64,000 nt of DNA, taken from positions 1-64,000 of the IMG/VR virus record IMGVR_UViG_3300031963_000080, one strand, 5' to 3'. This document shows, one piece after another, positions 1 to 64,000 of this stretch; position 1 is the first letter of the stretch; each line of letters opens with the position of its first letter. The DNA comes from a virus. Lineage: Duplodnaviria > Caudoviricetes. The notes under the pieces are model-generated. The model had not been told where the DNA came from. It did not search any database and saw only the letters and a list, made by a program, of their open reading frames with translations. A program made the position numbers and the translations under genes.

Positions 1-860
1 GCATTATCAACATAACCTTCAGTAGCGTAACCAACTAAAGAACCAGAAGTTATAAATCCAACTACAGCATTATCAACATAACCTTCAGACGCTAGACCAA
101 CTACAGCATTATCAACATAACCTTCAGACGCTAGACCAACTACAGCATTATCAACATAACCTTCAGACGCTAGACCAACTACAGCATTATCAACATAACC
201 TTCAGACGCTAGACCAACTACAGCATTATCAACATAACCTTCAGTAGCGTAACCAACTAAAGAACCAGAAGTTATAAATCCAACTACAGCATTATCAACA
301 TAACCTTCAGTAGCGTAACCAACTAAAGAACCAGAAGTTATAAATCCAACTACAGCATTATCAACATAACCTTCAGTAGCGTAACCAACTAAAGAACCAG
401 AAGTTATAAATCCAACTACAGCATTATCAACATAACCTTCAGACGCTAGACCAACTAAAGAACCAGAAGTTATAAATCCAACTACAGCATTATCAACATA
501 ACCTTCAGACGCTAGACCAACTAAAGAACCAGAAGTTATAAATCCAACTACAGCATTATCAACATAACCTTCAGACGCTAGACCAACTATAGAAGGAATA
601 AGAGGTTTATTTGATAAGTCGTTATAATTTCCAGAGAATGTAGAAATAGCAACTAGATTATCAACATAACCTTCAGTAGCGTAACCAACTAAAGAACCAG
701 AAGTTATAAATCCAACTAGATTATCAACATAACCTTCAGTAGCGTAACCAACTAAAGAACCAGAAGTTATAAATCCAACTACAGCATTATCAACATAACC
801 TTCAGACGCTAGACCAACTACAGCATTATCAACATAACCTTCAGTAGCGTATCCAACTAA
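1..860 (-). repeat. Intragenic tandem repeat array of 39-bp and 66-bp units (LASEGYVDNAVVG / YATEGYVDNAVVGFITSGSLVG)
   Basis: Near-identical core GCATTATCAACATAACCTTCAG recurs more than a dozen times; unit lengths are multiples of 3. Confidence 0.95.
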
Positions 861-1832
861 ACTTTGGGGAGTATAAGTAAAAACTCCAGTTGTATTATCA
901 TAAGATAAATCTGAAATTCCAGGAGATGAAACACTAACAGATAAATCCGTTAGATCTATTCCTGTTTGATCTGTTATAGAAACAAATTCAAATTTTTCAA
1001 GTGAATGATTATACTTGAGAAACTTTCCATTATAAGCACTTGCATTTGTAGCAATGCCAACAATATCATCAAGATACTTCAATCTTACTTCACCGCCTCC
1101 CCCCACAGAGGCAAGTTGCTCTTGAAGTCTTCCTACAAGAAGTTGATAATGATTTTTTAATTGTTCAAAAGTTACAGGAGATTGTAGTAAAGGATCATTA
1201 GTATTTTTATCATTCAGATTTTCAGATAAAACTTTGTATTTATAGGCAAGATCTTGTAATTTATTTTCAATTGCAACTAAACCATTTGGTTTCTTCTTAA
1301 TTTCTTTGAATATTTCTTCTCTCAAAGATACAATGTCGTTAGAGTAAGTAGAAACATACTTTTCTACTGCAATCTGTATTTCACTATTATACAGACTCTT
1401 AACAAAAGATCTGGCATTAAAAACTTCTTCAGTTATTACTTCTTTATATAACTCTTCTATTTTTTCTTTAGTATCTTTAACTTGATCCTCAAAATGTTCG
1501 CAAAGTTCCTTTTTTAAATTACTAATCCTAGTTTCAACACGAAGTTCCGAAGTATTTACTTGTTTCTTGTATTTTGGAATTTCATTTTCAATGAGATCAC
1601 CAACAACTTTATAAAGTTCTACTAAATCCTCTTTTACTTCGACGATTTGATTTTTACCAGATGTTAATAATTGCTCTTGAATATTTTTAAATACGCCGTC
1701 AATATTAGAAAAAGACAACGAAATATTCTCCTCAAGATCGCTACAATGATCTTGAGATATTTGTTCTACCTGTTCACTCAAGGTTGAAACTTTTTCTATT
1801 CCAAAAAAATCTGAAGGTTTTTTAAGCGCCAC
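1..1832 (-). CDS. Large repeat-containing protein (coiled-coil N-terminus, GGGGEV motif, tandem EGYVDNAVVG repeats); 3' end lies outside the window; probable virion or fibre-associated protein
   Basis: Absent from the ORF track. GTG at 1832 opens MALKKPSDFFGIEK...QLASVGGGGEVRLKYLDD... and stays in frame to position 1. Late-promoter-like AATAAATA at about 1858-1865. Confidence 0.8.
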   Translation of the reverse strand, partial: MALKKPSDFFGIEKVSTLSEQVEQISQDHCSDLEENISLSFSNIDGVFKNIQEQLLTSGKNQIVEVKEDLVELYKVVGDLIENEIPKYKKQVNTSELRVETRISNLKKELCEHFEDQVKDTKEKIEELYKEVITEEVFNARSFVKSLYNSEIQIAVEKYVSTYSNDIVSLREEIFKEIKKKPNGLVAIENKLQDLAYKYKVLSENLNDKNTNDPLLQSPVTFEQLKNHYQLLVGRLQEQLASVGGGGEVRLKYLDDIVGIATNASAYNGKFLKYNHSLEKFEFVSITDQTGIDLTDLSVSVSSPGISDLSYDNTTGVFTYTPQSLVGYATEGYVDNAVVGLASEGYVDNAVVGFITSGSLVGYATEGYVDNLVGFITSGSLVGYATEGYVDNLVAISTFSGNYNDLSNKPLIPSIVGLASEGYVDNAVVGFITSGSLVGLASEGYVDNAVVGFITSGSLVGLASEGYVDNAVVGFITSGSLVGYATEGYVDNAVVGFITSGSLVGYATEGYVDNAVVGFITSGSLVGYATEGYVDNAVVGLASEGYVDNAVVGLASEGYVDNAVVGLASEGYVDNAVVGLASEGYVDNAVVGFITSGSLVGYATEGYVDN

Positions 1833-1869
1833 TATTATTACAATATACCTATACAGATATTTATTCTAC

Positions 1870-1877
1870 TATAAATA
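1870..1877 (+). promoter_or_regulatory. T4-type late promoter TATAAATA (divergent from the minus-strand late motif at about 1858-1865)
   Basis: Exact gp55 consensus upstream of the + strand gene block. Confidence 0.75.
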
Positions 1878-1896
1878 TCTAAATATGACAACTAAA

Positions 1897-1998
1897 ATGT
1901 CTAAGTCGCCAAACAAGAAATCCAACAAAGGAGCTTCAAAACAAAATCAAGGCAATGCGACTGCTAAAAAAGCAAAAAACGGCGGAAAGAAAAAGTGA
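1897..1998 (+). CDS. Small Lys-rich basic peptide (MSKSPNKKSNKGASKQNQGNATAKKAKNGGKKK)
   Basis: Open frame directly after the late promoter; alternative ATG at 1885. Confidence 0.55.
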   Translation: MSKSPNKKSNKGASKQNQGNATAKKAKNGGKKK

Positions 1999-2007
1999 GG
2001 TGTCACC

Positions 2008-2199
2008 TTGCCAAGAGAATGGAATACTCCCAAAAGGGAACCTTGGAATGCTCCTATTCATAATATCCTAAAAGCAATAGATAATCATACTCAAGAATAT
2101 TTCAAGAGTGGTGATATTTGGCATCTAGAAAAAGCAGATATGTTGAGACAATACTTAAGAGAACTTAAGAGTTGGATACATAAGCAAGAAGGCAGATAA
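2008..2199 (+). CDS. Hypothetical phage protein
   Basis: 63-aa ORF, TTG start with GAGG Shine-Dalgarno upstream. Confidence 0.7.
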   Translation: MPREWNTPKREPWNAPIHNILKAIDNHTQEYFKSGDIWHLEKADMLRQYLRELKSWIHKQEGR

Positions 2200-2201
2200 A
2201 A

Positions 2202-2345
2202 ATGGATGAGGTAGTTTGGAGCATTATTATTATGTTAGGTATTGGATTATCTGGAACTTTATGGATAATTTACTACATACTTAAGATGGCAAACGACGAA
2301 TCAAATGTATCAATACAAAATCAAAAAAATCACAAAGATAGTTGA
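2202..2345 (+). CDS. Small membrane peptide (MDEVVWSIIIMLGIGLSGTLWIIYYILKMA...)
   Basis: 47-aa ORF, one hydrophobic helix, starts 2 nt after the previous stop. Confidence 0.55.
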   Translation: MDEVVWSIIIMLGIGLSGTLWIIYYILKMANDESNVSIQNQKNHKDS

Positions 2346-2649
2346 TGGCGATACTGTTGATTTAGATATTGATTTGGGGTTTTCATTGACAATTTCACAT
2401 AGAGTTCGTCTTAAAGGTGTCAATGCACCAGAAAGCAAAACAACAGACTTAAAAGAAAAAGAAAAAGGACTTACAGCTAAAGCGTGGTTAACAGAACAAC
2501 TATCTAAAAAGGGTGAATGGACTATTACAACACATAAAGAAGATAAATATGGAAGAATACTTGGTATTCTTCATCGTACAGAAGATACATTTACAATAAA
2601 CGAAAAAATGTTGATGGAAGGTATTGCCATACCTTACATGCAAGAATGA
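2305..2649 (+). CDS. Thermonuclease (SNase-like) nuclease
   Basis: IVDGDT, RVRLKGVNAPES and DKYGRILG motifs of the staphylococcal nuclease family. Confidence 0.9.
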   Translation: MYQYKIKKITKIVDGDTVDLDIDLGFSLTISHRVRLKGVNAPESKTTDLKEKEKGLTAKAWLTEQLSKKGEWTITTHKEDKYGRILGILHRTEDTFTINEKMLMEGIAIPYMQE

Positions 2650-2709
2650 AAAGATTATTTCTTATTGGATTGTTGGTTATAAGACTCATCACCAACGAAG
2701 GCGTATTCA

Positions 2710-3036
2710 ATGAAGGAAGAAGACCTCAACCAAAAAGACAATTTCCAGAAATCATTCGATTCATCAGAAGACCCGCCAAGCGTGGTAGGAAAAAAGCACG
2801 GTTCATTATTGAATAAACTTATTTTTGTAATCTGCTGTGCTGTAATTGGATTTGTTGGAATCAACTTCATTGCTTGCAATTTTATGGTCCCAGGTACAAT
2901 CAATAGTGCTAATGTAAAAGGAGACCTAAAAAATCCCCCTCCTTTGGACTGCAAAGAATCCGAAAGAAGAGGGTATGAAACACTCTTGACAATTTTAACT
3001 ACAGTGATTGCATTGAGAACTAAAGTCGAAGATTGA
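2710..3036 (+). CDS. Membrane protein with two hydrophobic segments, holin-like candidate
   Basis: LIFVICCAVIGFVGINFIAC and TLLTILTTVIAL segments; close to the endolysin. Confidence 0.65.
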   Translation: MKEEDLNQKDNFQKSFDSSEDPPSVVGKKHGSLLNKLIFVICCAVIGFVGINFIACNFMVPGTINSANVKGDLKNPPPLDCKESERRGYETLLTILTTVIALRTKVED

Positions 3037-3037
3037 T

Positions 3038-3280
3038 ATGAAAAACATCAGTGCATTCACAATAGTTAGATTAGTAATCTTAGGATGGTCTGCTTCTTTA
3101 CTAACCTTAGGTTACATGGATTATTTAAAAAAAATGGATGCTACTTTCATAGCATCCGTCTTTACTTCTACTTTGGCAACCTTTGGTGTTGATGCTGCTA
3201 ACAGAAAATCAAAGACCAGCCTTAACAAATCTGTAGATTGTGATACCTGCAGATCCAAGAGTAGCGAAGAGAGCACCTAA
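3038..3280 (+). CDS. Small 2-TM membrane protein, holin-like candidate
   Basis: Two hydrophobic helices and a charged C-terminal tail. Confidence 0.65.
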   Translation: MKNISAFTIVRLVILGWSASLLTLGYMDYLKKMDATFIASVFTSTLATFGVDAANRKSKTSLNKSVDCDTCRSKSSEEST

Positions 3281-3988
3281 ACTACTAAAGAAACCTGATA
3301 TCTTTTCTTCTAAAGGTTTTCTTTCTACATGGAATAATTCTCTATTTTCATAGATCCACTTCCACATAGGTATTCTCATATCTTCTGGGACTAAAGGATC
3401 AATCCAAGAACTTACTTCACTTTCCCTATCACCAACAAGAATACCACTCTTATTATAAGTGCGTATTCGTGCGATATTATACTCTCCAGTATAATCTACT
3501 TGTTTGTTAGCAATCTCATCAGCAACCCAGAAATCTATGTCTGCTTGAACTCGTTCATAATGAGTTTTCATGAAAGTTACATCTAACTCAACATCACCAT
3601 TTTCTGGGCGATAAGGATGTGATACGCCATTCACGCAAACTTCAAGTGTTCCTGGATGTAATTTATTTTGTGTTGGAAATACTTGACAGATTAATGGGTT
3701 TGGAATCAACCAAGATGTTTTTGTTAAAGCAAAATATGGAATACCAATAGCAAGTGTGATTGGTATTCCAAAAGCAAGTATTCTTTTTCTGTGACTATTG
3801 ATTAAAGTTGTTGCCGCTTCACCTAAGTCTTTTGTTCTAGCAGCGTGGATTACCAAAAGATTACGAAATGCTTGTAGTCTTTTACGAAATCCTAGGTCAT
3901 ATTTGGACTCTTCGGCAGCAAGTATCATTCTATCCAGCTTCTGTAACAAGACGACATGATCTGTGTCGTTACAGGTTGGTGATGACAT
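3209..3988 (-). CDS. Hypothetical membrane protein
   Basis: 259-aa ORF with internal and C-terminal hydrophobic segments; late-type motif upstream at about 4013-4020. Confidence 0.7.
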   Translation of the reverse strand: MSSPTCNDTDHVVLLQKLDRMILAAEESKYDLGFRKRLQAFRNLLVIHAARTKDLGEAATTLINSHRKRILAFGIPITLAIGIPYFALTKTSWLIPNPLICQVFPTQNKLHPGTLEVCVNGVSHPYRPENGDVELDVTFMKTHYERVQADIDFWVADEIANKQVDYTGEYNIARIRTYNKSGILVGDRESEVSSWIDPLVPEDMRIPMWKWIYENRELFHVERKPLEEKISGFFSSLGALFATLGSAGITIYRFVKAGL

Positions 3989-4032
3989 TTATTGGGTATT
4001 GGACGATAATACTATTTATCTGATGTAACAAA

Positions 4033-4647
4033 TTATGAAGACCAAAGTTTACCTTCTGCTTTTCTTCTTCTTGCTAATCCTGCCTCTACATTACTTCCAG
4101 GATTTCTATAAAGATACAAGGCATCAGGAACTTTATTCCATTCCTTATTCTTCAAGACTTTTGTAATAGTATTGAAGTTAGTTCCACCATAAAAACCTGC
4201 ACCAAGATTATATGCAAAAGAAAGTAAAGCCCCTCTTTGGTTGTCATTCATCTCACTCCAGTAAGGTATTTTTTGCAGTGCAGGAAGAAACTCTCTACGA
4301 AGTTGAAAATACAAAAGATCATCCGCTTCATCTTGAGTAATTTTATTCCCAATCATAAAACGAGTTCCATCTTTTCTACGAGTACTTCCCCATCCAATAG
4401 TAATTGGAAGTCCGCCAGTAAGAGGATCATAATATGCTTTTAGATGACATCCTTCAAATTCTTTAATTAAATTCACTCCAGGAATTGGAAGACCATCTAG
4501 AGTTGGTTCTATTTTTTGATTACGATATCTTCTGGCAAACTCATCTAAAATTTCTTTATGTACTGATGCCTGAAGAAATGCCCAGGCATCATTTTGATGC
4601 GGCAAACCTTTATGGTTTTCCGCAGCATCGATAAATTTTATAGTCAT
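4033..4647 (-). CDS. Endolysin, GH24 phage lysozyme
   Basis: IKEFEGCHLKAYYD...TIGWGST, ALLSFAYNLG, GLARRRKAE; start chosen at the ATGA overlap with the upstream stop. Confidence 0.92.
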   Translation of the reverse strand: MTIKFIDAAENHKGLPHQNDAWAFLQASVHKEILDEFARRYRNQKIEPTLDGLPIPGVNLIKEFEGCHLKAYYDPLTGGLPITIGWGSTRRKDGTRFMIGNKITQDEADDLLYFQLRREFLPALQKIPYWSEMNDNQRGALLSFAYNLGAGFYGGTNFNTITKVLKNKEWNKVPDALYLYRNPGSNVEAGLARRRKAEGKLWSS

Positions 4648-5336
4648 GAGAATATTCTTCCCCACCCAGATTTAGGACCATCTGGAGTCCATCTTTTTTC
4701 CAAAACAGATCTTTTATAAATTGCACCTTTACCATTATAAACAGATCCAGTATATCCATCATTCAAAGATCCATACGGATCATTTACAACATAATCACCA
4801 GATGGAGTCTTACCAACCACTACAACCATGTGCCCGCCAGTAGGTGCAGATAAAGAGCCCCTATGAAGAATCCCGATAACAACAGGTCTCCCAGCGGCAA
4901 GCTCAAGATCAAGATCATCAAAAGATAAACTGTAACTAAAGTGTGACTTAATACCATAAGACGCCAGAACTTTGGTTTGAACCAAATGATCTGTTGAGTC
5001 ACCAAGTGAAAATACCTTTTGAATATAGGCATCATCGCCTTTTGGTCCCTTGAGTGTGCCAGGTTTGAAATATTCTAATACCATAGCACAAGCAGATGAA
5101 TTACAGGTTCTATTTGCATCTCTGTAATTATCTGTCTGTGGAAAATAAGGAACATCAAGAACTGATGATTTTGGTTTTTCGGGTTGAGTTCTATAGATTC
5201 TAACCCAATTAGCAGAATCTTCCATTTCTTCTGGTGCTTTCTTGTCGAGCACCTTTTCGAACTCCTCTACAGCAGCAACATGTTTGGGATTATTGGAATC
5301 AAAATATTTGAAAAAATTATGGAGATCGATTTTCAT
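4644..5336 (-). CDS. C39-like cysteine peptidase
   Basis: VPYFPQTDN...TCNSSACAM, GGHMVVVVG, VNDPYG (Cys-His-Asp triad). Confidence 0.85.
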   Translation of the reverse strand: MKIDLHNFFKYFDSNNPKHVAAVEEFEKVLDKKAPEEMEDSANWVRIYRTQPEKPKSSVLDVPYFPQTDNYRDANRTCNSSACAMVLEYFKPGTLKGPKGDDAYIQKVFSLGDSTDHLVQTKVLASYGIKSHFSYSLSFDDLDLELAAGRPVVIGILHRGSLSAPTGGHMVVVVGKTPSGDYVVNDPYGSLNDGYTGSVYNGKGAIYKRSVLEKRWTPDGPKSGWGRIFS

Positions 5337-5338
5337 AT

Positions 5339-5497
5339 TTAATACCTAAATTCTTCTAATCTATCTAGTAACTCATTTAAGTGCCTATTTGCTAATGCCT
5401 TTGGGTCACTAGTATAATATGATTCAGATATAAGTTTATGTTTTTGCTTCAATATTAAGACTTTAATTTCATCTTTTGTTATTTGATTTCTTGACAT
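5339..5497 (-). CDS. Small hypothetical protein (52 aa)
   Basis: MSRNQITKDEIKVLILKQKHKL... open frame filling the gap. Confidence 0.6.
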   Translation of the reverse strand: MSRNQITKDEIKVLILKQKHKLISESYYTSDPKALANRHLNELLDRLEEFRY

Positions 5498-5501
5498 AAA
5501 C

Positions 5502-5537
5502 AAAAAAAACTCTGCCACTTATTTAGAGGCAGAGTTT
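5502..5537 (-). terminator. Rho-independent terminator
   Basis: AAACTCTGCC/GGCAGAGTTT stem followed by a U-run on the minus strand. Confidence 0.75.
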
Positions 5538-5559
5538 GAAATTTTATGAAGGTTTGTGC

Positions 5560-5679
5560 TCAGAATACACCAGGAATTACTTGACCGGTAGTAAGATATG
5601 TTCCAACTGCAATCACAAATCCAAGCATCGCAAGACGACCATTCCAACGCTCAGCAGTTTCAGTAAAAATTTTAGTCAT
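5560..5679 (-). CDS. hli: High-light-inducible protein (short HLIP)
   Basis: MTKIFTETAERWNGRLAMLGFVIAVGTYLTTGQVIPGVF carries the ExxNGRxAMxG chlorophyll-binding motif; missed by the ORF track. Confidence 0.95.
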   Translation of the reverse strand: MTKIFTETAERWNGRLAMLGFVIAVGTYLTTGQVIPGVF

Positions 5680-5684
5680 TGTTT

Positions 5685-5954
5685 TTATCCTTGATAAGGG
5701 TGTTGTTGTTTAAGTACAGAATTTGGTTGTGAAGGAACAACTGGGTTCCTTGATTTATTTTTAATAACGATGAAAGCATCGTTTTGATATGTTACTGTTC
5801 CAAATGGTTTTGCCCATTTTGGATTTGCCTCTGGGCTAGTAGGAGTTCCAGTAACTGCCACTCCACCAATTTCAACTGAGATATTATCATCTTTATCCCA
5901 TCCAAGTGTTTCAAGAGCAATTGCAAATTGCCCTAGCATACCAGCAGTGCTCAC
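5685..5954 (-). CDS. Hypothetical cyanophage protein
   Basis: ORF-track 5685..6011; GTG at 5954 overlapping the petF stop is the likelier start. Confidence 0.7.
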
Positions 5955-6244
5955 AGATTTTCTTCCTGTTCGGTAAGAATCACACAATCGCTGGTGGGAT
6001 ATGCTACACAAGTCAGGATAAACCCATCAGCAATCTGATCATCATCAAGGAATGATTGCTCCTCATTATCTACGGTACCAGAAACTAGTTTACCTGCGCA
6101 AGAACTACAGGCACCAGCTCGACAGGAATAAAGCATCTCCAGACCTGCCTCTTCGGCAGCTTCTAGGATATATTGGTCATCAGCACACTGAATTACATTC
6201 TCAGTGCCGTCAGGGTTTTGAAGAGTAATGTTAAAGGTTGTCAT
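5951..6244 (-). CDS. petF: Plant-type [2Fe-2S] ferredoxin
   Basis: [11 protein letters not shown]...LTCVAYP. Confidence 0.97.
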
Positions 6245-6330
6245 CAGTAAGTTTCAGATAGTTTGTTTACAGAGTGCGCCAATAGAACGAGAAAGGCGAC
6301 ACTAGTTATTGTAAAGATAATTGGTGCCAT
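6244..6330 (-). CDS. 28-aa hydrophobic peptide ([28 protein letters not shown])
   Basis: Its TGA overlaps the petF ATG (TGATG); single TM helix. Confidence 0.55.
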
Positions 6331-6343
6331 TGTCAATCAATTG

Positions 6344-6553
6344 TCAGAAGATGCCGAAGAAGAGATTGCCAGTGAGAGCGTAAGAAATAGCACCAGCAAC
6401 AATACCGACCATAGCCCAGCGTCCATTCATTTTCTCCGCCTTCTCGGCATAAGGTTCGATACCATAACGATCAAGATCTTCTTTTGTCATATACATCGAT
6501 GGTTCTTTAGCAAACATATTCATTTGCCCAAACTCATTTTTTGTTACCGTCAT
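6344..6553 (-). CDS. hli: High-light-inducible protein (long form)
   Basis: AEKMNGRWAMVG motif with a GQMNMFAKEP N-terminal extension. Confidence 0.92.
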   Translation of the reverse strand: MTVTKNEFGQMNMFAKEPSMYMTKEDLDRYGIEPYAEKAEKMNGRWAMVGIVAGAISYALTGNLFFGIF

Positions 6554-6579
6554 TGTGTTTTGTAAAGATTTACAACAAT

Positions 6580-6608
6580 AGTATATAGTAAAGAAGAGAG
6601 CCTGTCAA
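6580..6608 (-). promoter_or_regulatory. Sigma70-type promoter for the hli-petF-hli operon
   Basis: TTGACA-17 nt-TATACT. Confidence 0.8.
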
Positions 6609-6639
6609 GACCCTCTTGTTGCAGTTTTCTAACTGTCTA

Positions 6640-8109
6640 TCAGAACTTAAAGGTCGTTTGTAGGACCCCACCCCAGTTAGAGGAGTTGCCAGCAAGGCGC
6701 TGATTGTCGCTACCATAGATGATAGCAGGAGTGACGCTGATGTTATCAGACACTTGGTACTTGTAGAAGATTTCGAGCATCGTTGCCTTCTCAAGGTTCT
6801 CACCAGTAGGTGCCTGACCGATAGCAACACCAGCAGAGTTACCATCAATAAATACATCATCCCAAGTCAGACCAGCAAACCAGGACTGACTGTTGGTAGC
6901 AGCACTTTCAGTACCACTTACAGTATTCCAACCATAACCACCAGAGATAGAGGGAACCCAACCAGATTGAGTAGGTTGCCAATATGCGTTGATGGCATAA
7001 CCATTAGAGGTTTGCCCAGGAACCAGAGAACCAGAAGCACCGTTCAGACCGTTGTAGGTGCGAACGCGAGTGCCTTCAGTACCATAACGATAACCGAATG
7101 CAGCACCCCAGTTATCACCACGGTAACCAACTTGTGCCAAAGTATTAAGAGCACCAGACTTATCAAACTCACCAGTAGAACTATCGGCACCATTCTGTGC
7201 CACATAGTTTACACCAGCAACAAGACCTTTCTTACCATACTGGATACCAAAACCAGAACCAGTTGCCTTGTTATAAACGCCAGGAGCACCTGCTACTTGG
7301 AAGAAGTCAAGAATGTTTGACTTGTAAGCAGTAGGAATCCAAGCAATCTCAGTATTACGAACCAGAGCACCAGCAGTCAGGGTAGTGCTACCGTTAAATA
7401 CAGGGAACTGATAGAACAGACGGTCGATAACTACATTGTTACCAACTTCACTAGTAGTGTTGTCTGCCTTGTCGAGCTTAAAAATTGATGAACTGGAACC
7501 AAAAGGATCACCACTGAAGTTAGAAGAACGCAGACGAGTGCGTAGAAGGTCAGCACCAGTAAACGAAGTATCCAGATTCAAACGCAGATCATAGTTGAAT
7601 GCAGTGCGAGTGATGTCGCCAGTTTTGGTCTGGTAGTCATCAACACCGCCGATCACGAAGTTTGCTTCACCACGCAGTTTGGTTGTGGTGGAGAACTGTT
7701 GCGCTTCAAGAATAGTAACCTGTGCTTCCAGTTTATCTACACGACCACGAAGAACAGCAAGTTCTTGTGCGAATTCTGCTTGAAGGCGCTTCAGTTCATC
7801 AGTAACTTCGGTTACACGATCGAGGCAAGCATTCAGAAGTGCTGCTGCTTCATATCGAGTCATTGCACTACCACCACGGAAGGTGCCGTTAGGATAACCA
7901 GCAACGCAACCATAACGCTCTACTAGTTGCGAAAGTGCCTGATATGCCCAGTCAGTTGGTTGTACATCAGAGAATTGAGTAACACTCGTGACCTGTTCTG
8001 AAGAGTATTGGCTGACTGCTGCCATGTTCAAGTCTTTGGCACCCGCAGCAACAGGAGTAACCATTCCTAGAGCAACAGGTGCAAGAATCAGTCGTTGAAA
8101 AAATTTCAT
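6640..8109 (-). CDS. Cyanobacterial outer-membrane porin (SLH domain plus OprB-like barrel; Som/iron-uptake porin family)
   Basis: Signal peptide MKFFQRLILAPVALG, FSDVQPTDWAYQAL SLH motif, QQFSTTTKLRGE, C-terminal TTFKF. Confidence 0.93.
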   Translation of the reverse strand: MKFFQRLILAPVALGMVTPVAAGAKDLNMAAVSQYSSEQVTSVTQFSDVQPTDWAYQALSQLVERYGCVAGYPNGTFRGGSAMTRYEAAALLNACLDRVTEVTDELKRLQAEFAQELAVLRGRVDKLEAQVTILEAQQFSTTTKLRGEANFVIGGVDDYQTKTGDITRTAFNYDLRLNLDTSFTGADLLRTRLRSSNFSGDPFGSSSSIFKLDKADNTTSEVGNNVVIDRLFYQFPVFNGSTTLTAGALVRNTEIAWIPTAYKSNILDFFQVAGAPGVYNKATGSGFGIQYGKKGLVAGVNYVAQNGADSSTGEFDKSGALNTLAQVGYRGDNWGAAFGYRYGTEGTRVRTYNGLNGASGSLVPGQTSNGYAINAYWQPTQSGWVPSISGGYGWNTVSGTESAATNSQSWFAGLTWDDVFIDGNSAGVAIGQAPTGENLEKATMLEIFYKYQVSDNISVTPAIIYGSDNQRLAGNSSNWGGVLQTTFKF

Positions 8110-8203
8110 AAAATTGTTTTTGTTTGTACTATAGAACAAAGTGTTAAGAATCACAACAGAATTCTTAACTGAGTATTTAGTATAGACTACTTTCAAAAAT
8201 TTG

Positions 8204-8995
8204 TCAAGTAGCTTGATTTGATGGTTCGGTAATCCGACCAAGATATGGATCAAATGATGTAATTTGATCTATGGTAAAATTCGCTCCCATTTGCTGCCAA
8301 AAATTTAATATTCCATTATAACTATTTTTATGAAAAATGTCTATGTGTTCTGGGTGAATCGAGGATCCGAGTTCGATCTTATAAAGAAAAATTGGTGTGG
8401 CATAAGTACACCCAGAATTATAGATCAAATCATCAGCAACAGGACGAGGTTTAACTCCATTGTCTAGCTTATACTTATCCCCACGAATATGGTATTTGAT
8501 AAGTTTTTCTGCATGATGTCTTGTAATCACATAACAAGCAGTAGAAAAGTCATTAACAAATCTAGTGTGAATGGGAACCACAATATCTCCGGTACAAATA
8601 ATAGCAAGTTGAATTACATCCCAACAATAAGGAACACGAGCAATAAAATCTGCCCATGTAAAATTCCAATAATGGGCCGTGCTAATATCGCAATCATCCT
8701 CCATAATAATAGCATATGGACTATCAGAGGTATGATACCAATGATTGATTGCTTTCAAATGGGAAGTCACGCAGCCGATTTCTCCCGATGTCATCATATC
8801 AGGATACTTTCCTTTTATAATATCACTTAGATCGTCATTTCTACCATCATAAGCAGAAATGCGAGTATAATCTTCTATTTCCCAGTACTTAAACTGATCT
8901 TCCATGTACTGCCATCTTTCTGGCTGTCCATCAAGATTAATGCAGTAGACTGGACCAAAGTTTCTTAATTTGTATACTGATTTGTTTCTATCCAT
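8204..8995 (-). CDS. Glycosyltransferase family 25
   Basis: YCINLD...ERW, ISAYDG, GEIGCVTSHLKA, IIMEDD. Confidence 0.88.
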   Translation of the reverse strand: MDRNKSVYKLRNFGPVYCINLDGQPERWQYMEDQFKYWEIEDYTRISAYDGRNDDLSDIIKGKYPDMMTSGEIGCVTSHLKAINHWYHTSDSPYAIIMEDDCDISTAHYWNFTWADFIARVPYCWDVIQLAIICTGDIVVPIHTRFVNDFSTACYVITRHHAEKLIKYHIRGDKYKLDNGVKPRPVADDLIYNSGCTYATPIFLYKIELGSSIHPEHIDIFHKNSYNGILNFWQQMGANFTIDQITSFDPYLGRITEPSNQAT

Positions 8996-9801
8996 CACAT
9001 TCTTGTCCATTTTTCTGGAATTAAATCTTTAGTATTTTTATCCGAATTTCCTTCGCCAAACCATGTTTTTGGTGCAACAACTTTATTAGAATTGGCCAAC
9101 CAGGCTCCCCACCAAGAAAAAGAAGAATTCGCAATAATATGATATTTACACAAAGTCATAAGACATAAATCAACATAATGATCTCCAGATTCTGATATCA
9201 TAAATCTATCGGAATTGAATATGGATTGCTCTTTACACCATGCAATATCATCAGAAAAAATAATAACTGGAATACCAGGATCCAAAAGTTCCAGTGCTTC
9301 GATATAATAACCTAAATTCAATGGCGTGTGATTTAGATTGGTTAAGTAATCAGTGCGGCGAATATGAAGGCTAACTGCGTCTCCGACTGATTTTATCATA
9401 TCTTCGCAAGGTTTTAGAATTTCCTTTTTAAATGTAAAATCTTCTCTGATTTCTTTTTCTATATGTTTAAAGTATTTTTCTGATTGGAAAAATCCAGCAA
9501 GAGCAATTTCATCTGGACACATATTAAAAAGAACTTCGTCAAAATGAAAATGTCTTTCTTCTGCTATTGGGGCATATCCTCTGTCAAGCAACTTAATATT
9601 TCTCTGTTGGACATGAAGCATTTCGAATGGATAAAATAATTCTATTTTCATATCAAATCCATAAGGATCTTTAATTATATGACTATGATTTGGAATACAA
9701 AAATCATAGCCACGATTACGAGCAATACCTCTTAATGAAGCATACTGAAACATTTGATTTCCAAGTCTGCCCAACTGCCCCAAATGATTAAACGCTAGCA
9801 T
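8995..9801 (-). CDS. GT11 alpha-1,2-fucosyl/colitosyl-transferase
   Basis: GRLGNQMFQYA, FQSEKYF, HIRRTDY, IIANSSFSWWGAWL. Confidence 0.9.
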   Translation of the reverse strand: MLAFNHLGQLGRLGNQMFQYASLRGIARNRGYDFCIPNHSHIIKDPYGFDMKIELFYPFEMLHVQQRNIKLLDRGYAPIAEERHFHFDEVLFNMCPDEIALAGFFQSEKYFKHIEKEIREDFTFKKEILKPCEDMIKSVGDAVSLHIRRTDYLTNLNHTPLNLGYYIEALELLDPGIPVIIFSDDIAWCKEQSIFNSDRFMISESGDHYVDLCLMTLCKYHIIANSSFSWWGAWLANSNKVVAPKTWFGEGNSDKNTKDLIPEKWTRM

Positions 9802-10615
9802 TCAATTGGCTCCTTCTTTCTTTAATATAATTCTGCGACTCATAATATCTTGTTATTGTATCTCTATCCCATGTTCTGATGTTTTGCCAAAGATTGTGAT
9901 TGTCCATAAACTTTGGATTATGGTAATGGGAATTAAAGGTCCTGGAATGTTCCAAGTGATACACAATGTCATTTACTCTACCGACCTTATATCCGAGTAC
10001 CTGAAGTCGATAATAATATTCACAATCTTCTGCTCCCCAAGAAATAAAATTTTCATTCCACATATAAGAATCAATATAAACTTGGCGTCTAATCATCTGG
10101 CCCCATCCCATAACAGATGGCTGGAGCTTTGATGTCGAATTCAATGCTCTCAAATCAAATCCAGATTCAATAAAAGACTCAAATGATGAAATTGGATAAT
10201 CTACTGCATATTGATATACTCCACATCCATATGGATAAACAGCATCAAATGTACCACTAGAAATCATTTCATATGCATTAACATAACTTGCAGTGGGATA
10301 AACAACATCAACATCATAATTATAGACAATCTCAGTATCAGATTCCATTAGAAGATCATTGAGAATCTTAGTCTTGTGAAAAAACTGATCGTCGGATTTC
10401 TCAAATATATGAGTCAAATTATCAAGAGATTTACCAAAAATATTTTTAATTACTGGGATAGCACTGGAAGAAAATACAGATTCTTTGTCTACTTCTTTTA
10501 CAATTATTTTACTTTGAGGAAAGTGGTGCGTAATATAAGAAACTGAAGTAATTATATTTCTTAGTCTATCTTCACTCTCGATTCTACATGGCATTAAAAA
10601 TGTAAGACTATTCAT
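9788..10615 (-). CDS. Glycosyltransferase (GT2/GT7-C-like)
   Basis: DRLRN, YDVD (DxD), WNENFISWGAED. Confidence 0.8.
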   Translation of the reverse strand: MNSLTFLMPCRIESEDRLRNIITSVSYITHHFPQSKIIVKEVDKESVFSSSAIPVIKNIFGKSLDNLTHIFEKSDDQFFHKTKILNDLLMESDTEIVYNYDVDVVYPTASYVNAYEMISSGTFDAVYPYGCGVYQYAVDYPISSFESFIESGFDLRALNSTSKLQPSVMGWGQMIRRQVYIDSYMWNENFISWGAEDCEYYYRLQVLGYKVGRVNDIVYHLEHSRTFNSHYHNPKFMDNHNLWQNIRTWDRDTITRYYESQNYIKERRSQLNASV

Positions 10616-11459
10616 AACTCACCTCAATCCAACTATCCAAAAGAAGATCATTCATATTATAATGACTATACATAGATCCAAACCAAGGTTTAGGAGCAAC
10701 AATAGGTTGTGTTGGATTCCCAATCAACCAAGCACCCCACCAGCTCATTGTGCTGTTGGCAATAATTCCTCCGGTACAAAGAGACATCATACATAAATCA
10801 AAATAAGGAATTAGTGCTTTTTGTCTTCCCTGAAGAGTGTCACAAGTTTGTGGGTACCTTTCTGTATATTCAGAAAGCATAAACCTATCATCCTGGAACA
10901 ATTCTTGTTCTCTGCACCAATCAATATCGTCAGAAAATACAAGCACTAAAGAATTTTCATCAAAATGCTCTAGTGCTTTTTCATAATAAGAGATCGGACA
11001 AGCTGGATGTGCCTCTGGTTTAACCAAATAATCTCCTCGTCGCACATGAAGAAAGATTGGACCAGAAAGATCATCTACTATTTCTCTACAAGGATTTAAA
11101 ATAACATCCTTAAAAGTATAATCTCCACGAATAATATCTTTCACATTTGAAAAATATTTTTCTGAGGTAAAATAATCATGAAGATTAACATTGTCTGGAC
11201 AACTATCAAAAAATTCCTGGACGAAATGGAATTCCCCTGTGGAAATACTTTGTGTATTTAATATTCCAAAGTTACTTTCGACTACAGACTCCATTGTAAA
11301 GCAGTCAAACAATCCGTAGTTTGAGTCTCCGTAGCTATTTGGTGGAGGAATTGTCCAATCAAATCCACGATTTGCTGCAATACCACGAAGTGCAGCATAT
11401 TGAAACATTTGATTTCCCAAACGACCATTTGATCCTAGGTTATTATAACTTATCGTCAT
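10608..11459 (-). CDS. GT11 alpha-1,2-fucosyl/colitosyl-transferase (second paralogue)
   Basis: GRLGNQMFQYA, HVRRGDY, IIANSTMSWWGAWL. Confidence 0.9.
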   Translation of the reverse strand: MTISYNNLGSNGRLGNQMFQYAALRGIAANRGFDWTIPPPNSYGDSNYGLFDCFTMESVVESNFGILNTQSISTGEFHFVQEFFDSCPDNVNLHDYFTSEKYFSNVKDIIRGDYTFKDVILNPCREIVDDLSGPIFLHVRRGDYLVKPEAHPACPISYYEKALEHFDENSLVLVFSDDIDWCREQELFQDDRFMLSEYTERYPQTCDTLQGRQKALIPYFDLCMMSLCTGGIIANSTMSWWGAWLIGNPTQPIVAPKPWFGSMYSHYNMNDLLLDSWIEVSYE

Positions 11460-12277
11460 TATTTTTCCAAGTAAGTTTTATAAATGTAATCTTCATTGAT
11501 AAGAAAGTTCTCAACAATTTCTAGATTTTCTTTTACCGCATCAAGTTTATCATAGTACAGTTCCTCTGTCAACTGAGAAAGATCAAAGTCATCAGTGAGT
11601 ATGATGATGCCTTTTGGATTGAAAAACTTTCCAATATCGGGAGAACCATAATAAATTGGAATGGTCCCAGTAGCAAAACAATCTTGAATCTTTTCTGTAA
11701 AATAAGATTCATAAGAAGCATTTTCGATGGCCACAGAAAACATATAATCTACTAGACCCTCTTCCTTAGATTCAATTTCATTGAATCCCCTACCATAAAA
11801 ATCAACTTTACCTTGAAGTTTTTGTGCCCAAGCCAGACGATATTGATGTCCCTCACACATTACCTTGTTAGAGCAAATCATGGAGACTAATTTAGTTTTA
11901 TCATATAGTTTTGGTTCGGCGATCCAACTTCCATACAAAGGAGCAAACTTAAACTTAGAATGTAATTTAAGTAAATCTTTATGATGCGTAAAAATTGCAT
12001 CATAAACTCGAACATAATAGAGGTAATTTCTCTTCACATCTTCAATGACATCTGGACAAATATTTGCAGATTCTAATAACCAGGCATATTTCCTTTTGCT
12101 GTGCGTGTCATCAAAAGCAAGACTAATGTAGCGGTCTATATAAAAAGTTTCTTCTGCTCCAGAATCAACCCACTTTATGAACTTTGATTCTTGTCTATGA
12201 ATAGATGATGCTTTGTTGTTATTGTCGTAGTTGTTAAACCCACCACCAACTAAATTATATTTCTTTTTAATAGTCAT
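11459..12277 (-). CDS. GT10-like alpha-1,3-fucosyltransferase
   Basis: YMFSVAIENA...YFTEKIQDCFATGTIPIYYG. Confidence 0.85.
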   Translation of the reverse strand: MTIKKKYNLVGGGFNNYDNNNKASSIHRQESKFIKWVDSGAEETFYIDRYISLAFDDTHSKRKYAWLLESANICPDVIEDVKRNYLYYVRVYDAIFTHHKDLLKLHSKFKFAPLYGSWIAEPKLYDKTKLVSMICSNKVMCEGHQYRLAWAQKLQGKVDFYGRGFNEIESKEEGLVDYMFSVAIENASYESYFTEKIQDCFATGTIPIYYGSPDIGKFFNPKGIIILTDDFDLSQLTEELYYDKLDAVKENLEIVENFLINEDYIYKTYLEK

Positions 12278-12303
12278 ACATAAGATAATAAATTACGAAT
12301 TTT

Positions 12304-12987
12304 ATGAAAGTCATTTCTTTTTCATTATATGGAGATAATCCAAAATACACAATTGGTGCAATAAAAAATTCTAAACTGAGAGAAAAGTTTTATCCAGATT
12401 GGCAAATGAGAGTATATCACAACGACTCTGTGCCCAATTATATATTAGAAGAATTAGGTGCCAATAATGTCGTTTTGATCAATACCAAAATAGATCAAGG
12501 AGTTTGTAATGCAATGTGGCGCTTTGCTCCTGCATCAGAAGAAGGAGTAGAATGTTTTATTTCGAGAGATTGTGATTCTCGTTTATTTGAGAGGGATGTT
12601 GCTGCTGTAGAAGAATGGCTAGAATCAGATAAAAAGTTTCACATCATTCGAGATCATCCTGGTGGACATGCATGGGAAATCAGTGCTGGTATGTGGGGAT
12701 GTAGAAATAAGTTTATAGAAAACATACAAGAGAAAATAGAACAATATATTCAAACAAGTTCTTGGGTTACCGATAGAGCAGTAGACCAAAGATTTCTACA
12801 AGAGATAATTTATCCTCAAGCAATTACAAGTTTATTTCTCCACGACGAATACTTTAATTATGAGGAAATTGGCACTCCAATCAAAAGAGACCGTAAGTTA
12901 GATAACTTTGCCTTTATTGGAGAGCCATTTGACGAAGATGATAATCAATTAGAAAATCATCGTGACATGATTATTCAAAGATATTGA
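12304..12987 (+). CDS. Glycosyltransferase-like hypothetical protein (opposite orientation within the island)
   Basis: KVISFSLYG, WRF, SRDCDSR (DxD-like), HIIRDHP, AGMWG, DQRFL. Confidence 0.75.
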   Translation: MKVISFSLYGDNPKYTIGAIKNSKLREKFYPDWQMRVYHNDSVPNYILEELGANNVVLINTKIDQGVCNAMWRFAPASEEGVECFISRDCDSRLFERDVAAVEEWLESDKKFHIIRDHPGGHAWEISAGMWGCRNKFIENIQEKIEQYIQTSSWVTDRAVDQRFLQEIIYPQAITSLFLHDEYFNYEEIGTPIKRDRKLDNFAFIGEPFDEDDNQLENHRDMIIQRY

Positions 12988-13682
12988 AGACTTTCTGGGA
13001 GAATCTTTTGCCTATAAAGTGAAAGATTTTTCTCATACAACATTTTATCAGATTGATAAGGAATAGCAACTTTATTTGCTGGCAAAGAACAAACCTTAAT
13101 ATGCCGTAAATCTTTGACCGTATATCCAAAAGAATATGCACGATAGGACATATCACCATCAGCATAATAATATTGGTACTCTGGATTATACATTCCAATT
13201 TCTCTGAATATCTTCTTACGATATAATCCATAATTCATCACAATTTCTCCACCAGAATCAGCAACATTACATAAACACCATCCAGATGTATGATCTACAC
13301 CATCCAACCAATCTGGATTTTTAGTTTCATTAAAAGATCCATACTTCCAATTAAAAAGATAAAAGTCGTGGTTTGATTGTGTTTCAATGACTACTTTTGA
13401 CCAATCATTGCATAAAATCACATCATCGTTCCACTGACATACTATTTCATGAGTTGACGCACGAATGCCAATATTCATAAAATGTGGATAAGAACTTCTA
13501 CCACCAATCTCAATCAATTTGATTTGAGGATGATTGAGTTGTTTAATATAATCTACTGTTCCATCAGTGCTTCCACCATCAACCAATACAAGTTCCAGTC
13601 TTTTATCAGAGAGAACTGTATTTGCAATTAGGTCAGGAAGCATCCTTACACGATTTAATGTGCCAGTTACGATACTAATCAT
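12975..13682 (-). CDS. Glycosyltransferase family 2
   Basis: ISIVTGTLNR, VDGGSTDGT, WNDD. Confidence 0.88.
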   Translation of the reverse strand: MISIVTGTLNRVRMLPDLIANTVLSDKRLELVLVDGGSTDGTVDYIKQLNHPQIKLIEIGGRSSYPHFMNIGIRASTHEIVCQWNDDVILCNDWSKVVIETQSNHDFYLFNWKYGSFNETKNPDWLDGVDHTSGWCLCNVADSGGEIVMNYGLYRKKIFREIGMYNPEYQYYYADGDMSYRAYSFGYTVKDLRHIKVCSLPANKVAIPYQSDKMLYEKNLSLYRQKILPESLQYL

Positions 13683-14452
13683 CTGTTTAAGTAATCTATG
13701 AATTCAAAATCATTTATTCCAATTATCAATGCAAGCAAACTAACATTTGAAAAACTGTACAAAAAGTGACTACACTTTGAAAGCAAGTAAACGCTAGATA
13801 ATACTTCCTCATTTACTTGAGAGCGATTTAAGCAATTGTGATGGATTGATTGAGACCCACTACTAATTTGAAGCGTGCTATCATAAATGATTCTACTACC
13901 ATATCTATCCAACAAATAATCCAAGTAATATTTGTCGTCTGTTGCAACAAATATTTTTTCTCTGTCATTGGAATCAATTAGTTCAAAGACCGTTTCAATT
14001 TCTATCTCAGGAAGTTCTTCTTTTTTGTCAGTGCCTCTTATTTGAACCCCAAGTGTATCTCCATCAATCCCCAATTTAACTCTCTTATTTTCAAATTTCT
14101 CTACATACTCATCTTTAATCCTAAGAATATTATTATAAACTTTATTCTTAACTTTTAAATTGTCTATATTTGCCGGAGTATGGGCATTATATTGTCCTTG
14201 ATAGATTTGATTCGAAAAATATCTTTCCAACCACCATGACCCGACATTATAAGATTGATTCGATTTCGGAGAAATGTTATCGAATAAATTCAATGTCTGA
14301 CTTTCCACTACTTCGATATTAAAATTATCATTCACAATATAATGCTCCAAAGCCATATCAACAATTCCACAAACAATAGAACAAAATCCCTTGTATGGGT
14401 AGTTAAATCTAGGATCAGAATATGATATGTAACCAGTTTCAGTCAATTCCAA
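13679..14452 (-). CDS. NodZ/O-fucosyltransferase-like glycosyltransferase
   Basis: GVQIRGTDK, IFVATDD, LLSKC...SNVS motifs of GDP-fucose-using GT-B enzymes. Confidence 0.7.
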   Translation of the reverse strand: MELTETGYISYSDPRFNYPYKGFCSIVCGIVDMALEHYIVNDNFNIEVVESQTLNLFDNISPKSNQSYNVGSWWLERYFSNQIYQGQYNAHTPANIDNLKVKNKVYNNILRIKDEYVEKFENKRVKLGIDGDTLGVQIRGTDKKEELPEIEIETVFELIDSNDREKIFVATDDKYYLDYLLDRYGSRIIYDSTLQISSGSQSIHHNCLNRSQVNEEVLSSVYLLSKCSHFLYSFSNVSLLALIIGINDFEFIDYLNR

Positions 14453-15140
14453 TTACCTCATTAAGACCTTTGGAATGAATTGATTCTGGATAATTTCTAA
14501 CATAATTATGCCTATAGATTTTTGGTTTTTCCATCTTATAAGAATTGACCATATCCAAAAACCCAGTTTGCATCATGTGGATTTCTTCGGCATTTTCAAG
14601 TAGTTTAATATAATCAAACATCTTAAATTGGTAATCATTACGAATGATCTTATGTTCATCAGTAACTTTATCCATATCGATATTATATCCCCTCTTTAAA
14701 TCATCCAAAACAAAGATATAATTTTCACCATTAGGATTTAAAGTCCTACAAACTTCATCTTCCTTTTCTAAATCTCTTTCAAAATAAAACTCATCAAATC
14801 TAATTTGAAAATCGAGACCAACAAGATAATAAAATGCCTCATCAAAAGTCATTTTTCCCAAACAGCCATCAAGATTTTCAAATCCAGGTTTGATGAGATT
14901 ATTTTTGACCGTACTATTGTTTTCGACAAACCTTATAGCATCCTCCTCAACATCAAAATTAAAAATTTCTAGATTACTTAGGTCACGATACATATAACTC
15001 ACATTATCGTAATAATGAGTATAACAAAAAAGTACTACATTATCATATTTTTTGCAAAAATGGCGAACCATACCATTACAAATGATATGGTCACCAAGAC
15101 CCAAGTGATGATGAATATACTTGAGCGACATATCACTCAA
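14439..15140 (-). CDS. Hypothetical glycosyltransferase-like protein
   Basis: N-terminal HHLGLGDHI (GT-B/GT9-like GxGD); island context. Confidence 0.6.
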   Translation of the reverse strand: MSDMSLKYIHHHLGLGDHIICNGMVRHFCKKYDNVVLFCYTHYYDNVSYMYRDLSNLEIFNFDVEEDAIRFVENNSTVKNNLIKPGFENLDGCLGKMTFDEAFYYLVGLDFQIRFDEFYFERDLEKEDEVCRTLNPNGENYIFVLDDLKRGYNIDMDKVTDEHKIIRNDYQFKMFDYIKLLENAEEIHMMQTGFLDMVNSYKMEKPKIYRHNYVRNYPESIHSKGLNEVIGID

Positions 15141-15477
15141 CTCCCTTATATAGTTTTACAGAGTCCTCACGGAGAGTTCTTCCCGTTGCGATAGCATTAT
15201 CCACAAGAAGATTAACTGCTTGCACAAGACGAGGACGCTTTACTTTAAAGCAAATATCAATCTTACGCTTCAATTCGGCAATTTCCGTGTCAGTTTTTGC
15301 CTCTTGAATTGCATCTTCCAGCATCCACATACGAGTGTGAAGAATTGAAAGTTTTTCAATCACTTCTCCAAGATTGTCAGTTTCAATATATTCCACATCT
15401 GGAAGTTCTTTATGCGAAAGTACTCCATCAATAGTTTCTTTAATACATTCATCGATTAAGTCGCCCAACTTGCTCAT
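15133..15477 (-). CDS. Hypothetical helical protein of sugar-biosynthesis islands
   Basis: 114-aa ORF with NLGEVIEKLSIL...MWMLED; coupled to both neighbours. Confidence 0.7.
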   Translation of the reverse strand: MSKLGDLIDECIKETIDGVLSHKELPDVEYIETDNLGEVIEKLSILHTRMWMLEDAIQEAKTDTEIAELKRKIDICFKVKRPRLVQAVNLLVDNAIATGRTLREDSVKLYKGVE

Positions 15478-16646
15478 AATTCTCCCAAAATAATTTCCAG
15501 TAAATCCATGTCTCTATTAGAGACAAATTGATTATTTCCGATGTAGATCCCATTTTCATGGATGATATCTACATTTAAATTTTCAGTCTTTCCACTGATG
15601 GAATAATTTTTAAGATAAGGTTGTCTCAAAAGATTTCCACCAACCACAGGTCTATATTCAATTTTATACTTATCCAACAATGAAATAAGTTTAGATTTAA
15701 TTTCTTTTGTTCTACAAATAAAAGGAAAGCAGAAACAACTGTTTCCTTCATTATACACCACTGGGTAAAAATTGTCTTTATTTTTTGGAGCAGACATAAT
15801 TTCTACAAACCTAGTATATGTCTTGTCTCTATTTTCGATGAACTTATCCAATCTTTTGAGTTGAGATAATCCTAACACTGCACCAAACTCAGTGTTCCTA
15901 AAGTTATATCCATCACTTACAAATAGAAAAGATTTTTCTATTTCTAGATTTTGATTCTGATAGTACTTAAACTGGTCGGATACTCTAGCAAGTCCATGAG
16001 ACCTTTTCATTTTCATCAAGTCATATAATTCCCAACTATCTGTAGAAATCATACCACCCTCTACGGTTGACATATGATGCCCAAAGTAAAAACTAAAGGT
16101 GGCACCAAGACTATTTTTACCTATCTTATTTTCACTCTTATCAAGACATCCATGAGATTCGCAAACATCATCAATAAACAAAGCATTAGGGAATATTTTA
16201 CGATACTCTTCAATTTCAGCAGGAATTCCCAATAGATGAGTCACAAATACCATTTTAATGTCTTGATGCAACTCAGAAATAATTTTTAAGTTGTCCAAAT
16301 CAAAACTATAATTTTCAAGATTTACATCACAAAAAATTGGAGTAAGTCCCAATTGAATGATTGGATTAATATTTGTAACCCAAGTGCAAGATGGGACTAA
16401 TACTTTATCACCTTTTTCTAATCCATACTTTTCTATGATAGAAGAAACTAACAAAAAGTTTGCCGTGCTTCCAGAAGTTACAAATAAAGAATACTTACAT
16501 CCTAACCATTTTGACCACTCTTTCTCAAACCTCTCAACATTTTCTCCCTGAGTAAACTTATCGGAAGTTAAAACGAACTTAGCAAGTTGAACTCTATCCC
16601 ATAAAGAGATGGAGTTTTTCATAAGAGGCCACTTATAGTCTGACAT
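15474..16646 (-). CDS. DegT/DnrJ-fold PLP enzyme, ColD-type GDP-4-keto-6-deoxymannose 3-dehydratase candidate
   Basis: TSGSTAN, DDVCESHG, SFYFGHHMSTVEGG (His at the catalytic Lys position), GYNFR, YRPVVGGN. Confidence 0.8.
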   Translation of the reverse strand: MSDYKWPLMKNSISLWDRVQLAKFVLTSDKFTQGENVERFEKEWSKWLGCKYSLFVTSGSTANFLLVSSIIEKYGLEKGDKVLVPSCTWVTNINPIIQLGLTPIFCDVNLENYSFDLDNLKIISELHQDIKMVFVTHLLGIPAEIEEYRKIFPNALFIDDVCESHGCLDKSENKIGKNSLGATFSFYFGHHMSTVEGGMISTDSWELYDLMKMKRSHGLARVSDQFKYYQNQNLEIEKSFLFVSDGYNFRNTEFGAVLGLSQLKRLDKFIENRDKTYTRFVEIMSAPKNKDNFYPVVYNEGNSCFCFPFICRTKEIKSKLISLLDKYKIEYRPVVGGNLLRQPYLKNYSISGKTENLNVDIIHENGIYIGNNQFVSNRDMDLLEIILGEL

Positions 16647-17577
16647 AGTTACTCCTATTTTTTAGGAACCAATCAATAGTAATTTTCAGACCATCTTCAA
16701 GAGAAGTTTTTGCTTTCCATCCCAAAGAACTCATCTTTGAAGTATCAAGTGCTCTGCGTGGAGTGCCATTTGGTTTACTAGTATCCCAAATTAACTTACC
16801 ATCATATCCAACAAGATTAGAAACAACCTCAGAAAGTTCTTTGATGCTTACTTCTCTTTCAGGACCAATATTAATAATTTCTGGATCTTCGTAGTTATTC
16901 ATCAGAAAAACAAGGCCATCTGCAAGATCATCAGAGAAAAGAAATTCTCTAGTTGGGCTACCATCACCAAAACAAACTACACTTTCAACTCCAGAATCTT
17001 TTGCGGAAACAAACTTATTAATAAAACTTGGGATTACATGACACTGCTCAAGGATAAAATTATCATTAATCCCATAAAGATTATTAGGCATTACTGATAC
17101 AGTCGGAAATCCATACTGCTCAGTGTATTTTTTACACATCATGTATCCAGCAATTTTTGCCAGAGAATAAGAAATATTTGTTTCTTCAAGTGGTCCAGTC
17201 ATCAAATACTCTTCTTTGATTGGCACTGGAGCATGTTTTGGATAGATACAAGCAGATCCTAAGAAGAGCAACTTCTTACATCCATTACGATACGCTGCAT
17301 CAATTACATTTGTTTGAATCTGCAAATTTTCACGAATAAAATCAGCGGGAATTGCTTTATTGTATCCAATGCCCCCTACTTTTGCTGCGCCAAGAAAAAC
17401 ATACTCAGGTCTTTCCTCAGCAAAAAATTCATTAACATCTTTCTGAATTCTTAGATCTAATTGTGCTCTGGAGCGAGACAAAAGATTAGTATATCCATTA
17501 GATGTCAGATGTCTAGAAATTGCAGAACCAACAAGTCCCCTATGCCCTGCAATAAAAATCTTAGATTCAAAGTTCAT
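16633..17577 (-). CDS. fcl: GDP-L-fucose synthase (epimerase/reductase; ColC-like possible)
   Basis: [36 protein letters not shown]. Confidence 0.93.
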
Positions 17578-18568
17578 TTTTACACATGTCCTCAACTAGT
17601 TCATCAAAAGAAATTTTTGGTTCCCAACCAAGTTTTTGTTTAGCTTTTGTGGCATCACCCAAAAGAGTTTCCACTTCTGCAGGTCGAAAATATTTAGGAT
17701 TGACTGCAATGACTTGGTTACCACTAATTGTATCATATCCAACTTCTTCTAGACCTTCTCCCATCCATGCAATTTTCATCCCAAAATAAGGTGCTGATTT
17801 TTCTACAAATTCCCTAACAGAATATTGTTCGCCGGTTGCAATCACATAATCATCAGGTTCGTTTTGTTGTAACATCATCCACATTGCTCTCACAAAGTCA
17901 GCGGCATGTCCCCAATCTCGTTTTGAGTTTAAATTCCCGAGATATAGTATATCTTGTTTTCCAGTTGAAATGCGTGATAATCCGCGAGTGATTTTTCTTG
18001 TGACAAAAGTTTCTCCTCTTCTAGGGGATTCGTGATTGAAAAGAATTCCAGAACTTGCATGTAGTCCATATGATTCTCTGTAATTTTTGACGATCCAATA
18101 TCCATAAAGTTTTGCTACTCCATAAGGCGAACGAGGATAAAAAGGTGTAGTTTCTCTCTGTGGTATCTCTTGTACCAAACCATAAAGTTCGGATGTAGAT
18201 GCCTGATAAATTTTAGTTTTCTTCTCCATGCCCAAAAGACGCACTGCTTCTAGAATGCGGAGTGTTCCCAAGGCATCGACTTGTCCAGTGTATTCTGGCG
18301 TCTCAAAAGAAACTTTTACATGGCTTTGAGCACCAAGATTATAAATTTCATCTGGTTGAACTTTTTGTATAATACTAATAAGATTAGTAGAATCAGTTAA
18401 ATCTCCATAATGAAGATTAATAGAATCATAGATGTGATCGATGCGAGCAGTATTAATAAGAGATGATCGTCGAATTATACCATGTACTTCATAACCTTTT
18501 TCTAATAATAGTTCGGCAAGATATGATCCATCTTGGCCCGACGCTCCAGAAATTAAAGCTTTTTTCAC
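17567..18568 (-). CDS. gmd: GDP-mannose 4,6-dehydratase
   Basis: [45 protein letters not shown]. Confidence 0.97.
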
Positions 18569-18571
18569 AGA

Positions 18572-18922
18572 TCAAATCCTCCCATAAGAATCTTCAATTC
18601 TAACAATGTCTTCTTCAATGCATTTTTCTCCAAGTTGAACTTCTATAATTATTATACCATTATTCCCTCCAGTAATACGATGTTTGGATAAAATTGGAAC
18701 AAAAATATAATCTCCAACTTTTACATTTGTAGTTTCTTCATTTAATTCCAATTTGCCACTACCGCATACCACAACCCAATGTTCATCTCTTTGTTTATGA
18801 TATTGTAAGGATATTTTTTGAGTCGGCTGAATATATAGCCTCTTAACTTTATATCCATCGTCATCTTTTAGATTTTCATGCCAACCCCAAGGTTTATGTA
18901 TTCTTTCTATCATACTGCACAA
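18572..18922 (-). CDS. Type II phosphomannose isomerase C-terminal cupin domain protein
   Basis: KPWG, SLQYH..RDEHWVV, IEVQLG, EDIVRIEDSYGR. Confidence 0.85.
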   Translation of the reverse strand: MCSMIERIHKPWGWHENLKDDDGYKVKRLYIQPTQKISLQYHKQRDEHWVVVCGSGKLELNEETTNVKVGDYIFVPILSKHRITGGNNGIIIIEVQLGEKCIEEDIVRIEDSYGRI

Positions 18923-19734
18923 TTTGTAAAATCGACTTGTCCATTTCGAGTTGCCCAGATTGGATACTCTTTTCCATAATTATTCCAAATCCTAGCTTGT
19001 TCTGGTCCAACTGGAACTCCACTCATCCCAGCAGCATTCCAAATAGTTTCATAAGTATCATCCTCATGGAAAGTAAAATCATGTTCTTCAGACTTAATTT
19101 TCAATAAAAGGGAGAGGATCGATTGATCGTGTCTATGTTCTCTGAAAATCTCATTATTTGTCAATTTCGATGGACTATCATCTAGATATCTCCCATCATC
19201 TTTGACACAAATCGACATCCATTTTTCAACTAAATCTCGAACCATTTGAGTATTTTTCAAAAAGAAAATCCCAGAAATTATTTGTTTTGTCATAAAATGT
19301 CCATCGTCATCTCCCATAATATGACAATAAGTATCCATTTTTGTCCATTGAATTTCGGGTAAATCCAAAGTAAAAAACACTCCTTCAGTATCAATGCATT
19401 CATCATAATACTGATTCAATTTCACCAATCCATTTTTATTCAATTCACAACCAGAATCAACATACAATAGAATATCATTTTCTGGGATACTTTTTAGAGC
19501 CTCCAAAACAAAATAGGGTTTACATGCATAATAGCCATAGTATCTCTGGTTCAATCCAGAACGAAGAGACATCATTGGTTTTATATGGTTGTCCCAAAAA
19601 GAGTTGTTCTCTAAGTCATCCTCCCCATATTCAAGTATTGACTTAAATATTCCAAAATTTTTTGCTTGGTTTTCAATTCTCTTCTTTCCTATAGAAAAAT
19701 TATTATCCCCAAAATAAGTTAAGTGCAAATTCAT
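18910..19734 (-). CDS. Glycosyltransferase-like hypothetical protein
   Basis: KPYFV, LYVDSG, EHRHDQSILS; first gene of the island. Confidence 0.7.
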   Translation of the reverse strand: MNLHLTYFGDNNFSIGKKRIENQAKNFGIFKSILEYGEDDLENNSFWDNHIKPMMSLRSGLNQRYYGYYACKPYFVLEALKSIPENDILLYVDSGCELNKNGLVKLNQYYDECIDTEGVFFTLDLPEIQWTKMDTYCHIMGDDDGHFMTKQIISGIFFLKNTQMVRDLVEKWMSICVKDDGRYLDDSPSKLTNNEIFREHRHDQSILSLLLKIKSEEHDFTFHEDDTYETIWNAAGMSGVPVGPEQARIWNNYGKEYPIWATRNGQVDFTNCAV

Positions 19735-19760
19735 ATGGCAGTAATCACCGATTCATACGC

Positions 19761-19796
19761 ATTATACCAAAAAAGAGGAGTTGTTGTCAACTCCTC
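19761..19796 (-). promoter_or_regulatory. Sigma70 promoter of the glycosylation island, with the -35 box inside a terminator hairpin
   Basis: TTGACA (19790-19785), 18 nt, TATAAT (19766-19761); hairpin GAGGAGTTG/CAACTCCTC plus U-run. Confidence 0.8.
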
Positions 19797-19799
19797 CAT

Positions 19800-19955
19800 C
19801 AGGTCTGCCATGCACGCCACCAATTCTTTAACTGGAAATTGGAAACCAGGCGGGAGTAACCTCCACATCCGCACCAGTCGTCATATTTAATGTCCATACG
19901 ACGAGGACAATTTTGGGTCACAATTGGCTCCACCACTTAGTTTTGAGAAACTAAG
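19800..19955 (-). ncRNA. Structured RNA with tandem H-type pseudoknots and UGGYG motifs (wcaG/manA-like cyanophage motif)
   Basis: GUCC/GGAC with CGUCGUAU/AUAUGACG; CUGG/CCAG with CCAAUUU/GAAUUGG; located upstream of a sugar-nucleotide operon. Family assignment is from memory. Confidence 0.65.
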
Positions 19956-20170
19956 AAAAGTTGTGCTAATTTACTCAATTCGATCATACTAAAGAAAACG
20001 CATAATAACAACATATCCCATAATCTAAATTTAATCACAAAAGGAACAATAAGTAGTCCCCCAATAAACTTCAATAATAGACCACTTTTGAAATCCCCCC
20101 ATAACATAATTTGATAACCAATAATGAGAAAAAGATTTCCAAGGTACCTAAGAACACTAGTTTTAGACAT
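19937..20170 (-). CDS. Small multi-TM membrane protein
   Basis: 77 aa, about three hydrophobic helices. Confidence 0.7.
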   Translation of the reverse strand: MSKTSVLRYLGNLFLIIGYQIMLWGDFKSGLLLKFIGGLLIVPFVIKFRLWDMLLLCVFFSMIELSKLAQLFLVSQN

Positions 20171-20221
20171 AAGGGAAGCACTCCGACCAGGGCAAGTTTT
20201 AAGTCATTCCGAGACTATTTA

Positions 20222-20446
20222 CTATGCAGGAACATCGACTTGAAGATCTTCACAAAGAAGGCTCAAAATTAACTCATAATCAGCTTCCGATTCCTGATAA
20301 AACTGAATTCCTTGCTCTTCATAAAATTTTTTAACCTTTTTGAAGAGTTTTGGTTGATCATATTCTAGATCAATTTCTCGGTTTGCGGCACGAGTAAGAG
20401 TATAAATTGATTTGCGAAACTTTGAATTGAAAGGATGATTAGACAT
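20222..20446 (-). CDS. Hypothetical cyanophage protein
   Basis: MSNHPFNSKFRKSI... ORF. Confidence 0.65.
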   Translation of the reverse strand: MSNHPFNSKFRKSIYTLTRAANREIDLEYDQPKLFKKVKKFYEEQGIQFYQESEADYELILSLLCEDLQVDVPA

Positions 20447-20520
20447 TGGTTGAATTTGATTCGTTCCTATTATAAGAGAGAATTGGTGAGATGTCAAGGG
20501 GCACCAAGAATAAAATTTTC

Positions 20521-21099
20521 TTATCTAAGTTTTGGGCCACGCATCCAAGTAACTAACGATAATCTAGTCCCACTTAATACCTTTGAAACTCTATGTGGAA
20601 GCCTAGAATCGAAAATCGTTATAGATCCTTTAGTTCTAGAAATTGAAGTAATGTTTGCATGATAATCAATTAATTGCAATTCTCCGCCATCATATTCGGA
20701 TTCATCTGAAATGAGTAGAGAAGCAGACAATTTTCTAGTATATGCTGAGTCATCTAGACCATAATCACAATGCCAATTATAGTGCCCATTTTGATCATAT
20801 TTACTAACTTGTATTGACTCTATTCCCGCCAAATCATATTCCCAACATTCTCTATTAGCTTTTTCGAAATAATGACGGAACATGGAGCATATCCAATGAT
20901 CGTCCTGTAGCCAGTATATAGTGGAATCTCTGATATTTTTCAAATTGGGGGAATCTTCTTCTTCGTTTGCTGTGGTGCCAACCAAAAAAGAATCTGGGTC
21001 AATGATTTTTATTTCTTTTATCATCATGTCAATCAATTCCGATGGTATTACCTCCGAATAATAAACATAAGATGATGCTTCTTTGTCGTAATATGTCAT
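20521..21099 (-). CDS. 2OG-Fe(II) oxygenase (prolyl-4-hydroxylase/PKHD-like)
   Basis: WHCD (HxD), RKLS, YDGGEL, PHRV, GTRLSLVTW. Confidence 0.9.
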   Translation of the reverse strand: MTYYDKEASSYVYYSEVIPSELIDMMIKEIKIIDPDSFLVGTTANEEEDSPNLKNIRDSTIYWLQDDHWICSMFRHYFEKANRECWEYDLAGIESIQVSKYDQNGHYNWHCDYGLDDSAYTRKLSASLLISDESEYDGGELQLIDYHANITSISRTKGSITIFDSRLPHRVSKVLSGTRLSLVTWMRGPKLR

Positions 21100-21115
21100 A
21101 AAAATATATTAAATA

Positions 21116-21328
21116 TCAGCTTCCTTCTTCATGATCGGTATGAATTCTGATAAGATCGTCATCAGAACAAGTTCCACCAAATACTTCTACCATTTCATTA
21201 TATGGAACCATAATTGCATTTCCATGCTCACTTGTTATAATTAATGATTCACCATTTTCTACTCTTTCCATCAAATAGTCAAAATCAGATTGAAATTCTT
21301 CTACTGTAAATGATTGAAGTTCTGCCAT
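21116..21328 (-). CDS. Small protein resembling the Phd/YefM antitoxin N-terminal domain
   Basis: FTVEEFQSDFDYLMERVENGESLIITSEHGNAIMVPY. Confidence 0.6.
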   Translation of the reverse strand: MAELQSFTVEEFQSDFDYLMERVENGESLIITSEHGNAIMVPYNEMVEVFGGTCSDDDLIRIHTDHEEGS

Positions 21329-21372
21329 TTTTATGAAATTAAATTTACACAGATTAGGTAACAAATTCCTAA

Positions 21373-21448
21373 TCCGGATACTCAGATTTGAACTGAGATT
21401 ATTCCTGCTCCCAAAGCAGGTGCCATGACCAAGTTAGGCGATATCCGG
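21373..21448 (-). tRNA. tRNA-Pro(TGG)
   Basis: Cloverleaf; CCTGC-TT TGG GA-GCAGG anticodon arm; GTTCAAAT T-loop. Confidence 0.92.
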
Positions 21449-21680
21449 GAATTTAAGCTATTTATTATTTGAGTGTATGACCATAATACCAAAGATAGGA
21501 ACCATTGTCAAGAGAAAACAGAGAGTCCCTAAAAATAGACTATTGTTTAATAGTGTTCCAATCAGATGTCCCATTCTTCTTTTTCGTCTTCATAAGTACA
21601 TGGTTCTTCAAAGAGTTCAATCATTTTTTGCTGTAGAACTCTCTGTTGCAATTTTTCTATATCTTCTTCTGTTAATTCAA

Positions 21681-21839
21681 TCACTTATATTTGCCTTCTC
21701 CTCCAAGAAATTTTTCTAGTGGATCTTTTCTTGTTTTTGATATTTCCACGGCTCTTTTATAAAACATATTATCCGTATTACCAGAAGCTTCGAATGTGGC
21801 TTTTATTTTTAACCAATTTTCGTATGTCCGTTGGTCCAT
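21681..21839 (-). CDS. Small hypothetical protein (MDQRTYENWLKIKATFEASGNTDNMFYKRA...)
   Basis: 52-aa ORF in gene-dense orientation; further short ORFs follow at about 21460-21684. Confidence 0.6.
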   Translation of the reverse strand: MDQRTYENWLKIKATFEASGNTDNMFYKRAVEISKTRKDPLEKFLGGEGKYK

Positions 21840-21907
21840 TAGAATATATCATATTATCACTAATTATAATTGGTAAATTCTCAGTGTCAATCATATGTCA
21901 CGAAATC

Positions 21908-22279
21908 TTAATAACCGTGATTGATAATAGTTTTCGTGTACTTCCTTAAAATCTCTCCGGCTCTAGAATTTGCTTCATTTTCGCATTCACTTCCAGTTTC
22001 TCCGCTCATTTCTTTTCCACTTTGTTTTTGATGATAATGTACAAGTTCATGCGCAAGAGTTCTATAAACATCTAATGGATGTCTTTGTGCAGTCTGAATT
22101 TTAATCTCGTCCGTGCCAAGATTAAAACAACCAAAAGTTTTATTGTCAATTGAGAACTTGGGATCATCTATTACAATAACTTTTGGTAAAGTAGATAACC
22201 CAAGTTCATCCTTGACAAAATTCATAAAATCTTTAACTTGAACCTTTTTTGATTCAGTAAGAAACTCTTTGAATCTCAT
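21908..22279 (-). CDS. Zincin-like metallopeptidase domain protein with a capsid-targeting-like N-terminus
   Basis: TLAHELVH (HExxH) plus downstream ENEAN; starts MRFKEFLTE. Confidence 0.75.
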   Translation of the reverse strand: MRFKEFLTESKKVQVKDFMNFVKDELGLSTLPKVIVIDDPKFSIDNKTFGCFNLGTDEIKIQTAQRHPLDVYRTLAHELVHYHQKQSGKEMSGETGSECENEANSRAGEILRKYTKTIINHGY

Positions 22280-22294
22280 GAGTTTTTTATGTAT

Positions 22295-22546
22295 TTATCT
22301 GACTTCAAAATCTAATCTACGAACCTTTCTTTGTCTTCTGGCCTCCTGCCACATAATGTCTTCATTTGTTAATACTTTTGTTGATTCTTTTTGTGCGGGA
22401 GAATTCAACATGACAATTTTCGATAAATCTACTGCAGATATTTTATCTTCTTTTATTGTTGCCATATTGGGACAACCACAAGACTTCGACTGGCCAGGTC
22501 TTGCCGTCACTTCAGTATTGCACTGTTTGCATCTTATCTTTAACAT
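22295..22546 (-). CDS. Hypothetical Cys-rich (Zn-binding) protein
   Basis: CKQC...CGC; late promoter TATAAATA at 22577-22584. Confidence 0.75.
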   Translation of the reverse strand: MLKIRCKQCNTEVTARPGQSKSCGCPNMATIKEDKISAVDLSKIVMLNSPAQKESTKVLTNEDIMWQEARRQRKVRRLDFEVR

Positions 22547-22645
22547 TTCTATTCATTATGAATATTTGCGTTTGATTATTTATAATAAAAAAGCCCACGC
22601 AATGTGAGCTTTTAAAGAATAGATATAAGATTTAACATATTTTAA

Positions 22646-22718
22646 CTCCCCCAGTCCGACTCGAACGAACAACCCCAGAGTTAACAGCTCCGTGCTCTGC
22701 CAATTGAGCTATAGGGGA
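22646..22718 (-). tRNA. tRNA-Asn(GTT)
   Basis: TCCCCTA/TGGGGGA acceptor stem; CT GTT AA loop. Confidence 0.93.
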
Positions 22719-22722
22719 ATGT

Positions 22723-22792
22723 AGGAAGTTACTGGACTTACACCAGTTCGAAGGGCATTGTCTGCTTGTCTCGATTCTTTGACTTAACTTCC
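22723..22792 (-). ncRNA. tRNA-like element with an aberrant anticodon arm
   Basis: GGAAGUU/AACUUCC acceptor stem, GUC/GAC D-like arm, ACUGG-UGUAAGU-CCAGU T-like arm, only a GCA-GACAA-UGC mini anticodon arm. Confidence 0.55.
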
Positions 22793-22832
22793 TTTGGTCT
22801 TCAGTTAGGATACATACCTAACAAACACCAAA

Positions 22833-22903
22833 AGCGAAATACGGGATTCGAACCCGTGACACCAACTTGGAAGGATGGGATGTTACCACTACACCAATTT
22901 CGC
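22833..22903 (-). tRNA. tRNA-Gly(TCC)
   Basis: GCGAAAT/ATTTCGC-T; CT TCC AA loop; GGTTCGAATCC. Confidence 0.93.
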
Positions 22904-22946
22904 AATAAAACAATCATACCATATTTATGAATGACTGCCAAACTTA

Positions 22947-23141
22947 TCAAGAGTTTTTTTGTATTACTTCAAGATCAGTTCCAATAGCACGAAGCCATGT
23001 ATTTAAATTCTCCATAACAAATTCATCATCTGGATTTTCAAAATTGATACGAATATCACGGATTGTATCGTGGTTTTCATTCCTGGCGGAATAACCAAGA
23101 TCATAGTTTGTGTTCACAACTTGTTTTTTGGGCATAATCAA
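22947..23141 (-). CDS. Hypothetical protein within the tRNA cluster
   Basis: 64-aa ORF; late-type motif upstream. Confidence 0.6.
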   Translation of the reverse strand: MIMPKKQVVNTNYDLGYSARNENHDTIRDIRINFENPDDEFVMENLNTWLRAIGTDLEVIQKNS

Positions 23142-23176
23142 TTAAGAATGTAATACGGAGATATTTCAGTATCTCA

Positions 23177-23256
23177 TGCTCGAAACAGGAGTCGAACCTG
23201 CAAGCCGAAGCGGTTGATTTTGAGTCAACTGTGTATACCAATTCCACCATTCGAGC
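23177..23256 (-). tRNA. tRNA-Leu(CAA)
   Basis: GTTGA-CT CAA AA-TCAAC arm and a variable arm. Confidence 0.92.
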
Positions 23257-23296
23257 TGGCGTCTCAGGTTGGATTCGAACCAACGACCAACTGCTT
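23257..23296 (-). pseudogene. 3' half of the interrupted tRNA-Arg(TCT) (position 37 to CCA)
   Basis: AAGCAGTTGGTCGTTGGTTCGAATCCAACCTGAGACGCCA; CTGAGAC pairs with GTCTCAG at 23895-23901. Confidence 0.88.
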
Positions 23297-23710
23297 ATCA
23301 GGAATACTAAGATAATCTTCAGCCAAGTTTATACCAATTTTTTGATTATTCTTGGGAGGAACTAATCTTAGGACAAATGTGTTACTACAATCATTTGGAT
23401 TTATGTAGTAACACATATCTGTGTCTGGACAGTAGACGCACATTACATCAATTTCATTTTTATCATAATTTTGAGTATGTGTTCCATTTTTATCTGTCCA
23501 GCAAGTCCTGAATGGAACTTCTATTTTACCATCTTTTGATGCTCTATACTTGACTTGAACTCTTAAAAAGTTTCCATCTTTGTAGGCAACAAGATCAAAG
23601 GCAGAATGTTCTGTATGAGGAGTAAGAATTAAGTATCCTTTCTCATATAGATCAAGTTGTGCTTTTAGGACTCCAAGATCTCCTTTGTTTTTAGTATGAT
23701 GTTCCCTCAT
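23264..23710 (-). CDS. PD-(D/E)XK homing endonuclease, I-Ssp6803I-like (group I intron-associated family)
   Basis: TKNKGDLG...FDLV...RVQVK...Y...IDVMCVY pattern matches my recollection of I-Ssp6803I; late promoter TATAAATA at 23732-23739. Confidence 0.85.
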   Translation of the reverse strand: MREHHTKNKGDLGVLKAQLDLYEKGYLILTPHTEHSAFDLVAYKDGNFLRVQVKYRASKDGKIEVPFRTCWTDKNGTHTQNYDKNEIDVMCVYCPDTDMCYYINPNDCSNTFVLRLVPPKNNQKIGINLAEDYLSIPDKQLVVGSNPT

Positions 23711-23864
23711 ACAAGTAACGATATCTCTTATTATTTATAAGAGTAGCAACTTACCAGTATGTTACTCAGAACAACCAACAGGCTCACCTGGAATCGAACC
23801 AGGGACATTCGCTTAGAAGGCGAAGGTTATATCCGCTTAACTATGAGCCCAAGCGGTTGTTCTA
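23297..23864 (-). mobile_element. 568-bp insertion (endonuclease plus replacement tRNA-Arg) in a tRNA-Arg(TCT) anticodon loop
   Basis: Bounded by the matching 5' and 3' halves of a tRNA. Confidence 0.8.
23779..23850 (-). tRNA. tRNA-Arg(TCT), intact copy inside the insertion
   Basis: GGGCTCA/TGAGCCT-G; TTCGC-CT TCT AA-GCGAA arm; GGTTCGATTCC. Confidence 0.93.
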
Positions 23865-23901
23865 AGAAATCAGATACTCTATCCAAGTGAGCTACTGAGA
23901 C
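23865..23901 (-). pseudogene. 5' half of the interrupted tRNA-Arg(TCT) (through the anticodon)
   Basis: GTCTCAGTAGCTCACTTGGATAGAGTATCTGATTTCT. Confidence 0.85.
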
Positions 23902-23939
23902 ATAAGACAATCATAAGACATTTATCTTAGATTGTCAAG

Positions 23940-24013
23940 TGGAAACACTGGGGATTGAACCCAGAACCTCACGCTTATAAGGCGTGTGCTCTAACCAGTT
24001 GAGCTATGTTTCC
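23940..24013 (-). tRNA. tRNA-Ile(TAT)
   Basis: CACGC-CT TAT AA-GCGTG arm; GGAAACA/TGTTTCC-A. Confidence 0.9.
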
Positions 24014-24052
24014 GATAAGACAATTATAAGGCAGAACCTTGGAATTGTCAAG

Positions 24053-24136
24053 TGCGAGTAGGGAGACTCGAACTCCCACGGGATTAACTCCCAACGGATT
24101 TTAAGTCCGGTGCGGCTACCATTACGCCATACTCGC
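24053..24136 (-). tRNA. tRNA-Leu(TAA)
   Basis: CGGA-CT TAA AA-TCCG, long variable arm, no intron. Confidence 0.93.
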
Positions 24137-24217
24137 GGATAAGACAATTATAGATCATAAGATCGAAATTGTCAAGTGTTAGAATCGGATCTCTCTCGAA
24201 CCAACACATACATCATA

Positions 24218-24619
24218 TCACTCTTTGGGGCAGCTGTCAACCCATGGGGCACACAACCTGATTTCTCCTCCAAGTGACCGACACTCATCAGTATAGCACA
24301 CAGAGGTGTCTACTGGTTTCTCTGAGAGTCGTGGTGGTGGAATTTTAACATGCCCACCATCTCCTGTCAAGCGTTCATAATCACTGATTGCTTTATCCAC
24401 GGTTCGCTCGACATCTCTTTCCAATATACCAGGATCTTTTTGAAGTTCTGGAATTAATGGAGAATCTGGTTGATATGTTTGGAGATATTCATAAACAATA
24501 TCCCAAATATGTTTTTGTTCTATCTTTAAGCAAGAGGAGAGTGATGCTATTATTAAAGATAGGACTACAATAGTTTTAATATGTGCTTTCTTTTTTCCTA
24601 CCTGAAAATTAAATTTCAT
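24218..24619 (-). CDS. Hypothetical protein with an N-terminal hydrophobic segment (possible lipoprotein)
   Basis: IVVLSLIIASLSSC and C-terminal cysteines. Confidence 0.7.
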   Translation of the reverse strand: MKFNFQVGKKKAHIKTIVVLSLIIASLSSCLKIEQKHIWDIVYEYLQTYQPDSPLIPELQKDPGILERDVERTVDKAISDYERLTGDGGHVKIPPPRLSEKPVDTSVCYTDECRSLGGEIRLCAPWVDSCPKE

Positions 24620-25376
24620 TTAAAAAAATTTTATTGTATACTTCACTATATGCATAATTATTACTAAATTTTCTAATCGGCATATTTAAATAATCGAATT
24701 TTTTATTGGTGATTTCTTCTGCAGCGATCAAAAATAAAGAAAAATAGTGCCAATGACAGGGAGGAATATACTGAGGAGATAAACACACAAAAATATAATC
24801 AAAATTATAATTATCGAAAATATATTGATCTCTAGTAAAATATTGAAATTTTGGTATGTGAGATTTTATAAAAGATTTTTTTGAATGAGAAAAATCAATA
24901 CTTTTTTCATTCCCAATAAAACTATAAGAATTAAGTTTATTCTGAATGTTCAATAATGATATCCAGTTACCTTCATGTACTATACTATTATATTTTATTT
25001 CATCGTAGCTACAAAACAAAGAATTCATCTCCGACTCATCTAAATCTTGGCTGTTTTCTGGTAAATCGGAAGGATATATTACATCATCATGATGATCTAT
25101 ATTAATCAATTCGATATCATCGTAGCGAATTAAATCATCTAGTATAGAATCATGATTATATGAAAACGAAATATTATGGCAAGTGCGAATTGCTCTTAAA
25201 AAAATGGAAAAGCAGTATTGTAAATTTTTTTCGTTAATTGGAAAATCATTTATATTTTTATTTTCGTGAAAATAATTTTTCCATCTTTTTGATGGATTAT
25301 CGTCATACCCAATTTCATGGTATGTCTCAATAGATGGTTCCATAATATAATCTAGATCTATACTAAGAGCTCTCAT
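24609..25376 (-). CDS. Hypothetical arginase/deacetylase-fold-like (UPF0489-like) protein
   Basis: SIDLDY, NIDHHDD, HEGNW, CLSPQY; AT-rich. Confidence 0.6.
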   Translation of the reverse strand: MRALSIDLDYIMEPSIETYHEIGYDDNPSKRWKNYFHENKNINDFPINEKNLQYCFSIFLRAIRTCHNISFSYNHDSILDDLIRYDDIELINIDHHDDVIYPSDLPENSQDLDESEMNSLFCSYDEIKYNSIVHEGNWISLLNIQNKLNSYSFIGNEKSIDFSHSKKSFIKSHIPKFQYFTRDQYIFDNYNFDYIFVCLSPQYIPPCHWHYFSLFLIAAEEITNKKFDYLNMPIRKFSNNYAYSEVYNKIFLNEI

Positions 25377-25427
25377 AATACAAAAAAATAGAGGAAAGAG
25401 TTTTGCTTCCCTCTATTTATTGTCGAA

Positions 25428-26096
25428 TTAAACTTCTACCATGATTAGTCGGTTAGCATACTCATGTGCATAAGATGTGCGAGCACCATGATGCCCCCAA
25501 CCAATCCAACTATACGCATAGTCCATGTAACGATTGATAGACTTACCAGGAGTTTTCATCCTGTCCTCAATTCGTTGCCATTGAACTTCAGTCGTTAGAT
25601 AACGAAGTTGCGTGTGAAGTGATGATGGAGAACCACCATGCCTCTTGGCAAAATCGCCCAATCCATAATAACGATCAGCAGATGTCCATTGAATCAATCC
25701 GTAACCACGACCGCAGTTACCCCAACTAGTTCTGCTACCACCTTCACAGATATTAGGCACGAAAGTGGATTCTTGTCTAATATTACCCATGATGGTAGCG
25801 AGGGCGTTTCTGTCTTTAACACCACGATCCTGGAAAAATGCCAGGGTAGCATTCTCATGTTCATTACACCCTTTACAAATTAGCCTTGTCTGTTTTGGCT
25901 TTGGTGATGCAACCTCTCGGATTGCTGTCTTCCTTTCATCTACAAGATCAAACTCTTTGATAATAACAAATGGTTTGGTTGTTGGGTCAACTGGGGGAGG
26001 AGGTCCCTGCATCTTGTAGTTGACGAATGGCAGTGATGCCGTACTGGTTGTAACCGCTGCCAAGATAGGCATGGCTACTGTAAAGAAATTTTGCAT
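25428..26096 (-). CDS. Phage-tail-type lysozyme / cell-wall hydrolase with signal peptide
   Basis: ATIMGNIRQES, GYGLIQWT, QLRYL. Confidence 0.8.
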   Translation of the reverse strand: MQNFFTVAMPILAAVTTSTASLPFVNYKMQGPPPPVDPTTKPFVIIKEFDLVDERKTAIREVASPKPKQTRLICKGCNEHENATLAFFQDRGVKDRNALATIMGNIRQESTFVPNICEGGSRTSWGNCGRGYGLIQWTSADRYYGLGDFAKRHGGSPSSLHTQLRYLTTEVQWQRIEDRMKTPGKSINRYMDYAYSWIGWGHHGARTSYAHEYANRLIMVEV

Positions 26097-26105
26097 TAAA
26101 ATTAA

Positions 26106-26172
26106 TAGAACTCTACATCCGTATAGAAAGGGGGTACACCCTTTTCTCAAAGGGCACTTTCCACGGCTCTAA
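26106..26172 (-). ncRNA. Structured 5' leader of the hydrolase gene
   Basis: CCGUGGAAAG/CUUUCUAUACGG enclosing GCCCUUU-GAGA-AAAGGGU. Confidence 0.5.
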
Positions 26173-26226
26173 TTGTCACGATCAAAATCTCATAATAAAA
26201 AACCCTGCTCATAACAGGGATTTTAC

Positions 26227-26255
26227 ATTATAAGTGAATATTTATGATTTGTCAA
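26227..26255 (-). promoter_or_regulatory. Consensus sigma70 promoter with a nested late motif
   Basis: TTGACA-17-TATAAT; ATAAATA at 26239-26245. Confidence 0.8.
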
Positions 26256-26485
26256 TCAAGAGTCATGATTTCGATATCATCATCTAAATCAGAAGTAAGC
26301 CACTCAGAAAATTCTTCTTCTAGTGCAATGGCATTTTCAATTTGGTTTTTCTTCGTCAATTTAGAAAACCTATTAATACTCCAATCACGAATGTCTAGAA
26401 TTAGATTTTCCATTGAGGTTTGGTCGTCAGTCATAAATACTTGTTGATTCCAAATCATAGTAAACCATAGTGGTAGGTCTGTCAA
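26252..26485 (-). CDS. Hypothetical protein (start uncertain)
   Basis: ORF-track 77 aa, acidic C-terminus. Confidence 0.6.
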   Translation of the reverse strand: MTDLPLWFTMIWNQQVFMTDDQTSMENLILDIRDWSINRFSKLTKKNQIENAIALEEEFSEWLTSDLDDDIEIMTLD

Positions 26486-26902
26486 GTGTGGAACATAAAA
26501 GGAAAAGTTATTGATGAGGTGCCAGATGGCATGGAAGGATTTGTATATCTTATAACAAATCTGGAAAACGGGAAAAAATATATCGGAAAAAAGACTTTTT
26601 GGGAAAGAAGAAAGGACAGAAAAACCGGAAGAAGAAAAAAGAAAGAAGGCAATTGGAAAAATTACTTTGGATCTTGTGATGAATTGATTGCTGATGTGAA
26701 ATTATTGGGGGAAGACAAATTTCTCCGCGAGATATTATATCTCTGTCCACATAAAAAATCCATGAGTTTCTATGAAACCATGGAGCAATTTAAAAGAGAT
26801 GTAATTTTAAGAGAAGATTATTACAATACGAATGTAGAAGGTAAATTCTTTAGTTCAGAAAAAGACAAAATCTATGACATTGTAATTAAATCCGAAGACT
26901 AA
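26486..26902 (+). CDS. Short GIY-YIG nuclease
   Basis: GFVYLITNLENGKKYIGKK...YFGS...YYNTN. Confidence 0.85.
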   Translation: MWNIKGKVIDEVPDGMEGFVYLITNLENGKKYIGKKTFWERRKDRKTGRRKKKEGNWKNYFGSCDELIADVKLLGEDKFLREILYLCPHKKSMSFYETMEQFKRDVILREDYYNTNVEGKFFSSEKDKIYDIVIKSED

Positions 26903-26927
26903 AAAAGGGAGCTTTTGGCTCCCTTTT
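26901..26927. terminator. Bidirectional terminator
   Basis: AAAAAAGGGAGC-TTTTG-GCTCCCTTTT between convergent genes. Confidence 0.85.
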
Positions 26928-26936
26928 AGTTTATGA

Positions 26937-28280
26937 TCAGCCTTCTAGATACATTTCAGTGAGTTCTAGAATTGACTCTTCTGAGAGATTTTCTAGAATT
27001 TCAAATGCATCCTCATAATTATCAGCATAACCTTCATTGATGAAATCTTCCATGATATATTGTGCTAGGAGTTCGAATTCTTCTCTTTGTGTGCGTGCTA
27101 AACGAATTTGTTTTCCTCTCTCGGCTTTAACTGTAGTAGGAGCAGTGGATGCTTTTCCACTCTTGTCTGGTCCCTTATTCCAAGGAGTCAAAGGAGTCGA
27201 AGGAGGAAGATTTCCACCTGTTCTTCTTCTTTCGCTACGATTTGCTGCAGCTGGATTGTAAACTGGTTTTTTGCCAGAAGCTTCTAGTGTTCTTAAACCT
27301 AGTCCCGCTGGCTTTGGTTTTGGAGTGGAACCACCGGAAGTAGCTCTACGAGGTCCCTGTGCTGCTGGAGCCTTAGGACCTTGTGGCCTAGTTGTACTTT
27401 GTTGGTGTGGTCCATGTGGACGACCAGAAGATGTAGCACTAAATGGTTCACCTACTGCGGATCTTGCAGCTGCTGATCTACCAGCTTTTCTTTCTTCATA
27501 ATCGGATCTACTCATGCCTGTAGATTTGGACTGTAGTCCTCTAGCTAATTTTTTGCCCGCTCTCGCCAATAAACTACCAATTGCTCTACGCTTGGCACCA
27601 CCAGATTTCTCAACTGTAGTTTGAGTTGATGGTGCAGCATCACGACCACCACCAGAAGTAGTTGTAGTAGTTACTCTAGTTCTTTCTGCTTCTCTGCCGG
27701 CTCTTTCTGTGCTTCTACCTGCTTTATATGCAGATGCGACACCTTTACGAACTCCTTTACGAACAACCCCTCTAAGGGCAGCCATGGCCTCTCCTGCTTT
27801 GCCCTTAGCACGATCATAAGCACCAGCAGCAGCTTGTTTGCCAGCTCTCATGGCACCCATAGCAGCAGATCCAACACCAGTTGCCGCACCCTGCACTGCC
27901 TTACCTGCCGATCTGAGAGCACCAGTTACAGCAGCTTTTCTTGCTTCTTTTCTTGCTTGTGCCTTTTCTCCAGAAACTTGCTGTAGAGTTGCTTGTCTTT
28001 CTGCTTGTCTTTGTGCCATCCTTTGAGGAGACATTCTAACGGCTTCAAATAGAGCCTCTTCTAGAATCACATCATCAGAAAATACACTCTCAATTAAATT
28101 ATAAGACTCATCAAGAGTATTACCATAATCCATAAACTCCCAAAGAAGAGATTCCATGACCTCTTCAATTTCCTCTTGCATGAGATAGTCTACGAATCTA
28201 AGATTCTCATAGAATGTCTCATCCGCTTTTCTTGGGTTGTATAGGTTACCGTAGGCTTCGGTTAAATAGTATTTCGACAT
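26937..28280 (-). CDS. Late protein with acidic ends and an Ala/Arg/Gly/Lys-rich core; internal head protein candidate
   Basis: Amino-acid composition; late promoter at 28313-28320. Confidence 0.75.
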   Translation of the reverse strand: MSKYYLTEAYGNLYNPRKADETFYENLRFVDYLMQEEIEEVMESLLWEFMDYGNTLDESYNLIESVFSDDVILEEALFEAVRMSPQRMAQRQAERQATLQQVSGEKAQARKEARKAAVTGALRSAGKAVQGAATGVGSAAMGAMRAGKQAAAGAYDRAKGKAGEAMAALRGVVRKGVRKGVASAYKAGRSTERAGREAERTRVTTTTTSGGGRDAAPSTQTTVEKSGGAKRRAIGSLLARAGKKLARGLQSKSTGMSRSDYEERKAGRSAAARSAVGEPFSATSSGRPHGPHQQSTTRPQGPKAPAAQGPRRATSGGSTPKPKPAGLGLRTLEASGKKPVYNPAAANRSERRRTGGNLPPSTPLTPWNKGPDKSGKASTAPTTVKAERGKQIRLARTQREEFELLAQYIMEDFINEGYADNYEDAFEILENLSEESILELTEMYLEG

Positions 28281-28312
28281 TTGTATAAAAAAAATTCTTA
28301 TTTGTCTTTATG

Positions 28313-28343
28313 TATTTATAAAAAAAGGGAGCTTATGCTCCCT
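28313..28343 (-). terminator. nrdB terminator fused to late promoter TATAAATA
   Basis: AGGGAGC/GCTCCCT stem; the U-run runs into TATAAATA. Confidence 0.8.
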
Positions 28344-28348
28344 TAAAA

Positions 28349-29542
28349 TTAAAGTTTAAATCCGCTAAAAGTATCAGTTTTCATATCTTGTTTGATGCCA
28401 CCAATTAAGTATTGCTCTGCTTCCACTTCTTGTGGGGCCACTTGAAGACCTTTAGACTCAATCCAATGGGAAGTCCAAGGAAGTGGATTATTATTTGCAG
28501 CAATATTGTATTGTGGTTTTAATCCTATTGATTTCAATCTACGATTCGCAATCCATTCAACATATTGCTGAAGAAGTTTATCATTAAGTCCGATCATGCT
28601 ACCATCTTTGAACAGATAATCTGCCCATTTCTTTTCTTCATTTACAGCACGATCAAACATTTTATAGACCCATGCCTCTTCTTCTTTAGCAATTTGCTTC
28701 ATTTCCGGATCATCGCCATCACGCCATTTGTTCAATATATTTTGAGTAATAACTAGATGTTGATTTTCGTCTCTGGCAATTAAAGAGATGATCTTTGCTG
28801 ATCCTTCCATGAGCTTAAGTTCGCCGAATGCGAAACTACAAGCAAAACTAACGTAGAACCTAATACCTTCAAGAATGTTAACATTTGCGATTGCTCTATA
28901 GAGTTTTCTCTTAACATCGTTGAGTGTTTCCTTTGCGTATGTGACTCCCTCAAGATTATGCATCCAAGTATCAGATACACCATATTGTTGTGCGGATTGA
29001 ATAAAGTCATCATAAGATTCTGTAACGCTCTTAGCACGCTCTAGAATGCGATCATCAGTAATAATAGTATCAAACACCTCAGATGGATCCGAATAAACAT
29101 TTTTGATGATGTAAGTATATGAGCGACTATGAATCATTTCCATGAACCCCCACACTTCCATACATGCTTCCAGTTCAGGAAGTGAGCAATATGGAATAAA
29201 TGCCATACCAGGGCCTCGACCTTGGATGGAATCAAGCATAATTTGATATTTCAAATTAGAAGTAAAAATATGCTTTTGTTCTGGTCTTAGAGTTTGATAA
29301 TCCCCACGATCTTTTTGTAGTGAAACTTCTTCTGGTCTCCAGAAATAACTCAACTGCTGTTGAGTCAGTTTATCGAAAATTGGATACTTATATGAATCAT
29401 ACCTTTGAACCCCCAGCGGCTTACCAAAAAACATAGGTTGTTTCTTGGTATTAACTTGTTCGGTGTTAAAGACTGTCATTCCTTTAATTTTCGTTTGAGT
29501 ATCTTCAGTAGAAGAAATTTTAAATTGCATGTTAGTCCCCAT
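28349..29542 (-). CDS. nrdB: Ribonucleotide reductase class Ia beta subunit
   Basis: FWRPEEV, EMIHSRSY, LEGIRFYVSF, RDENQH. Confidence 0.98.
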   Translation of the reverse strand: MGTNMQFKISSTEDTQTKIKGMTVFNTEQVNTKKQPMFFGKPLGVQRYDSYKYPIFDKLTQQQLSYFWRPEEVSLQKDRGDYQTLRPEQKHIFTSNLKYQIMLDSIQGRGPGMAFIPYCSLPELEACMEVWGFMEMIHSRSYTYIIKNVYSDPSEVFDTIITDDRILERAKSVTESYDDFIQSAQQYGVSDTWMHNLEGVTYAKETLNDVKRKLYRAIANVNILEGIRFYVSFACSFAFGELKLMEGSAKIISLIARDENQHLVITQNILNKWRDGDDPEMKQIAKEEEAWVYKMFDRAVNEEKKWADYLFKDGSMIGLNDKLLQQYVEWIANRRLKSIGLKPQYNIAANNNPLPWTSHWIESKGLQVAPQEVEAEQYLIGGIKQDMKTDTFSGFKL

Positions 29543-29564
29543 TCACATTGAATATTTAAGCAAA

Positions 29565-31880
29565 TCAAATAGTACAACTTTCACAATCACTTTCTTGCGA
29601 TTCCAAGATGTCATCCAATAATGATTGTAATTCTTGTTTTGGTTCTTCTGCTACCTCATCAGTTTTAATGTCATAAGTGTTTTGGTAGTATGCCGTCTTA
29701 TGTCCGTACTTATATGTGGTAAGAAAATCATTTGCCATCACTGAAACTGGCACCTCATTATCTGGATAGTTTTCTGGATTATAAGACCAATTCCCAGAGA
29801 TTGCCTGATCGAAGAACTTTTGCATCACAGCAACAATATTAATATAACCACGATTGGACCCCATATCCCAAAGAAGCGTATAATTGTTCTTAAGAGTGTG
29901 ATATTGAGGAACAATCTGTTTGAGTGGGCCTTTCTTGGATTTTTTAATGGACAAGTACCCTCTAGGAGGTTCAATTCCGTTGGTTGCATTTGACACAACG
30001 GAACTGCTCTCCGATGGCATTTGTGCGGACAATGTTGAGTGCCGAAGTCCATACTCCAAGATAGATGCTCTAAGAGTTTCCCAATCATGTTCCAAACCAA
30101 TAGAAGAAATTTCGTCTACATCTTTTTTGTAAGTATCAACTGGAAGAATTCCATCAGCATACTTGGTACGACCAAAGTATTCACAATATCCTTTTTCTTT
30201 GGCAAGTTGATTTGATGCCTTTAGAAGGTAATATTGGAATGACTCAGAAAGACCATGGACCGCATCCCATGCTTCCTGAGAATCATAATTGAATCCAAGT
30301 TTTGCCAAATAATGAGCGAGACCAATATACCCAATTCCCAATGATCTACGACGCTTTGTGAAGTTTTCTGCCGCTTTTACTGGATATTCCTGATAATCTA
30401 TCAATTCATCCAAAGAACGAACGGTAAGATCACAGAGTTCTTCTAGTTCTTCATCAGATTTCACTTTACCAACATTGATAGCAGATAGAATGCAGGTAGC
30501 AATTTCAGCATAATTATCATCGTCGATGTGCTGAATAGGTGTTGTCGGCTCAGTGATTTCTTGGCACAAATTACTCATGGTAATTTGATCTTTATAAGAA
30601 CTATGAGAATTACAATGATCTATATTCATTATGTAAATTCGACCAGTTTCTGCTCGTTCTTTTAAGACATTCAATATTAATTCTTGTGCCTTAACTTTTT
30701 TCTTTGGGATCGAAGGATTGTTTTCATAAGATACATAGAGATCATCGAATGTGGGTAGTCCAAAGTTATCATAAAGTCCAGGCACATCGTTTGGAGAGAA
30801 GAGCGTGATTTCTTCATTTTTGATGAACCTTTCATAAAATATCTTACTAAATTGAATGGAATAATCTAGTTTACGAACACGATTATCTTCTGTTCCTTTA
30901 TTGTTTTTAAGAACAATAATATCTTCTATTTCTTGGTGCCAGATTGGGAAGTGGACTGTCGCGGATCCACCTCGTATGCCATTTTGCGTGCAACATCTGA
31001 CAGTTGCTTCAAACTTCTTGAGAAATGGTACAACACCAGTATGTTGAACTTCTCCCCCTCTGATTTTGCCGTTGATGCCACGGATCCGACCAGCGTTGAT
31101 GCCGATTCCCGCCCTCTGTGCAACATATCTACCAATAGCCATATCACTGCTAAAGATAGAATCGAGGGTGTCATCAACATCAACAAGAACACAACTAGCA
31201 AATTGTCTAAGTGGCGTTCTAACTCCTGCCATGATGGGAGTTGGGATGTTGATTTTGTGCTTTGAGATTGCGTCATAATACCTCTTTATATAAGAAAGAC
31301 GAGTTTCTTTTGGGTACCTAGAAAACATCGTAAGAGCAATCATAATGTACATAAATTGTGGGGTTTCGTACAATTTGCCAGTACTACGATCTTGTACCAA
31401 ATACTTATCTACGACTTGCCGTAATCCAGCATATGTAAACAAAAAGTCTCTGTCATGATCAATGTAAGAATTTACTTTATCAATATCTTCTTTTGAGTAA
31501 TAGTCATAAATCTGATGATCATATATCTTCAAAGAAACGCAATTATTAATATGATCTTCCAAATGAGGAATATCTATTGTCCCACCAAAGATTTTTTTAC
31601 GAATAGAAAATAAAAGAAGTCGTGCCGCAACATACTGATAATTGGGAGCTTCTAGAGAAATCAAATCGGAAGCAGATCTGATGAGTATTTCTTGGATTTC
31701 ATCCGTGGTAATTCCATCATAAAATTGAATACCAGATGTCATTTCTACTTGAGATGCAGAAACGCCGGAGAGCCCCCTACAAGCCTCACCAACCATCAGG
31801 TGCATCTTATCCAGAGCCAAACCCTCGATCCTTCCATTTCTTTTTTGGACTTTAATTCCGTTGGTCATACTTTTTTCCAT
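29565..31880 (-). CDS. nrdA: Ribonucleotide reductase class Ia alpha subunit
   Basis: ATP cone, PTPIMAG, SNLCQEI, C-terminal CESC; no intron or intein seen. Confidence 0.98.
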   Translation of the reverse strand: MEKSMTNGIKVQKRNGRIEGLALDKMHLMVGEACRGLSGVSASQVEMTSGIQFYDGITTDEIQEILIRSASDLISLEAPNYQYVAARLLLFSIRKKIFGGTIDIPHLEDHINNCVSLKIYDHQIYDYYSKEDIDKVNSYIDHDRDFLFTYAGLRQVVDKYLVQDRSTGKLYETPQFMYIMIALTMFSRYPKETRLSYIKRYYDAISKHKINIPTPIMAGVRTPLRQFASCVLVDVDDTLDSIFSSDMAIGRYVAQRAGIGINAGRIRGINGKIRGGEVQHTGVVPFLKKFEATVRCCTQNGIRGGSATVHFPIWHQEIEDIIVLKNNKGTEDNRVRKLDYSIQFSKIFYERFIKNEEITLFSPNDVPGLYDNFGLPTFDDLYVSYENNPSIPKKKVKAQELILNVLKERAETGRIYIMNIDHCNSHSSYKDQITMSNLCQEITEPTTPIQHIDDDNYAEIATCILSAINVGKVKSDEELEELCDLTVRSLDELIDYQEYPVKAAENFTKRRRSLGIGYIGLAHYLAKLGFNYDSQEAWDAVHGLSESFQYYLLKASNQLAKEKGYCEYFGRTKYADGILPVDTYKKDVDEISSIGLEHDWETLRASILEYGLRHSTLSAQMPSESSSVVSNATNGIEPPRGYLSIKKSKKGPLKQIVPQYHTLKNNYTLLWDMGSNRGYINIVAVMQKFFDQAISGNWSYNPENYPDNEVPVSVMANDFLTTYKYGHKTAYYQNTYDIKTDEVAEEPKQELQSLLDDILESQESDCESCTI

Positions 31881-32839
31881 TCGTTAAACTTAAGTTTTGC
31901 TTCTAAGCCAGAGTAAGTATTTAATTCTATCATGGATTGGACATTATGTCCAGACAGAAACATTTCATTTACATCTTTTTCTTTAATCGTAATTGGCCAT
32001 ATTACAATTGAATCGCCAGACTGAATTTTAGAATCCATTCTTTTATGAATTTCTATATTCCTCGGCTCATTATCATAAACATAAACTGGACGAGAAATAT
32101 TTAGATCTACTAAGTTCAAATCGGATCCACACATTGCAATTGAATTTTTAATAAATGTAGAATCGAATGGACCTTCTAGTACATAAACGAATTGGTCCAA
32201 ATCCACATCATCATAACCATAAAGTTTTGGAGAGTCTTTATCTAACATTATGGTAATATATTTTATTGGACTTGGGTCCAACGATCTTCCCTGGAATCCA
32301 ACTAATTCTTTTTTATAATACAATGGAATTATTATTCTAGGTTCTTCATATTTTAAACTTTTTTCATCAAATGTATGGATTAAAGAATTAGTCCATTCTT
32401 TAAATTTTTCTGCGTAATAAAATTTAGATGCGTCCAATTTTCTATATTCTAGATACCTCTTTGACCTTTCGTTTTCTGAAGCTTTAGGTAAATTTAATCT
32501 AGTTTTAAATTTAGGTTTTTGAAACTTAAATTTTGGAGCCTCTGCTGTGAAGTTCTTTCCAGTAAATCCGGAGGAATATTTTTCCAAACAATATTCTTGA
32601 TGCAGAACTGGATCAAATGTTTTTAAGAAATTATTGAGTGACACATTAATTCCACAATTATGGCACTTATAATTTGTATTATTTTTCACAGAGTAAAAAT
32701 ATCCCCTTGCTCTGGATTTGTTCTTCCTAGAATCTCCACAAATTGGACACCTGCAGTTGTATAGATTCTGGTTCTTTTTCGCAAATTTATCTACTCTTGA
32801 AGATATAAGATTGATGTACTTATCATCAATTAGATCCAT
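31865..32839 (-). CDS. gp61: DNA primase gp61
   Basis: CRCPICGDS...CHNC zinc finger, EGPFDS, DNEPRN. Confidence 0.96.
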   Translation of the reverse strand: MDLIDDKYINLISSRVDKFAKKNQNLYNCRCPICGDSRKNKSRARGYFYSVKNNTNYKCHNCGINVSLNNFLKTFDPVLHQEYCLEKYSSGFTGKNFTAEAPKFKFQKPKFKTRLNLPKASENERSKRYLEYRKLDASKFYYAEKFKEWTNSLIHTFDEKSLKYEEPRIIIPLYYKKELVGFQGRSLDPSPIKYITIMLDKDSPKLYGYDDVDLDQFVYVLEGPFDSTFIKNSIAMCGSDLNLVDLNISRPVYVYDNEPRNIEIHKRMDSKIQSGDSIVIWPITIKEKDVNEMFLSGHNVQSMIELNTYSGLEAKLKFNEWKKV

Positions 32840-32898
32840 AATCTAAAATTAACCTTTGGTTCTTTAGTATACCACCAATAGCCCAGAGCGTCAAGCCC

Positions 32899-33312
32899 TC
32901 ACTTGAATGGTCTGTTTAATTGGTGGTGCTGTTGCATCTCTGATGGAGTCCACCAACCGGATGCCAAAGAAGACAATGCTCCAGTCAGTACTACAAGAAG
33001 AACACCACAACCAACAGTCATCCATTTAATTTTATTAATTTCTTGTACTTTTTCTTCTATTGATTCTATTCTTCTTATGACTTGGGTATGATCTTTGTGG
33101 TTATCTGATTTAACATCATCTATCATCTTCACAATGATATTATCAGATTTATTACATTGTTCTATTCTTTCATCGTGCACAGCTAACATTTTCATTATAT
33201 TAGAATTGACTTCACTTAATTTTTCAATGGCGTCATCTAACTTATGTACTATATTAGAAAAGTCTAATAACTTTTGCTCTAGAACTGCTAACTTTACTGC
33301 TTCTTCTGACAT
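32899..33312 (-). CDS. Conserved coiled-coil protein with a C-terminal TM helix
   Basis: MLAVHDERI motif; hydrophobic tail. Confidence 0.75.
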   Translation of the reverse strand: MSEEAVKLAVLEQKLLDFSNIVHKLDDAIEKLSEVNSNIMKMLAVHDERIEQCNKSDNIIVKMIDDVKSDNHKDHTQVIRRIESIEEKVQEINKIKWMTVGCGVLLVVLTGALSSLASGWWTPSEMQQHHQLNRPFK

Positions 33313-33379
33313 GTTAGTGAATTTTAATTTTTCTCTGTCTTTAATCCACCAACAAATGAATTATACTAATATTTATATT

Positions 33380-33613
33380 TTACAAGAGTCCCATTGACTT
33401 TAACCACTTTTCGTATTTCTGGTGATATTGTTTTGTTCTCTTATCAACTAAACCACCTATAGTTCTGCGAAACATTCCCAATTCTGCTTTTGGGTCGAAC
33501 CCGGCTGTTGGTCCTTCATTTGGTGAACTTCCGCTAAATGCTCCTCCCTGTCCTGGAGCATTTGCTACCATGTTTTCTCTTACAATTTGGATTACTCTGT
33601 CTAACTTACTCAT
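33380..33613 (-). CDS. Hypothetical protein
   Basis: 77-aa ORF coupled to the upstream gene. Confidence 0.7.
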   Translation of the reverse strand: MSKLDRVIQIVRENMVANAPGQGGAFSGSSPNEGPTAGFDPKAELGMFRRTIGGLVDKRTKQYHQKYEKWLKSMGLL

Positions 33614-33986
33614 TTGTAATTTTTTCCAATTCTTGTGCGCAAAAAATATCTATTGGAATGTCATGTATATACCCTCTTGGATACTCAGGCAATTTATTCA
33701 AAAAGACCACAAAAGTTTTCATGTAAGGCCATAAATCATTATCAATTTTAAAAAACAACATTGGAGTAGTTGCTTCCCCAAATATATTATAAAGAATCAC
33801 AAAATGGTTAATTAACAGGTGCGTTTTTAACACACCTGTATTTTTATACCTTCTGAATAATCTTTTTATATATTTAAAATGATTTAAATCTCTATCAAAA
33901 TCTTCTTTGGTCACTGCCTGAGGATTTTCATAATTTTTAATCGCAAATAAGAGAAAATTTTCCTCATTCAGTTCAGTAAACAGCAT
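33606..33986 (-). CDS. Conserved T4-like phage hypothetical protein
   Basis: ELNEENFLLFAIKNY.NP, LLINHFVILYNIFG. Confidence 0.8.
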   Translation of the reverse strand: MLFTELNEENFLLFAIKNYENPQAVTKEDFDRDLNHFKYIKRLFRRYKNTGVLKTHLLINHFVILYNIFGEATTPMLFFKIDNDLWPYMKTFVVFLNKLPEYPRGYIHDIPIDIFCAQELEKITNE

Positions 33987-33992
33987 GTAATA

Positions 33993-34754
33993 TCAAGCTA
34001 ATGGATTTGAATCGTATAATGGGGTATTTCCAGTTTGAATTCCAGACATTGCCACTAGGGTCTCAGTTTTAACTCTAAGACTACCAGATGCGTCAATATA
34101 TGTAGTCATCCCAACCCAACCAGCATGTGTTAGTGCATATGAAGTTGTTTGCGCAGAATCTAGTCCTGCACCAGCAACACCATAGACTGAAGAATTCTGC
34201 TCTCCTGTCAATCTTGTAACAGTCACTTGAGCGCCAGATGCAATTGCAACATTAATTGTAGATGCAAGAGAAACAATAGAGCCAGTAACTGAAGCTACTG
34301 ATCTTGATACGGTACCACTAGCTAATGTATCTCCAGTCTGTATACCAGAAACTGAAACTAGAGTTACTTTATCTGAGCCAATACCAGAAGTAGCTGCAGC
34401 TGATGTTCTAACAACTAGTGTCGTTTCTGCTGCTGATTGTGTTTTTTGAGTATATACACTGTCCCAAGTAGTATATTTTGGCAATTCACTTATATCAAAT
34501 TGAACTCCAGAAATACTTGCACCACTAAGAGCAGAAGTAGAAGCAATGGAAAGTTGAGTAGTACTAGCAATCCCAACAATAATCGCATCACCAAAATAAC
34601 TGTTAGGTCTTGTACCAAAACGAATTATATCTCCAATTGCAGCAGCACCAACTTGACCAAAAGTAGTTCCGCTACCGGTTACAACAAGAGTAGCGTAATC
34701 TAAAGATACTGTACCACCAGATCCTTTAGCATCATTATTTCCCCAGAGTGCCAT
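33993..34754 (-). CDS. Virion structural protein candidate
   Basis: MALWG start, HAGWV, RVKTETLVAMS; S/T/G-rich; late promoter at 34787-34794. Confidence 0.75.
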   Translation of the reverse strand: MALWGNNDAKGSGGTVSLDYATLVVTGSGTTFGQVGAAAIGDIIRFGTRPNSYFGDAIIVGIASTTQLSIASTSALSGASISGVQFDISELPKYTTWDSVYTQKTQSAAETTLVVRTSAAATSGIGSDKVTLVSVSGIQTGDTLASGTVSRSVASVTGSIVSLASTINVAIASGAQVTVTRLTGEQNSSVYGVAGAGLDSAQTTSYALTHAGWVGMTTYIDASGSLRVKTETLVAMSGIQTGNTPLYDSNPLA

Positions 34755-34845
34755 GTCTTTTTTCCGTAAAGATTATTTTATATGAATATTTATAAAAAAA
34801 GAGACCTACTAACAAGGTCTCTTTTTAATTTATGTTAGCAAAAAA

Positions 34846-35016
34846 TCAGCAATTTTTTAGGAGTGCAGTTCTTACTGTTCCGGCAATTACATCATCAATA
34901 TCGTTATCTGTAGTCTTAACATAACGATCAAGTAACTCAACTACAAGACGCTTTGTGTGACAAGAATTTAATGCAGCAAAAATGAGTGGCTTTACAACTT
35001 CTACTAGTACTCCCAT
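34846..35016 (-). CDS. Small hypothetical protein (56 aa)
   Basis: AGGAGG Shine-Dalgarno; MGVLVEVVKPLIFAA...TDNDIDD. Confidence 0.7.
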   Translation of the reverse strand: MGVLVEVVKPLIFAALNSCHTKRLVVELLDRYVKTTDNDIDDVIAGTVRTALLKNC

Positions 35017-35062
35017 AATGTCCTCCTTTTTAATTTTTTTGGATAATATCCGGAACTATTTA

Positions 35063-35518
35063 TCAATCGATGATGCTTTGTCGGTAAAGATTTATAAACT
35101 CTTTTAGTTTTAGTGTAAGTTGTCTAGTTCTTGGCTTTGGTGTTTTTGGTCTTTTTTCTGGTTTTTTCAACTTTGGCTTCTTATATGGTTTTACCTTTAG
35201 ATCTTTATGTGCCGGAATGCCAGGAATCCATGGTTCGAGGACACGCTGTGGTTTTGGAGTTTCTTTTTTTTGTGGAGGTTCTGGTTTTTCTATTTCTGGA
35301 GCAACCGTCATATAAGAAACTCCACCACCAGGTTTTTGTGGCTTTGGTTCTTTTTTGGTTGGTTCTGATGCTCTCCAATCTAAAGTTGGACCAGTTCTCC
35401 CTCTGGTTCTGCTTCTTGGTGAAAGTTGTCCAGTTGGTTTATCTCTTCTTGGAGAAGACCCCCAAGTAGGAAATGCCTCATCAATCCTAGAAAGAAATTG
35501 ATTGAATGTAATGGACAT
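35063..35518 (-). CDS. Pro/Lys-rich basic protein
   Basis: Starts MSITFNQFLSRIDE; low complexity. Confidence 0.7.
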   Translation of the reverse strand: MSITFNQFLSRIDEAFPTWGSSPRRDKPTGQLSPRSRTRGRTGPTLDWRASEPTKKEPKPQKPGGGVSYMTVAPEIEKPEPPQKKETPKPQRVLEPWIPGIPAHKDLKVKPYKKPKLKKPEKRPKTPKPRTRQLTLKLKEFINLYRQSIID

Positions 35519-35520
35519 AA

Positions 35521-36858
35521 TCAGCCCTCTTTCTTTCTGGGAAGTCCTTCGTGCTTAGTTTTTGCAAACTTACGAATTTTGGCTTCGGACATACCATCGA
35601 CAATTTCTAGAACTTGCTTACTTACTTCAGACCTTGGAGTTTCGCCTCTTTTAACTGAAAGTGCTAAACCAAAAATCTTCTGCTGTTGCTCACTTTCTGC
35701 TTTTTCTAAAAGAAATGATTCAATTTCCTCTCTGACTCCAACTCTTCTTTTTGCGGTTTCTTTTGCAGCCGCAGTTACAGCAGCTTTAGTAACTCGTTTT
35801 GCACCTTTAATTAAAGCAGCCTGGACATTCCTACCCGCTTTAGTTTCCATTGGTGCTCTCATACCAGATCCAATTTCAGATGCTGCTTTTGTTGCAGTTG
35901 AAGCCGCTTTTCTGACAGTTTGTGCTGTTTGACGAGCACCAGAAACGGCTTGACGGTGCCTTTGCATTCCTTGCTGATATTGAGTGGAAACAGTTTTTGC
36001 TGCTCCCATTATTCCCCTAGCAAGTGCATCTAAGGCTGGTCTAGCTTTTGGTTGAGTTGCTACTGCTTTTTTTACTAACTCATTACCTCTAGAGACTGTA
36101 ACTTTTCGTGCTACAGTTCGCATCTTTTTGGCTGCTTCTCTATCATCAATTCCTGCTTTTATTTTTGCTATTTTTCGAGCTTTCTCTTCTGGAGTTGTTG
36201 GTACTCGTTTTGCTTTCCTTGCTTCAGTTAATATAAGATCTTCAGAAATACAGAAGACATACTCAAGGAACTTATCGACTCCAAGGTCTTCAATAACCAT
36301 TTCGAGTCCTTCTTCATTCAAACCCTGCTCATAAAAATACTCGGCAGCAATGTCGATAATTTGATCAATATATTCTTCAGTCAACTCTACACTTTCGCCT
36401 ATATTAACATTAGGGTTAATATCTACTTTATTGACAATACCAGAACGCTCTTTGATTTGTCTCTGTTTTGCATCTTCGATATCTGCTTCGACATCTCCTA
36501 CTTTTTCATATAAATCATACCTCCAATCAGAATAAGATTCATCCATTTTTTTCTTTTTTCTTTTTGGTGGATCTCCGTCTGGGGTACGTCCCATAGCTCT
36601 TTGTATTGCATTATGCCTTGATCCAAGAAATTCGTCTTCTCCACTTTCTACTTTGCCATCTTCATCATAATCAGCGTCTGCTTCATCGCCATCGTCATCA
36701 TCATTATCTTTCTCATCTTCATCGTCATTCTTCATCTTCTTATTCTTTTCTTCAATATACTGAAGATATTCATCTCTTTCTGAGATTACCATACCAGAAA
36801 CAGATTCCAAATAAATCTGTTTCATTTCATTTAGACTTTCTACGATACGATCAGACAT
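35521..36858 (-). CDS. Acidic/basic segmented late protein, internal head protein candidate
   Basis: D/E tract, A/K/R-rich segment, C-terminal ESEQQQKIFGLAL...FAKTKHEGLP module. Confidence 0.75.
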   Translation of the reverse strand: MSDRIVESLNEMKQIYLESVSGMVISERDEYLQYIEEKNKKMKNDDEDEKDNDDDDGDEADADYDEDGKVESGEDEFLGSRHNAIQRAMGRTPDGDPPKRKKKKMDESYSDWRYDLYEKVGDVEADIEDAKQRQIKERSGIVNKVDINPNVNIGESVELTEEYIDQIIDIAAEYFYEQGLNEEGLEMVIEDLGVDKFLEYVFCISEDLILTEARKAKRVPTTPEEKARKIAKIKAGIDDREAAKKMRTVARKVTVSRGNELVKKAVATQPKARPALDALARGIMGAAKTVSTQYQQGMQRHRQAVSGARQTAQTVRKAASTATKAASEIGSGMRAPMETKAGRNVQAALIKGAKRVTKAAVTAAAKETAKRRVGVREEIESFLLEKAESEQQQKIFGLALSVKRGETPRSEVSKQVLEIVDGMSEAKIRKFAKTKHEGLPRKKEG

Positions 36859-36885
36859 CTGTATAAATTCTTAAAACCTATACAT

Positions 36886-38109
36886 TTATTTATTGTTTAA
36901 ACTCTTTCTATATTTCTTAATAAAATTTTTAATTTTTTTAGTATCACTCATACGCATTGCATATTCTCTATATGGATCGGTTCCTACTAGTCTTTGATCT
37001 GCAGGAACTCCGGAGATATTAGTCCATTCTGCCAAATCTTTTATCCAAGACTTAAACATAATCCCATCTTCAGTCACACAAATCAAATAGTTAGGACCAC
37101 GACGAGTGACTTTACCAACTAAACCGGTGTTTAGATTTTCTACTACATCATCAACTTTAAATATCTTTTCTTGGTAATATTGTTCTCTCAGTCCCAATAA
37201 ATCTAATTTTGGCGCATATTCCCAGACTTCTTGTACTTCTTTTGGTGCTTTCTTTCCAAGCATAGTTCGCTGGACCGCAAAGAACATTGCCTGAGAATCT
37301 TTATCTTTCATTCTTTTTGGCACTCCAGTTCTAAATAGCTGGAAATTGTCATCAACTGCAGCTTTTCTAAGTTTAGATGCCGACATACCAGAAACTCCAT
37401 CGGCATCTGGATCTCTCGGACCAGCAGGAACTACATTAATCTCATCAAAAGAATATATCTGCCCATTATATTGGCCTGCCAATCTTTCAAATTCTGGTAA
37501 TCTTTCTGATCCAACAACAATATTGACTTTTTTATATCCATCTTCATTTGCGGCAACTAAGACATCAAATATTGTTTTCATTTTGTCATCGTTAACGATG
37601 TTTTCCTTGAAGTCCGGAAACATCTTTTTCATATATTTTACTTTGGATGCCGGATCCAATGGATTCTTTTTTGTGTCTTGTGTTCTTGAAGGATAGATCT
37701 TAAAATCGCCGCCGGTAGCAATTTCTTTTGCTTTTTTGATAAGCTTTTCGTGACCAATTGTTGGTGGATTGAATCTACCAAAAACTACAGTTAAAGGAAC
37801 TTCTTTATCTATTTCAGGTGGTGCTGGTTCTTGTTTTGGTGGTTTTATTCCTAGTCTTTCTTTTGGTGAAGGGGGTGGTTCTATGGCTCTTTCTGCAGTT
37901 CTTGGGCCTTTTGGTTCTGGCTCTGGTTTTTCTGGAGATGGACTCTTTTTACGAAGCATCTCCAAATCGCCACCAACTGTTTGTGCTATTACCTTTCCAC
38001 TTCTGTCCACCCAGTTCCCATGTCCATCAGAAGTCAAGCCAAGGCGATATGCCTTTTCTGATGCTCTGGATCCTCGAAATTCTAATATAAATTGCGAAAA
38101 CTTTTTCAT
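36886..38109 (-). CDS. Cytidylyltransferase-like (HxGH nucleotidyltransferase) protein
   Basis: FGRFNPPTIGHEKL, VVGSER, GMSASKLR. Confidence 0.88.
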   Translation of the reverse strand: MKKFSQFILEFRGSRASEKAYRLGLTSDGHGNWVDRSGKVIAQTVGGDLEMLRKKSPSPEKPEPEPKGPRTAERAIEPPPSPKERLGIKPPKQEPAPPEIDKEVPLTVVFGRFNPPTIGHEKLIKKAKEIATGGDFKIYPSRTQDTKKNPLDPASKVKYMKKMFPDFKENIVNDDKMKTIFDVLVAANEDGYKKVNIVVGSERLPEFERLAGQYNGQIYSFDEINVVPAGPRDPDADGVSGMSASKLRKAAVDDNFQLFRTGVPKRMKDKDSQAMFFAVQRTMLGKKAPKEVQEVWEYAPKLDLLGLREQYYQEKIFKVDDVVENLNTGLVGKVTRRGPNYLICVTEDGIMFKSWIKDLAEWTNISGVPADQRLVGTDPYREYAMRMSDTKKIKNFIKKYRKSLNNK

Positions 38110-38148
38110 TCTTGTGTGGAATTCCTTATTTATTTATTTTGTTTACAA

Positions 38149-38778
38149 TCAACCTCTTGGTGGATTACTATCATCACTATATCTTGTAGATCTTCTTCTT
38201 GTGGATCTAGTTCCGGGAGCAACTGCCCTATTTCGGTCATCTGTAGTTTGAATTACAGATTTTCCTGGTTTTATTTGATCACCTTTTCTAAGAATATCAT
38301 AAGTTAATGGTTTTCCTTGTGAAGCTAATGGCTGTCTTCCACCTGGACCAACAAATGTTGGAGAGGCAGTTGGTCTTTTTGCTTCTGATTCTCTACCTGC
38401 TCCCGTTGATCTATTCCTTCTCAAAATAGCATCTGCTTGTTGTCCAGTTCTTTGTTGTGCTGTAGTTTCCCTTCCTTGTCCTGGAGTAGATAAATTCATA
38501 GTTCTAGATTGTACTCTACCCCCAGAAGACGATGCTCCTCTACTTCTTATTCCAGCTCTGATTTCAGCAGATGTATCTACATTATTTTGTGGTATTCCCA
38601 ACATTCTTCTTCTTTCTTGTGATGCTGCTCTTTTTGCGGCTTTCTCTTCTGGAGTTAATACTTCGTTTATAAGTTCATTATACCAATCATCACTAACTAC
38701 CTTTAATATTTTTAATGCCGATACTATATCATCAGCAAATCTATTTTCTACTAGGTATTCAGCGATGTATAATTCCAT
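38149..38778 (-). CDS. Arg/Gly/Ser-rich protein with an acidic N-terminal module
   Basis: Amino-acid composition; late promoter at 38804-38811. Confidence 0.7.
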   Translation of the reverse strand: MELYIAEYLVENRFADDIVSALKILKVVSDDWYNELINEVLTPEEKAAKRAASQERRRMLGIPQNNVDTSAEIRAGIRSRGASSSGGRVQSRTMNLSTPGQGRETTAQQRTGQQADAILRRNRSTGAGRESEAKRPTASPTFVGPGGRQPLASQGKPLTYDILRKGDQIKPGKSVIQTTDDRNRAVAPGTRSTRRRSTRYSDDSNPPRG

Positions 38779-38838
38779 TATTTTAATATTAGAACTTTTT
38801 TACTATTTATAAAAAAAACCTCCCGAAGGAGGTTCAAA

Positions 38839-39015
38839 TCAAACAATAATTTTTTCCAATTCTTGATCTAATTGTACTAAGAGAGATCGAAGTCTTTCAA
38901 TTCGTTCTGGAACGAATTCTTTACTATATCCCGCAGTTGATGCATCTAGGACTTGTAGGAGTTCTAGTCCGGTTTTTGCGTCAATTTTTAATGTTAGTTG
39001 TTTTTGTTTTGCCAT
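38839..39015 (-). CDS. Small hypothetical protein (58 aa)
   Basis: ATG abuts the mazG stop; GGAG Shine-Dalgarno. Confidence 0.65.
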   Translation of the reverse strand: MAKQKQLTLKIDAKTGLELLQVLDASTAGYSKEFVPERIERLRSLLVQLDQELEKIIV

Positions 39016-39432
39016 TCAAACATCTCCTTCTTTGCGATTTTCAGAACGATATACATCAAATGTTCCTTCCGGATAACGAGCACTCAACTTTTCGTAATTC
39101 ATTTGAAGAATCTCATCAAATGTAGTATCAAGTGCCATACATGCTTGAGCAAGATACCAACAAAGGTCTCCTAATTCTCGTTTCATATGAAAAACATTTT
39201 CTTCGTTATATGGTTTTCCTTGTAGAAAAATTTTCTTTACCACTTCAGTAAATTCACCTGCTTCGGCACTCAGTCCATAAGCAGCGGTCATAAGACGAGG
39301 GATATCGGCATCTTGTGCTTCCAACTCTGATAACCTAGAAAGAAGAGCAGAAAAGTCAGAACTAGCAGAACTTGTAGTTTGGCGAACAAAATCAATGTAC
39401 TTGTCATTATCAATTTTTTGATCATTTTTCAT
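39016..39432 (-). CDS. mazG: MazG-like nucleotide pyrophosphohydrolase
   Basis: GLSAEAGEF, RELGDLCWY, KLSARYP. Confidence 0.93.
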   Translation of the reverse strand: MKNDQKIDNDKYIDFVRQTTSSASSDFSALLSRLSELEAQDADIPRLMTAAYGLSAEAGEFTEVVKKIFLQGKPYNEENVFHMKRELGDLCWYLAQACMALDTTFDEILQMNYEKLSARYPEGTFDVYRSENRKEGDV

Positions 39433-40814
39433 CAGAAAGTAAAGCTCCTAAATTTTTGTTTGAAATCAGATTGGTGTTCCTCGTCATTATACTCTTCTTC
39501 CTGTCCGGAGTCAAGTATGTCCTTTTGTGCTGATTGATCAACATCATAAAGACGCATCTTTGACCTATCGATACCAATGACAAATTTTTTATAGGTTGAT
39601 TTGTCACTATATCTATTTTTTAGTTGCTTGACCAAAATTTGATTTAATTGCTCTAATTCATCAGTTGATATCAAAGCAAAAAGAAAATCGGCAGTCGCTG
39701 GGAGACCAAAAGACTCAGAGGTATCGGTCAATTCTGGATCAGAGGAAGCAAATCCAGATCTAGTAGTTTGTGTGGCACTCATAATTGGAACATTAAATTC
39801 TACCGCAAGACCCCTAAGTTCTTCTGCAATAGATTTTACATATGAGTATGAGTTCACAGAAATATTCCCTTTGTACCTACTAGATGAGCATATGTTCAAA
39901 TAATCAATAAAAATCACATCAGGTTTAAATGATTTTTTAAGTGCTAGCTCATTTAATAGTGCTTTAAAGTGCCCAGCATGGGCAGATGCAGTCGGATATT
40001 CTTTAATAATCAAAGATCCCTGAGTCTTCTTTGAAATGTTATTAATTTTACTTTCAAATGTAGATTTAGTTAGATCTTTAATATCTTTAATGTTTACATT
40101 CATTTGATTTGCATCAATTCGCTCAGCAATTTTTTCCTCTGCCATTTCAAGCGTAATGTATAGTACATTCCGTCCTTGGAGCAAGTAGGAGCCAGCCACA
40201 TGGCACATGAATAAAGATTTGCCGACATTTGTACCAGCAAGTGCGATGTTAAGAGTTTTAGGAGAGAGCCCACCATTCGTAATTTTGTTAAAGTAATCCA
40301 GATCAAATTCAAGTTTATTCTCCTTTCTATTATAATACTCATAGCGTTGATCATAATCTTGAAGGTAATCATGACCAACATGATTATCAAAACTTACCGA
40401 TAATGCATCTGATAAAATTGATGGTATGGAATCTCTGTTTTTATCTTCATTTTTACCGTCAGCAATTTGAATAGACTCCATAAGTGCAAGATAAATTGCC
40501 CTATCTCTACACCATTTTTCAGTAGTGTCAATCAACCACTGAAGTTCTGCTGGAGAATTGTCAAAAGAATCTATAATTGATACTATCTCTTTATAAAAAG
40601 TTTCATTTAGATCTGTTCTTTTGTCTACCTCAATTAATAATGCTTCCTTAGTGGCTGGTTTATTATATTCATTAATGAAAGAGTATATCTCATCAAAAAT
40701 AATTTTTAGGTTATAATCTTGAAAATAATCCTTCCGTAAAAAAGGAAGTACTTTCCTAATGTAGTCTTCATTGTAAATTAGATTCCTTAAAATTAAAAGC
40801 TCAATTTTTTCCAT
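39432..40814 (-). CDS. gp41: Replicative helicase gp41
   Basis: AGTNVGKS, IDYLNIC, SESFGLPATAD. Confidence 0.97.
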   Translation of the reverse strand: MEKIELLILRNLIYNEDYIRKVLPFLRKDYFQDYNLKIIFDEIYSFINEYNKPATKEALLIEVDKRTDLNETFYKEIVSIIDSFDNSPAELQWLIDTTEKWCRDRAIYLALMESIQIADGKNEDKNRDSIPSILSDALSVSFDNHVGHDYLQDYDQRYEYYNRKENKLEFDLDYFNKITNGGLSPKTLNIALAGTNVGKSLFMCHVAGSYLLQGRNVLYITLEMAEEKIAERIDANQMNVNIKDIKDLTKSTFESKINNISKKTQGSLIIKEYPTASAHAGHFKALLNELALKKSFKPDVIFIDYLNICSSSRYKGNISVNSYSYVKSIAEELRGLAVEFNVPIMSATQTTRSGFASSDPELTDTSESFGLPATADFLFALISTDELEQLNQILVKQLKNRYSDKSTYKKFVIGIDRSKMRLYDVDQSAQKDILDSGQEEEYNDEEHQSDFKQKFRSFTF

Positions 40815-41818
40815 TAATTACCATAACTAAATTGTGACTTTGCAATTTCATCAAGCTTTTGCATTATTTCATCAGTGAAATATTCTTCTGGATTTGCTAA
40901 TATTTGCTTACCATATATCTTCTTTCCATTGATTTCATAACGACCTGCTTTGTTTTCCCAAAGTCCACCAAGTTCTCCAAGTTCGAGAAGCCCATAATAT
41001 CTGTCCAAACCACGCTCATCATAAAACAAACGAACCTCCACATCTTTGTTTTCTTTACTCAAACGAGACTTGGCAGTTTTTGCTTTAATAATGTTTCCGA
41101 CAATTTCTGTCCCATCTTTTTCTTTTTTCTTGCTGAGATATACGATAGTGGAAGCGGCATACTTAAGACCACTACCACCACCCATCTCTTTAGTAGGAAC
41201 ATAAGCACCAATGACATCATAAGTATGATTAGTAACAATCATTGGAATTTTTGCTTGTCCAAGTTTCAATGTAAGCATACGAAATGCTCCTTTAATCAAT
41301 TGAGATTTGGTCATGTCCCGAACTTCCTTATCATTCAGTGCATCATTAATCTCCTTACTTGTGGAAAGCATTCCCAAAGAGTCTAACACAAACATACAAG
41401 GATTGCGTTCCCCTTCAGGTTTTTTCATATACATATCTACTGCCTTGAGTGCCGTTCCACGAAACTCTTCAACAGTAACAACATTGACAACCACAAGACG
41501 AGAAGTATCAATTCCACGAGATTCTAGGAGAGATTTGGTAATAGCAGCTTCAGTATCAAAGTAGAGGCAATAACCATTGGGATTATTATCGAGGAAATTC
41601 TTAACAACGGCGAGACTGAAGAAAGTTTTTCCAGTACTAGACTCTCCAGCAATAGCAGTAATCTTATTCCCAGATACGCCGCCAAATATACTACCTGAAA
41701 CCAGTGCATTAAAAATATATGAACCCGTGTCAACATAAGTCTCAGTCTCATCAATTTCGGAAGCAAGTTGCGTATACTCGCCACCGATTTCTTTTACAAT
41801 GTCCTTTAAAAAATCCAT
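40814..41818 (-). CDS. uvsX: RecA-like recombinase
   Basis: GESSTGKT, LDSLG, MGGGSG. Confidence 0.96.
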   Translation of the reverse strand: MDFLKDIVKEIGGEYTQLASEIDETETYVDTGSYIFNALVSGSIFGGVSGNKITAIAGESSTGKTFFSLAVVKNFLDNNPNGYCLYFDTEAAITKSLLESRGIDTSRLVVVNVVTVEEFRGTALKAVDMYMKKPEGERNPCMFVLDSLGMLSTSKEINDALNDKEVRDMTKSQLIKGAFRMLTLKLGQAKIPMIVTNHTYDVIGAYVPTKEMGGGSGLKYAASTIVYLSKKKEKDGTEIVGNIIKAKTAKSRLSKENKDVEVRLFYDERGLDRYYGLLELGELGGLWENKAGRYEINGKKIYGKQILANPEEYFTDEIMQKLDEIAKSQFSYGN

Positions 41819-41848
41819 AAGTTTCTCCTTAGTAATTCCAATATACCA

Positions 41849-44353
41849 CTAAACAAAAAAAGAATCAAGTGTTGTTTTTTTCTCAATATTCCAACCAATA
41901 ATATCTAGAATCGCTCTCAATGGTTTGAGGAAGGTCTTTTCAAACTGCATTTCATAATCTACATATTTTTTTAGTTCAAACTCTGGAGGCAAAGTTTGAA
42001 TAAAAGCAATTACATTTTCGTGAATTGGATTTGGTAATTTGAGATAACAAAACTTAATTTTTTCTCCATTTTTAATCATTGAATATTTTTTCTGTAGCTT
42101 ATATTCTTTGATGTAATGATTATAGAGAATTGATCCTCTAACATGAATTGGCGTAGACTTGACATACATAGTCAAATTAGATTTAAATTTTGTCAATTCA
42201 TTTACTGACTTGGGAAAAGAAACTTCTTCCGGAGTCAATTCGAAAAAATCTCTTCTTGCAGTCGAAATGAAATCAATCAATTCATCTTCAGTCGATGTCA
42301 TAATAAGCTTAATTGCTTTTTTAATCCTATCTCGACAGAAAGCAGGAGTAGAAGATCTAATAGCTTCGATTCCAGTCATAGCCAGCTCTGGCTCTGAATA
42401 TCTTACTCCCTCATTGTCCCAAACATTAGCAATGTATCTTTTTTTAGAAATAAAAACTGCTCGATCAGTTATCTTTTCTCGTTTCATATGCAATTTGTGT
42501 GCATATGCATTCAGATATTCTGCTAGTTCTTTATAAGAACAATCAACATATTCTTGAATTTTTGTAGAGAAAATTTGATCCAGAAAATCAATAATTTCCA
42601 ATTTGGATGGATTTTTGTTTTTATAAATCATGTCCACTAATGGCTTCATGTTCAAAAATGCAGAATCAGTGTCACAATACACAACATAATCAGTATCTTC
42701 AGTTTTCAAAATTTTATTGAGATACTGATTGAATTTCATTTCAATCCAACGAATTGCTAGCTGTCCAGTGTAAGTTACTGCCTCTGCGTTTCTCAGATCA
42801 TAAAACCTAAAATATGGATTCCCAGTTGCACCATAGCAAGAATTCAAACAAACTTTAATTGATTGCTCCTTAACACTATACATCGAAATTTGCTTCTTGA
42901 GTTTAACTTCATGAGTTTTTTCATACTCCTTTTTCAACTCTTTCATCTTATCTTTGTATAGTTTCCTTTTCTGGAACATCTTATCAAGAAGTTCAGGAAG
43001 AAATCCCATTTTATCTTTTTTATACATTGATCCATTTGGACAAACAGAATATTGACAATCTGTTGGTATCCGTGTGGTTTTATCCAAGATAGAATCAATT
43101 GATATATTAGAAAATCGTTTCTCAACTAATGTGTCTGGACTTATATTCAATCCCATCATAATATGAGGATAAAGAGAAGTTAAGTCCATGCTTACAACAT
43201 AATCATAAGAACCAGGAATCGGCTCTTTTACAAATGCACCCACAAATTTGTCTGACTTCTCTTTCCCCTCGCCTTTCAATGGGATCACAATATTTTTACG
43301 ACGAAGGTAGTTGTAAATGATAGTATCCCACATTCTAACCTGATAGAAAACATCTTCAAAATTAGTTTTAGAATCATATGCGAGCATGATTGCCAATTCA
43401 ACCATGTGAAGCTTATCTTCTAGTTTGTTGACGAGTTCAGTGTCAATGACATTATATTCTACGAATGTGTCCCAATCACTATCATAAAAATCCTTAAAAG
43501 TTTCATATTGACTATGATCCAATTTATTTTGACCTAGCTCATTAAATGCAATCGTATCTAGTCTAAAGTTTTCAGGTTTTTTGAATGAATATTTTTTATA
43601 TAGATCGAAATAATCTATAATAGATACTCCAAAAATATCATAGATTGTTTGTTTTTCGCCTATTCTAACTTCAACTTGCTTATCGGAAATCCAGTTATAA
43701 GGAGACAACTTTCTCGTTTCTTTTTCTCCTATTAATCTGTACATCCTACCAATGATGTAAGCAAAGTCATAGTATAGACAATTCCAACCAGTAACGATCT
43801 CTGGTGTATTGTTTTGCCAAAAATCAAGAAAAGAATAAATTAGAGCAGTTTCATCTACACAATAAAAATACTTATGATTTTCTAGTTTTTTTCCGAATTT
43901 CCTGGTTCCCCAAGTATAGATTTTTTTCGATACATAATCTTGGATTGTAATCAGTAAAATTTCTTCATCACAAGTTTTTGGGTCAGGGAATCCATTTTCA
44001 GAAGAAACCTCAATATCTATTGCCCAAATAGAAATTCTAGAAATGTCATAATCAATTTGTTCTTCCGAATAATTGTCTGAAATATACTGATAGATTGGAG
44101 TTTCATTTCCATAAATTTTAAATCCCTCTACATCTTTATACTTATCAACATATTCTCTAGATTCTTTGATCGTTCCTGGTTGAATTGGTTTTACACATTT
44201 TCCATCTAATGTCTTATATTCTGTTTTTACATTAGATGAAACATAAAAGGTAGGATGATAATCTACCGTTTGAGTGAATTTTTCTCCATTTTCATACCCT
44301 CGAACATAGATCTTATTCCCGAGTTGTTTGACATTTGTGTACCAACGCATCAC
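41849..44353 (-). CDS. gp43: DNA polymerase family B gp43
   Basis: DIEV exonuclease motif, DLTSLYP, K...NSCYG, YCDTDS. Confidence 0.98.
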   Translation of the reverse strand: MMRWYTNVKQLGNKIYVRGYENGEKFTQTVDYHPTFYVSSNVKTEYKTLDGKCVKPIQPGTIKESREYVDKYKDVEGFKIYGNETPIYQYISDNYSEEQIDYDISRISIWAIDIEVSSENGFPDPKTCDEEILLITIQDYVSKKIYTWGTRKFGKKLENHKYFYCVDETALIYSFLDFWQNNTPEIVTGWNCLYYDFAYIIGRMYRLIGEKETRKLSPYNWISDKQVEVRIGEKQTIYDIFGVSIIDYFDLYKKYSFKKPENFRLDTIAFNELGQNKLDHSQYETFKDFYDSDWDTFVEYNVIDTELVNKLEDKLHMVELAIMLAYDSKTNFEDVFYQVRMWDTIIYNYLRRKNIVIPLKGEGKEKSDKFVGAFVKEPIPGSYDYVVSMDLTSLYPHIMMGLNISPDTLVEKRFSNISIDSILDKTTRIPTDCQYSVCPNGSMYKKDKMGFLPELLDKMFQKRKLYKDKMKELKKEYEKTHEVKLKKQISMYSVKEQSIKVCLNSCYGATGNPYFRFYDLRNAEAVTYTGQLAIRWIEMKFNQYLNKILKTEDTDYVVYCDTDSAFLNMKPLVDMIYKNKNPSKLEIIDFLDQIFSTKIQEYVDCSYKELAEYLNAYAHKLHMKREKITDRAVFISKKRYIANVWDNEGVRYSEPELAMTGIEAIRSSTPAFCRDRIKKAIKLIMTSTEDELIDFISTARRDFFELTPEEVSFPKSVNELTKFKSNLTMYVKSTPIHVRGSILYNHYIKEYKLQKKYSMIKNGEKIKFCYLKLPNPIHENVIAFIQTLPPEFELKKYVDYEMQFEKTFLKPLRAILDIIGWNIEKKTTLDSFFV

Positions 44354-44646
44354 TTTCTAATTAGAATTTTGTATTTATCGAGAATTGAAGTTTTTGGGTC
44401 AATGATTGTAAGTATTTTATCTGAGCTCATTAAAAATACTTTTTGTTCTGTTACTTCCATTAGCCATGGTCTTAGCGTAATTGTTTCCAAAAGTTTATCA
44501 GTAACAATTAGATATGGGTCAGAAAGTTTACAATTTGGTTCTCCTATATCTGCTACCACTTCTTCAATTTTAGCTATTAGTCTTTGCCCATTTTCTAAGA
44601 CTAACAATTTTACAAATTCATTAGACTCAATGGCTGCCTCTTCCAT
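44350..44646 (-). CDS. Conserved hypothetical protein
   Basis: 98-aa ORF upstream of gp43. Confidence 0.75.
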   Translation of the reverse strand: MEEAAIESNEFVKLLVLENGQRLIAKIEEVVADIGEPNCKLSDPYLIVTDKLLETITLRPWLMEVTEQKVFLMSSDKILTIIDPKTSILDKYKILIRK

Positions 44647-44667
44647 GGTAATGCCTCAACAGCCCCC

Positions 44668-44719
44668 ATTATAGCACAAAAAAATGGGGGAGTCAACTGG
44701 ATTTTGCCAGTTCTCCCCT
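44668..44719 (-). promoter_or_regulatory. Terminator after hsp20 overlapping a sigma70 promoter
   Basis: TTGACT-17-TATAAT with the -35 in the 3' arm of the GGGGAG...CTCCCC hairpin. Confidence 0.75.
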
Positions 44720-44745
44720 TTGCGCCGACGATATTCAATTACTAT

Positions 44746-45177
44746 TTAGAACCAAATTTTTTTCTTTTGGTGCTCTGGTACTATCTTTACTAATTTAACA
44801 GAAAGAAGTCCATCATCAAATGTCACTTCTTTAACTTCAACATCATCAGATATAGTCCAAGATCTGGTGAATGCTCTTTGTGCCAAGCCATGATGGACAT
44901 ATTCTTTTCCGGAATCTAATTCCTTTTCACCTTCAATGAATAATTTATTGTTCTCTGTGTATACCGTAATTTGATTTTTCTTGAATCCGGCAAGAGCAAG
45001 TTCTAACCTAAATTCTGTGTTGCTTTCTTTAATGACATTGTATGGAGGGTAGTTTGATTCTGTCTGATGTAATGCACCAAACCTGTGGAACCATTCGTCC
45101 ATTCCAATAGAATATTTTTCAACATCATTTAAAAATTTTTCAATATTTCCAGTATTATATTGAACTAATGCGTTCAT
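44746..45177 (-). CDS. hsp20: Small heat-shock protein
   Basis: YPPYNV, ALAGF, HHGLAQRAF, DGLL. Confidence 0.95.
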   Translation of the reverse strand: MNALVQYNTGNIEKFLNDVEKYSIGMDEWFHRFGALHQTESNYPPYNVIKESNTEFRLELALAGFKKNQITVYTENNKLFIEGEKELDSGKEYVHHGLAQRAFTRSWTISDDVEVKEVTFDDGLLSVKLVKIVPEHQKKKIWF

Positions 45178-45283
45178 TTGTTGTCTCCTTTAAAAGCGAG
45201 TGTAGATGTCAAACCCGAAGCATTTGACATTACTATTTTATAAGAGGACATAAAAAAAGGGAAGTTCGGAACTCCCCACAATT

Positions 45284-45721
45284 TTATTCGGTTTCCATTA
45301 CTTTTTTCTTAGATCCTATCGAGTATTTCGCCTCAAGAATCCAATCGTCCTTTTCTTTATATGGAAGAACTTTAATTTGATTTAATGGTGCAATATCAGA
45401 AACTTTATCTGGGTTTACTACCGTGACTAATCCCCAGTCAGATAGAAGTTTAATGATGCGATTGCGACGCTGAACATCATTAACTGTCAGATTAGCGTGT
45501 TTGCCGTCAAGGGCAAAAAGCTCTTTAAAACTCACCAAATAATATTTCCCTTGTTTATGTAAAATATGCACAGATTGGTATAGCTTTTTTTCTTTTCTGG
45601 AAGCAACACCAATTCTAGTTAGAGTTTCTCTTACTTTGAGAAAGTCATCAGGTTCAGATAAAATTATCTCAACCATCATGTCAGGTGTCCATTTTACCTG
45701 AGGTTCATTAATACTAGTCAT
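45284..45721 (-). CDS. regA: Translational repressor RegA
   Basis: DDFLKVRETLTRIG, HILHKQGKYY, FKELF. Confidence 0.96.
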   Translation of the reverse strand: MTSINEPQVKWTPDMMVEIILSEPDDFLKVRETLTRIGVASRKEKKLYQSVHILHKQGKYYLVSFKELFALDGKHANLTVNDVQRRNRIIKLLSDWGLVTVVNPDKVSDIAPLNQIKVLPYKEKDDWILEAKYSIGSKKKVMETE

Positions 45722-46110
45722 CTCGTTCCACCAATATCAAGTTTAGATTTAATAAAGTTAATTTGATCTTCAGACAGAATTTTCAAAATTTGAGAGGCTT
45801 TCTCGTCATTATATCCATAATATTGTTTTATGTATTCTAAATTCTGTATTTTATCTTTTGTGATCCAAGAAGAAAATCTCTTCTTTTTTCTTATACTATT
45901 TAGATAAAACAAATATTGCATATCTTTATTAAGACTGCAATTAATATTCATTTCATTTGCAAACAAGATAGTATCAATGTGTGCAGAAAGACATCTATTG
46001 ATAATATATGGTGGATACGATTTGATGTTATCCGAATCACTAAGTATTAGATTTTCTTTTGTCGAATTTATAGAATTCAACCAATCTTTTAATTCATATT
46101 TTATTTCCAT
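45718..46110 (-). CDS. gp62: Clamp loader small subunit gp62
   Basis: YPPYIINRCLS, YYGYN; synteny. Confidence 0.92.
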   Translation of the reverse strand: MEIKYELKDWLNSINSTKENLILSDSDNIKSYPPYIINRCLSAHIDTILFANEMNINCSLNKDMQYLFYLNSIRKKKRFSSWITKDKIQNLEYIKQYYGYNDEKASQILKILSEDQINFIKSKLDIGGTR

Positions 46111-47039
46111 TCTACTTCACACATAATTTCAGTAAGACACGCAAGAAGATTTATTTCGTTATCTGCAACAAAAGCACTCCTATACTGATACTTAGAAATG
46201 ACCAGAATTGCTGCTGGTATAGTTGATTCTACAGCAGAATCATATAAACAATCATATACTTTTCTAAGAACAATATTTGGATCATTATCCATATTTTGGA
46301 TGACCCATTTGCGGACTTCTGTAAAATTCCTATCTTTTAAGAATTTTACCAATCCCGAAATCTTTACCTCATATACATTTGCTAGTATGCCAGAATCGAC
46401 TTTTCCTCCAGAAGAATATCTCTGTATCTCGTTAAGAGTTCGCCTAAAATCGGGAAAATATTTATTAATCAACCCAACAATAGCTGCAGTCTCGTATTCA
46501 ATTTTTTCTTTGCTGAGAATATCAACAATCCTCTTCATAAAATCTGCTGCTAGTTTTGGCTTTTCTTTTGGTGGAATGGAAAAGTCAATAACTGCAGCAC
46601 GAGAATGTAGTGGTGGAATTAATTTATTTTTATAATTACATGTGAAAATAAAAGTACAATTTGTCTGTAGTTCTTCTATCGAAGCCCTCAATGCAAGCTG
46701 TGCATCATTTGTTAAATTATCTGCCTCATCAATTAGTAGTATCTTTTTTCCAGTATTAGAAAGAGATAAAGTAGAAGCATAATTTTTAACTTTATTTCGA
46801 ATGACATCAATGGATCTCTCATCAGAGCCATTGATAACCATAAAATCCCTATCTAATTCATTGGCCAAAGCTTTAATAGTAGAAGTTTTCCCAATCCCAG
46901 GCGGACCAGAAAGAATCATGTTTGGAACTTTACCAGAATCTCTAGTCTCAGTAAAAAATTTTTTTATTGATTCTGGTAAAATGCACTGCTCCACTGCTTG
47001 TGGGGCATATTTTTCTACAAAAATAAAATCACGGTTCAT
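46101..47039 (-). CDS. gp44: Clamp loader large subunit gp44
   Basis: VEKYAP, GPPGIGKT, IDEAD, FPDFRR. Confidence 0.96.
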   Translation of the reverse strand: MNRDFIFVEKYAPQAVEQCILPESIKKFFTETRDSGKVPNMILSGPPGIGKTSTIKALANELDRDFMVINGSDERSIDVIRNKVKNYASTLSLSNTGKKILLIDEADNLTNDAQLALRASIEELQTNCTFIFTCNYKNKLIPPLHSRAAVIDFSIPPKEKPKLAADFMKRIVDILSKEKIEYETAAIVGLINKYFPDFRRTLNEIQRYSSGGKVDSGILANVYEVKISGLVKFLKDRNFTEVRKWVIQNMDNDPNIVLRKVYDCLYDSAVESTIPAAILVISKYQYRSAFVADNEINLLACLTEIMCEVEWK

Positions 47040-47061
47040 AATTAATCAATTCAAATTTTAT

Positions 47062-47574
47062 TTAAATCCAATCGGGTTTTCGCTCTGGCATACGAAGATA
47101 ATTGTCCTTCGCCCAAGGTTTAGATGCAATGTACATCTTGTAAGCAGTAAAAGTGTCAATGCTTGTGTCGAGTTTATACTCATCTGGCATCGCTCTAGTA
47201 AATGATTTTACTTCAGTGATCTTTCCTTTAGGAAAAAGGTAATAAGCATCAACCAATGTCTTATAACAAGAGTGAATTTTATTATACCTCAAAGTATATT
47301 CATCACATAAGTTAAGTCCATGCTTAATCAACCAATAAGCATTATTGGCGTTTTCCATTGCCCACTTGGTGCAGGGATGGTTGCGGAAAGCTCCTTTGTC
47401 TGTTTTGTAAGGAGTCTCATCCGCTTTAAAAAGATGACCATATCCATGTCCCCATTTGTCAGAAGCAACAATAGAGAGCATTTGGCAGCACTCCAAAGGC
47501 ATCTTGACAATGTGTTTATCTGGGAGGCAAATAGCACTCTCAGCTGGCCATGGAGATGTCACAAAGATGTTCAT
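47062..47574 (-). CDS. Pyrimidine-dimer DNA glycosylase/DenV-like protein
   Basis: MNIF...DKHIVKMPLE..QML, NHPCTKW, EYTLRY.K.H. Confidence 0.75.
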   Translation of the reverse strand: MNIFVTSPWPAESAICLPDKHIVKMPLECCQMLSIVASDKWGHGYGHLFKADETPYKTDKGAFRNHPCTKWAMENANNAYWLIKHGLNLCDEYTLRYNKIHSCYKTLVDAYYLFPKGKITEVKSFTRAMPDEYKLDTSIDTFTAYKMYIASKPWAKDNYLRMPERKPDWI

Positions 47575-47594
47575 AATAAAAAAAAAGAAATCAA

Positions 47595-48263
47595 TTAATC
47601 ATTAAAAACAGAATCAGGCTCAAGTGCAATATGATACTTAAGTTTCCTTGATTTACTATCAAACCTAGCTAGAAGTCGCTTAGAAATTGTAACATCATAA
47701 GATCCTGGAACAATTTTAATGTTTTCTACTTTGAAATTCATAGTGAACTCATTTTCAGTTTCACCAACAATAATAGAAAATTCATTTGATGTGTCATTCT
47801 TTTTATCCCTGACCACCATACTAATAACACCGTTTTCGCCAACAGCTGCCAAATCCGGAAGCTGATAGATATTTGATGCTTTAAGTAGTTTTTCTAGCTG
47901 AGAGTGATCCAATTGAAACTGGATATCATCACTTGGAACTACAATTTCCTTTTCTGGTGGAGAAACAATCACAGAAGGATCAGCAAAAAAGTATTTTACT
48001 TTACGCTTACCTTCACGGATCGTAAGATATGAATCATTAGAAAAATCTAATTCTGGATTGTCATGTAATCCAATACCATTCAGAAATTGATTCAGATCGT
48101 AAATAGCGAAGTTTTTTGGGAATTCTTCTTGTACTGTTGCCTCGGCAAGAACATTCTTCATCACCGACATTGTTTTCAGTACATTTCCTTCTTTAACAAA
48201 AATAGATTGATTAATAGAAGCGAAATTTTTAAGAATAATCAGGGTATCACTGGAAAGATTCAT
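47595..48263 (-). CDS. gp45: Sliding clamp gp45
   Basis: LKNFASINQS, IYDLNQFL. Confidence 0.95.
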   Translation of the reverse strand: MNLSSDTLIILKNFASINQSIFVKEGNVLKTMSVMKNVLAEATVQEEFPKNFAIYDLNQFLNGIGLHDNPELDFSNDSYLTIREGKRKVKYFFADPSVIVSPPEKEIVVPSDDIQFQLDHSQLEKLLKASNIYQLPDLAAVGENGVISMVVRDKKNDTSNEFSIIVGETENEFTMNFKVENIKIVPGSYDVTISKRLLARFDSKSRKLKYHIALEPDSVFND

Positions 48264-48655
48264 TTGTTTTCAATAAGATTCAGGTGGTTAATTAGGAGAA
48301 TAGTATAGTGCAAGACTTTAAACAGATCTGCGCGAGGGGTTCCCTTTGTGTCGTACCGATCAATATATTTTGTTACATTACCTGCACAAAATCCTTCACG
48401 ACGATTGTGCTTGATTTTGTCTAGAGTTTGTTCCGTCCCACCACCAGTTCGGTCAACATAATGTTGACTATATGTGCTAGAAATATATTGCTCTAATTGC
48501 TTTAGGATCTTGTCTTCATTGTATTTCCAAAATCCATTGGAATTAGTTTGATCATTCATGAGTAAAATGGTCTTTTCAAGGTTAATTGTGTCATCAGCAT
48601 TTACCGAAAATTTATACTGATGTTGTAAATTTCTTTCGTCTTCCGGCCCAAACAT
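48260..48655 (-). CDS. DUF3310-like protein
   Basis: QHY...GFCAGNVTKYIDRY..K...DLFKVLHY. Confidence 0.7.
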   Translation of the reverse strand: MFGPEDERNLQHQYKFSVNADDTINLEKTILLMNDQTNSNGFWKYNEDKILKQLEQYISSTYSQHYVDRTGGGTEQTLDKIKHNRREGFCAGNVTKYIDRYDTKGTPRADLFKVLHYTILLINHLNLIENK

Positions 48656-48680
48656 AATAATATATCAAATTACAATAATA

Positions 48681-49793
48681 TCATGCTTCTTCTGATTTGT
48701 CAATCTGCTGATCTTCATCTTTATTAAATTCTTCATCAATTTTATCATATAGTTCAATGAAAGAAGACTTTGTGTCATCATCAAATCGTGCAATTGATAG
48801 TTTAATAGCTTTTGCTTTGTTTTTGAAAATTGCATATGCCTTTAGTAGATGAATCAAACGACGAGTAGAAATCAATTCATCAATGCCGCCATCATAAAAT
48901 GTCTTGCGAATTGTATCACTCCAATTTACCAGTTTTTTAATAAACTCGTCTTCTCCCTCAAGTCCGATAGATTTTGCTAGTTTAGTCAGAATTTTAATTT
49001 CAATGGAATTTGCAGGATAATTTTGCTCAAATGTGACACTGAACCTTTCTAAGAATGCTTCATTAAGTACATTAGTGCCAATAAATCGTCCATCATCAGA
49101 TCCTTTTCCTTTTGTATTGGCAGTTGCAATGATATTAAATCCTGGTTTCGGGTAGATGACTTTACCAATTTTTTTAAGAAATAGTGGTTTCCCTTCTAGA
49201 ACAGATTGTAAGACCATGATCTTATTCGATGCCAAATCGCATTCATCAAGAAGAAGAATGGCACCTCGCTCCATCGCCTCTACTACTGGGCCATTATGCC
49301 AAACTGTGTCACCATTCTGTAGTCGAAACCCACCAATAAGATCATCGGAGTCAGTTTCGACAGTAACATTAAAACGAATCAACTCACGCTTCAATTGTGC
49401 ACAAGCTTGCTCCACACACATTGTTTTTCCATTACCAGAAAGACCAGTAATAAAAACTGGATAAAAAATTCCAGAAGAGATAATTTTTTTAACATCAGAA
49501 AAACAACCAAAAGAAACAAATCCAGAATCTTTTTCTGGAACTAGATCTTTTTCCGTGTCTGGAATCACAGAAGGAGCATTATATGAATTTTCAATTGCAG
49601 CGACTGCTTCTGTTGTCACTTCAAGATTCCACTTACCATGGCCAGTTTTATATCCATCTAAACGACGAGTTACAGTCGGATAAGAAACATTTTTCATAGC
49701 ACAATAAGCACGAACATCAGCAGAAGTGATATTGGCACCAAACATGTCCATTAGATCGGAGATGATGTTTTGTTCTGTCATTTTTTTGTACAT
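48681..49793 (-). CDS. cobS: CobS-like MoxR AAA+ ATPase
   Basis: GLSGNGKT, LLDECD, TANTKGKG, NEAFLERF. Confidence 0.9.
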   Translation of the reverse strand: MYKKMTEQNIISDLMDMFGANITSADVRAYCAMKNVSYPTVTRRLDGYKTGHGKWNLEVTTEAVAAIENSYNAPSVIPDTEKDLVPEKDSGFVSFGCFSDVKKIISSGIFYPVFITGLSGNGKTMCVEQACAQLKRELIRFNVTVETDSDDLIGGFRLQNGDTVWHNGPVVEAMERGAILLLDECDLASNKIMVLQSVLEGKPLFLKKIGKVIYPKPGFNIIATANTKGKGSDDGRFIGTNVLNEAFLERFSVTFEQNYPANSIEIKILTKLAKSIGLEGEDEFIKKLVNWSDTIRKTFYDGGIDELISTRRLIHLLKAYAIFKNKAKAIKLSIARFDDDTKSSFIELYDKIDEEFNKDEDQQIDKSEEA

Positions 49794-49871
49794 GGTCTGA
49801 GGGATGAACAGATATATTATACCAGGCCCAAAGACACTATGTGCTCATGATGGGCCAGTTTAAAAATTGGT

Positions 49872-51983
49872 CTACGCAATAAGATCTATAAATTGCGATA
49901 GAATCTTCTTATTCATTTTTTTAGACTGTAATGATTTTTTAAATGCATTTCTAATATCAGTAACAGATGATGATTCCTCAACATTAAAATCGCTAGAACT
50001 ATTCAGGGCACCAGAATATATCCCAAAATACGAATCATATCCAGTACATTTAAGCATACATGATTTGTTCTTTTTCCATTCCTCCATAATTTTATTATAA
50101 GAATCAGAATAATTATTATTCTCTAAATGACCACGAACAAAGCCTGTTATTTCTCCACCACTAAGAAGTCGAATTCCAATAAAATTGACATGAGGATATA
50201 CATCTTTAAGATGTCGTAAAAGCACATCACTGAATCTATGCGTTGCATAATAAGAATATTTTGGAAACCTATATGTTGTTTTTAGTTTATCGTCCTTCAA
50301 GAAACAATTGTCTCCGATTGGCAACACACCAGAACTAGTACATCTAGGCAATGCACTTGCTTCGCCATCTGTTAAGATGACACATTGAATTTTTTGTACT
50401 TTAGTTTTCTTTTGAAATTCTGGGATGATGTGATGTAAAGTTACTAATGATTCATTCAATGGGGTACCAGAAAGATTCAATTGATTTGGACAAGAGTAAG
50501 AACAAATTCTACTTTTGTTATAGTATGCTAAACGATACAAGTTTTTCATGTGAATGTCCAAGGTAGAAGAATTTACCTTACTCGAAATCACATTGAGCAA
50601 ATTGAAACCACCATCAATAGAAATCGAATTATTGTCTGATTGACTATTTTTCCCATAAGAATATGACCAATTATTAGTAAATGCATAGACTTCAAATGGA
50701 ATAGAAACTTTTTTACAGAACCAAACCAGATTGAATAGTTGGCGACATGTATCTAGAATTACTGTATCCATTGAGCCGGACCAATCTAAAATAAAAATCA
50801 GCCCATGATTTTTTCCATCAGCAACTGTAATAATTTTTTTAAAAATATCATCGTTAAATTTATAAGAGGGTAGAGAACTACAATCTAAAATACCAGTTTT
50901 AGACTCTGAAGAACGAGCATATGACTCTGCTGCTTTTTTGCATTCAAATTCTTTGACCAAATAATTTACTTCTTTTTTAGCGGACGATTTAAATGACGAA
51001 TAATCAGAATCAACTAAAAAGAAATCTTCTTGGCTATTATGCGTATTCCAATAGCGTTTACATAGAGAATGTATAGATTTAGTATCAACAATAATTTTGT
51101 CCAAATCTAATTTTGGAATACGGACATAATTAATTTGTTCCGTTTTTGACGCTGACAATTTGTTAATTGCCTTTTCAAATGAGGAAAATGTTTTTACATA
51201 ATCTGAATTAGATGCCGGATCGTAGTCATCTGCATTTTTCTTTTGTTCATCTAATTTTTGTCCATTATCAGTAGAATTTTGTGAATTATTGCCTTCTACA
51301 TTTTGTTCTTTATCTGATTGTCCATTATTGTTTTTATTGTAATTTTCTTCTGGTTGCTGATTGGTGGCAATTTGTTGTTCAGAACTAATTCCAGAACCAG
51401 ATTCAAATGAAATAGAATCAATAGTCTTCTGCTGTTCTACATCTTTACAATATTCATATAATTTTTCTGCGCAGCGAACTGCATCTATAAATGTTTCTGC
51501 TGCTCCAATCTCATCGAGAATAACTTTTTCCTCATCATCAAAATCAATACCAATGAAGTTACCGATTTTAAAATAGAGATTAATCCTATCCGCTAAATTA
51601 TACTTGCTAATATCTTCCCCACTAATGGCAAAAAAATCTTCTTCATGCAATTCTTTATATCCACCAAAAAATGTCTTTTTAAGTCCAGGGTAACGACGCT
51701 TCATCAATTTCTCGATTCTAACATCTTCTGTCACATTTAGAAACTGCATAGGAACACTAGTGAGTTCCGTCCAATCTTGATTTGGAGTGTAAATTGCATG
51801 TGCTGATTCGTGACTCAAAAGTAACTGATATACGATATCAGATGCCTTCTCCCAAATAGGAAGAGTAAGAGTCCTAGTTTCTACATTAAAGCAGGCAGTA
51901 TCAACATTTGAATGTTCAATATTAAGATTTTCAGTTGAAAGAAGGCGAGCCAGATTTCCGTGAATTTCGTGGTTGTGCCGCAT
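49872..51983 (-). CDS. Metallopeptidase-like plus VWA domain protein (partner of the CobS-like ATPase)
   Basis: HESAH (HExxH), DWSGSM MIDAS motif, GTPL, LTDGE. Confidence 0.85.
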   Translation of the reverse strand: MRHNHEIHGNLARLLSTENLNIEHSNVDTACFNVETRTLTLPIWEKASDIVYQLLLSHESAHAIYTPNQDWTELTSVPMQFLNVTEDVRIEKLMKRRYPGLKKTFFGGYKELHEEDFFAISGEDISKYNLADRINLYFKIGNFIGIDFDDEEKVILDEIGAAETFIDAVRCAEKLYEYCKDVEQQKTIDSISFESGSGISSEQQIATNQQPEENYNKNNNGQSDKEQNVEGNNSQNSTDNGQKLDEQKKNADDYDPASNSDYVKTFSSFEKAINKLSASKTEQINYVRIPKLDLDKIIVDTKSIHSLCKRYWNTHNSQEDFFLVDSDYSSFKSSAKKEVNYLVKEFECKKAAESYARSSESKTGILDCSSLPSYKFNDDIFKKIITVADGKNHGLIFILDWSGSMDTVILDTCRQLFNLVWFCKKVSIPFEVYAFTNNWSYSYGKNSQSDNNSISIDGGFNLLNVISSKVNSSTLDIHMKNLYRLAYYNKSRICSYSCPNQLNLSGTPLNESLVTLHHIIPEFQKKTKVQKIQCVILTDGEASALPRCTSSGVLPIGDNCFLKDDKLKTTYRFPKYSYYATHRFSDVLLRHLKDVYPHVNFIGIRLLSGGEITGFVRGHLENNNYSDSYNKIMEEWKKNKSCMLKCTGYDSYFGIYSGALNSSSDFNVEESSSVTDIRNAFKKSLQSKKMNKKILSQFIDLIA

Positions 51984-52059
51984 GAGGAGAAATTTGAACT
52001 TCTATAATTATACACAAAAAAACCACCTAATGGTGGCCAAGTAGACAGTATTCTATCTG

Positions 52060-53775
52060 TCACACTGTTTGCAGAATAGAAAAATTTCCTCTCTTTTCAA
52101 ATTCTATAATACTGTCAAATTTATCTTGGACCCCATCTTTATGAGAGATCACAAATATATTAAAATCCTTCACTACATATCTAATAATTTTTAGAAAGTC
52201 ATCAATACCAGAAGAATCCAAAGAAGAGTCGAATATCTCATCTAAAATTAATAAATTAACATTTGTCGAATTCTTTATTTTGGCTAATTCTCTCCAAGAA
52301 AAAAGAAGAGCTAAATTGATTCTTTGTTTTTGTCCCTCCGAGAAACTACCATAACTAAAATCTTCGTATATTGGTGTTTTTATGTGTTCATTAAATTCTT
52401 CATCCAAATTGAAGTTGATATAAAAATCCATCATTTGAAGATACTTATTCACATTTTGATTAATTAATGGAAGATATTTTTTAATTATTTTTGACTTAAC
52501 TCCATTATCTTTTAGTAAAGAGTGGATACATTCATAGTATTGAATTTTTTCTTTTTTATCTACAAATTGATTTTTTATATCCAGAAGGCTTACTTCGAGA
52601 ATTTTTAGTTTATCGTGTTCTATATTTTTATTTTTTATCTTTTCTTGAATTTTTTGTATCTCCAATTCAAGTTCTTTGATTTGATTTTTGGATTGCTGAA
52701 CTTTAAGATTATTATTCGATATTTTATGGTTAGTATCTAGTAATTCCTTTGATATACTTGCGAATTGAGTTTCTCGCTCCTCCTCTTCCCTGATCGTATC
52801 TTTCAATTTTTCATACGCATCTTCCAATTCTTTTATAGAGGACTCATACTCAGAACATTTTTTAAGTTTCAACTCGGAATCTATGTGTTGTGTGCATGTA
52901 GGACAGATTGAATTATCAAGAAAGAAATCACGATCATCAACAACTGTGGATAACTTTTGAGATAACTTCCCCTTCAAAGTTCCCAACTTTTTCAGCTTAT
53001 TTGGACTTTCATTAAGAGAAGTCAAACTAGAATTCAATTCTTCCGTCTTCTTCAATAAAATTCTATTCTCTTCATCCGTATCTCTAAAAAATACATTTAA
53101 TTTTTGTATTTTTTGTCTTCTCTGTTCAATTTGGAAATTACTTTCTTTTTCTATTTCTTCTATGAAGTTAGATTGCATCTTCACTTTGTCAGACAAAGAG
53201 TCCTTCTTTATCTCCAATAATTTAACTTCGTCTTTTATAGTTTTTATTTTATCCTTTACGACAATATTCATTGAAGAAAATATTTTAATGTCCAATAAGT
53301 CTTCAATGACCTCTCGTCTACTCGCTGCAGTAAGTTGCATAAACGGAACAAAGTTACTATTTCCCAATATAACAATTTGAGTAAAAGACTTATAATTCAT
53401 CTTTAAGACTGTCTGCTCAAACCATTTTTGCTGATCAATAGCAGAAGAACTCTGGTCTAATAAACTGTCATTTTTATAGATTTCAAATATAGTAGGTTTT
53501 TGTCCCCTTCTTACTTTCCAATCAATATTACCAATTGAGAATTCTATTTCTACCAAGCAATCTTTTTCATTTACTGAATTAATTAATTGCGGCTTATTAA
53601 TAGGACGATATGACTTATTAAACAAAGCATATGTAATTGCGTCCATGAAGGAACTTTTTCCACTTCCATTTTTTCCAATAATACAAGTATTGTGATGTGT
53701 ATCTAAACTTATTTCAGTGAATTTATTTCCAAAAGAAAGAAAGTTCTTAAATCTTACTTTTTTAAAAGTTATCAT
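52060..53775 (-). CDS. gp46: Recombination ATPase gp46 (Rad50-like)
   Basis: GKNGSGKS, CPTC hook, FSEGQKQR, LDEIFD. Confidence 0.96.
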   Translation of the reverse strand: MITFKKVRFKNFLSFGNKFTEISLDTHHNTCIIGKNGSGKSSFMDAITYALFNKSYRPINKPQLINSVNEKDCLVEIEFSIGNIDWKVRRGQKPTIFEIYKNDSLLDQSSSAIDQQKWFEQTVLKMNYKSFTQIVILGNSNFVPFMQLTAASRREVIEDLLDIKIFSSMNIVVKDKIKTIKDEVKLLEIKKDSLSDKVKMQSNFIEEIEKESNFQIEQRRQKIQKLNVFFRDTDEENRILLKKTEELNSSLTSLNESPNKLKKLGTLKGKLSQKLSTVVDDRDFFLDNSICPTCTQHIDSELKLKKCSEYESSIKELEDAYEKLKDTIREEEERETQFASISKELLDTNHKISNNNLKVQQSKNQIKELELEIQKIQEKIKNKNIEHDKLKILEVSLLDIKNQFVDKKEKIQYYECIHSLLKDNGVKSKIIKKYLPLINQNVNKYLQMMDFYINFNLDEEFNEHIKTPIYEDFSYGSFSEGQKQRINLALLFSWRELAKIKNSTNVNLLILDEIFDSSLDSSGIDDFLKIIRYVVKDFNIFVISHKDGVQDKFDSIIEFEKRGNFSILQTV

Positions 53776-54034
53776 AATGTATTTTTGGTGGAACTACGAT
53801 ATCATTAGGGGTTATAACAGCATATAAATTACCAGTAACTTCACATGTTTTTATGAGTATATCATCATCATATTCAATTACATGAGTTTCTGGCATACCC
53901 TGCTCTTCTAGCATTATTGCATATCTGACGGCATCATCTTCCTCCTGAAAAAAGAAAATTACTTTTTTTCCATCTTGATTTAGTACTGAATATGCACCTT
54001 CATCTTCTTTTCCATCAAGAGTTATCAAAAACAT
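53762..54034 (-). CDS. Conserved cyanophage hypothetical protein
   Basis: FQEEDDAVRYA; lies between gp47 and gp46. Confidence 0.8.
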   Translation of the reverse strand: MFLITLDGKEDEGAYSVLNQDGKKVIFFFQEEDDAVRYAIMLEEQGMPETHVIEYDDDILIKTCEVTGNLYAVITPNDIVVPPKIHYDNF

Positions 54035-55071
54035 TATACTAACTCACATGCCTCCGAATATGTCTCTTTTAAAATATTTTTTAACATATTTTTATTCAAT
54101 GTGGAATCACTTTCTTCTACAAATTTTTGAAGTAGAGAAAAAGTATCTTCATTCTCTAACGAAATGTCCAAATCTTGATCATCAAAAAACGAATAATTTT
54201 CTATAATTTTTAATTCTGCAATATTAGCGTTATATAACTTATCAACGAAATCTTCAAATAATTTAACTTTGGTTTTTTTTCTAACTACAAGTTTTACTAT
54301 TTTATTTTCTAATTCGGTCACATTTAATAATTGATTTGGTGTATCATCGTAATAAAGATTGTAGTGCATTTTATATGGATTATCGACATAAAAATGCTCT
54401 AAACTTTCAGTGTCAAATATTACAAATCCTCTAGTTTCATCTATATCATTAAAGTATATTTCATATGGATTTCCCATATAGAATATCGTTCCATTGTCAG
54501 ATCTATTATGGAAATGGCCAGAAAATACTTTTTTAAAATTATTGAATATTTTAGGATCTCTACCATCCTCCATAGTATGTCCTTTATGTGCTTCAAATCC
54601 GTTTAATTCTAAATGTCCCATTACAACATTAGAACTTGTTCTTTTCAATAATTTGTAAGTATCATGTTCATTTTCTTGATTAATCCAAGGAACAAAAACC
54701 AAATCAAGACCACCAATATTTACTTCCGTTGGTTCTGAATATACTTGTATATTTGGATATTCTTGGAGCAACAGATCTGGTGAATTTATTCTATTAGTGG
54801 ATTTAAAATATACATCGTGATTTCCACTTATCAAATGTACTTTATATTTTGAGAGTGGATCTAATACTACTCGTTTTGTCCATTCTAAACCAAAAAAATC
54901 TATAGACTTTCTATTGTCAAATGCATCTCCCAAATGAATGACAGTATCAATTTTTAGTTCTTCTAATTTAGGAAAGAAAATATTTTTATAAAAAAGTTCA
55001 AAATAATCTTGAAAGAGTTTTGATGACTTTCTTGCGGACCAATGGGTGTCTGTAAGCAATGCAACGAGCAT
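54034..55071 (-). CDS. gp47: Recombination nuclease gp47 (Mre11-like)
   Basis: TDTH, LGDAFD, GNHD, SGHFH. Confidence 0.96.
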   Translation of the reverse strand: MLVALLTDTHWSARKSSKLFQDYFELFYKNIFFPKLEELKIDTVIHLGDAFDNRKSIDFFGLEWTKRVVLDPLSKYKVHLISGNHDVYFKSTNRINSPDLLLQEYPNIQVYSEPTEVNIGGLDLVFVPWINQENEHDTYKLLKRTSSNVVMGHLELNGFEAHKGHTMEDGRDPKIFNNFKKVFSGHFHNRSDNGTIFYMGNPYEIYFNDIDETRGFVIFDTESLEHFYVDNPYKMHYNLYYDDTPNQLLNVTELENKIVKLVVRKKTKVKLFEDFVDKLYNANIAELKIIENYSFFDDQDLDISLENEDTFSLLQKFVEESDSTLNKNMLKNILKETYSEACELV

Positions 55072-55075
55072 TATG

Positions 55076-55573
55076 TCAATTCCTTAATTTACTGTGAACT
55101 GCATCTTTAATACTATTATAGTCGGAATAGTTTCCTCCGTCAAGTGTGTTGTCATCAACAAACACTTCATCAAACCCAGATCTTTCCAGTATTTTTCCCT
55201 TAATTTCTAATTGCCTTTTTTCTTTGGTTATTCTTCGTATAAAAGCATAGTGAATTACCTGAGTAAAATAAGCAAAAGGATTTGTTGATTTTTGGGGATC
55301 AAAATTTAAAATATATTGAACGCAATTTTCAATTCCGTCAGAAATCATATCTTCTTTGAACATATAATTGACAAAATTTGGTTTAAATGACAAATGCGTC
55401 GCTATCTTTAAAAAACATTCTCCTATGTAATTTGGAATTACTGGCTGCGGTAAATCTTTATCTTTTGCAATTTTAACCAAATGCCGATAATCGATCAGGG
55501 CAGCCAAGAACTCTTTATTATTAACATAGTGAACACTACGCTTTCTTTTAGTCATGACGGCTGTTGTAATCAT
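55076..55573 (-). CDS. gp55: Late sigma factor gp55
   Basis: HYVNNKEF, EDMISDGIENC, NPFAYFTQ. Confidence 0.96.
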   Translation of the reverse strand: MITTAVMTKRKRSVHYVNNKEFLAALIDYRHLVKIAKDKDLPQPVIPNYIGECFLKIATHLSFKPNFVNYMFKEDMISDGIENCVQYILNFDPQKSTNPFAYFTQVIHYAFIRRITKEKRQLEIKGKILERSGFDEVFVDDNTLDGGNYSDYNSIKDAVHSKLRN

Positions 55574-55600
55574 AATACCTTACAAATAATATATATTGAT

Positions 55601-55662
55601 ATTATAACACAAAGAAATTGATTTGACAAGGGGTTGACACGCCCATCAAAAGTGAGTATAAT
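55601..55662. promoter_or_regulatory. Back-to-back sigma70 promoters
   Basis: Minus strand: TTGTCA-17-TATAAT (55629-55601) toward gp55. Plus strand: TTGACA-17-TATAAT (55634-55662). Confidence 0.75.
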
Positions 55663-55785
55663 CAGCTTTGTCAGCGATGAAACTCATTTTATTACTTAAT
55701 AATACTAGATACATTAATAAACAATAAAGATAAACATATAGGTAATTTCCGAAGGAAATGTTCCCGAAGGGAACTAATAAAGTAC

Positions 55786-56187
55786 TTAATAATCCTTAAA
55801 TAACTTTTCTAATGATTTTTTTGCTTCTTCTATATTTGAAATATATCCCATTTCTTTAGTAAGTTCAAAATGGTTCATTCCAAAATTTGAATTGTTCTTT
55901 TCTTTTTGTTTGACAAATTTATCATATACTGATATGATTTCTAAATCACTTGTTTCCGTCATCGTCATGATATTTTTCATATCAATAATAAAAATATCAT
56001 CTTTTGTTGTTTTCATCCATGGCTCTACTTTATAAGCAAATCCATATCTAGTTTTTACTTCAGTGATAATTATTGGATCGCAAACCAATAATACCAAATT
56101 TCCATGTTCCTCAGAAGAAATAACCTTTGCAAATATCTCTTCTCCACTTATCAATTTTAAACTTGCATAAAAATCTTCTTCCATCAT
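55786..56187 (-). CDS. Conserved hypothetical protein
   Basis: FYASLKLISGEEIFA; lies downstream of uvsW. Confidence 0.8.
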   Translation of the reverse strand: MMEEDFYASLKLISGEEIFAKVISSEEHGNLVLLVCDPIIITEVKTRYGFAYKVEPWMKTTKDDIFIIDMKNIMTMTETSDLEIISVYDKFVKQKEKNNSNFGMNHFELTKEMGYISNIEEAKKSLEKLFKDY

Positions 56188-57659
56188 TTGTTTAAATTTA
56201 CTGGTATAATTTCGTAATTGAATTCCTCTTCATTATATAATTTTATTCTTTCTATAAAGTGATTTAAGGTGTAATTTTTTTTATTTTTATAAGTACAGTC
56301 ATCAGAAATATCGTACAATATTGCTTTATCTTTGTTTTTTCCCTTTCTCAGTACTCTTCCTATGCTCTGTAAATTTCTGATTTTCGATTTACTTGGAGAA
56401 GCAAATATAACATTATGTAAATTTCTGATAGATATTCCAGTACTAAAAACTCCATAACTTGCAACTATAATTGCATTTGACTCTCTTTCAGTTATTTCTC
56501 GTACTTCTTCCCTTTGGTTAACATCTACTCCTCCATGAACAAAAAATATTTTTCTGTTCTTTTCGCTGTTACTATTTATTAATTCGTATAATGGCTTACC
56601 ATGTGTATCTACTCTAGAAAATAACACTAAGGTATTTCCTTTTAAATCTAGAGCAAGGTTTTTTATGAAGTTGTTTCTTTTTTCGTTTGATATTAAAAAT
56701 TGAATTTCATCTTCGTATTTATCGAATTGTTGTGATGTATGTTTCAATATCAAACAATGAATATCTAATTGGGATGCTCTTCCCTTTTCAATCATTTCTT
56801 TTGTGTTGATTGTTTTGTATGTTGGACCAAAAAGCCCTGATATTACCCATTCGTGTGTCTGTGAGTCTTTTCCTCCATTTGAAAGAGTACCAGTAAAACC
56901 AAATCTATACTTTGCATGATGGCATTTTTTCATAATATCAATTAAAGATTTTGATTTTGCTTGATGGCTTTCGTCAACTATCACGCAATCAAATTCTTCA
57001 AAAAACGATTTCTCCATTTTAAAAATAGATTGCCAAGTCGAAAGAGTGACTGGAAGATCTGTATTTTTTTCTCTTCCTGAATATATCATGTGGCAATTAT
57101 TCTCTGGACTCCACCCATACTCAGAAAAATCTTTATGCATTTGATGAATCAAAGAAGTAGTAGGAAAAATAATCAGGGTTTTCAGACCCTTATTTGTGTA
57201 ATATCTTGCTAGTGCATAAATGATTAAAGATTTTCCAGAAGCAGTTGGAGAAATGATAGTTTTCCTATTGTATCTAAGGCACTCATAAACTGCATTTATT
57301 TGATAGTCGTATGGCTCATATGAACATATTGCATTCATATAGCCTTTTACCCCATCCAGTGAAATCTCTTCGTTTATCTCAAAAGGAAGTCCATAATATT
57401 TGTTTTCTTTAAATTCGTATGTATAATTATGTGACTTTATTTTTGCTATTACTTTATCTAGAAGTCCAGCATATATTTCTCCAGTAGAAACCGACAATAG
57501 ATGAATCGTTCCATCCCACCCAGTTTTTCTAAACTGAGGCATAAATTTTGCGCTATCTACTTCAAATGTAAAATGTGGTTGAAGTTCATATAAAATATGG
57601 GGTTCGCATTGTAATTTAATAAAAACTTCATTTTTCTTTATAATTGTTATGTCAGCCAT
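56184..57659 (-). CDS. uvsW: UvsW helicase
   Basis: SPTASGKS, DESH, LQSIGRVLR. Confidence 0.96.
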   Translation of the reverse strand: MADITIIKKNEVFIKLQCEPHILYELQPHFTFEVDSAKFMPQFRKTGWDGTIHLLSVSTGEIYAGLLDKVIAKIKSHNYTYEFKENKYYGLPFEINEEISLDGVKGYMNAICSYEPYDYQINAVYECLRYNRKTIISPTASGKSLIIYALARYYTNKGLKTLIIFPTTSLIHQMHKDFSEYGWSPENNCHMIYSGREKNTDLPVTLSTWQSIFKMEKSFFEEFDCVIVDESHQAKSKSLIDIMKKCHHAKYRFGFTGTLSNGGKDSQTHEWVISGLFGPTYKTINTKEMIEKGRASQLDIHCLILKHTSQQFDKYEDEIQFLISNEKRNNFIKNLALDLKGNTLVLFSRVDTHGKPLYELINSNSEKNRKIFFVHGGVDVNQREEVREITERESNAIIVASYGVFSTGISIRNLHNVIFASPSKSKIRNLQSIGRVLRKGKNKDKAILYDISDDCTYKNKKNYTLNHFIERIKLYNEEEFNYEIIPVNLNK

Positions 57660-58080
57660 ATCCAGAAATATATTTTTGGTACTCGATACTATTTTTTACT
57701 TGATAAGTTCTACTATGTATCATTTTGAGGATATCGCTCAAATAATTTAACATAGCATCGTAATATTCAATTTTTAATGATGCATTTGATATGTCTTCAT
57801 CTGCATTCATGCAATTCTGTAAGTGCTCTTTATCTCTTATTTTTTTCTGATATATTTCTTTGTATTCCTCTGGATCTGCTTTTCCAGTATAATATTCGTA
57901 TTTTTTGAGTCTTATTTTGTTCTTATCTTCTAATGCTTTTTTCTTTAATAATAAAATATTATTAAATATCTCATAATATTTTGAGTGTAATTGAGGTATC
58001 TTTAGAGATTCTAGATGTAAATTATCTGGATCTATGAAAGAATCTTCTTTCCACATTGATTGTATTTCATTGATATTCAT
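57652..58080 (-). CDS. uvsY: Recombination mediator UvsY
   Basis: ESLKIPQLHSKY, YYTGKA. Confidence 0.92.
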   Translation of the reverse strand: MNINEIQSMWKEDSFIDPDNLHLESLKIPQLHSKYYEIFNNILLLKKKALEDKNKIRLKKYEYYTGKADPEEYKEIYQKKIRDKEHLQNCMNADEDISNASLKIEYYDAMLNYLSDILKMIHSRTYQVKNSIEYQKYISGYG

Positions 58081-58639
58081 ATAGTAAATTTCCCTTATTG
58101 TCAGTTATTTCATAGTAAGTATATTTAAACTTTACTTCGGCAGTAAAGTATTCGGCATCATTATCAGTAGCATCAAATAATAGTGTAGTTAAATCATATG
58201 GAAACAAATCGTAAAACTTTACTTGAAAATTTGGTCTTTGACTACTGGTTAAAACTTGTAGAGTCCCATCTGAATATAAATTTAATGTGGAGTTTATTTT
58301 TGTATCTATTTTTTGATTTTGTCTCTGTAATGTGTATATTTGGTCCAATGATTCTGGATAGCCAAGACCTCTGATCCAATTTTGAATTTCCATGTAATTT
58401 TCTAATCCTTCATCTACTAAAAAGCGTAGATTAAAATCTTCAAATTTTATCTTATCTCCTGGTTGAGCAATATCTTTTAGATATGTAGGTTGATTTGCTA
58501 TTCCCAAACTCAAAGAAGGTATATTAGCAGTATTCGAAAAAAATGCTACTTTTGGCGATCTCGTGATAGTGAATCTAAATTGTGTTGGAGATAGAAAATT
58601 TCTATTCTGTATTTGATTACTAAATGCGTTTCCAGCCAT
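58067..58639 (-). CDS. gp3: Tail completion / tube terminator gp3
   Basis: NFLSP..F, PGDK, FLVDE.LENY.EI.NW; late promoter at 58649-58656. Confidence 0.88.
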   Translation of the reverse strand: MAGNAFSNQIQNRNFLSPTQFRFTITRSPKVAFFSNTANIPSLSLGIANQPTYLKDIAQPGDKIKFEDFNLRFLVDEGLENYMEIQNWIRGLGYPESLDQIYTLQRQNQKIDTKINSTLNLYSDGTLQVLTSSQRPNFQVKFYDLFPYDLTTLLFDATDNDAEYFTAEVKFKYTYYEITDNKGNLLYEYQ

Positions 58640-58665
58640 TTTTTCTACTATTTATACTTGGTAAT

Positions 58666-58691
58666 AAAAAAGGGACCCGAAGGTCCCTTTT
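58666..58691 (-). terminator. Terminator after gp23
   Basis: AAAGGGACC-TTCG-GGTCCCTTTTT. Confidence 0.9.
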
Positions 58692-58710
58692 GGAATTTAT
58701 ACAAGAAGAA

Positions 58711-60144
58711 TCACATTAGGTTCTTAACTTGTACTCTACGATAGTAGCGGTTTGAATTGATTTGTAGACGACCCAAACCTTGTGCAGTTGCATCACCTTC
58801 AGCAAATGGATTCGCTACCATTCCGTAGCGAGTCTTGAATCCAATTTTTGGCTGGAAGGTGTTCTCGCCAACGGCACGAACCATCTGGAGAGGAACATAA
58901 GGGCAGTAGAATAGACCAGCATCATAAGGGGAAGTACCCTTATAGCCGACAACATAATACTGACCACCATCAGCGCCAGGATTGGTACCACCAGAATAAG
59001 GATCGATATAAACACGATACTTACCCATTAGAACACCAGCAAAAGTATTACCAGTGTCATCTACATTTAGGTTAGCATTTAGTGCAGGGGTGTAGTCGAG
59101 TACGCCTGCCATGGTTAGAGCAGAAGCAACATCAGAGGAGCACATGATCACATTACCCTTTCCTCTACGAGTTCTGATTGCAATTGCGTTTGCATCACGC
59201 TCGATTTGGAAAAGTAGACCCTTGAACTTCTCAACAGACCAACGACCATTGGAGTCGATATCTAGGTCAAATACACCTGCGGTAGCAACATTAGTTGCAG
59301 CGCCTTGCTCAGCTACCTTGTAGATAGTTCTGATTACTTCGCGGTTGATTTCAGCAAGAATCTCGGTGGAGAGAATATTTGCGAGTTCTGCTTCTGCGTT
59401 TAGACCATGGATAGCCTTTAGATCTTGTGCAAGCTCTAAGCTATACTCGGCCTTTAGTGCTCTAGACTTTGCTTCAACTAGGATTTTCTCGATAGAGAAA
59501 GCCATTTCGTTGAACTGGCCACCATTAGAAGCGCCGAGAGCCTCAGCATCACCAGTCTTCATTGCCTGGCCAACATTATAGCCAAGTGAAGATGCGGTAC
59601 CAACTGGGTTTAGAATTCCAGGATTGCTTCCAGTTTGGGTTCCACCTGTAGTACCTAGACCAGCAATAGCATCAGTTGCATTGGTTGCACTGTTGTTTGC
59701 ATTGGTACCAGAGAATGCAGTATTTACTTCATTATAGAAGGCTTCGGTTCCGCTCTGGTCGTTGTAGCGTGAACGCATTGCGAAAATGAGTCCAGTAGGA
59801 CCAGTCATTGGTTGTACGCCAGCTAGGTCATATGCGACCAAGTTAGGCATGGAACGACGAATTAGGCTGATTAGTACAGGGTCAAAACCAGCTACAGGAC
59901 CACCAGCAGCGGCACCACTACCTACACTGCTATATGCACCATAACCACCAGGAGCATTACCTGAGTTGGTTGGTGATTCCATTAATACACCATTAGAGAA
60001 TGCTTGTTCTTCTCTTAGGAATTTTTCTTGGTTTTCGAGCAAGACAGCGGTTACTGCTTTACGATGAGAATCTCTGATTGGATCAAGACCATCATAGTTG
60101 AGAAGCGGTGCCCACTTTTCTTGCAGATGCTCGGATTGGAACAT
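58711..60144 (-). CDS. gp23: Major capsid protein gp23
   Basis: GVQPMTGPTGLIFAMR, ELAQDLKAIHG, FYCPYVPL, GFKTRYG. Confidence 0.99.
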   Translation of the reverse strand: MFQSEHLQEKWAPLLNYDGLDPIRDSHRKAVTAVLLENQEKFLREEQAFSNGVLMESPTNSGNAPGGYGAYSSVGSGAAAGGPVAGFDPVLISLIRRSMPNLVAYDLAGVQPMTGPTGLIFAMRSRYNDQSGTEAFYNEVNTAFSGTNANNSATNATDAIAGLGTTGGTQTGSNPGILNPVGTASSLGYNVGQAMKTGDAEALGASNGGQFNEMAFSIEKILVEAKSRALKAEYSLELAQDLKAIHGLNAEAELANILSTEILAEINREVIRTIYKVAEQGAATNVATAGVFDLDIDSNGRWSVEKFKGLLFQIERDANAIAIRTRRGKGNVIMCSSDVASALTMAGVLDYTPALNANLNVDDTGNTFAGVLMGKYRVYIDPYSGGTNPGADGGQYYVVGYKGTSPYDAGLFYCPYVPLQMVRAVGENTFQPKIGFKTRYGMVANPFAEGDATAQGLGRLQINSNRYYRRVQVKNLM

Positions 60145-60197
60145 TTGCTTTTACCTCTTAAAAAATGTGTTTGTTTTTGTTTGATTTAATGTTAAAA

Positions 60198-61370
60198 TCA
60201 GTTGTTAGCCAACATAGAAAGGGCTTTCATATATGTATTCATCGATGGGGAATAATCCTCAACAGATGAAATTACACCTTCTGAAAGGGTTTCAGGTTGA
60301 GCAGTTGGAGATGTAGTTCTGGATGGAAAATATGATTCCTTCAAGGTCTCCAATTTTTCACGATATTCTTCTTCACTTTCAAACTCAACACTTTCGGCAA
60401 GTGAAGCGAGCTTTTCTTTCTGAGTGATGGCTAGACCATCAGATACTACATCAAAAATTCTATCAGCAACCGACTCTGAGAGTCTTCTGTTGAGTTGAAT
60501 GTTTCTCTCAATTTGCTCGTTGAGTTTTGTCTCCATTTCATCAAGTTTTTCTACCATATTCTCAAGTACATCATATTTTTCTTCAGGGAGTTGTACATAA
60601 TGATCTTCAAAAAGATTCTTGAGATTGCTCAAGAATGATTCACTTAGTTGCTCTTTAATTCCATATTCAATAGCAAGATTGTTTTCTTGCATCCACTCAT
60701 CAGCAACATATTCTAGATAAGAATCTACGCGCTCTTGTAGTTCTTCTTTCATAGAACCTACTTCTTCGTATAATCTTTCTTCATATGCTTGCTGATATTG
60801 CTCGTCAAGCACTTCACGAATTTCATTTACTTTACTGCGAAGAGCAGCTTCAAAAATTACTTTAGCTTTATCTTTGAACTCTTCAGAAAGATCTTCTCCT
60901 TCGACGAGAGCTTGTACATCTTCTTCGATGTCAAACTCTTCTTCTAATTCTTCATCTTCTTCATCTTCTTCATCTTCGTCATCATCTTCGTCGTCACTAT
61001 AATCTTCTAGATCTTCGTCGTCTTCTTGCTCTTCACTGAGTTCATCTTCATCAATTTCTTCTTCTTCCTCGGCCTCTTCTTTTACTGCCATTGTCTGCAT
61101 GGCTTCTGCAGCTTTTGCTTTAGAGTTTACTACATCATTTACACTCTTAAGTGTTGCAGCAGGATCTTTTATTTTTGCTGATTCGTCGTCAGACTTGTAA
61201 TTTTCTGGAGTTGGACCACCAAGATCTTCCCAACCAGTGGCACTCTGGCCATCAGGAATACCAGTTGTTAGATGTGGCATTGGCTCTGCTGGTTTTGCGG
61301 TTGCATTTACAGCAGATTTGGATTGCTTTGTGCCTACTTCCATTTCTTGTAAGTTTTTTCCACGAGACAT
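60198..61370 (-). CDS. gp22: Prohead core scaffold gp22
   Basis: LSEEFK.KA.VIFEAA, VDSYLEYV..EW; late promoter at 61409-61416. Confidence 0.95.
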   Translation of the reverse strand: MSRGKNLQEMEVGTKQSKSAVNATAKPAEPMPHLTTGIPDGQSATGWEDLGGPTPENYKSDDESAKIKDPAATLKSVNDVVNSKAKAAEAMQTMAVKEEAEEEEEIDEDELSEEQEDDEDLEDYSDDEDDDEDEEDEEDEELEEEFDIEEDVQALVEGEDLSEEFKDKAKVIFEAALRSKVNEIREVLDEQYQQAYEERLYEEVGSMKEELQERVDSYLEYVADEWMQENNLAIEYGIKEQLSESFLSNLKNLFEDHYVQLPEEKYDVLENMVEKLDEMETKLNEQIERNIQLNRRLSESVADRIFDVVSDGLAITQKEKLASLAESVEFESEEEYREKLETLKESYFPSRTTSPTAQPETLSEGVISSVEDYSPSMNTYMKALSMLANN

Positions 61371-61426
61371 TTGAACTCTCCGATTTAGCTATGTATTAAA
61401 TCTATATTTATTTATAATTTATGAAA

Positions 61427-62071
61427 TTACAAAGAATTTAAAAATTCATTGAATAATTCAATTTTCCTTTCTTCTAGTTGTTTTGTGTCAACTAGATGAT
61501 TTATTTTTTTCTTAGCATTTTCTAGTAACCAAGAATTTCTTGATACATCATATATCCACTCAACTCCTTCCATGATCCCATTTACAAATGCATCAGGAGC
61601 GGAAGGATCTGCAACTATGTCAGCAGCAGTAGCCAACATAAAATCATTAGAGACATAACGAACACCATTTCTTTCTACTAGTGAACCAATTCCACGAGAA
61701 GAAACTCCCAGTTTCACTCCTTCCGAAATCAAAGAAGAAGCTATTTTACCCATTGGAGTATCTAGAATTTTTGCTTTACCGACAAAGTTATTTCCATCTT
61801 CTCTCAAAGATGTGATCATATGAGAAACTCTATCTAGATTTACTGTTGGCCCATCTGGGTGGCCCAACTCACCTAAAGCTCTTCCTTTTGAAATATAATT
61901 ATCAGTATATCTAGTTACTTCTCTGGCAAGAGTTTCCATCGGATAACATCTACCATTACGATTTTTTATATCAGCCTGAAGGAAAATTCCCTCTATATAA
62001 AGAGATTTTTTTCCGTTTTTTTCTTCGGTGATGAATTTTACCTTAGAAATTTCTTCTGTGATTAGTTTCAT
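61427..62071 (-). CDS. gp21: Prohead protease gp21
   Basis: NRNGR.Y, GELGHP, GVSSRG.GS, DIVADPSAPDAFV. Confidence 0.97.
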   Translation of the reverse strand: MKLITEEISKVKFITEEKNGKKSLYIEGIFLQADIKNRNGRCYPMETLAREVTRYTDNYISKGRALGELGHPDGPTVNLDRVSHMITSLREDGNNFVGKAKILDTPMGKIASSLISEGVKLGVSSRGIGSLVERNGVRYVSNDFMLATAADIVADPSAPDAFVNGIMEGVEWIYDVSRNSWLLENAKKKINHLVDTKQLEERKIELFNEFLNSL

Positions 62072-62075
62072 TTTA

Positions 62076-62342
62076 CTAGTTGGTAAATCCTACTTTTGTC
62101 GCTTTAATTGCTGAAGAGGTCCAAATTACATCTGTTGGAAGTTTTTCTAAAAATTCAACTGAATTTCCCGGCATTGAGAAATAATTAGTTGTTGCTGCTC
62201 CAACAATAGTCGAAACACCAACTGTAACTATTCCAGAAGTTATATTATGGAGACGAACACAAGTTGCATTCGAAATGCTAGATGCTGCTCCAGCAGCTGT
62301 TGCTGTGGAAATTTCAGTTTCAACTATTTTGGTTCTTTGCAT
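62076..62342 (-). CDS. Small hypothetical structural protein
   Basis: 88-aa ORF just upstream of gp21. Confidence 0.75.
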   Translation of the reverse strand: MQRTKIVETEISTATAAGAASSISNATCVRLHNITSGIVTVGVSTIVGAATTNYFSMPGNSVEFLEKLPTDVIWTSSAIKATKVGFTN

Positions 62343-62386
62343 TTTTTATAATAAAGATCTTATTAGTTATTTATTATTTAATAAAA

Positions 62387-63661
62387 TTACCTCTGTTCCA
62401 ACCAGTTTAAAACTGCAAGTGCTGCCTTGTTAGCATTGGGTGAAGCACATACAAGAGTATAAATGTCACTAATTGTTCCAATACCACTTCTACCAATTTG
62501 TAGTTGTGCTTTATCATCAATAATTACTGATTGTCCTCCACCACCAACAACAAATCCACTCAAAAGAACCTTACCACCAGTAAAAGAAGTTGCAGTGGTA
62601 TCATATTGAGTAATTGCATCTGAGTTTGCATGGTTAGTAAATACTGCACCAGTTAAGGTTGGGTTCTCAATCAACCTCCAAAAAATGTTAGTGTTATCAT
62701 TCGTGGATACTTGAAGTGATCTTGGAATAACCACTCCAGATAATGAATTTGATTTGAGACGAAGACTTAGAATTGGATAATAAGTATTTGCAGATGCCAT
62801 CGTGGTTCCAGTGATAGCATTACCTTGACTGACGAGAGTTCCAAGTTTCTCTGGTTCACCTTCTTGAATAAGAGAATTCGAACCCTGATACATGTAATGA
62901 GTTCCTGCAACACCCGTTACATTTTCTATCTCAAGTCTAATTGGTAAGAATGGAGTAGAACACCAAACATATGGATTAGTATTTGAGTTATCAAAAGTGT
63001 GACTATGAATTGTTTCATTCTTCATCAACCAATTGAACTGGACGATACCTGCACCATACCATTCATAATTGATAGAAATCATTTGTTGTTTGGTTGCATC
63101 TGCAGTTACTCCAGTCCAACCATTCCCATCAAACTTCTCACCATTCCAATTTTCTCTGGTTACTCTAGTTTCTGTAACAATTCCTGATGTGCTACTACGG
63201 ATTACATACGAATAAACACCACCATTATCTTCAAAATAAGCACCATTATTATCATCAAACAATCCAAATCTTCTGCGAATACCTACCTGCGGTATATCAA
63301 GACGAATTGCAAATGCAAGAGTTGCACCCCTACCAGGGATGTATCTCATTACCGCTCTAGTTTGACGAGTGACTTTACTTCCCGCAGTAGAACCAACTTG
63401 CATCACAACATTACTGGATGATGCATTAAATGTTGCAGTTCCAACTCCAACTACTCTTTCGTCCCATACATCAGTTTCCTTTCCATACTGGAAAGTATTA
63501 AAGAAAACTGTTTGGTAAGGAGAAACCTTAAATCTGTTGTTGTTAGTGAATTGAGGTCTCCAGTCCGTCTGGTTTCCCCAATGATCTGCAATATTATAAA
63601 CCTCAAAGAGACTTCTCTCTTGATTGAGATAATCTTGTCTATTTTTATTCCACTGAGCCAT
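62387..63661 (-). CDS. Hypothetical beta-rich virion protein candidate
   Basis: 424-aa T/G/N-rich ORF in the head module. Confidence 0.75.
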   Translation of the reverse strand: MAQWNKNRQDYLNQERSLFEVYNIADHWGNQTDWRPQFTNNNRFKVSPYQTVFFNTFQYGKETDVWDERVVGVGTATFNASSSNVVMQVGSTAGSKVTRQTRAVMRYIPGRGATLAFAIRLDIPQVGIRRRFGLFDDNNGAYFEDNGGVYSYVIRSSTSGIVTETRVTRENWNGEKFDGNGWTGVTADATKQQMISINYEWYGAGIVQFNWLMKNETIHSHTFDNSNTNPYVWCSTPFLPIRLEIENVTGVAGTHYMYQGSNSLIQEGEPEKLGTLVSQGNAITGTTMASANTYYPILSLRLKSNSLSGVVIPRSLQVSTNDNTNIFWRLIENPTLTGAVFTNHANSDAITQYDTTATSFTGGKVLLSGFVVGGGGQSVIIDDKAQLQIGRSGIGTISDIYTLVCASPNANKAALAVLNWLEQR

Positions 63662-63664
63662 AAA

Positions 63665-63985
63665 TTAATCAATCCACTCTAACTTTGATGGGTGATATCT
63701 TTGTATATTTTTAATATTAAAATTATTTTCCTGTGCTGGATATATGTTATGGACTATTGCTCCAGGATATTTGTCCTGGAGTTGTTCGCCAAGATCTTGC
63801 CTAGATGGGACTCCAGTTTTGGTTACCAATTCCAACCTATAAATATTACCTTGCCACATTACATCAGCAACATAACTTTCACCAACCTGTTGTTGTGATT
63901 CTGGTTGAGAATTTATATAAAGATTTCCAGTAAAATCACCAGCAATATTAACTGATTCAGATATAAATTGCCTGAATGATTTCAT
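63665..63985 (-). CDS. Hypothetical protein with a capsid-targeting-like N-terminus
   Basis: Starts MKSFRQFISE. Confidence 0.75.
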   Translation of the reverse strand: MKSFRQFISESVNIAGDFTGNLYINSQPESQQQVGESYVADVMWQGNIYRLELVTKTGVPSRQDLGEQLQDKYPGAIVHNIYPAQENNFNIKNIQRYHPSKLEWID

Positions 63986-64000
63986 TTGTTCATTCCTCTT

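What the first reader, a model, noticed from the sequence alone, without database searches (positions are those of the whole stretch)
23257..23901. Intron-less homing cassette that splits a tRNA-Arg(TCT) gene and supplies its own replacement tRNA
Seen: a tRNA 5' half ending at anticodon TCT (23865-23901) and a 3' half from position 37 to CCA (23257-23296) have complementary acceptor strands, GTCTCAG/CTGAGAC. They are separated by 568 bp holding an intact but very different tRNA-Arg(TCT) and a PD-(D/E)XK endonuclease. The endonuclease ORF takes its last codons and its stop from the old tRNA 3' half. The rejoined anticodon stem (TCTGA/GCAGT) is mismatched, consistent with decay or mixed alleles. 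Known: I-Ssp6803I-family enzymes come from group I introns in cyanobacterial tRNA genes and cut at tRNA anticodon sequences. Inference: with no room for a ribozyme core, the element avoids the cost of disrupting its target by carrying a cleavage-resistant isoacceptor instead of splicing, a break-and-replace strategy.
Basis: partly seen in the sequence, partly recalled or inferred. Interest (0 to 1): 0.92.

Follow-up and report, generated by a model that had tools for sequence, protein, structure and literature searches.

The report
Nuclease cassette splits, replaces phage tRNA-Arg
A selfish DNA-cutting-enzyme gene that travels with its own arginine tRNA gene sits inside this lake phage's original arginine tRNA gene and leaves it in two halves that are no longer used. 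It is a natural "cut-and-rescue" element that needs no self-splicing intron.

Summary
On the minus strand a 568-bp cassette (23297-23864) sits between positions 36 and 37 of a resident tRNA-Arg(TCT) gene. The cassette holds a 14-nt leader, an intact tRNA-Arg(TCT), a spacer hairpin and a 148-aa I-Ssp6803I-family PD-(D/E)XK endonuclease. No group I ribozyme is present.

- **Mobile unit:** full-length cassette copies are 92-99.5% identical, while the outer tRNA halves are 71-92% alike and the flanks cannot be aligned.
- **Empty site:** contig L135 keeps the same gene order with an uninterrupted tRNA-Arg. It differs from the window at 10 sites, all within tRNA positions 10-47, which looks like a co-conversion tract.
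- **Outer tRNA decaying:** 8 of 8 nested copies carry a defect beyond the natural U27.U43 pair, against 1 of 104 intact genes.
- **Enzyme maintained:** dN/dS is 0.08-0.29.
- **Relatives:** homologues at 80-83% identity (seven full-length matches) stand free just downstream of an unsplit tRNA-Arg.
- **RNA evidence:** metatranscriptome contigs of two studies join the leader directly to the trailer and skip exactly the inner tRNA (G1 to G73). The inner tRNA is therefore processed. Whether the joint is real ligation or a reverse-transcription jump is open.

No cleavage was tested. This scan has noted the same design before on other DNA (94 notes, 84 genomes). My paper searches found no description of it.

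The parts
23910..23938 (-). Sigma-70-type promoter of the resident (outer) tRNA-Arg gene. It now drives the outer 5' half, the inner tRNA and the early nuclease transcript.
   Evidence: TTGACA, 17 nt, TATGAT, 11 of 12 matches. No promoter-like site is called on this strand inside the cassette. The same promoter, differing at 1 base, stands before the intact tRNA-Arg of L135.
23865..23901 (-). Outer tRNA-Arg(TCT) 5' half, tRNA positions 1-36.
   Evidence: It differs from the syntenic intact gene of L135 at 7 of 37 sites, all at positions 10-32.
23297..23864 (-). The 568-bp mobile cassette as a whole.
   Evidence: Sf-FR1 matches window 23301-23868 at 92.4%; the cassette is exactly 568 bp in the window, L004, L005 and L020; copies are 92-99.5% identical.
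23855..23866 (-). 5' strand of a 12-bp clamp helix. It spans the last two outer anticodon bases plus the cassette leader. The leader itself is 23851-23864.
   Evidence: the minimum-free-energy fold of 23901-23711 pairs it with 23765-23776 around the inner tRNA.
23779..23850 (-). Inner, intact tRNA-Arg(TCT), G1 to G73, with no encoded CCA.
   Evidence: Rfam tRNA 62.5 bits; ARAGORN. It is the only tRNA-Arg among the 7 tRNAs of the window. RNA contigs skip exactly these bases.
23765..23776 (-). 3' strand of the clamp helix (trailer).
   Evidence: It carries one G.U pair in the window and is a perfect 12-bp inverted repeat in L020, L016, L019 and Sf-FR1.
23725..23743 (-). Conserved spacer hairpin that contains TATAAATA (23739-23732), 21 nt before the ATG. 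It looks like a T4-type late promoter inside a regulatory hairpin; that reading is recalled, not tested.
   Evidence: The hairpin is kept, with changed stem bases, in free-standing relatives L006-L013.
23264..23710 (-). PD-(D/E)XK homing endonuclease ORF of 148 aa. The conserved part ends at 23300.
   Evidence: dN/dS 0.08-0.29 between copies.
23257..23296 (-). Outer tRNA-Arg(TCT) 3' half, positions 37-73 plus CCA. It supplies ten codons and the stop of the nuclease ORF.
   Evidence: Weak Rfam tRNA match at 23260-23313 (21 bits). It differs from L135 at 3 of 40 sites, all at positions 41-47.
23177..23256 (-). tRNA-Leu(CAA), which abuts the outer tRNA-Arg. It marks the right side of the syntenic frame.

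Best explanation
This is an intron-less homing element of cyanophage tRNA-Arg(TCT) genes.

**Mobile unit.** A 568-bp cassette carries a variant tRNA-Arg(TCT) and an I-Ssp6803I-family PD-(D/E)XK endonuclease.

**Inferred mechanism.** The enzyme cuts the near-palindromic anticodon arm of ordinary, uninterrupted tRNA-Arg(TCT) genes in co-infecting phages. The break is repaired from a cassette-bearing genome, and the two tRNA halves that flank the cassette serve as portable homology arms. The repaired gene is then split at 36/37 (35/36 fits equally well) and can no longer be cut.

**No splicing.** Nothing splices the halves back together. The lost function is supplied by the cassette's own tRNA, whose anticodon arm keeps the loop and its closing pair but differs in the rest of the stem and in the variable loop.

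**Expression.** The cassette has no early promoter of its own, so it uses the strong promoter of the gene it broke. The inner tRNA is cut out of that transcript at the RNase P and RNase Z positions. The nuclease is probably made late from a TATAAATA motif inside a hairpin.

**Origin.** The tRNA-plus-nuclease pair existed first as a free-standing module beside the tRNA cluster. The nested form is a derived state that can enter any phage carrying the conserved tRNA, whatever its neighbouring genes.

**Shown here:** anatomy, mobility signature, empty site, co-conversion tract, decay of the outer halves, selection on the nuclease, and processing of the inner tRNA in RNA.

**Inferred only:** cleavage specificity, immunity of the inner tRNA gene, and late expression.
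For: 1. **Discrete, recently spread unit.**
   - Full-length cassette copies are 92-99.5% identical.
   - The leader plus inner tRNA is 95-100% identical.
   - The outer halves are 71-88% identical (92% for the L004/L005 pair).
   - The 300 nt beyond them align at about 50%, which is random level.
   - Nested copies: the window; Sf-FR1 (L002); L004 (=L017; L018 shows the same left junction and upstream sequence at a contig end); L005 (=L015); L016; L019; L020/L022; L021; L139/L140; L141.
2. **One insertion point.** The left junction is the same in all of them. The right junction is the same in all 8 where it is on the contig.
3. **Syntenic empty site L135.** Differences from the window are 10, all within tRNA positions 10-47. 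By comparison there is 1 in the 113 nt upstream and there are 2 within tRNA-Leu downstream.
4. **Outer tRNA decay.**
   - 8 of 8 nested copies have a defect beyond U27.U43.
   - ARAGORN finds no tRNA in rejoined L139 and L141.
   - Intact controls show 55 with no unpaired stem position, 48 with U27.U43 only, and 1 outlier of 104, probably a register shift from a longer D-loop.
   - Sf-FR1 keeps only about 10 nt of the 5' half and no 3' half.
5. **No ribozyme**. The insert ends ...GAT or ...GA.
6. **Nuclease maintained and of the right family.** dN/dS is 0.08-0.29 with dS up to 0.34. Pfam PF11645 and 2OST with D...QVK aligned support the family. That family's type enzyme uses a 23-bp pseudo-palindromic site (passages of PMC3384342). 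A reference title names the tRNA-fMet anticodon region as its target.
7. **Homing-cycle stages.** The nuclease gene is two-thirds deleted in L019 and wholly deleted in L016, while the inner tRNA is kept.
8. **Free-standing relatives.** L006-L013 have an unsplit tRNA-Arg(TCT) directly upstream of the nuclease gene.
9. **Expression.** RNA contigs run colinearly from the outer 5' half into the cassette, and from the nuclease gene through the outer 3' half into tRNA-Leu. Three of four RNA runs lack the inner tRNA bases altogether.
Against: - No cleavage, immunity or inheritance was measured.
- The free-standing relative L008/L009 has next to its nuclease a tRNA whose anticodon stem (ATTGC/GCAAT) equals the split outer stem of L004. 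Stem sequence alone therefore cannot explain immunity.
- Outer halves covary between loci: ACTGC/GCAGT, ATTGC/GCAAT and ATTGT/ACAAT, with matching acceptor strands. This would also fit selection for pairing. L004 and L005 are otherwise nearly identical yet differ by such a double change.
- Six of eight rejoined outer tRNAs still pass ARAGORN, so decay is mild.
- The record is only 41% complete, so another tRNA-Arg(TCT) elsewhere in the phage cannot be excluded.
- All comparative loci except Sf-FR1 and S-BM3 are uncultured contigs.
Confidence: 0.8

Rival explanations
1. The outer tRNA is still a working gene. On this reading the 568-nt insert is removed from the transcript by some ribozyme-free route (RNase P and RNase Z cuts at the inner tRNA plus further trimming and an RNA ligase), and the halves are joined into a second tRNA-Arg(TCT).
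For: - The halves stay complementary and covary between loci.
- Six of eight rejoined versions pass ARAGORN.
- RNA contigs show that ends made at the inner tRNA can be found joined, so a ligating activity acting on this transcript is not excluded.
Against: - No joint across 23297-23864 appears in the four RNA runs, though these are contigs and short tRNAs are not expected in them.
- 8 of 8 outer tRNAs carry defects that 103 of 104 intact genes lack, and 2 cannot fold.
- Sf-FR1 has lost the 3' half yet keeps the cassette.
- The insert ends match no known splice signal.
- The inner tRNA already supplies the anticodon.
Confidence: 0.05
2. The nested arrangement arose once by illegitimate recombination. 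It is carried along by ordinary recombination inside conserved tRNA sequence, and the nuclease cuts somewhere else, or nothing. The position in the anticodon loop would then say nothing about the enzyme's target.
For: - Free-standing relatives show that the enzyme does not need to sit inside its target.
- T4 SegB recognises a T-loop motif of tRNA genes, not its own insertion site (abstract of PMC2330249).
- The L008 tRNA shares a 'target' stem.
Against: - The junctions are identical in many unrelated contexts, and the co-conversion tract is centred on the junction.
- The junction lies at the dyad of a near-palindromic arm, which suits a symmetric PD-(D/E)XK enzyme whose type member targets a tRNA anticodon region.
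- In other phages a group I intron with an HNH neighbour breaks the same arm.
Confidence: 0.1
3. The split is not real in the phage. It would be an assembly chimera or a rare defective genome.
For: The record is a metagenome-derived fragment.
Against: - 14 of 14 DNA runs listed hold all sampled words of 23150-24020; they come from 7 coded studies, and all are marked as possible sources.
- The same architecture is in the isolate Sf-FR1 and in contigs of many samples.
Confidence: 0.02

Closest known systems
I-Ssp6803I and the group I intron of Synechocystis tRNA-fMet (PDB 2OST; Pfam PF11645)
   Same: Same protein family. Both sit in a tRNA anticodon loop, and the target arm is near-palindromic, as for the 23-bp site of I-Ssp6803I (passages of PMC3384342; reference title).
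   Different: There is no ribozyme here and the insert does not end in G. A second tRNA gene rides in the insert, and the broken gene is not restored at the RNA level.
Free-standing homing endonucleases with intron-less homing in T4-type phages, above all SegB in the T4 tRNA cluster (PMC2330249 abstract; PMC2988022 passages)
   Same: A nuclease gene without a splicing element lies in a phage tRNA cluster. It spreads together with neighbouring tRNA genes, shows co-conversion of flanks, and has a hairpin and late-promoter-like control.
   Different: SegB is GIY-YIG, lies between tRNA genes and recognises a T-loop motif. Here the element lies inside its presumed target gene and destroys it.
Genes-in-pieces made by endonuclease insertion: mobE in nrdA of Aeromonas phage Aeh1 (passages of PMC2988022)
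   Same: A homing endonuclease gene inserted into the middle of a needed gene without any intron or intein.
   Different: In Aeh1 the two protein pieces reassemble and work. Here the two tRNA pieces decay and a full spare copy is carried instead.
Collaborative homing: a group I intron in the target plus a free-standing nuclease next to it. It is seen here in the same tRNA-Arg(TCT) of L045, L063, L075, L083 and L093 with an HNH ORF downstream. F-CphI with the psbA intron is recalled, not read.
   Same: Same target gene and same loop. The protective interruption lies 1-2 nt away (34/35), and a nuclease occupies the slot just downstream of the tRNA.
   Different: There the interruption is a self-splicing ribozyme (Rfam RF00028, 63-66 bits). 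Here the interruption is the nuclease-plus-tRNA cassette itself.
Synthetic Cleave-and-Rescue gene drives (abstract of PMC10592828 in the listing)
   Same: Same logic: a cleaver that disrupts the ordinary copy of a needed gene is linked to a recoded copy that is not cut.
   Different: ClvR is engineered, sits at a fixed site and spreads by killing non-carriers. This natural element copies itself into the cut site.

Membership tests
PF11645 PDDEXK_5 / I-Ssp6803I-type homing endonucleases | Profile match above the curated cut-off over the whole domain | tested here: met
   E 4.6e-38, 130.8 bits against cut-off 26.1; residues 4-134 on profile positions 1-136 of 138.
PF11645 PDDEXK_5 / I-Ssp6803I-type homing endonucleases | Sequence relation to the solved enzyme, with the D...(E/Q)xK core kept | tested here: met
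   2OST chain A at E 7.8e-6. FDLV and VQVK align with YDLV and VQVK. That these are the catalytic residues is recalled, not tested.
PF11645 PDDEXK_5 / I-Ssp6803I-type homing endonucleases | Cuts a long pseudo-palindromic site in a tRNA anticodon region, acting as a tetramer | not testable with these tools
   Only indirect evidence: the insertion point lies at the dyad of the anticodon arm, and a co-conversion tract surrounds it.
Mobile group I intron in a tRNA gene | Group I catalytic core | tested here: not met
   no RF00028 match at E up to 10 in 20500-25500; none at the gathering score in L004, L016, L019 or L020, while L045 (63.2 bits) and L063 (66.5 bits) act as positive controls.
Mobile group I intron in a tRNA gene | Insert ends in G (omega G) after a 5' exon ending in U | tested here: not met
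   the two possible junction registers end the insert in ...GAT or ...GA. The true introns end ...GTAAG.
Free-standing homing endonuclease / intron-less homing | Presence/absence polymorphism at a syntenic site | tested here: met
   L135 has the same promoter, tRNA-Ile and tRNA-Leu with an uninterrupted tRNA-Arg.
Free-standing homing endonuclease / intron-less homing | Co-conversion of flanking markers next to the insertion | tested here: met
   10 differences within tRNA positions 10-47 and none in positions 1-9 or 48-76. There is 1 in the 113 nt upstream and there are 2 within tRNA-Leu.
Free-standing homing endonuclease / intron-less homing | Enzyme cuts the nuclease-free allele, and its own genome is immune | not testable with these tools
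   Needs a cleavage assay or phage crosses.
Genes-in-pieces (both halves still functional) | Halves stay under selection | tested here: not met
   8 of 8 nested outer tRNAs carry an extra defect, against 1 of 104 intact ones; the 3' half is lost in Sf-FR1.
Protein-spliced tRNA intron (archaeal/eukaryal type) | Canonical position 37/38 | tested here: not met
   the junction is at 36/37 or 35/36. A bulge-helix-bulge motif was not searched for.

The most novel reading that the evidence does not exclude
On the most novel reading, the inner tRNA behaves as an excised 'intron' of the cassette transcript. RNase P and RNase Z would cut it out, the 12-bp clamp would hold the two ends together, and a 3'-OH/5'-phosphate RNA ligase would reseal them in the cell into a 12-bp hairpin with a 6-nt loop.

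The product would be a continuous RNA running from the outer 5' half through the nuclease message to the outer 3' half. That would be ribozyme-free, tRNA-processing-enzyme-driven RNA splicing in a bacterial virus.

The evidence is the exact G1-to-G73 skip, with no shared letters at the joint, in RNA contigs of two studies. The tRNA-bearing form is absent from those runs, whereas all 14 listed DNA runs hold every sampled word of the stretch.
Probability: 0.15. Interest if true: 0.9.

Novelty: new variant of a known kind. Interest (0 to 1): 0.66.

Why it matters
Homing endonucleases are thought to survive inside needed genes only when hidden in a self-splicing intron or intein, or else to stay between genes. 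This element shows a third route: break the gene and bring a spare.

The route explains how one cassette can enter phages that share nothing but a conserved tRNA. The tRNA halves become portable homology arms, and the broken gene's promoter becomes the cassette's own.

It also offers a natural counterpart to engineered cleave-and-rescue drives. One phage tRNA gene provides a compact test bed in which four states can be compared:
- intact;
- intron-protected;
- a variant tRNA gene with the nuclease gene just downstream;
- nested.

The RNA joint, if real, would add a new kind of RNA processing.

Tried and rejected
- **Intron-aware ARAGORN.** It did not call the split tRNA at default or 90% thresholds. 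At 80% it gave only implausible opposite-strand calls. I rejoined the halves by script instead.
- **Exact 5'-half search.** The exact 25-nt 5'-half pattern found 0 viral contigs. A version with two free positions found 74.
- **Closer nuclease relatives among isolates.** A protein search of the phage collection gave only Sf-FR1 as a close relative (89%); the next is Acinetobacter phage Herod at 41%.
- **DNA variant lacking the inner tRNA.** 5 of 5 viral contigs with the trailer keep the tRNA.
- **Phage RNA ligase.** PF09414 and PF09511 give no match in the 79-kb record or in the complete Sf-FR1 genome. The PF09511 control rang in no genome, so that answer is empty. Host ligases were not examined.
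- **Outer-tRNA splice in RNA.** No joint was seen in 4 runs. These are contigs, in which mature tRNAs are not expected, so this is not evidence of absence. Parts without cover (23881-23965 in all runs) mean nothing.
- **Apparent second intron in L047.** It lies in a tRNA-Leu and got no Rfam match at E up to 0.01.
- **Literature.** Searches turned up no description of a nuclease-plus-tRNA cassette nested in a tRNA gene, nor of tRNA excision with religation in phages. For most papers I saw listings and abstracts only. I read passages of PMC3384342, PMC2988022 and PMC3984707 and the abstract of PMC2330249. The original I-Ssp6803I papers are not held. Supplements were not consulted.
- **Clamp helix.** It shows no compensatory double change. 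There is one G.U in the window and one A.C in L004, so its function rests on conservation alone.
Full report
**What is there.**
The window is part of a 79-kb viral record judged 41% complete. Its relatives are T4-like cyanophages, and the runs that hold it are freshwater and lake samples. The minus strand carries a tRNA cluster.

Reading the minus strand, a near-consensus promoter (23938-23910) is followed by these parts:
- the first 36 positions of a tRNA-Arg(TCT) (23901-23865);
- a 568-bp insert (23864-23297);
- positions 37-73 plus CCA of the same tRNA (23296-23257);
- directly after that, tRNA-Leu(CAA).

The insert itself holds:
- a 14-nt leader;
- an intact tRNA-Arg(TCT) (23850-23779; Rfam 62.5 bits);
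- a 68-nt spacer with a conserved hairpin that contains TATAAATA;
- a 148-aa ORF (23710-23264) that matches Pfam PDDEXK_5 at E 4.6e-38 and the I-Ssp6803I structure 2OST at E 7.8e-6.

The conserved protein ends at ...SIP. The rest of the ORF and its stop are read from the old 3' half.

**It is not an intron.**
Rfam finds no group I match in 20500-25500 even at E up to 10, and none at gathering score in four other copies. The same search scores true group I introns at 63-66 bits in L045 and L063, which serve as positive controls.

The junction has two possible registers, 36/37 or 35/36. In either, the insert ends in T or A rather than the G that group I introns need. In L016 the insert is only 129 nt, most of it the inner tRNA.

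**It is a discrete mobile unit.**
Sf-FR1, an isolated Synechococcus phage, matches the window at 92.4% over 23301-23868 and nowhere else nearby. That stretch is the insert almost to the base.

Searches with the protein, with a leader pattern and with a trailer pattern found further nested copies:
- L004 (=L017; L018 shows the same left junction and upstream sequence at a contig end)
- L005 (=L015)
- L016
- L019
- L020/L022
- L021
- L139/L140
- L141

The cassette is exactly 568 bp in the window, L004, L005 and L020. Identity by region:

| Region | Identity between copies |
|---|---|
| Full-length cassette | 92-99.5% |
| Leader plus inner tRNA | 95-100% |
| Outer tRNA halves | 71-88% (92% for L004/L005) |
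| 300 nt beyond the halves | about 50%, which is no alignment |

The neighbours differ from copy to copy: a tRNA-Ile, a tRNA-Tyr, an HNH ORF, a 2OG-Fe(II) oxygenase, and other genes.

**Empty sites.**
The two half-patterns retrieved 115 viral contigs:
- 105 hold an uninterrupted tRNA-Arg(TCT);
- 4 hold a tRNA-Arg(CCT);
- 5 hold the gene with a group I intron;
- 1 holds it with a 47-nt insert.

One of the uninterrupted contigs, L135, is syntenic with the window. It has tRNA-Leu(TAA), an identical tRNA-Ile(TAT), the same promoter differing at one base, then an intact tRNA-Arg(TCT), then the same tRNA-Leu(CAA).

The window and L135 differ at 7 of 37 sites in the 5' half and 3 of 40 in the 3' half. 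All 10 lie between tRNA positions 10 and 47. By comparison, there is 1 difference in the 113 nt upstream and there are 2 within tRNA-Leu.

A patch of foreign sequence centred on the insertion point is what co-conversion during homing leaves behind. The patch resembles the common allele with TCTGC in the 5' strand and GCAGT-TGGTC on the 3' side, which 35 of the 74 contigs carry.

U27.U43 is a natural feature. Only C31-to-A and C32-to-T are new.

**The outer gene is no longer kept.**
Against a fixed cloverleaf of 21 stem pairs, 103 of 104 intact genes have either no unpaired position or only U27.U43. All 8 nested copies with both halves have something more:

| Copy | Extra defect |
|---|---|
| Window | A31.G39 |
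| L004 | G at T-loop position 55 |
| L005 | G at position 55 and a wrecked D arm |
| L016 | A10 opposite C25 |
| L019 | T10 opposite C25 |
| L020 | two acceptor mismatches |
| L139, L141 | acceptor strands that do not pair; ARAGORN finds no tRNA after rejoining |

For L139 and L141 my fixed register is off by one, so I rely on the ARAGORN result and on reading the strands.

Sf-FR1 keeps about ten bases of the 5' half and none of the 3' half. Even so, 6 of 8 rejoined genes still pass ARAGORN, and the halves covary between loci. I read that as repeated entry into different intact alleles. Selection for pairing cannot be fully excluded.

**The nuclease is kept, then lost.**
Between cassette copies dS reaches 0.34 while dN/dS is 0.08-0.29. 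L019 has lost the first two-thirds of the gene, and L016 has lost all of it, while both keep the inner tRNA and both outer halves. These are the expected late stages of a homing cycle.

**Where it came from.**
Homologues at 80-83% protein identity (L006-L011, seven full-length matches; L012 and L013 are cut by contig ends) lie directly downstream of an unsplit tRNA-Arg(TCT). That tRNA is of the same GGGC...GCCTG type as the inner tRNA, and there are no outer halves.

In other phages an HNH ORF fills the same slot behind an intron-bearing tRNA-Arg. Both kinds of ORF run on into the next TTGACA promoter. The linked tRNA is therefore older than the nested state.

The leader and the 12-bp inverted repeat around the inner tRNA occur only in nested copies.

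**Expression.**
No promoter-like site is called inside the cassette on the coding strand, so the outer gene's promoter is the only one upstream.

Four metatranscriptome runs from four coded studies were laid, all as contigs:
- **X16.** One 673-nt contig is identical to the window. It covers 23150-23778 and then continues at 23851-23880. It skips exactly 23779-23850, which is G1 to the discriminator G73 of the inner tRNA, with no letters shared at the joint.
- **X17.** A contig covers 23228-23778 and carries 16 further letters. By my comparison these equal 23851-23866, so it is the same joint.
- **X19.** A contig ends at 23778.
- **X15.** A contig runs into the tRNA.

Caveats apply. Contigs give neither strand nor abundance. 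The call used 90% likeness, although both pieces show no mismatch.

X16, X17 and X19 have no cover over most of the tRNA (23780-23839), whereas all 14 listed DNA runs hold every sampled word. All 5 viral contigs with the trailer keep the tRNA. A DNA variant is therefore unlikely.

I conclude that the inner tRNA is cut out at the RNase P and RNase Z positions. The joint itself is one of two things:
- **A reverse-transcriptase jump.** The jump would be between two fragments held by the clamp (duplex energy -20.9 kcal/mol).
- **Real religation.** No Rnl-type ligase family matched in this record or in Sf-FR1, and one of those two searches had an empty control.

**Comparison with what is known.**
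The enzyme is a member of the I-Ssp6803I family by sequence. The element, however, fails the defining feature of that system, the group I intron.

It works like intron-less homing of free-standing nucleases such as T4 SegB (abstract), but it lies inside the gene it presumably cuts. It splits a gene as mobE does in Aeh1 (passages), but here the pieces are abandoned and replaced. Its logic matches synthetic cleave-and-rescue drives (abstract).

**Novelty.**
My paper searches found no description of it. Earlier notes of this scan report the same design on other DNA with HNH and PD-(D/E)XK enzymes. In the scan it is therefore a recurring class, not a one-off.

What this window adds:
- a syntenic empty site with a co-conversion tract;
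- a decay statistic against 104 intact genes;
- selection on the nuclease;
- RNA evidence for precise release of the inner tRNA, with an unexplained joint.

Noticed in passing
L045, L075, L083, L093 and L063 (oriented as: tRNA starts at base 1 of each printed stretch; intron about bases 36-240): The same cyanophage tRNA-Arg(TCT) is split between positions 34 and 35 by a group I intron of about 200 nt without an ORF (Rfam RF00028, 63.2 and 66.5 bits in L045 and L063). The intron ends in ...GTAAG. An HNH-motif ORF starts about 40-50 nt after the tRNA.
   Followed up: partly
L047 5789-5905: This tRNA-Arg(TCT) has a 47-nt insert in the anticodon loop, at the same place as the cassette. The insert ends in the same ...GAT before AAGC and contains a T-arm-like GGTTCAATTCC. 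Rfam still scores the whole as tRNA (56.5 bits). It may be a remnant of a deleted cassette or a separate mini-element.
   Followed up: no
L047 about 6290-6650: A tRNA-Leu-like gene appears interrupted by about 330 nt. The 3' part of that stretch resembles the tRNA-Arg group I intron (shared AGTCCAGACCACAAAC and GTGGTAAG). Rfam gave no match at E up to 0.01, so this is unconfirmed.
   Followed up: partly
L006 1825-1861, L008 944-980, L045 9419-9455: An abiF RNA motif (Rfam RF03085, 46.6-53.8 bits) lies just upstream of the tRNA-Arg gene. It occurs in free-standing-nuclease and intron-bearing loci but not in the window.
   Followed up: no
window 19806-19910 (minus strand); also L016 4207-4303 and L063 3308-3402: wcaG RNA motif (Rfam RF01761, 68.4 bits in the window). 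It is a known cyanophage-associated motif.
   Followed up: no
window 24175-24147, 24051-24023 and 23938-23910 (minus strand): Three successive tRNA genes each have their own near-perfect TTGACA-17-TATAAT promoter (12, 12 and 11 of 12 matches). Each is followed by the same tgtcttat stretch up to the tRNA 5' end.
   Followed up: partly
L006-L011 and L045/L063, downstream ends of the nuclease ORFs: Unrelated nuclease ORFs (PD-(D/E)XK or HNH) occupy the same slot behind tRNA-Arg. Both read through into the next TTGACA promoter, so their C-terminal tails are arbitrary. The nested copies likewise borrow their tails from whatever follows: the outer 3' half, or tRNA-Val in Sf-FR1.
   Followed up: partly
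L141 about 6614-6745 (oriented as): In this contig an HNH-type ORF ends about 8 nt before the outer 5' half of a nested PD-(D/E)XK cassette. Two different nuclease genes therefore flank one broken tRNA-Arg.
   Followed up: no
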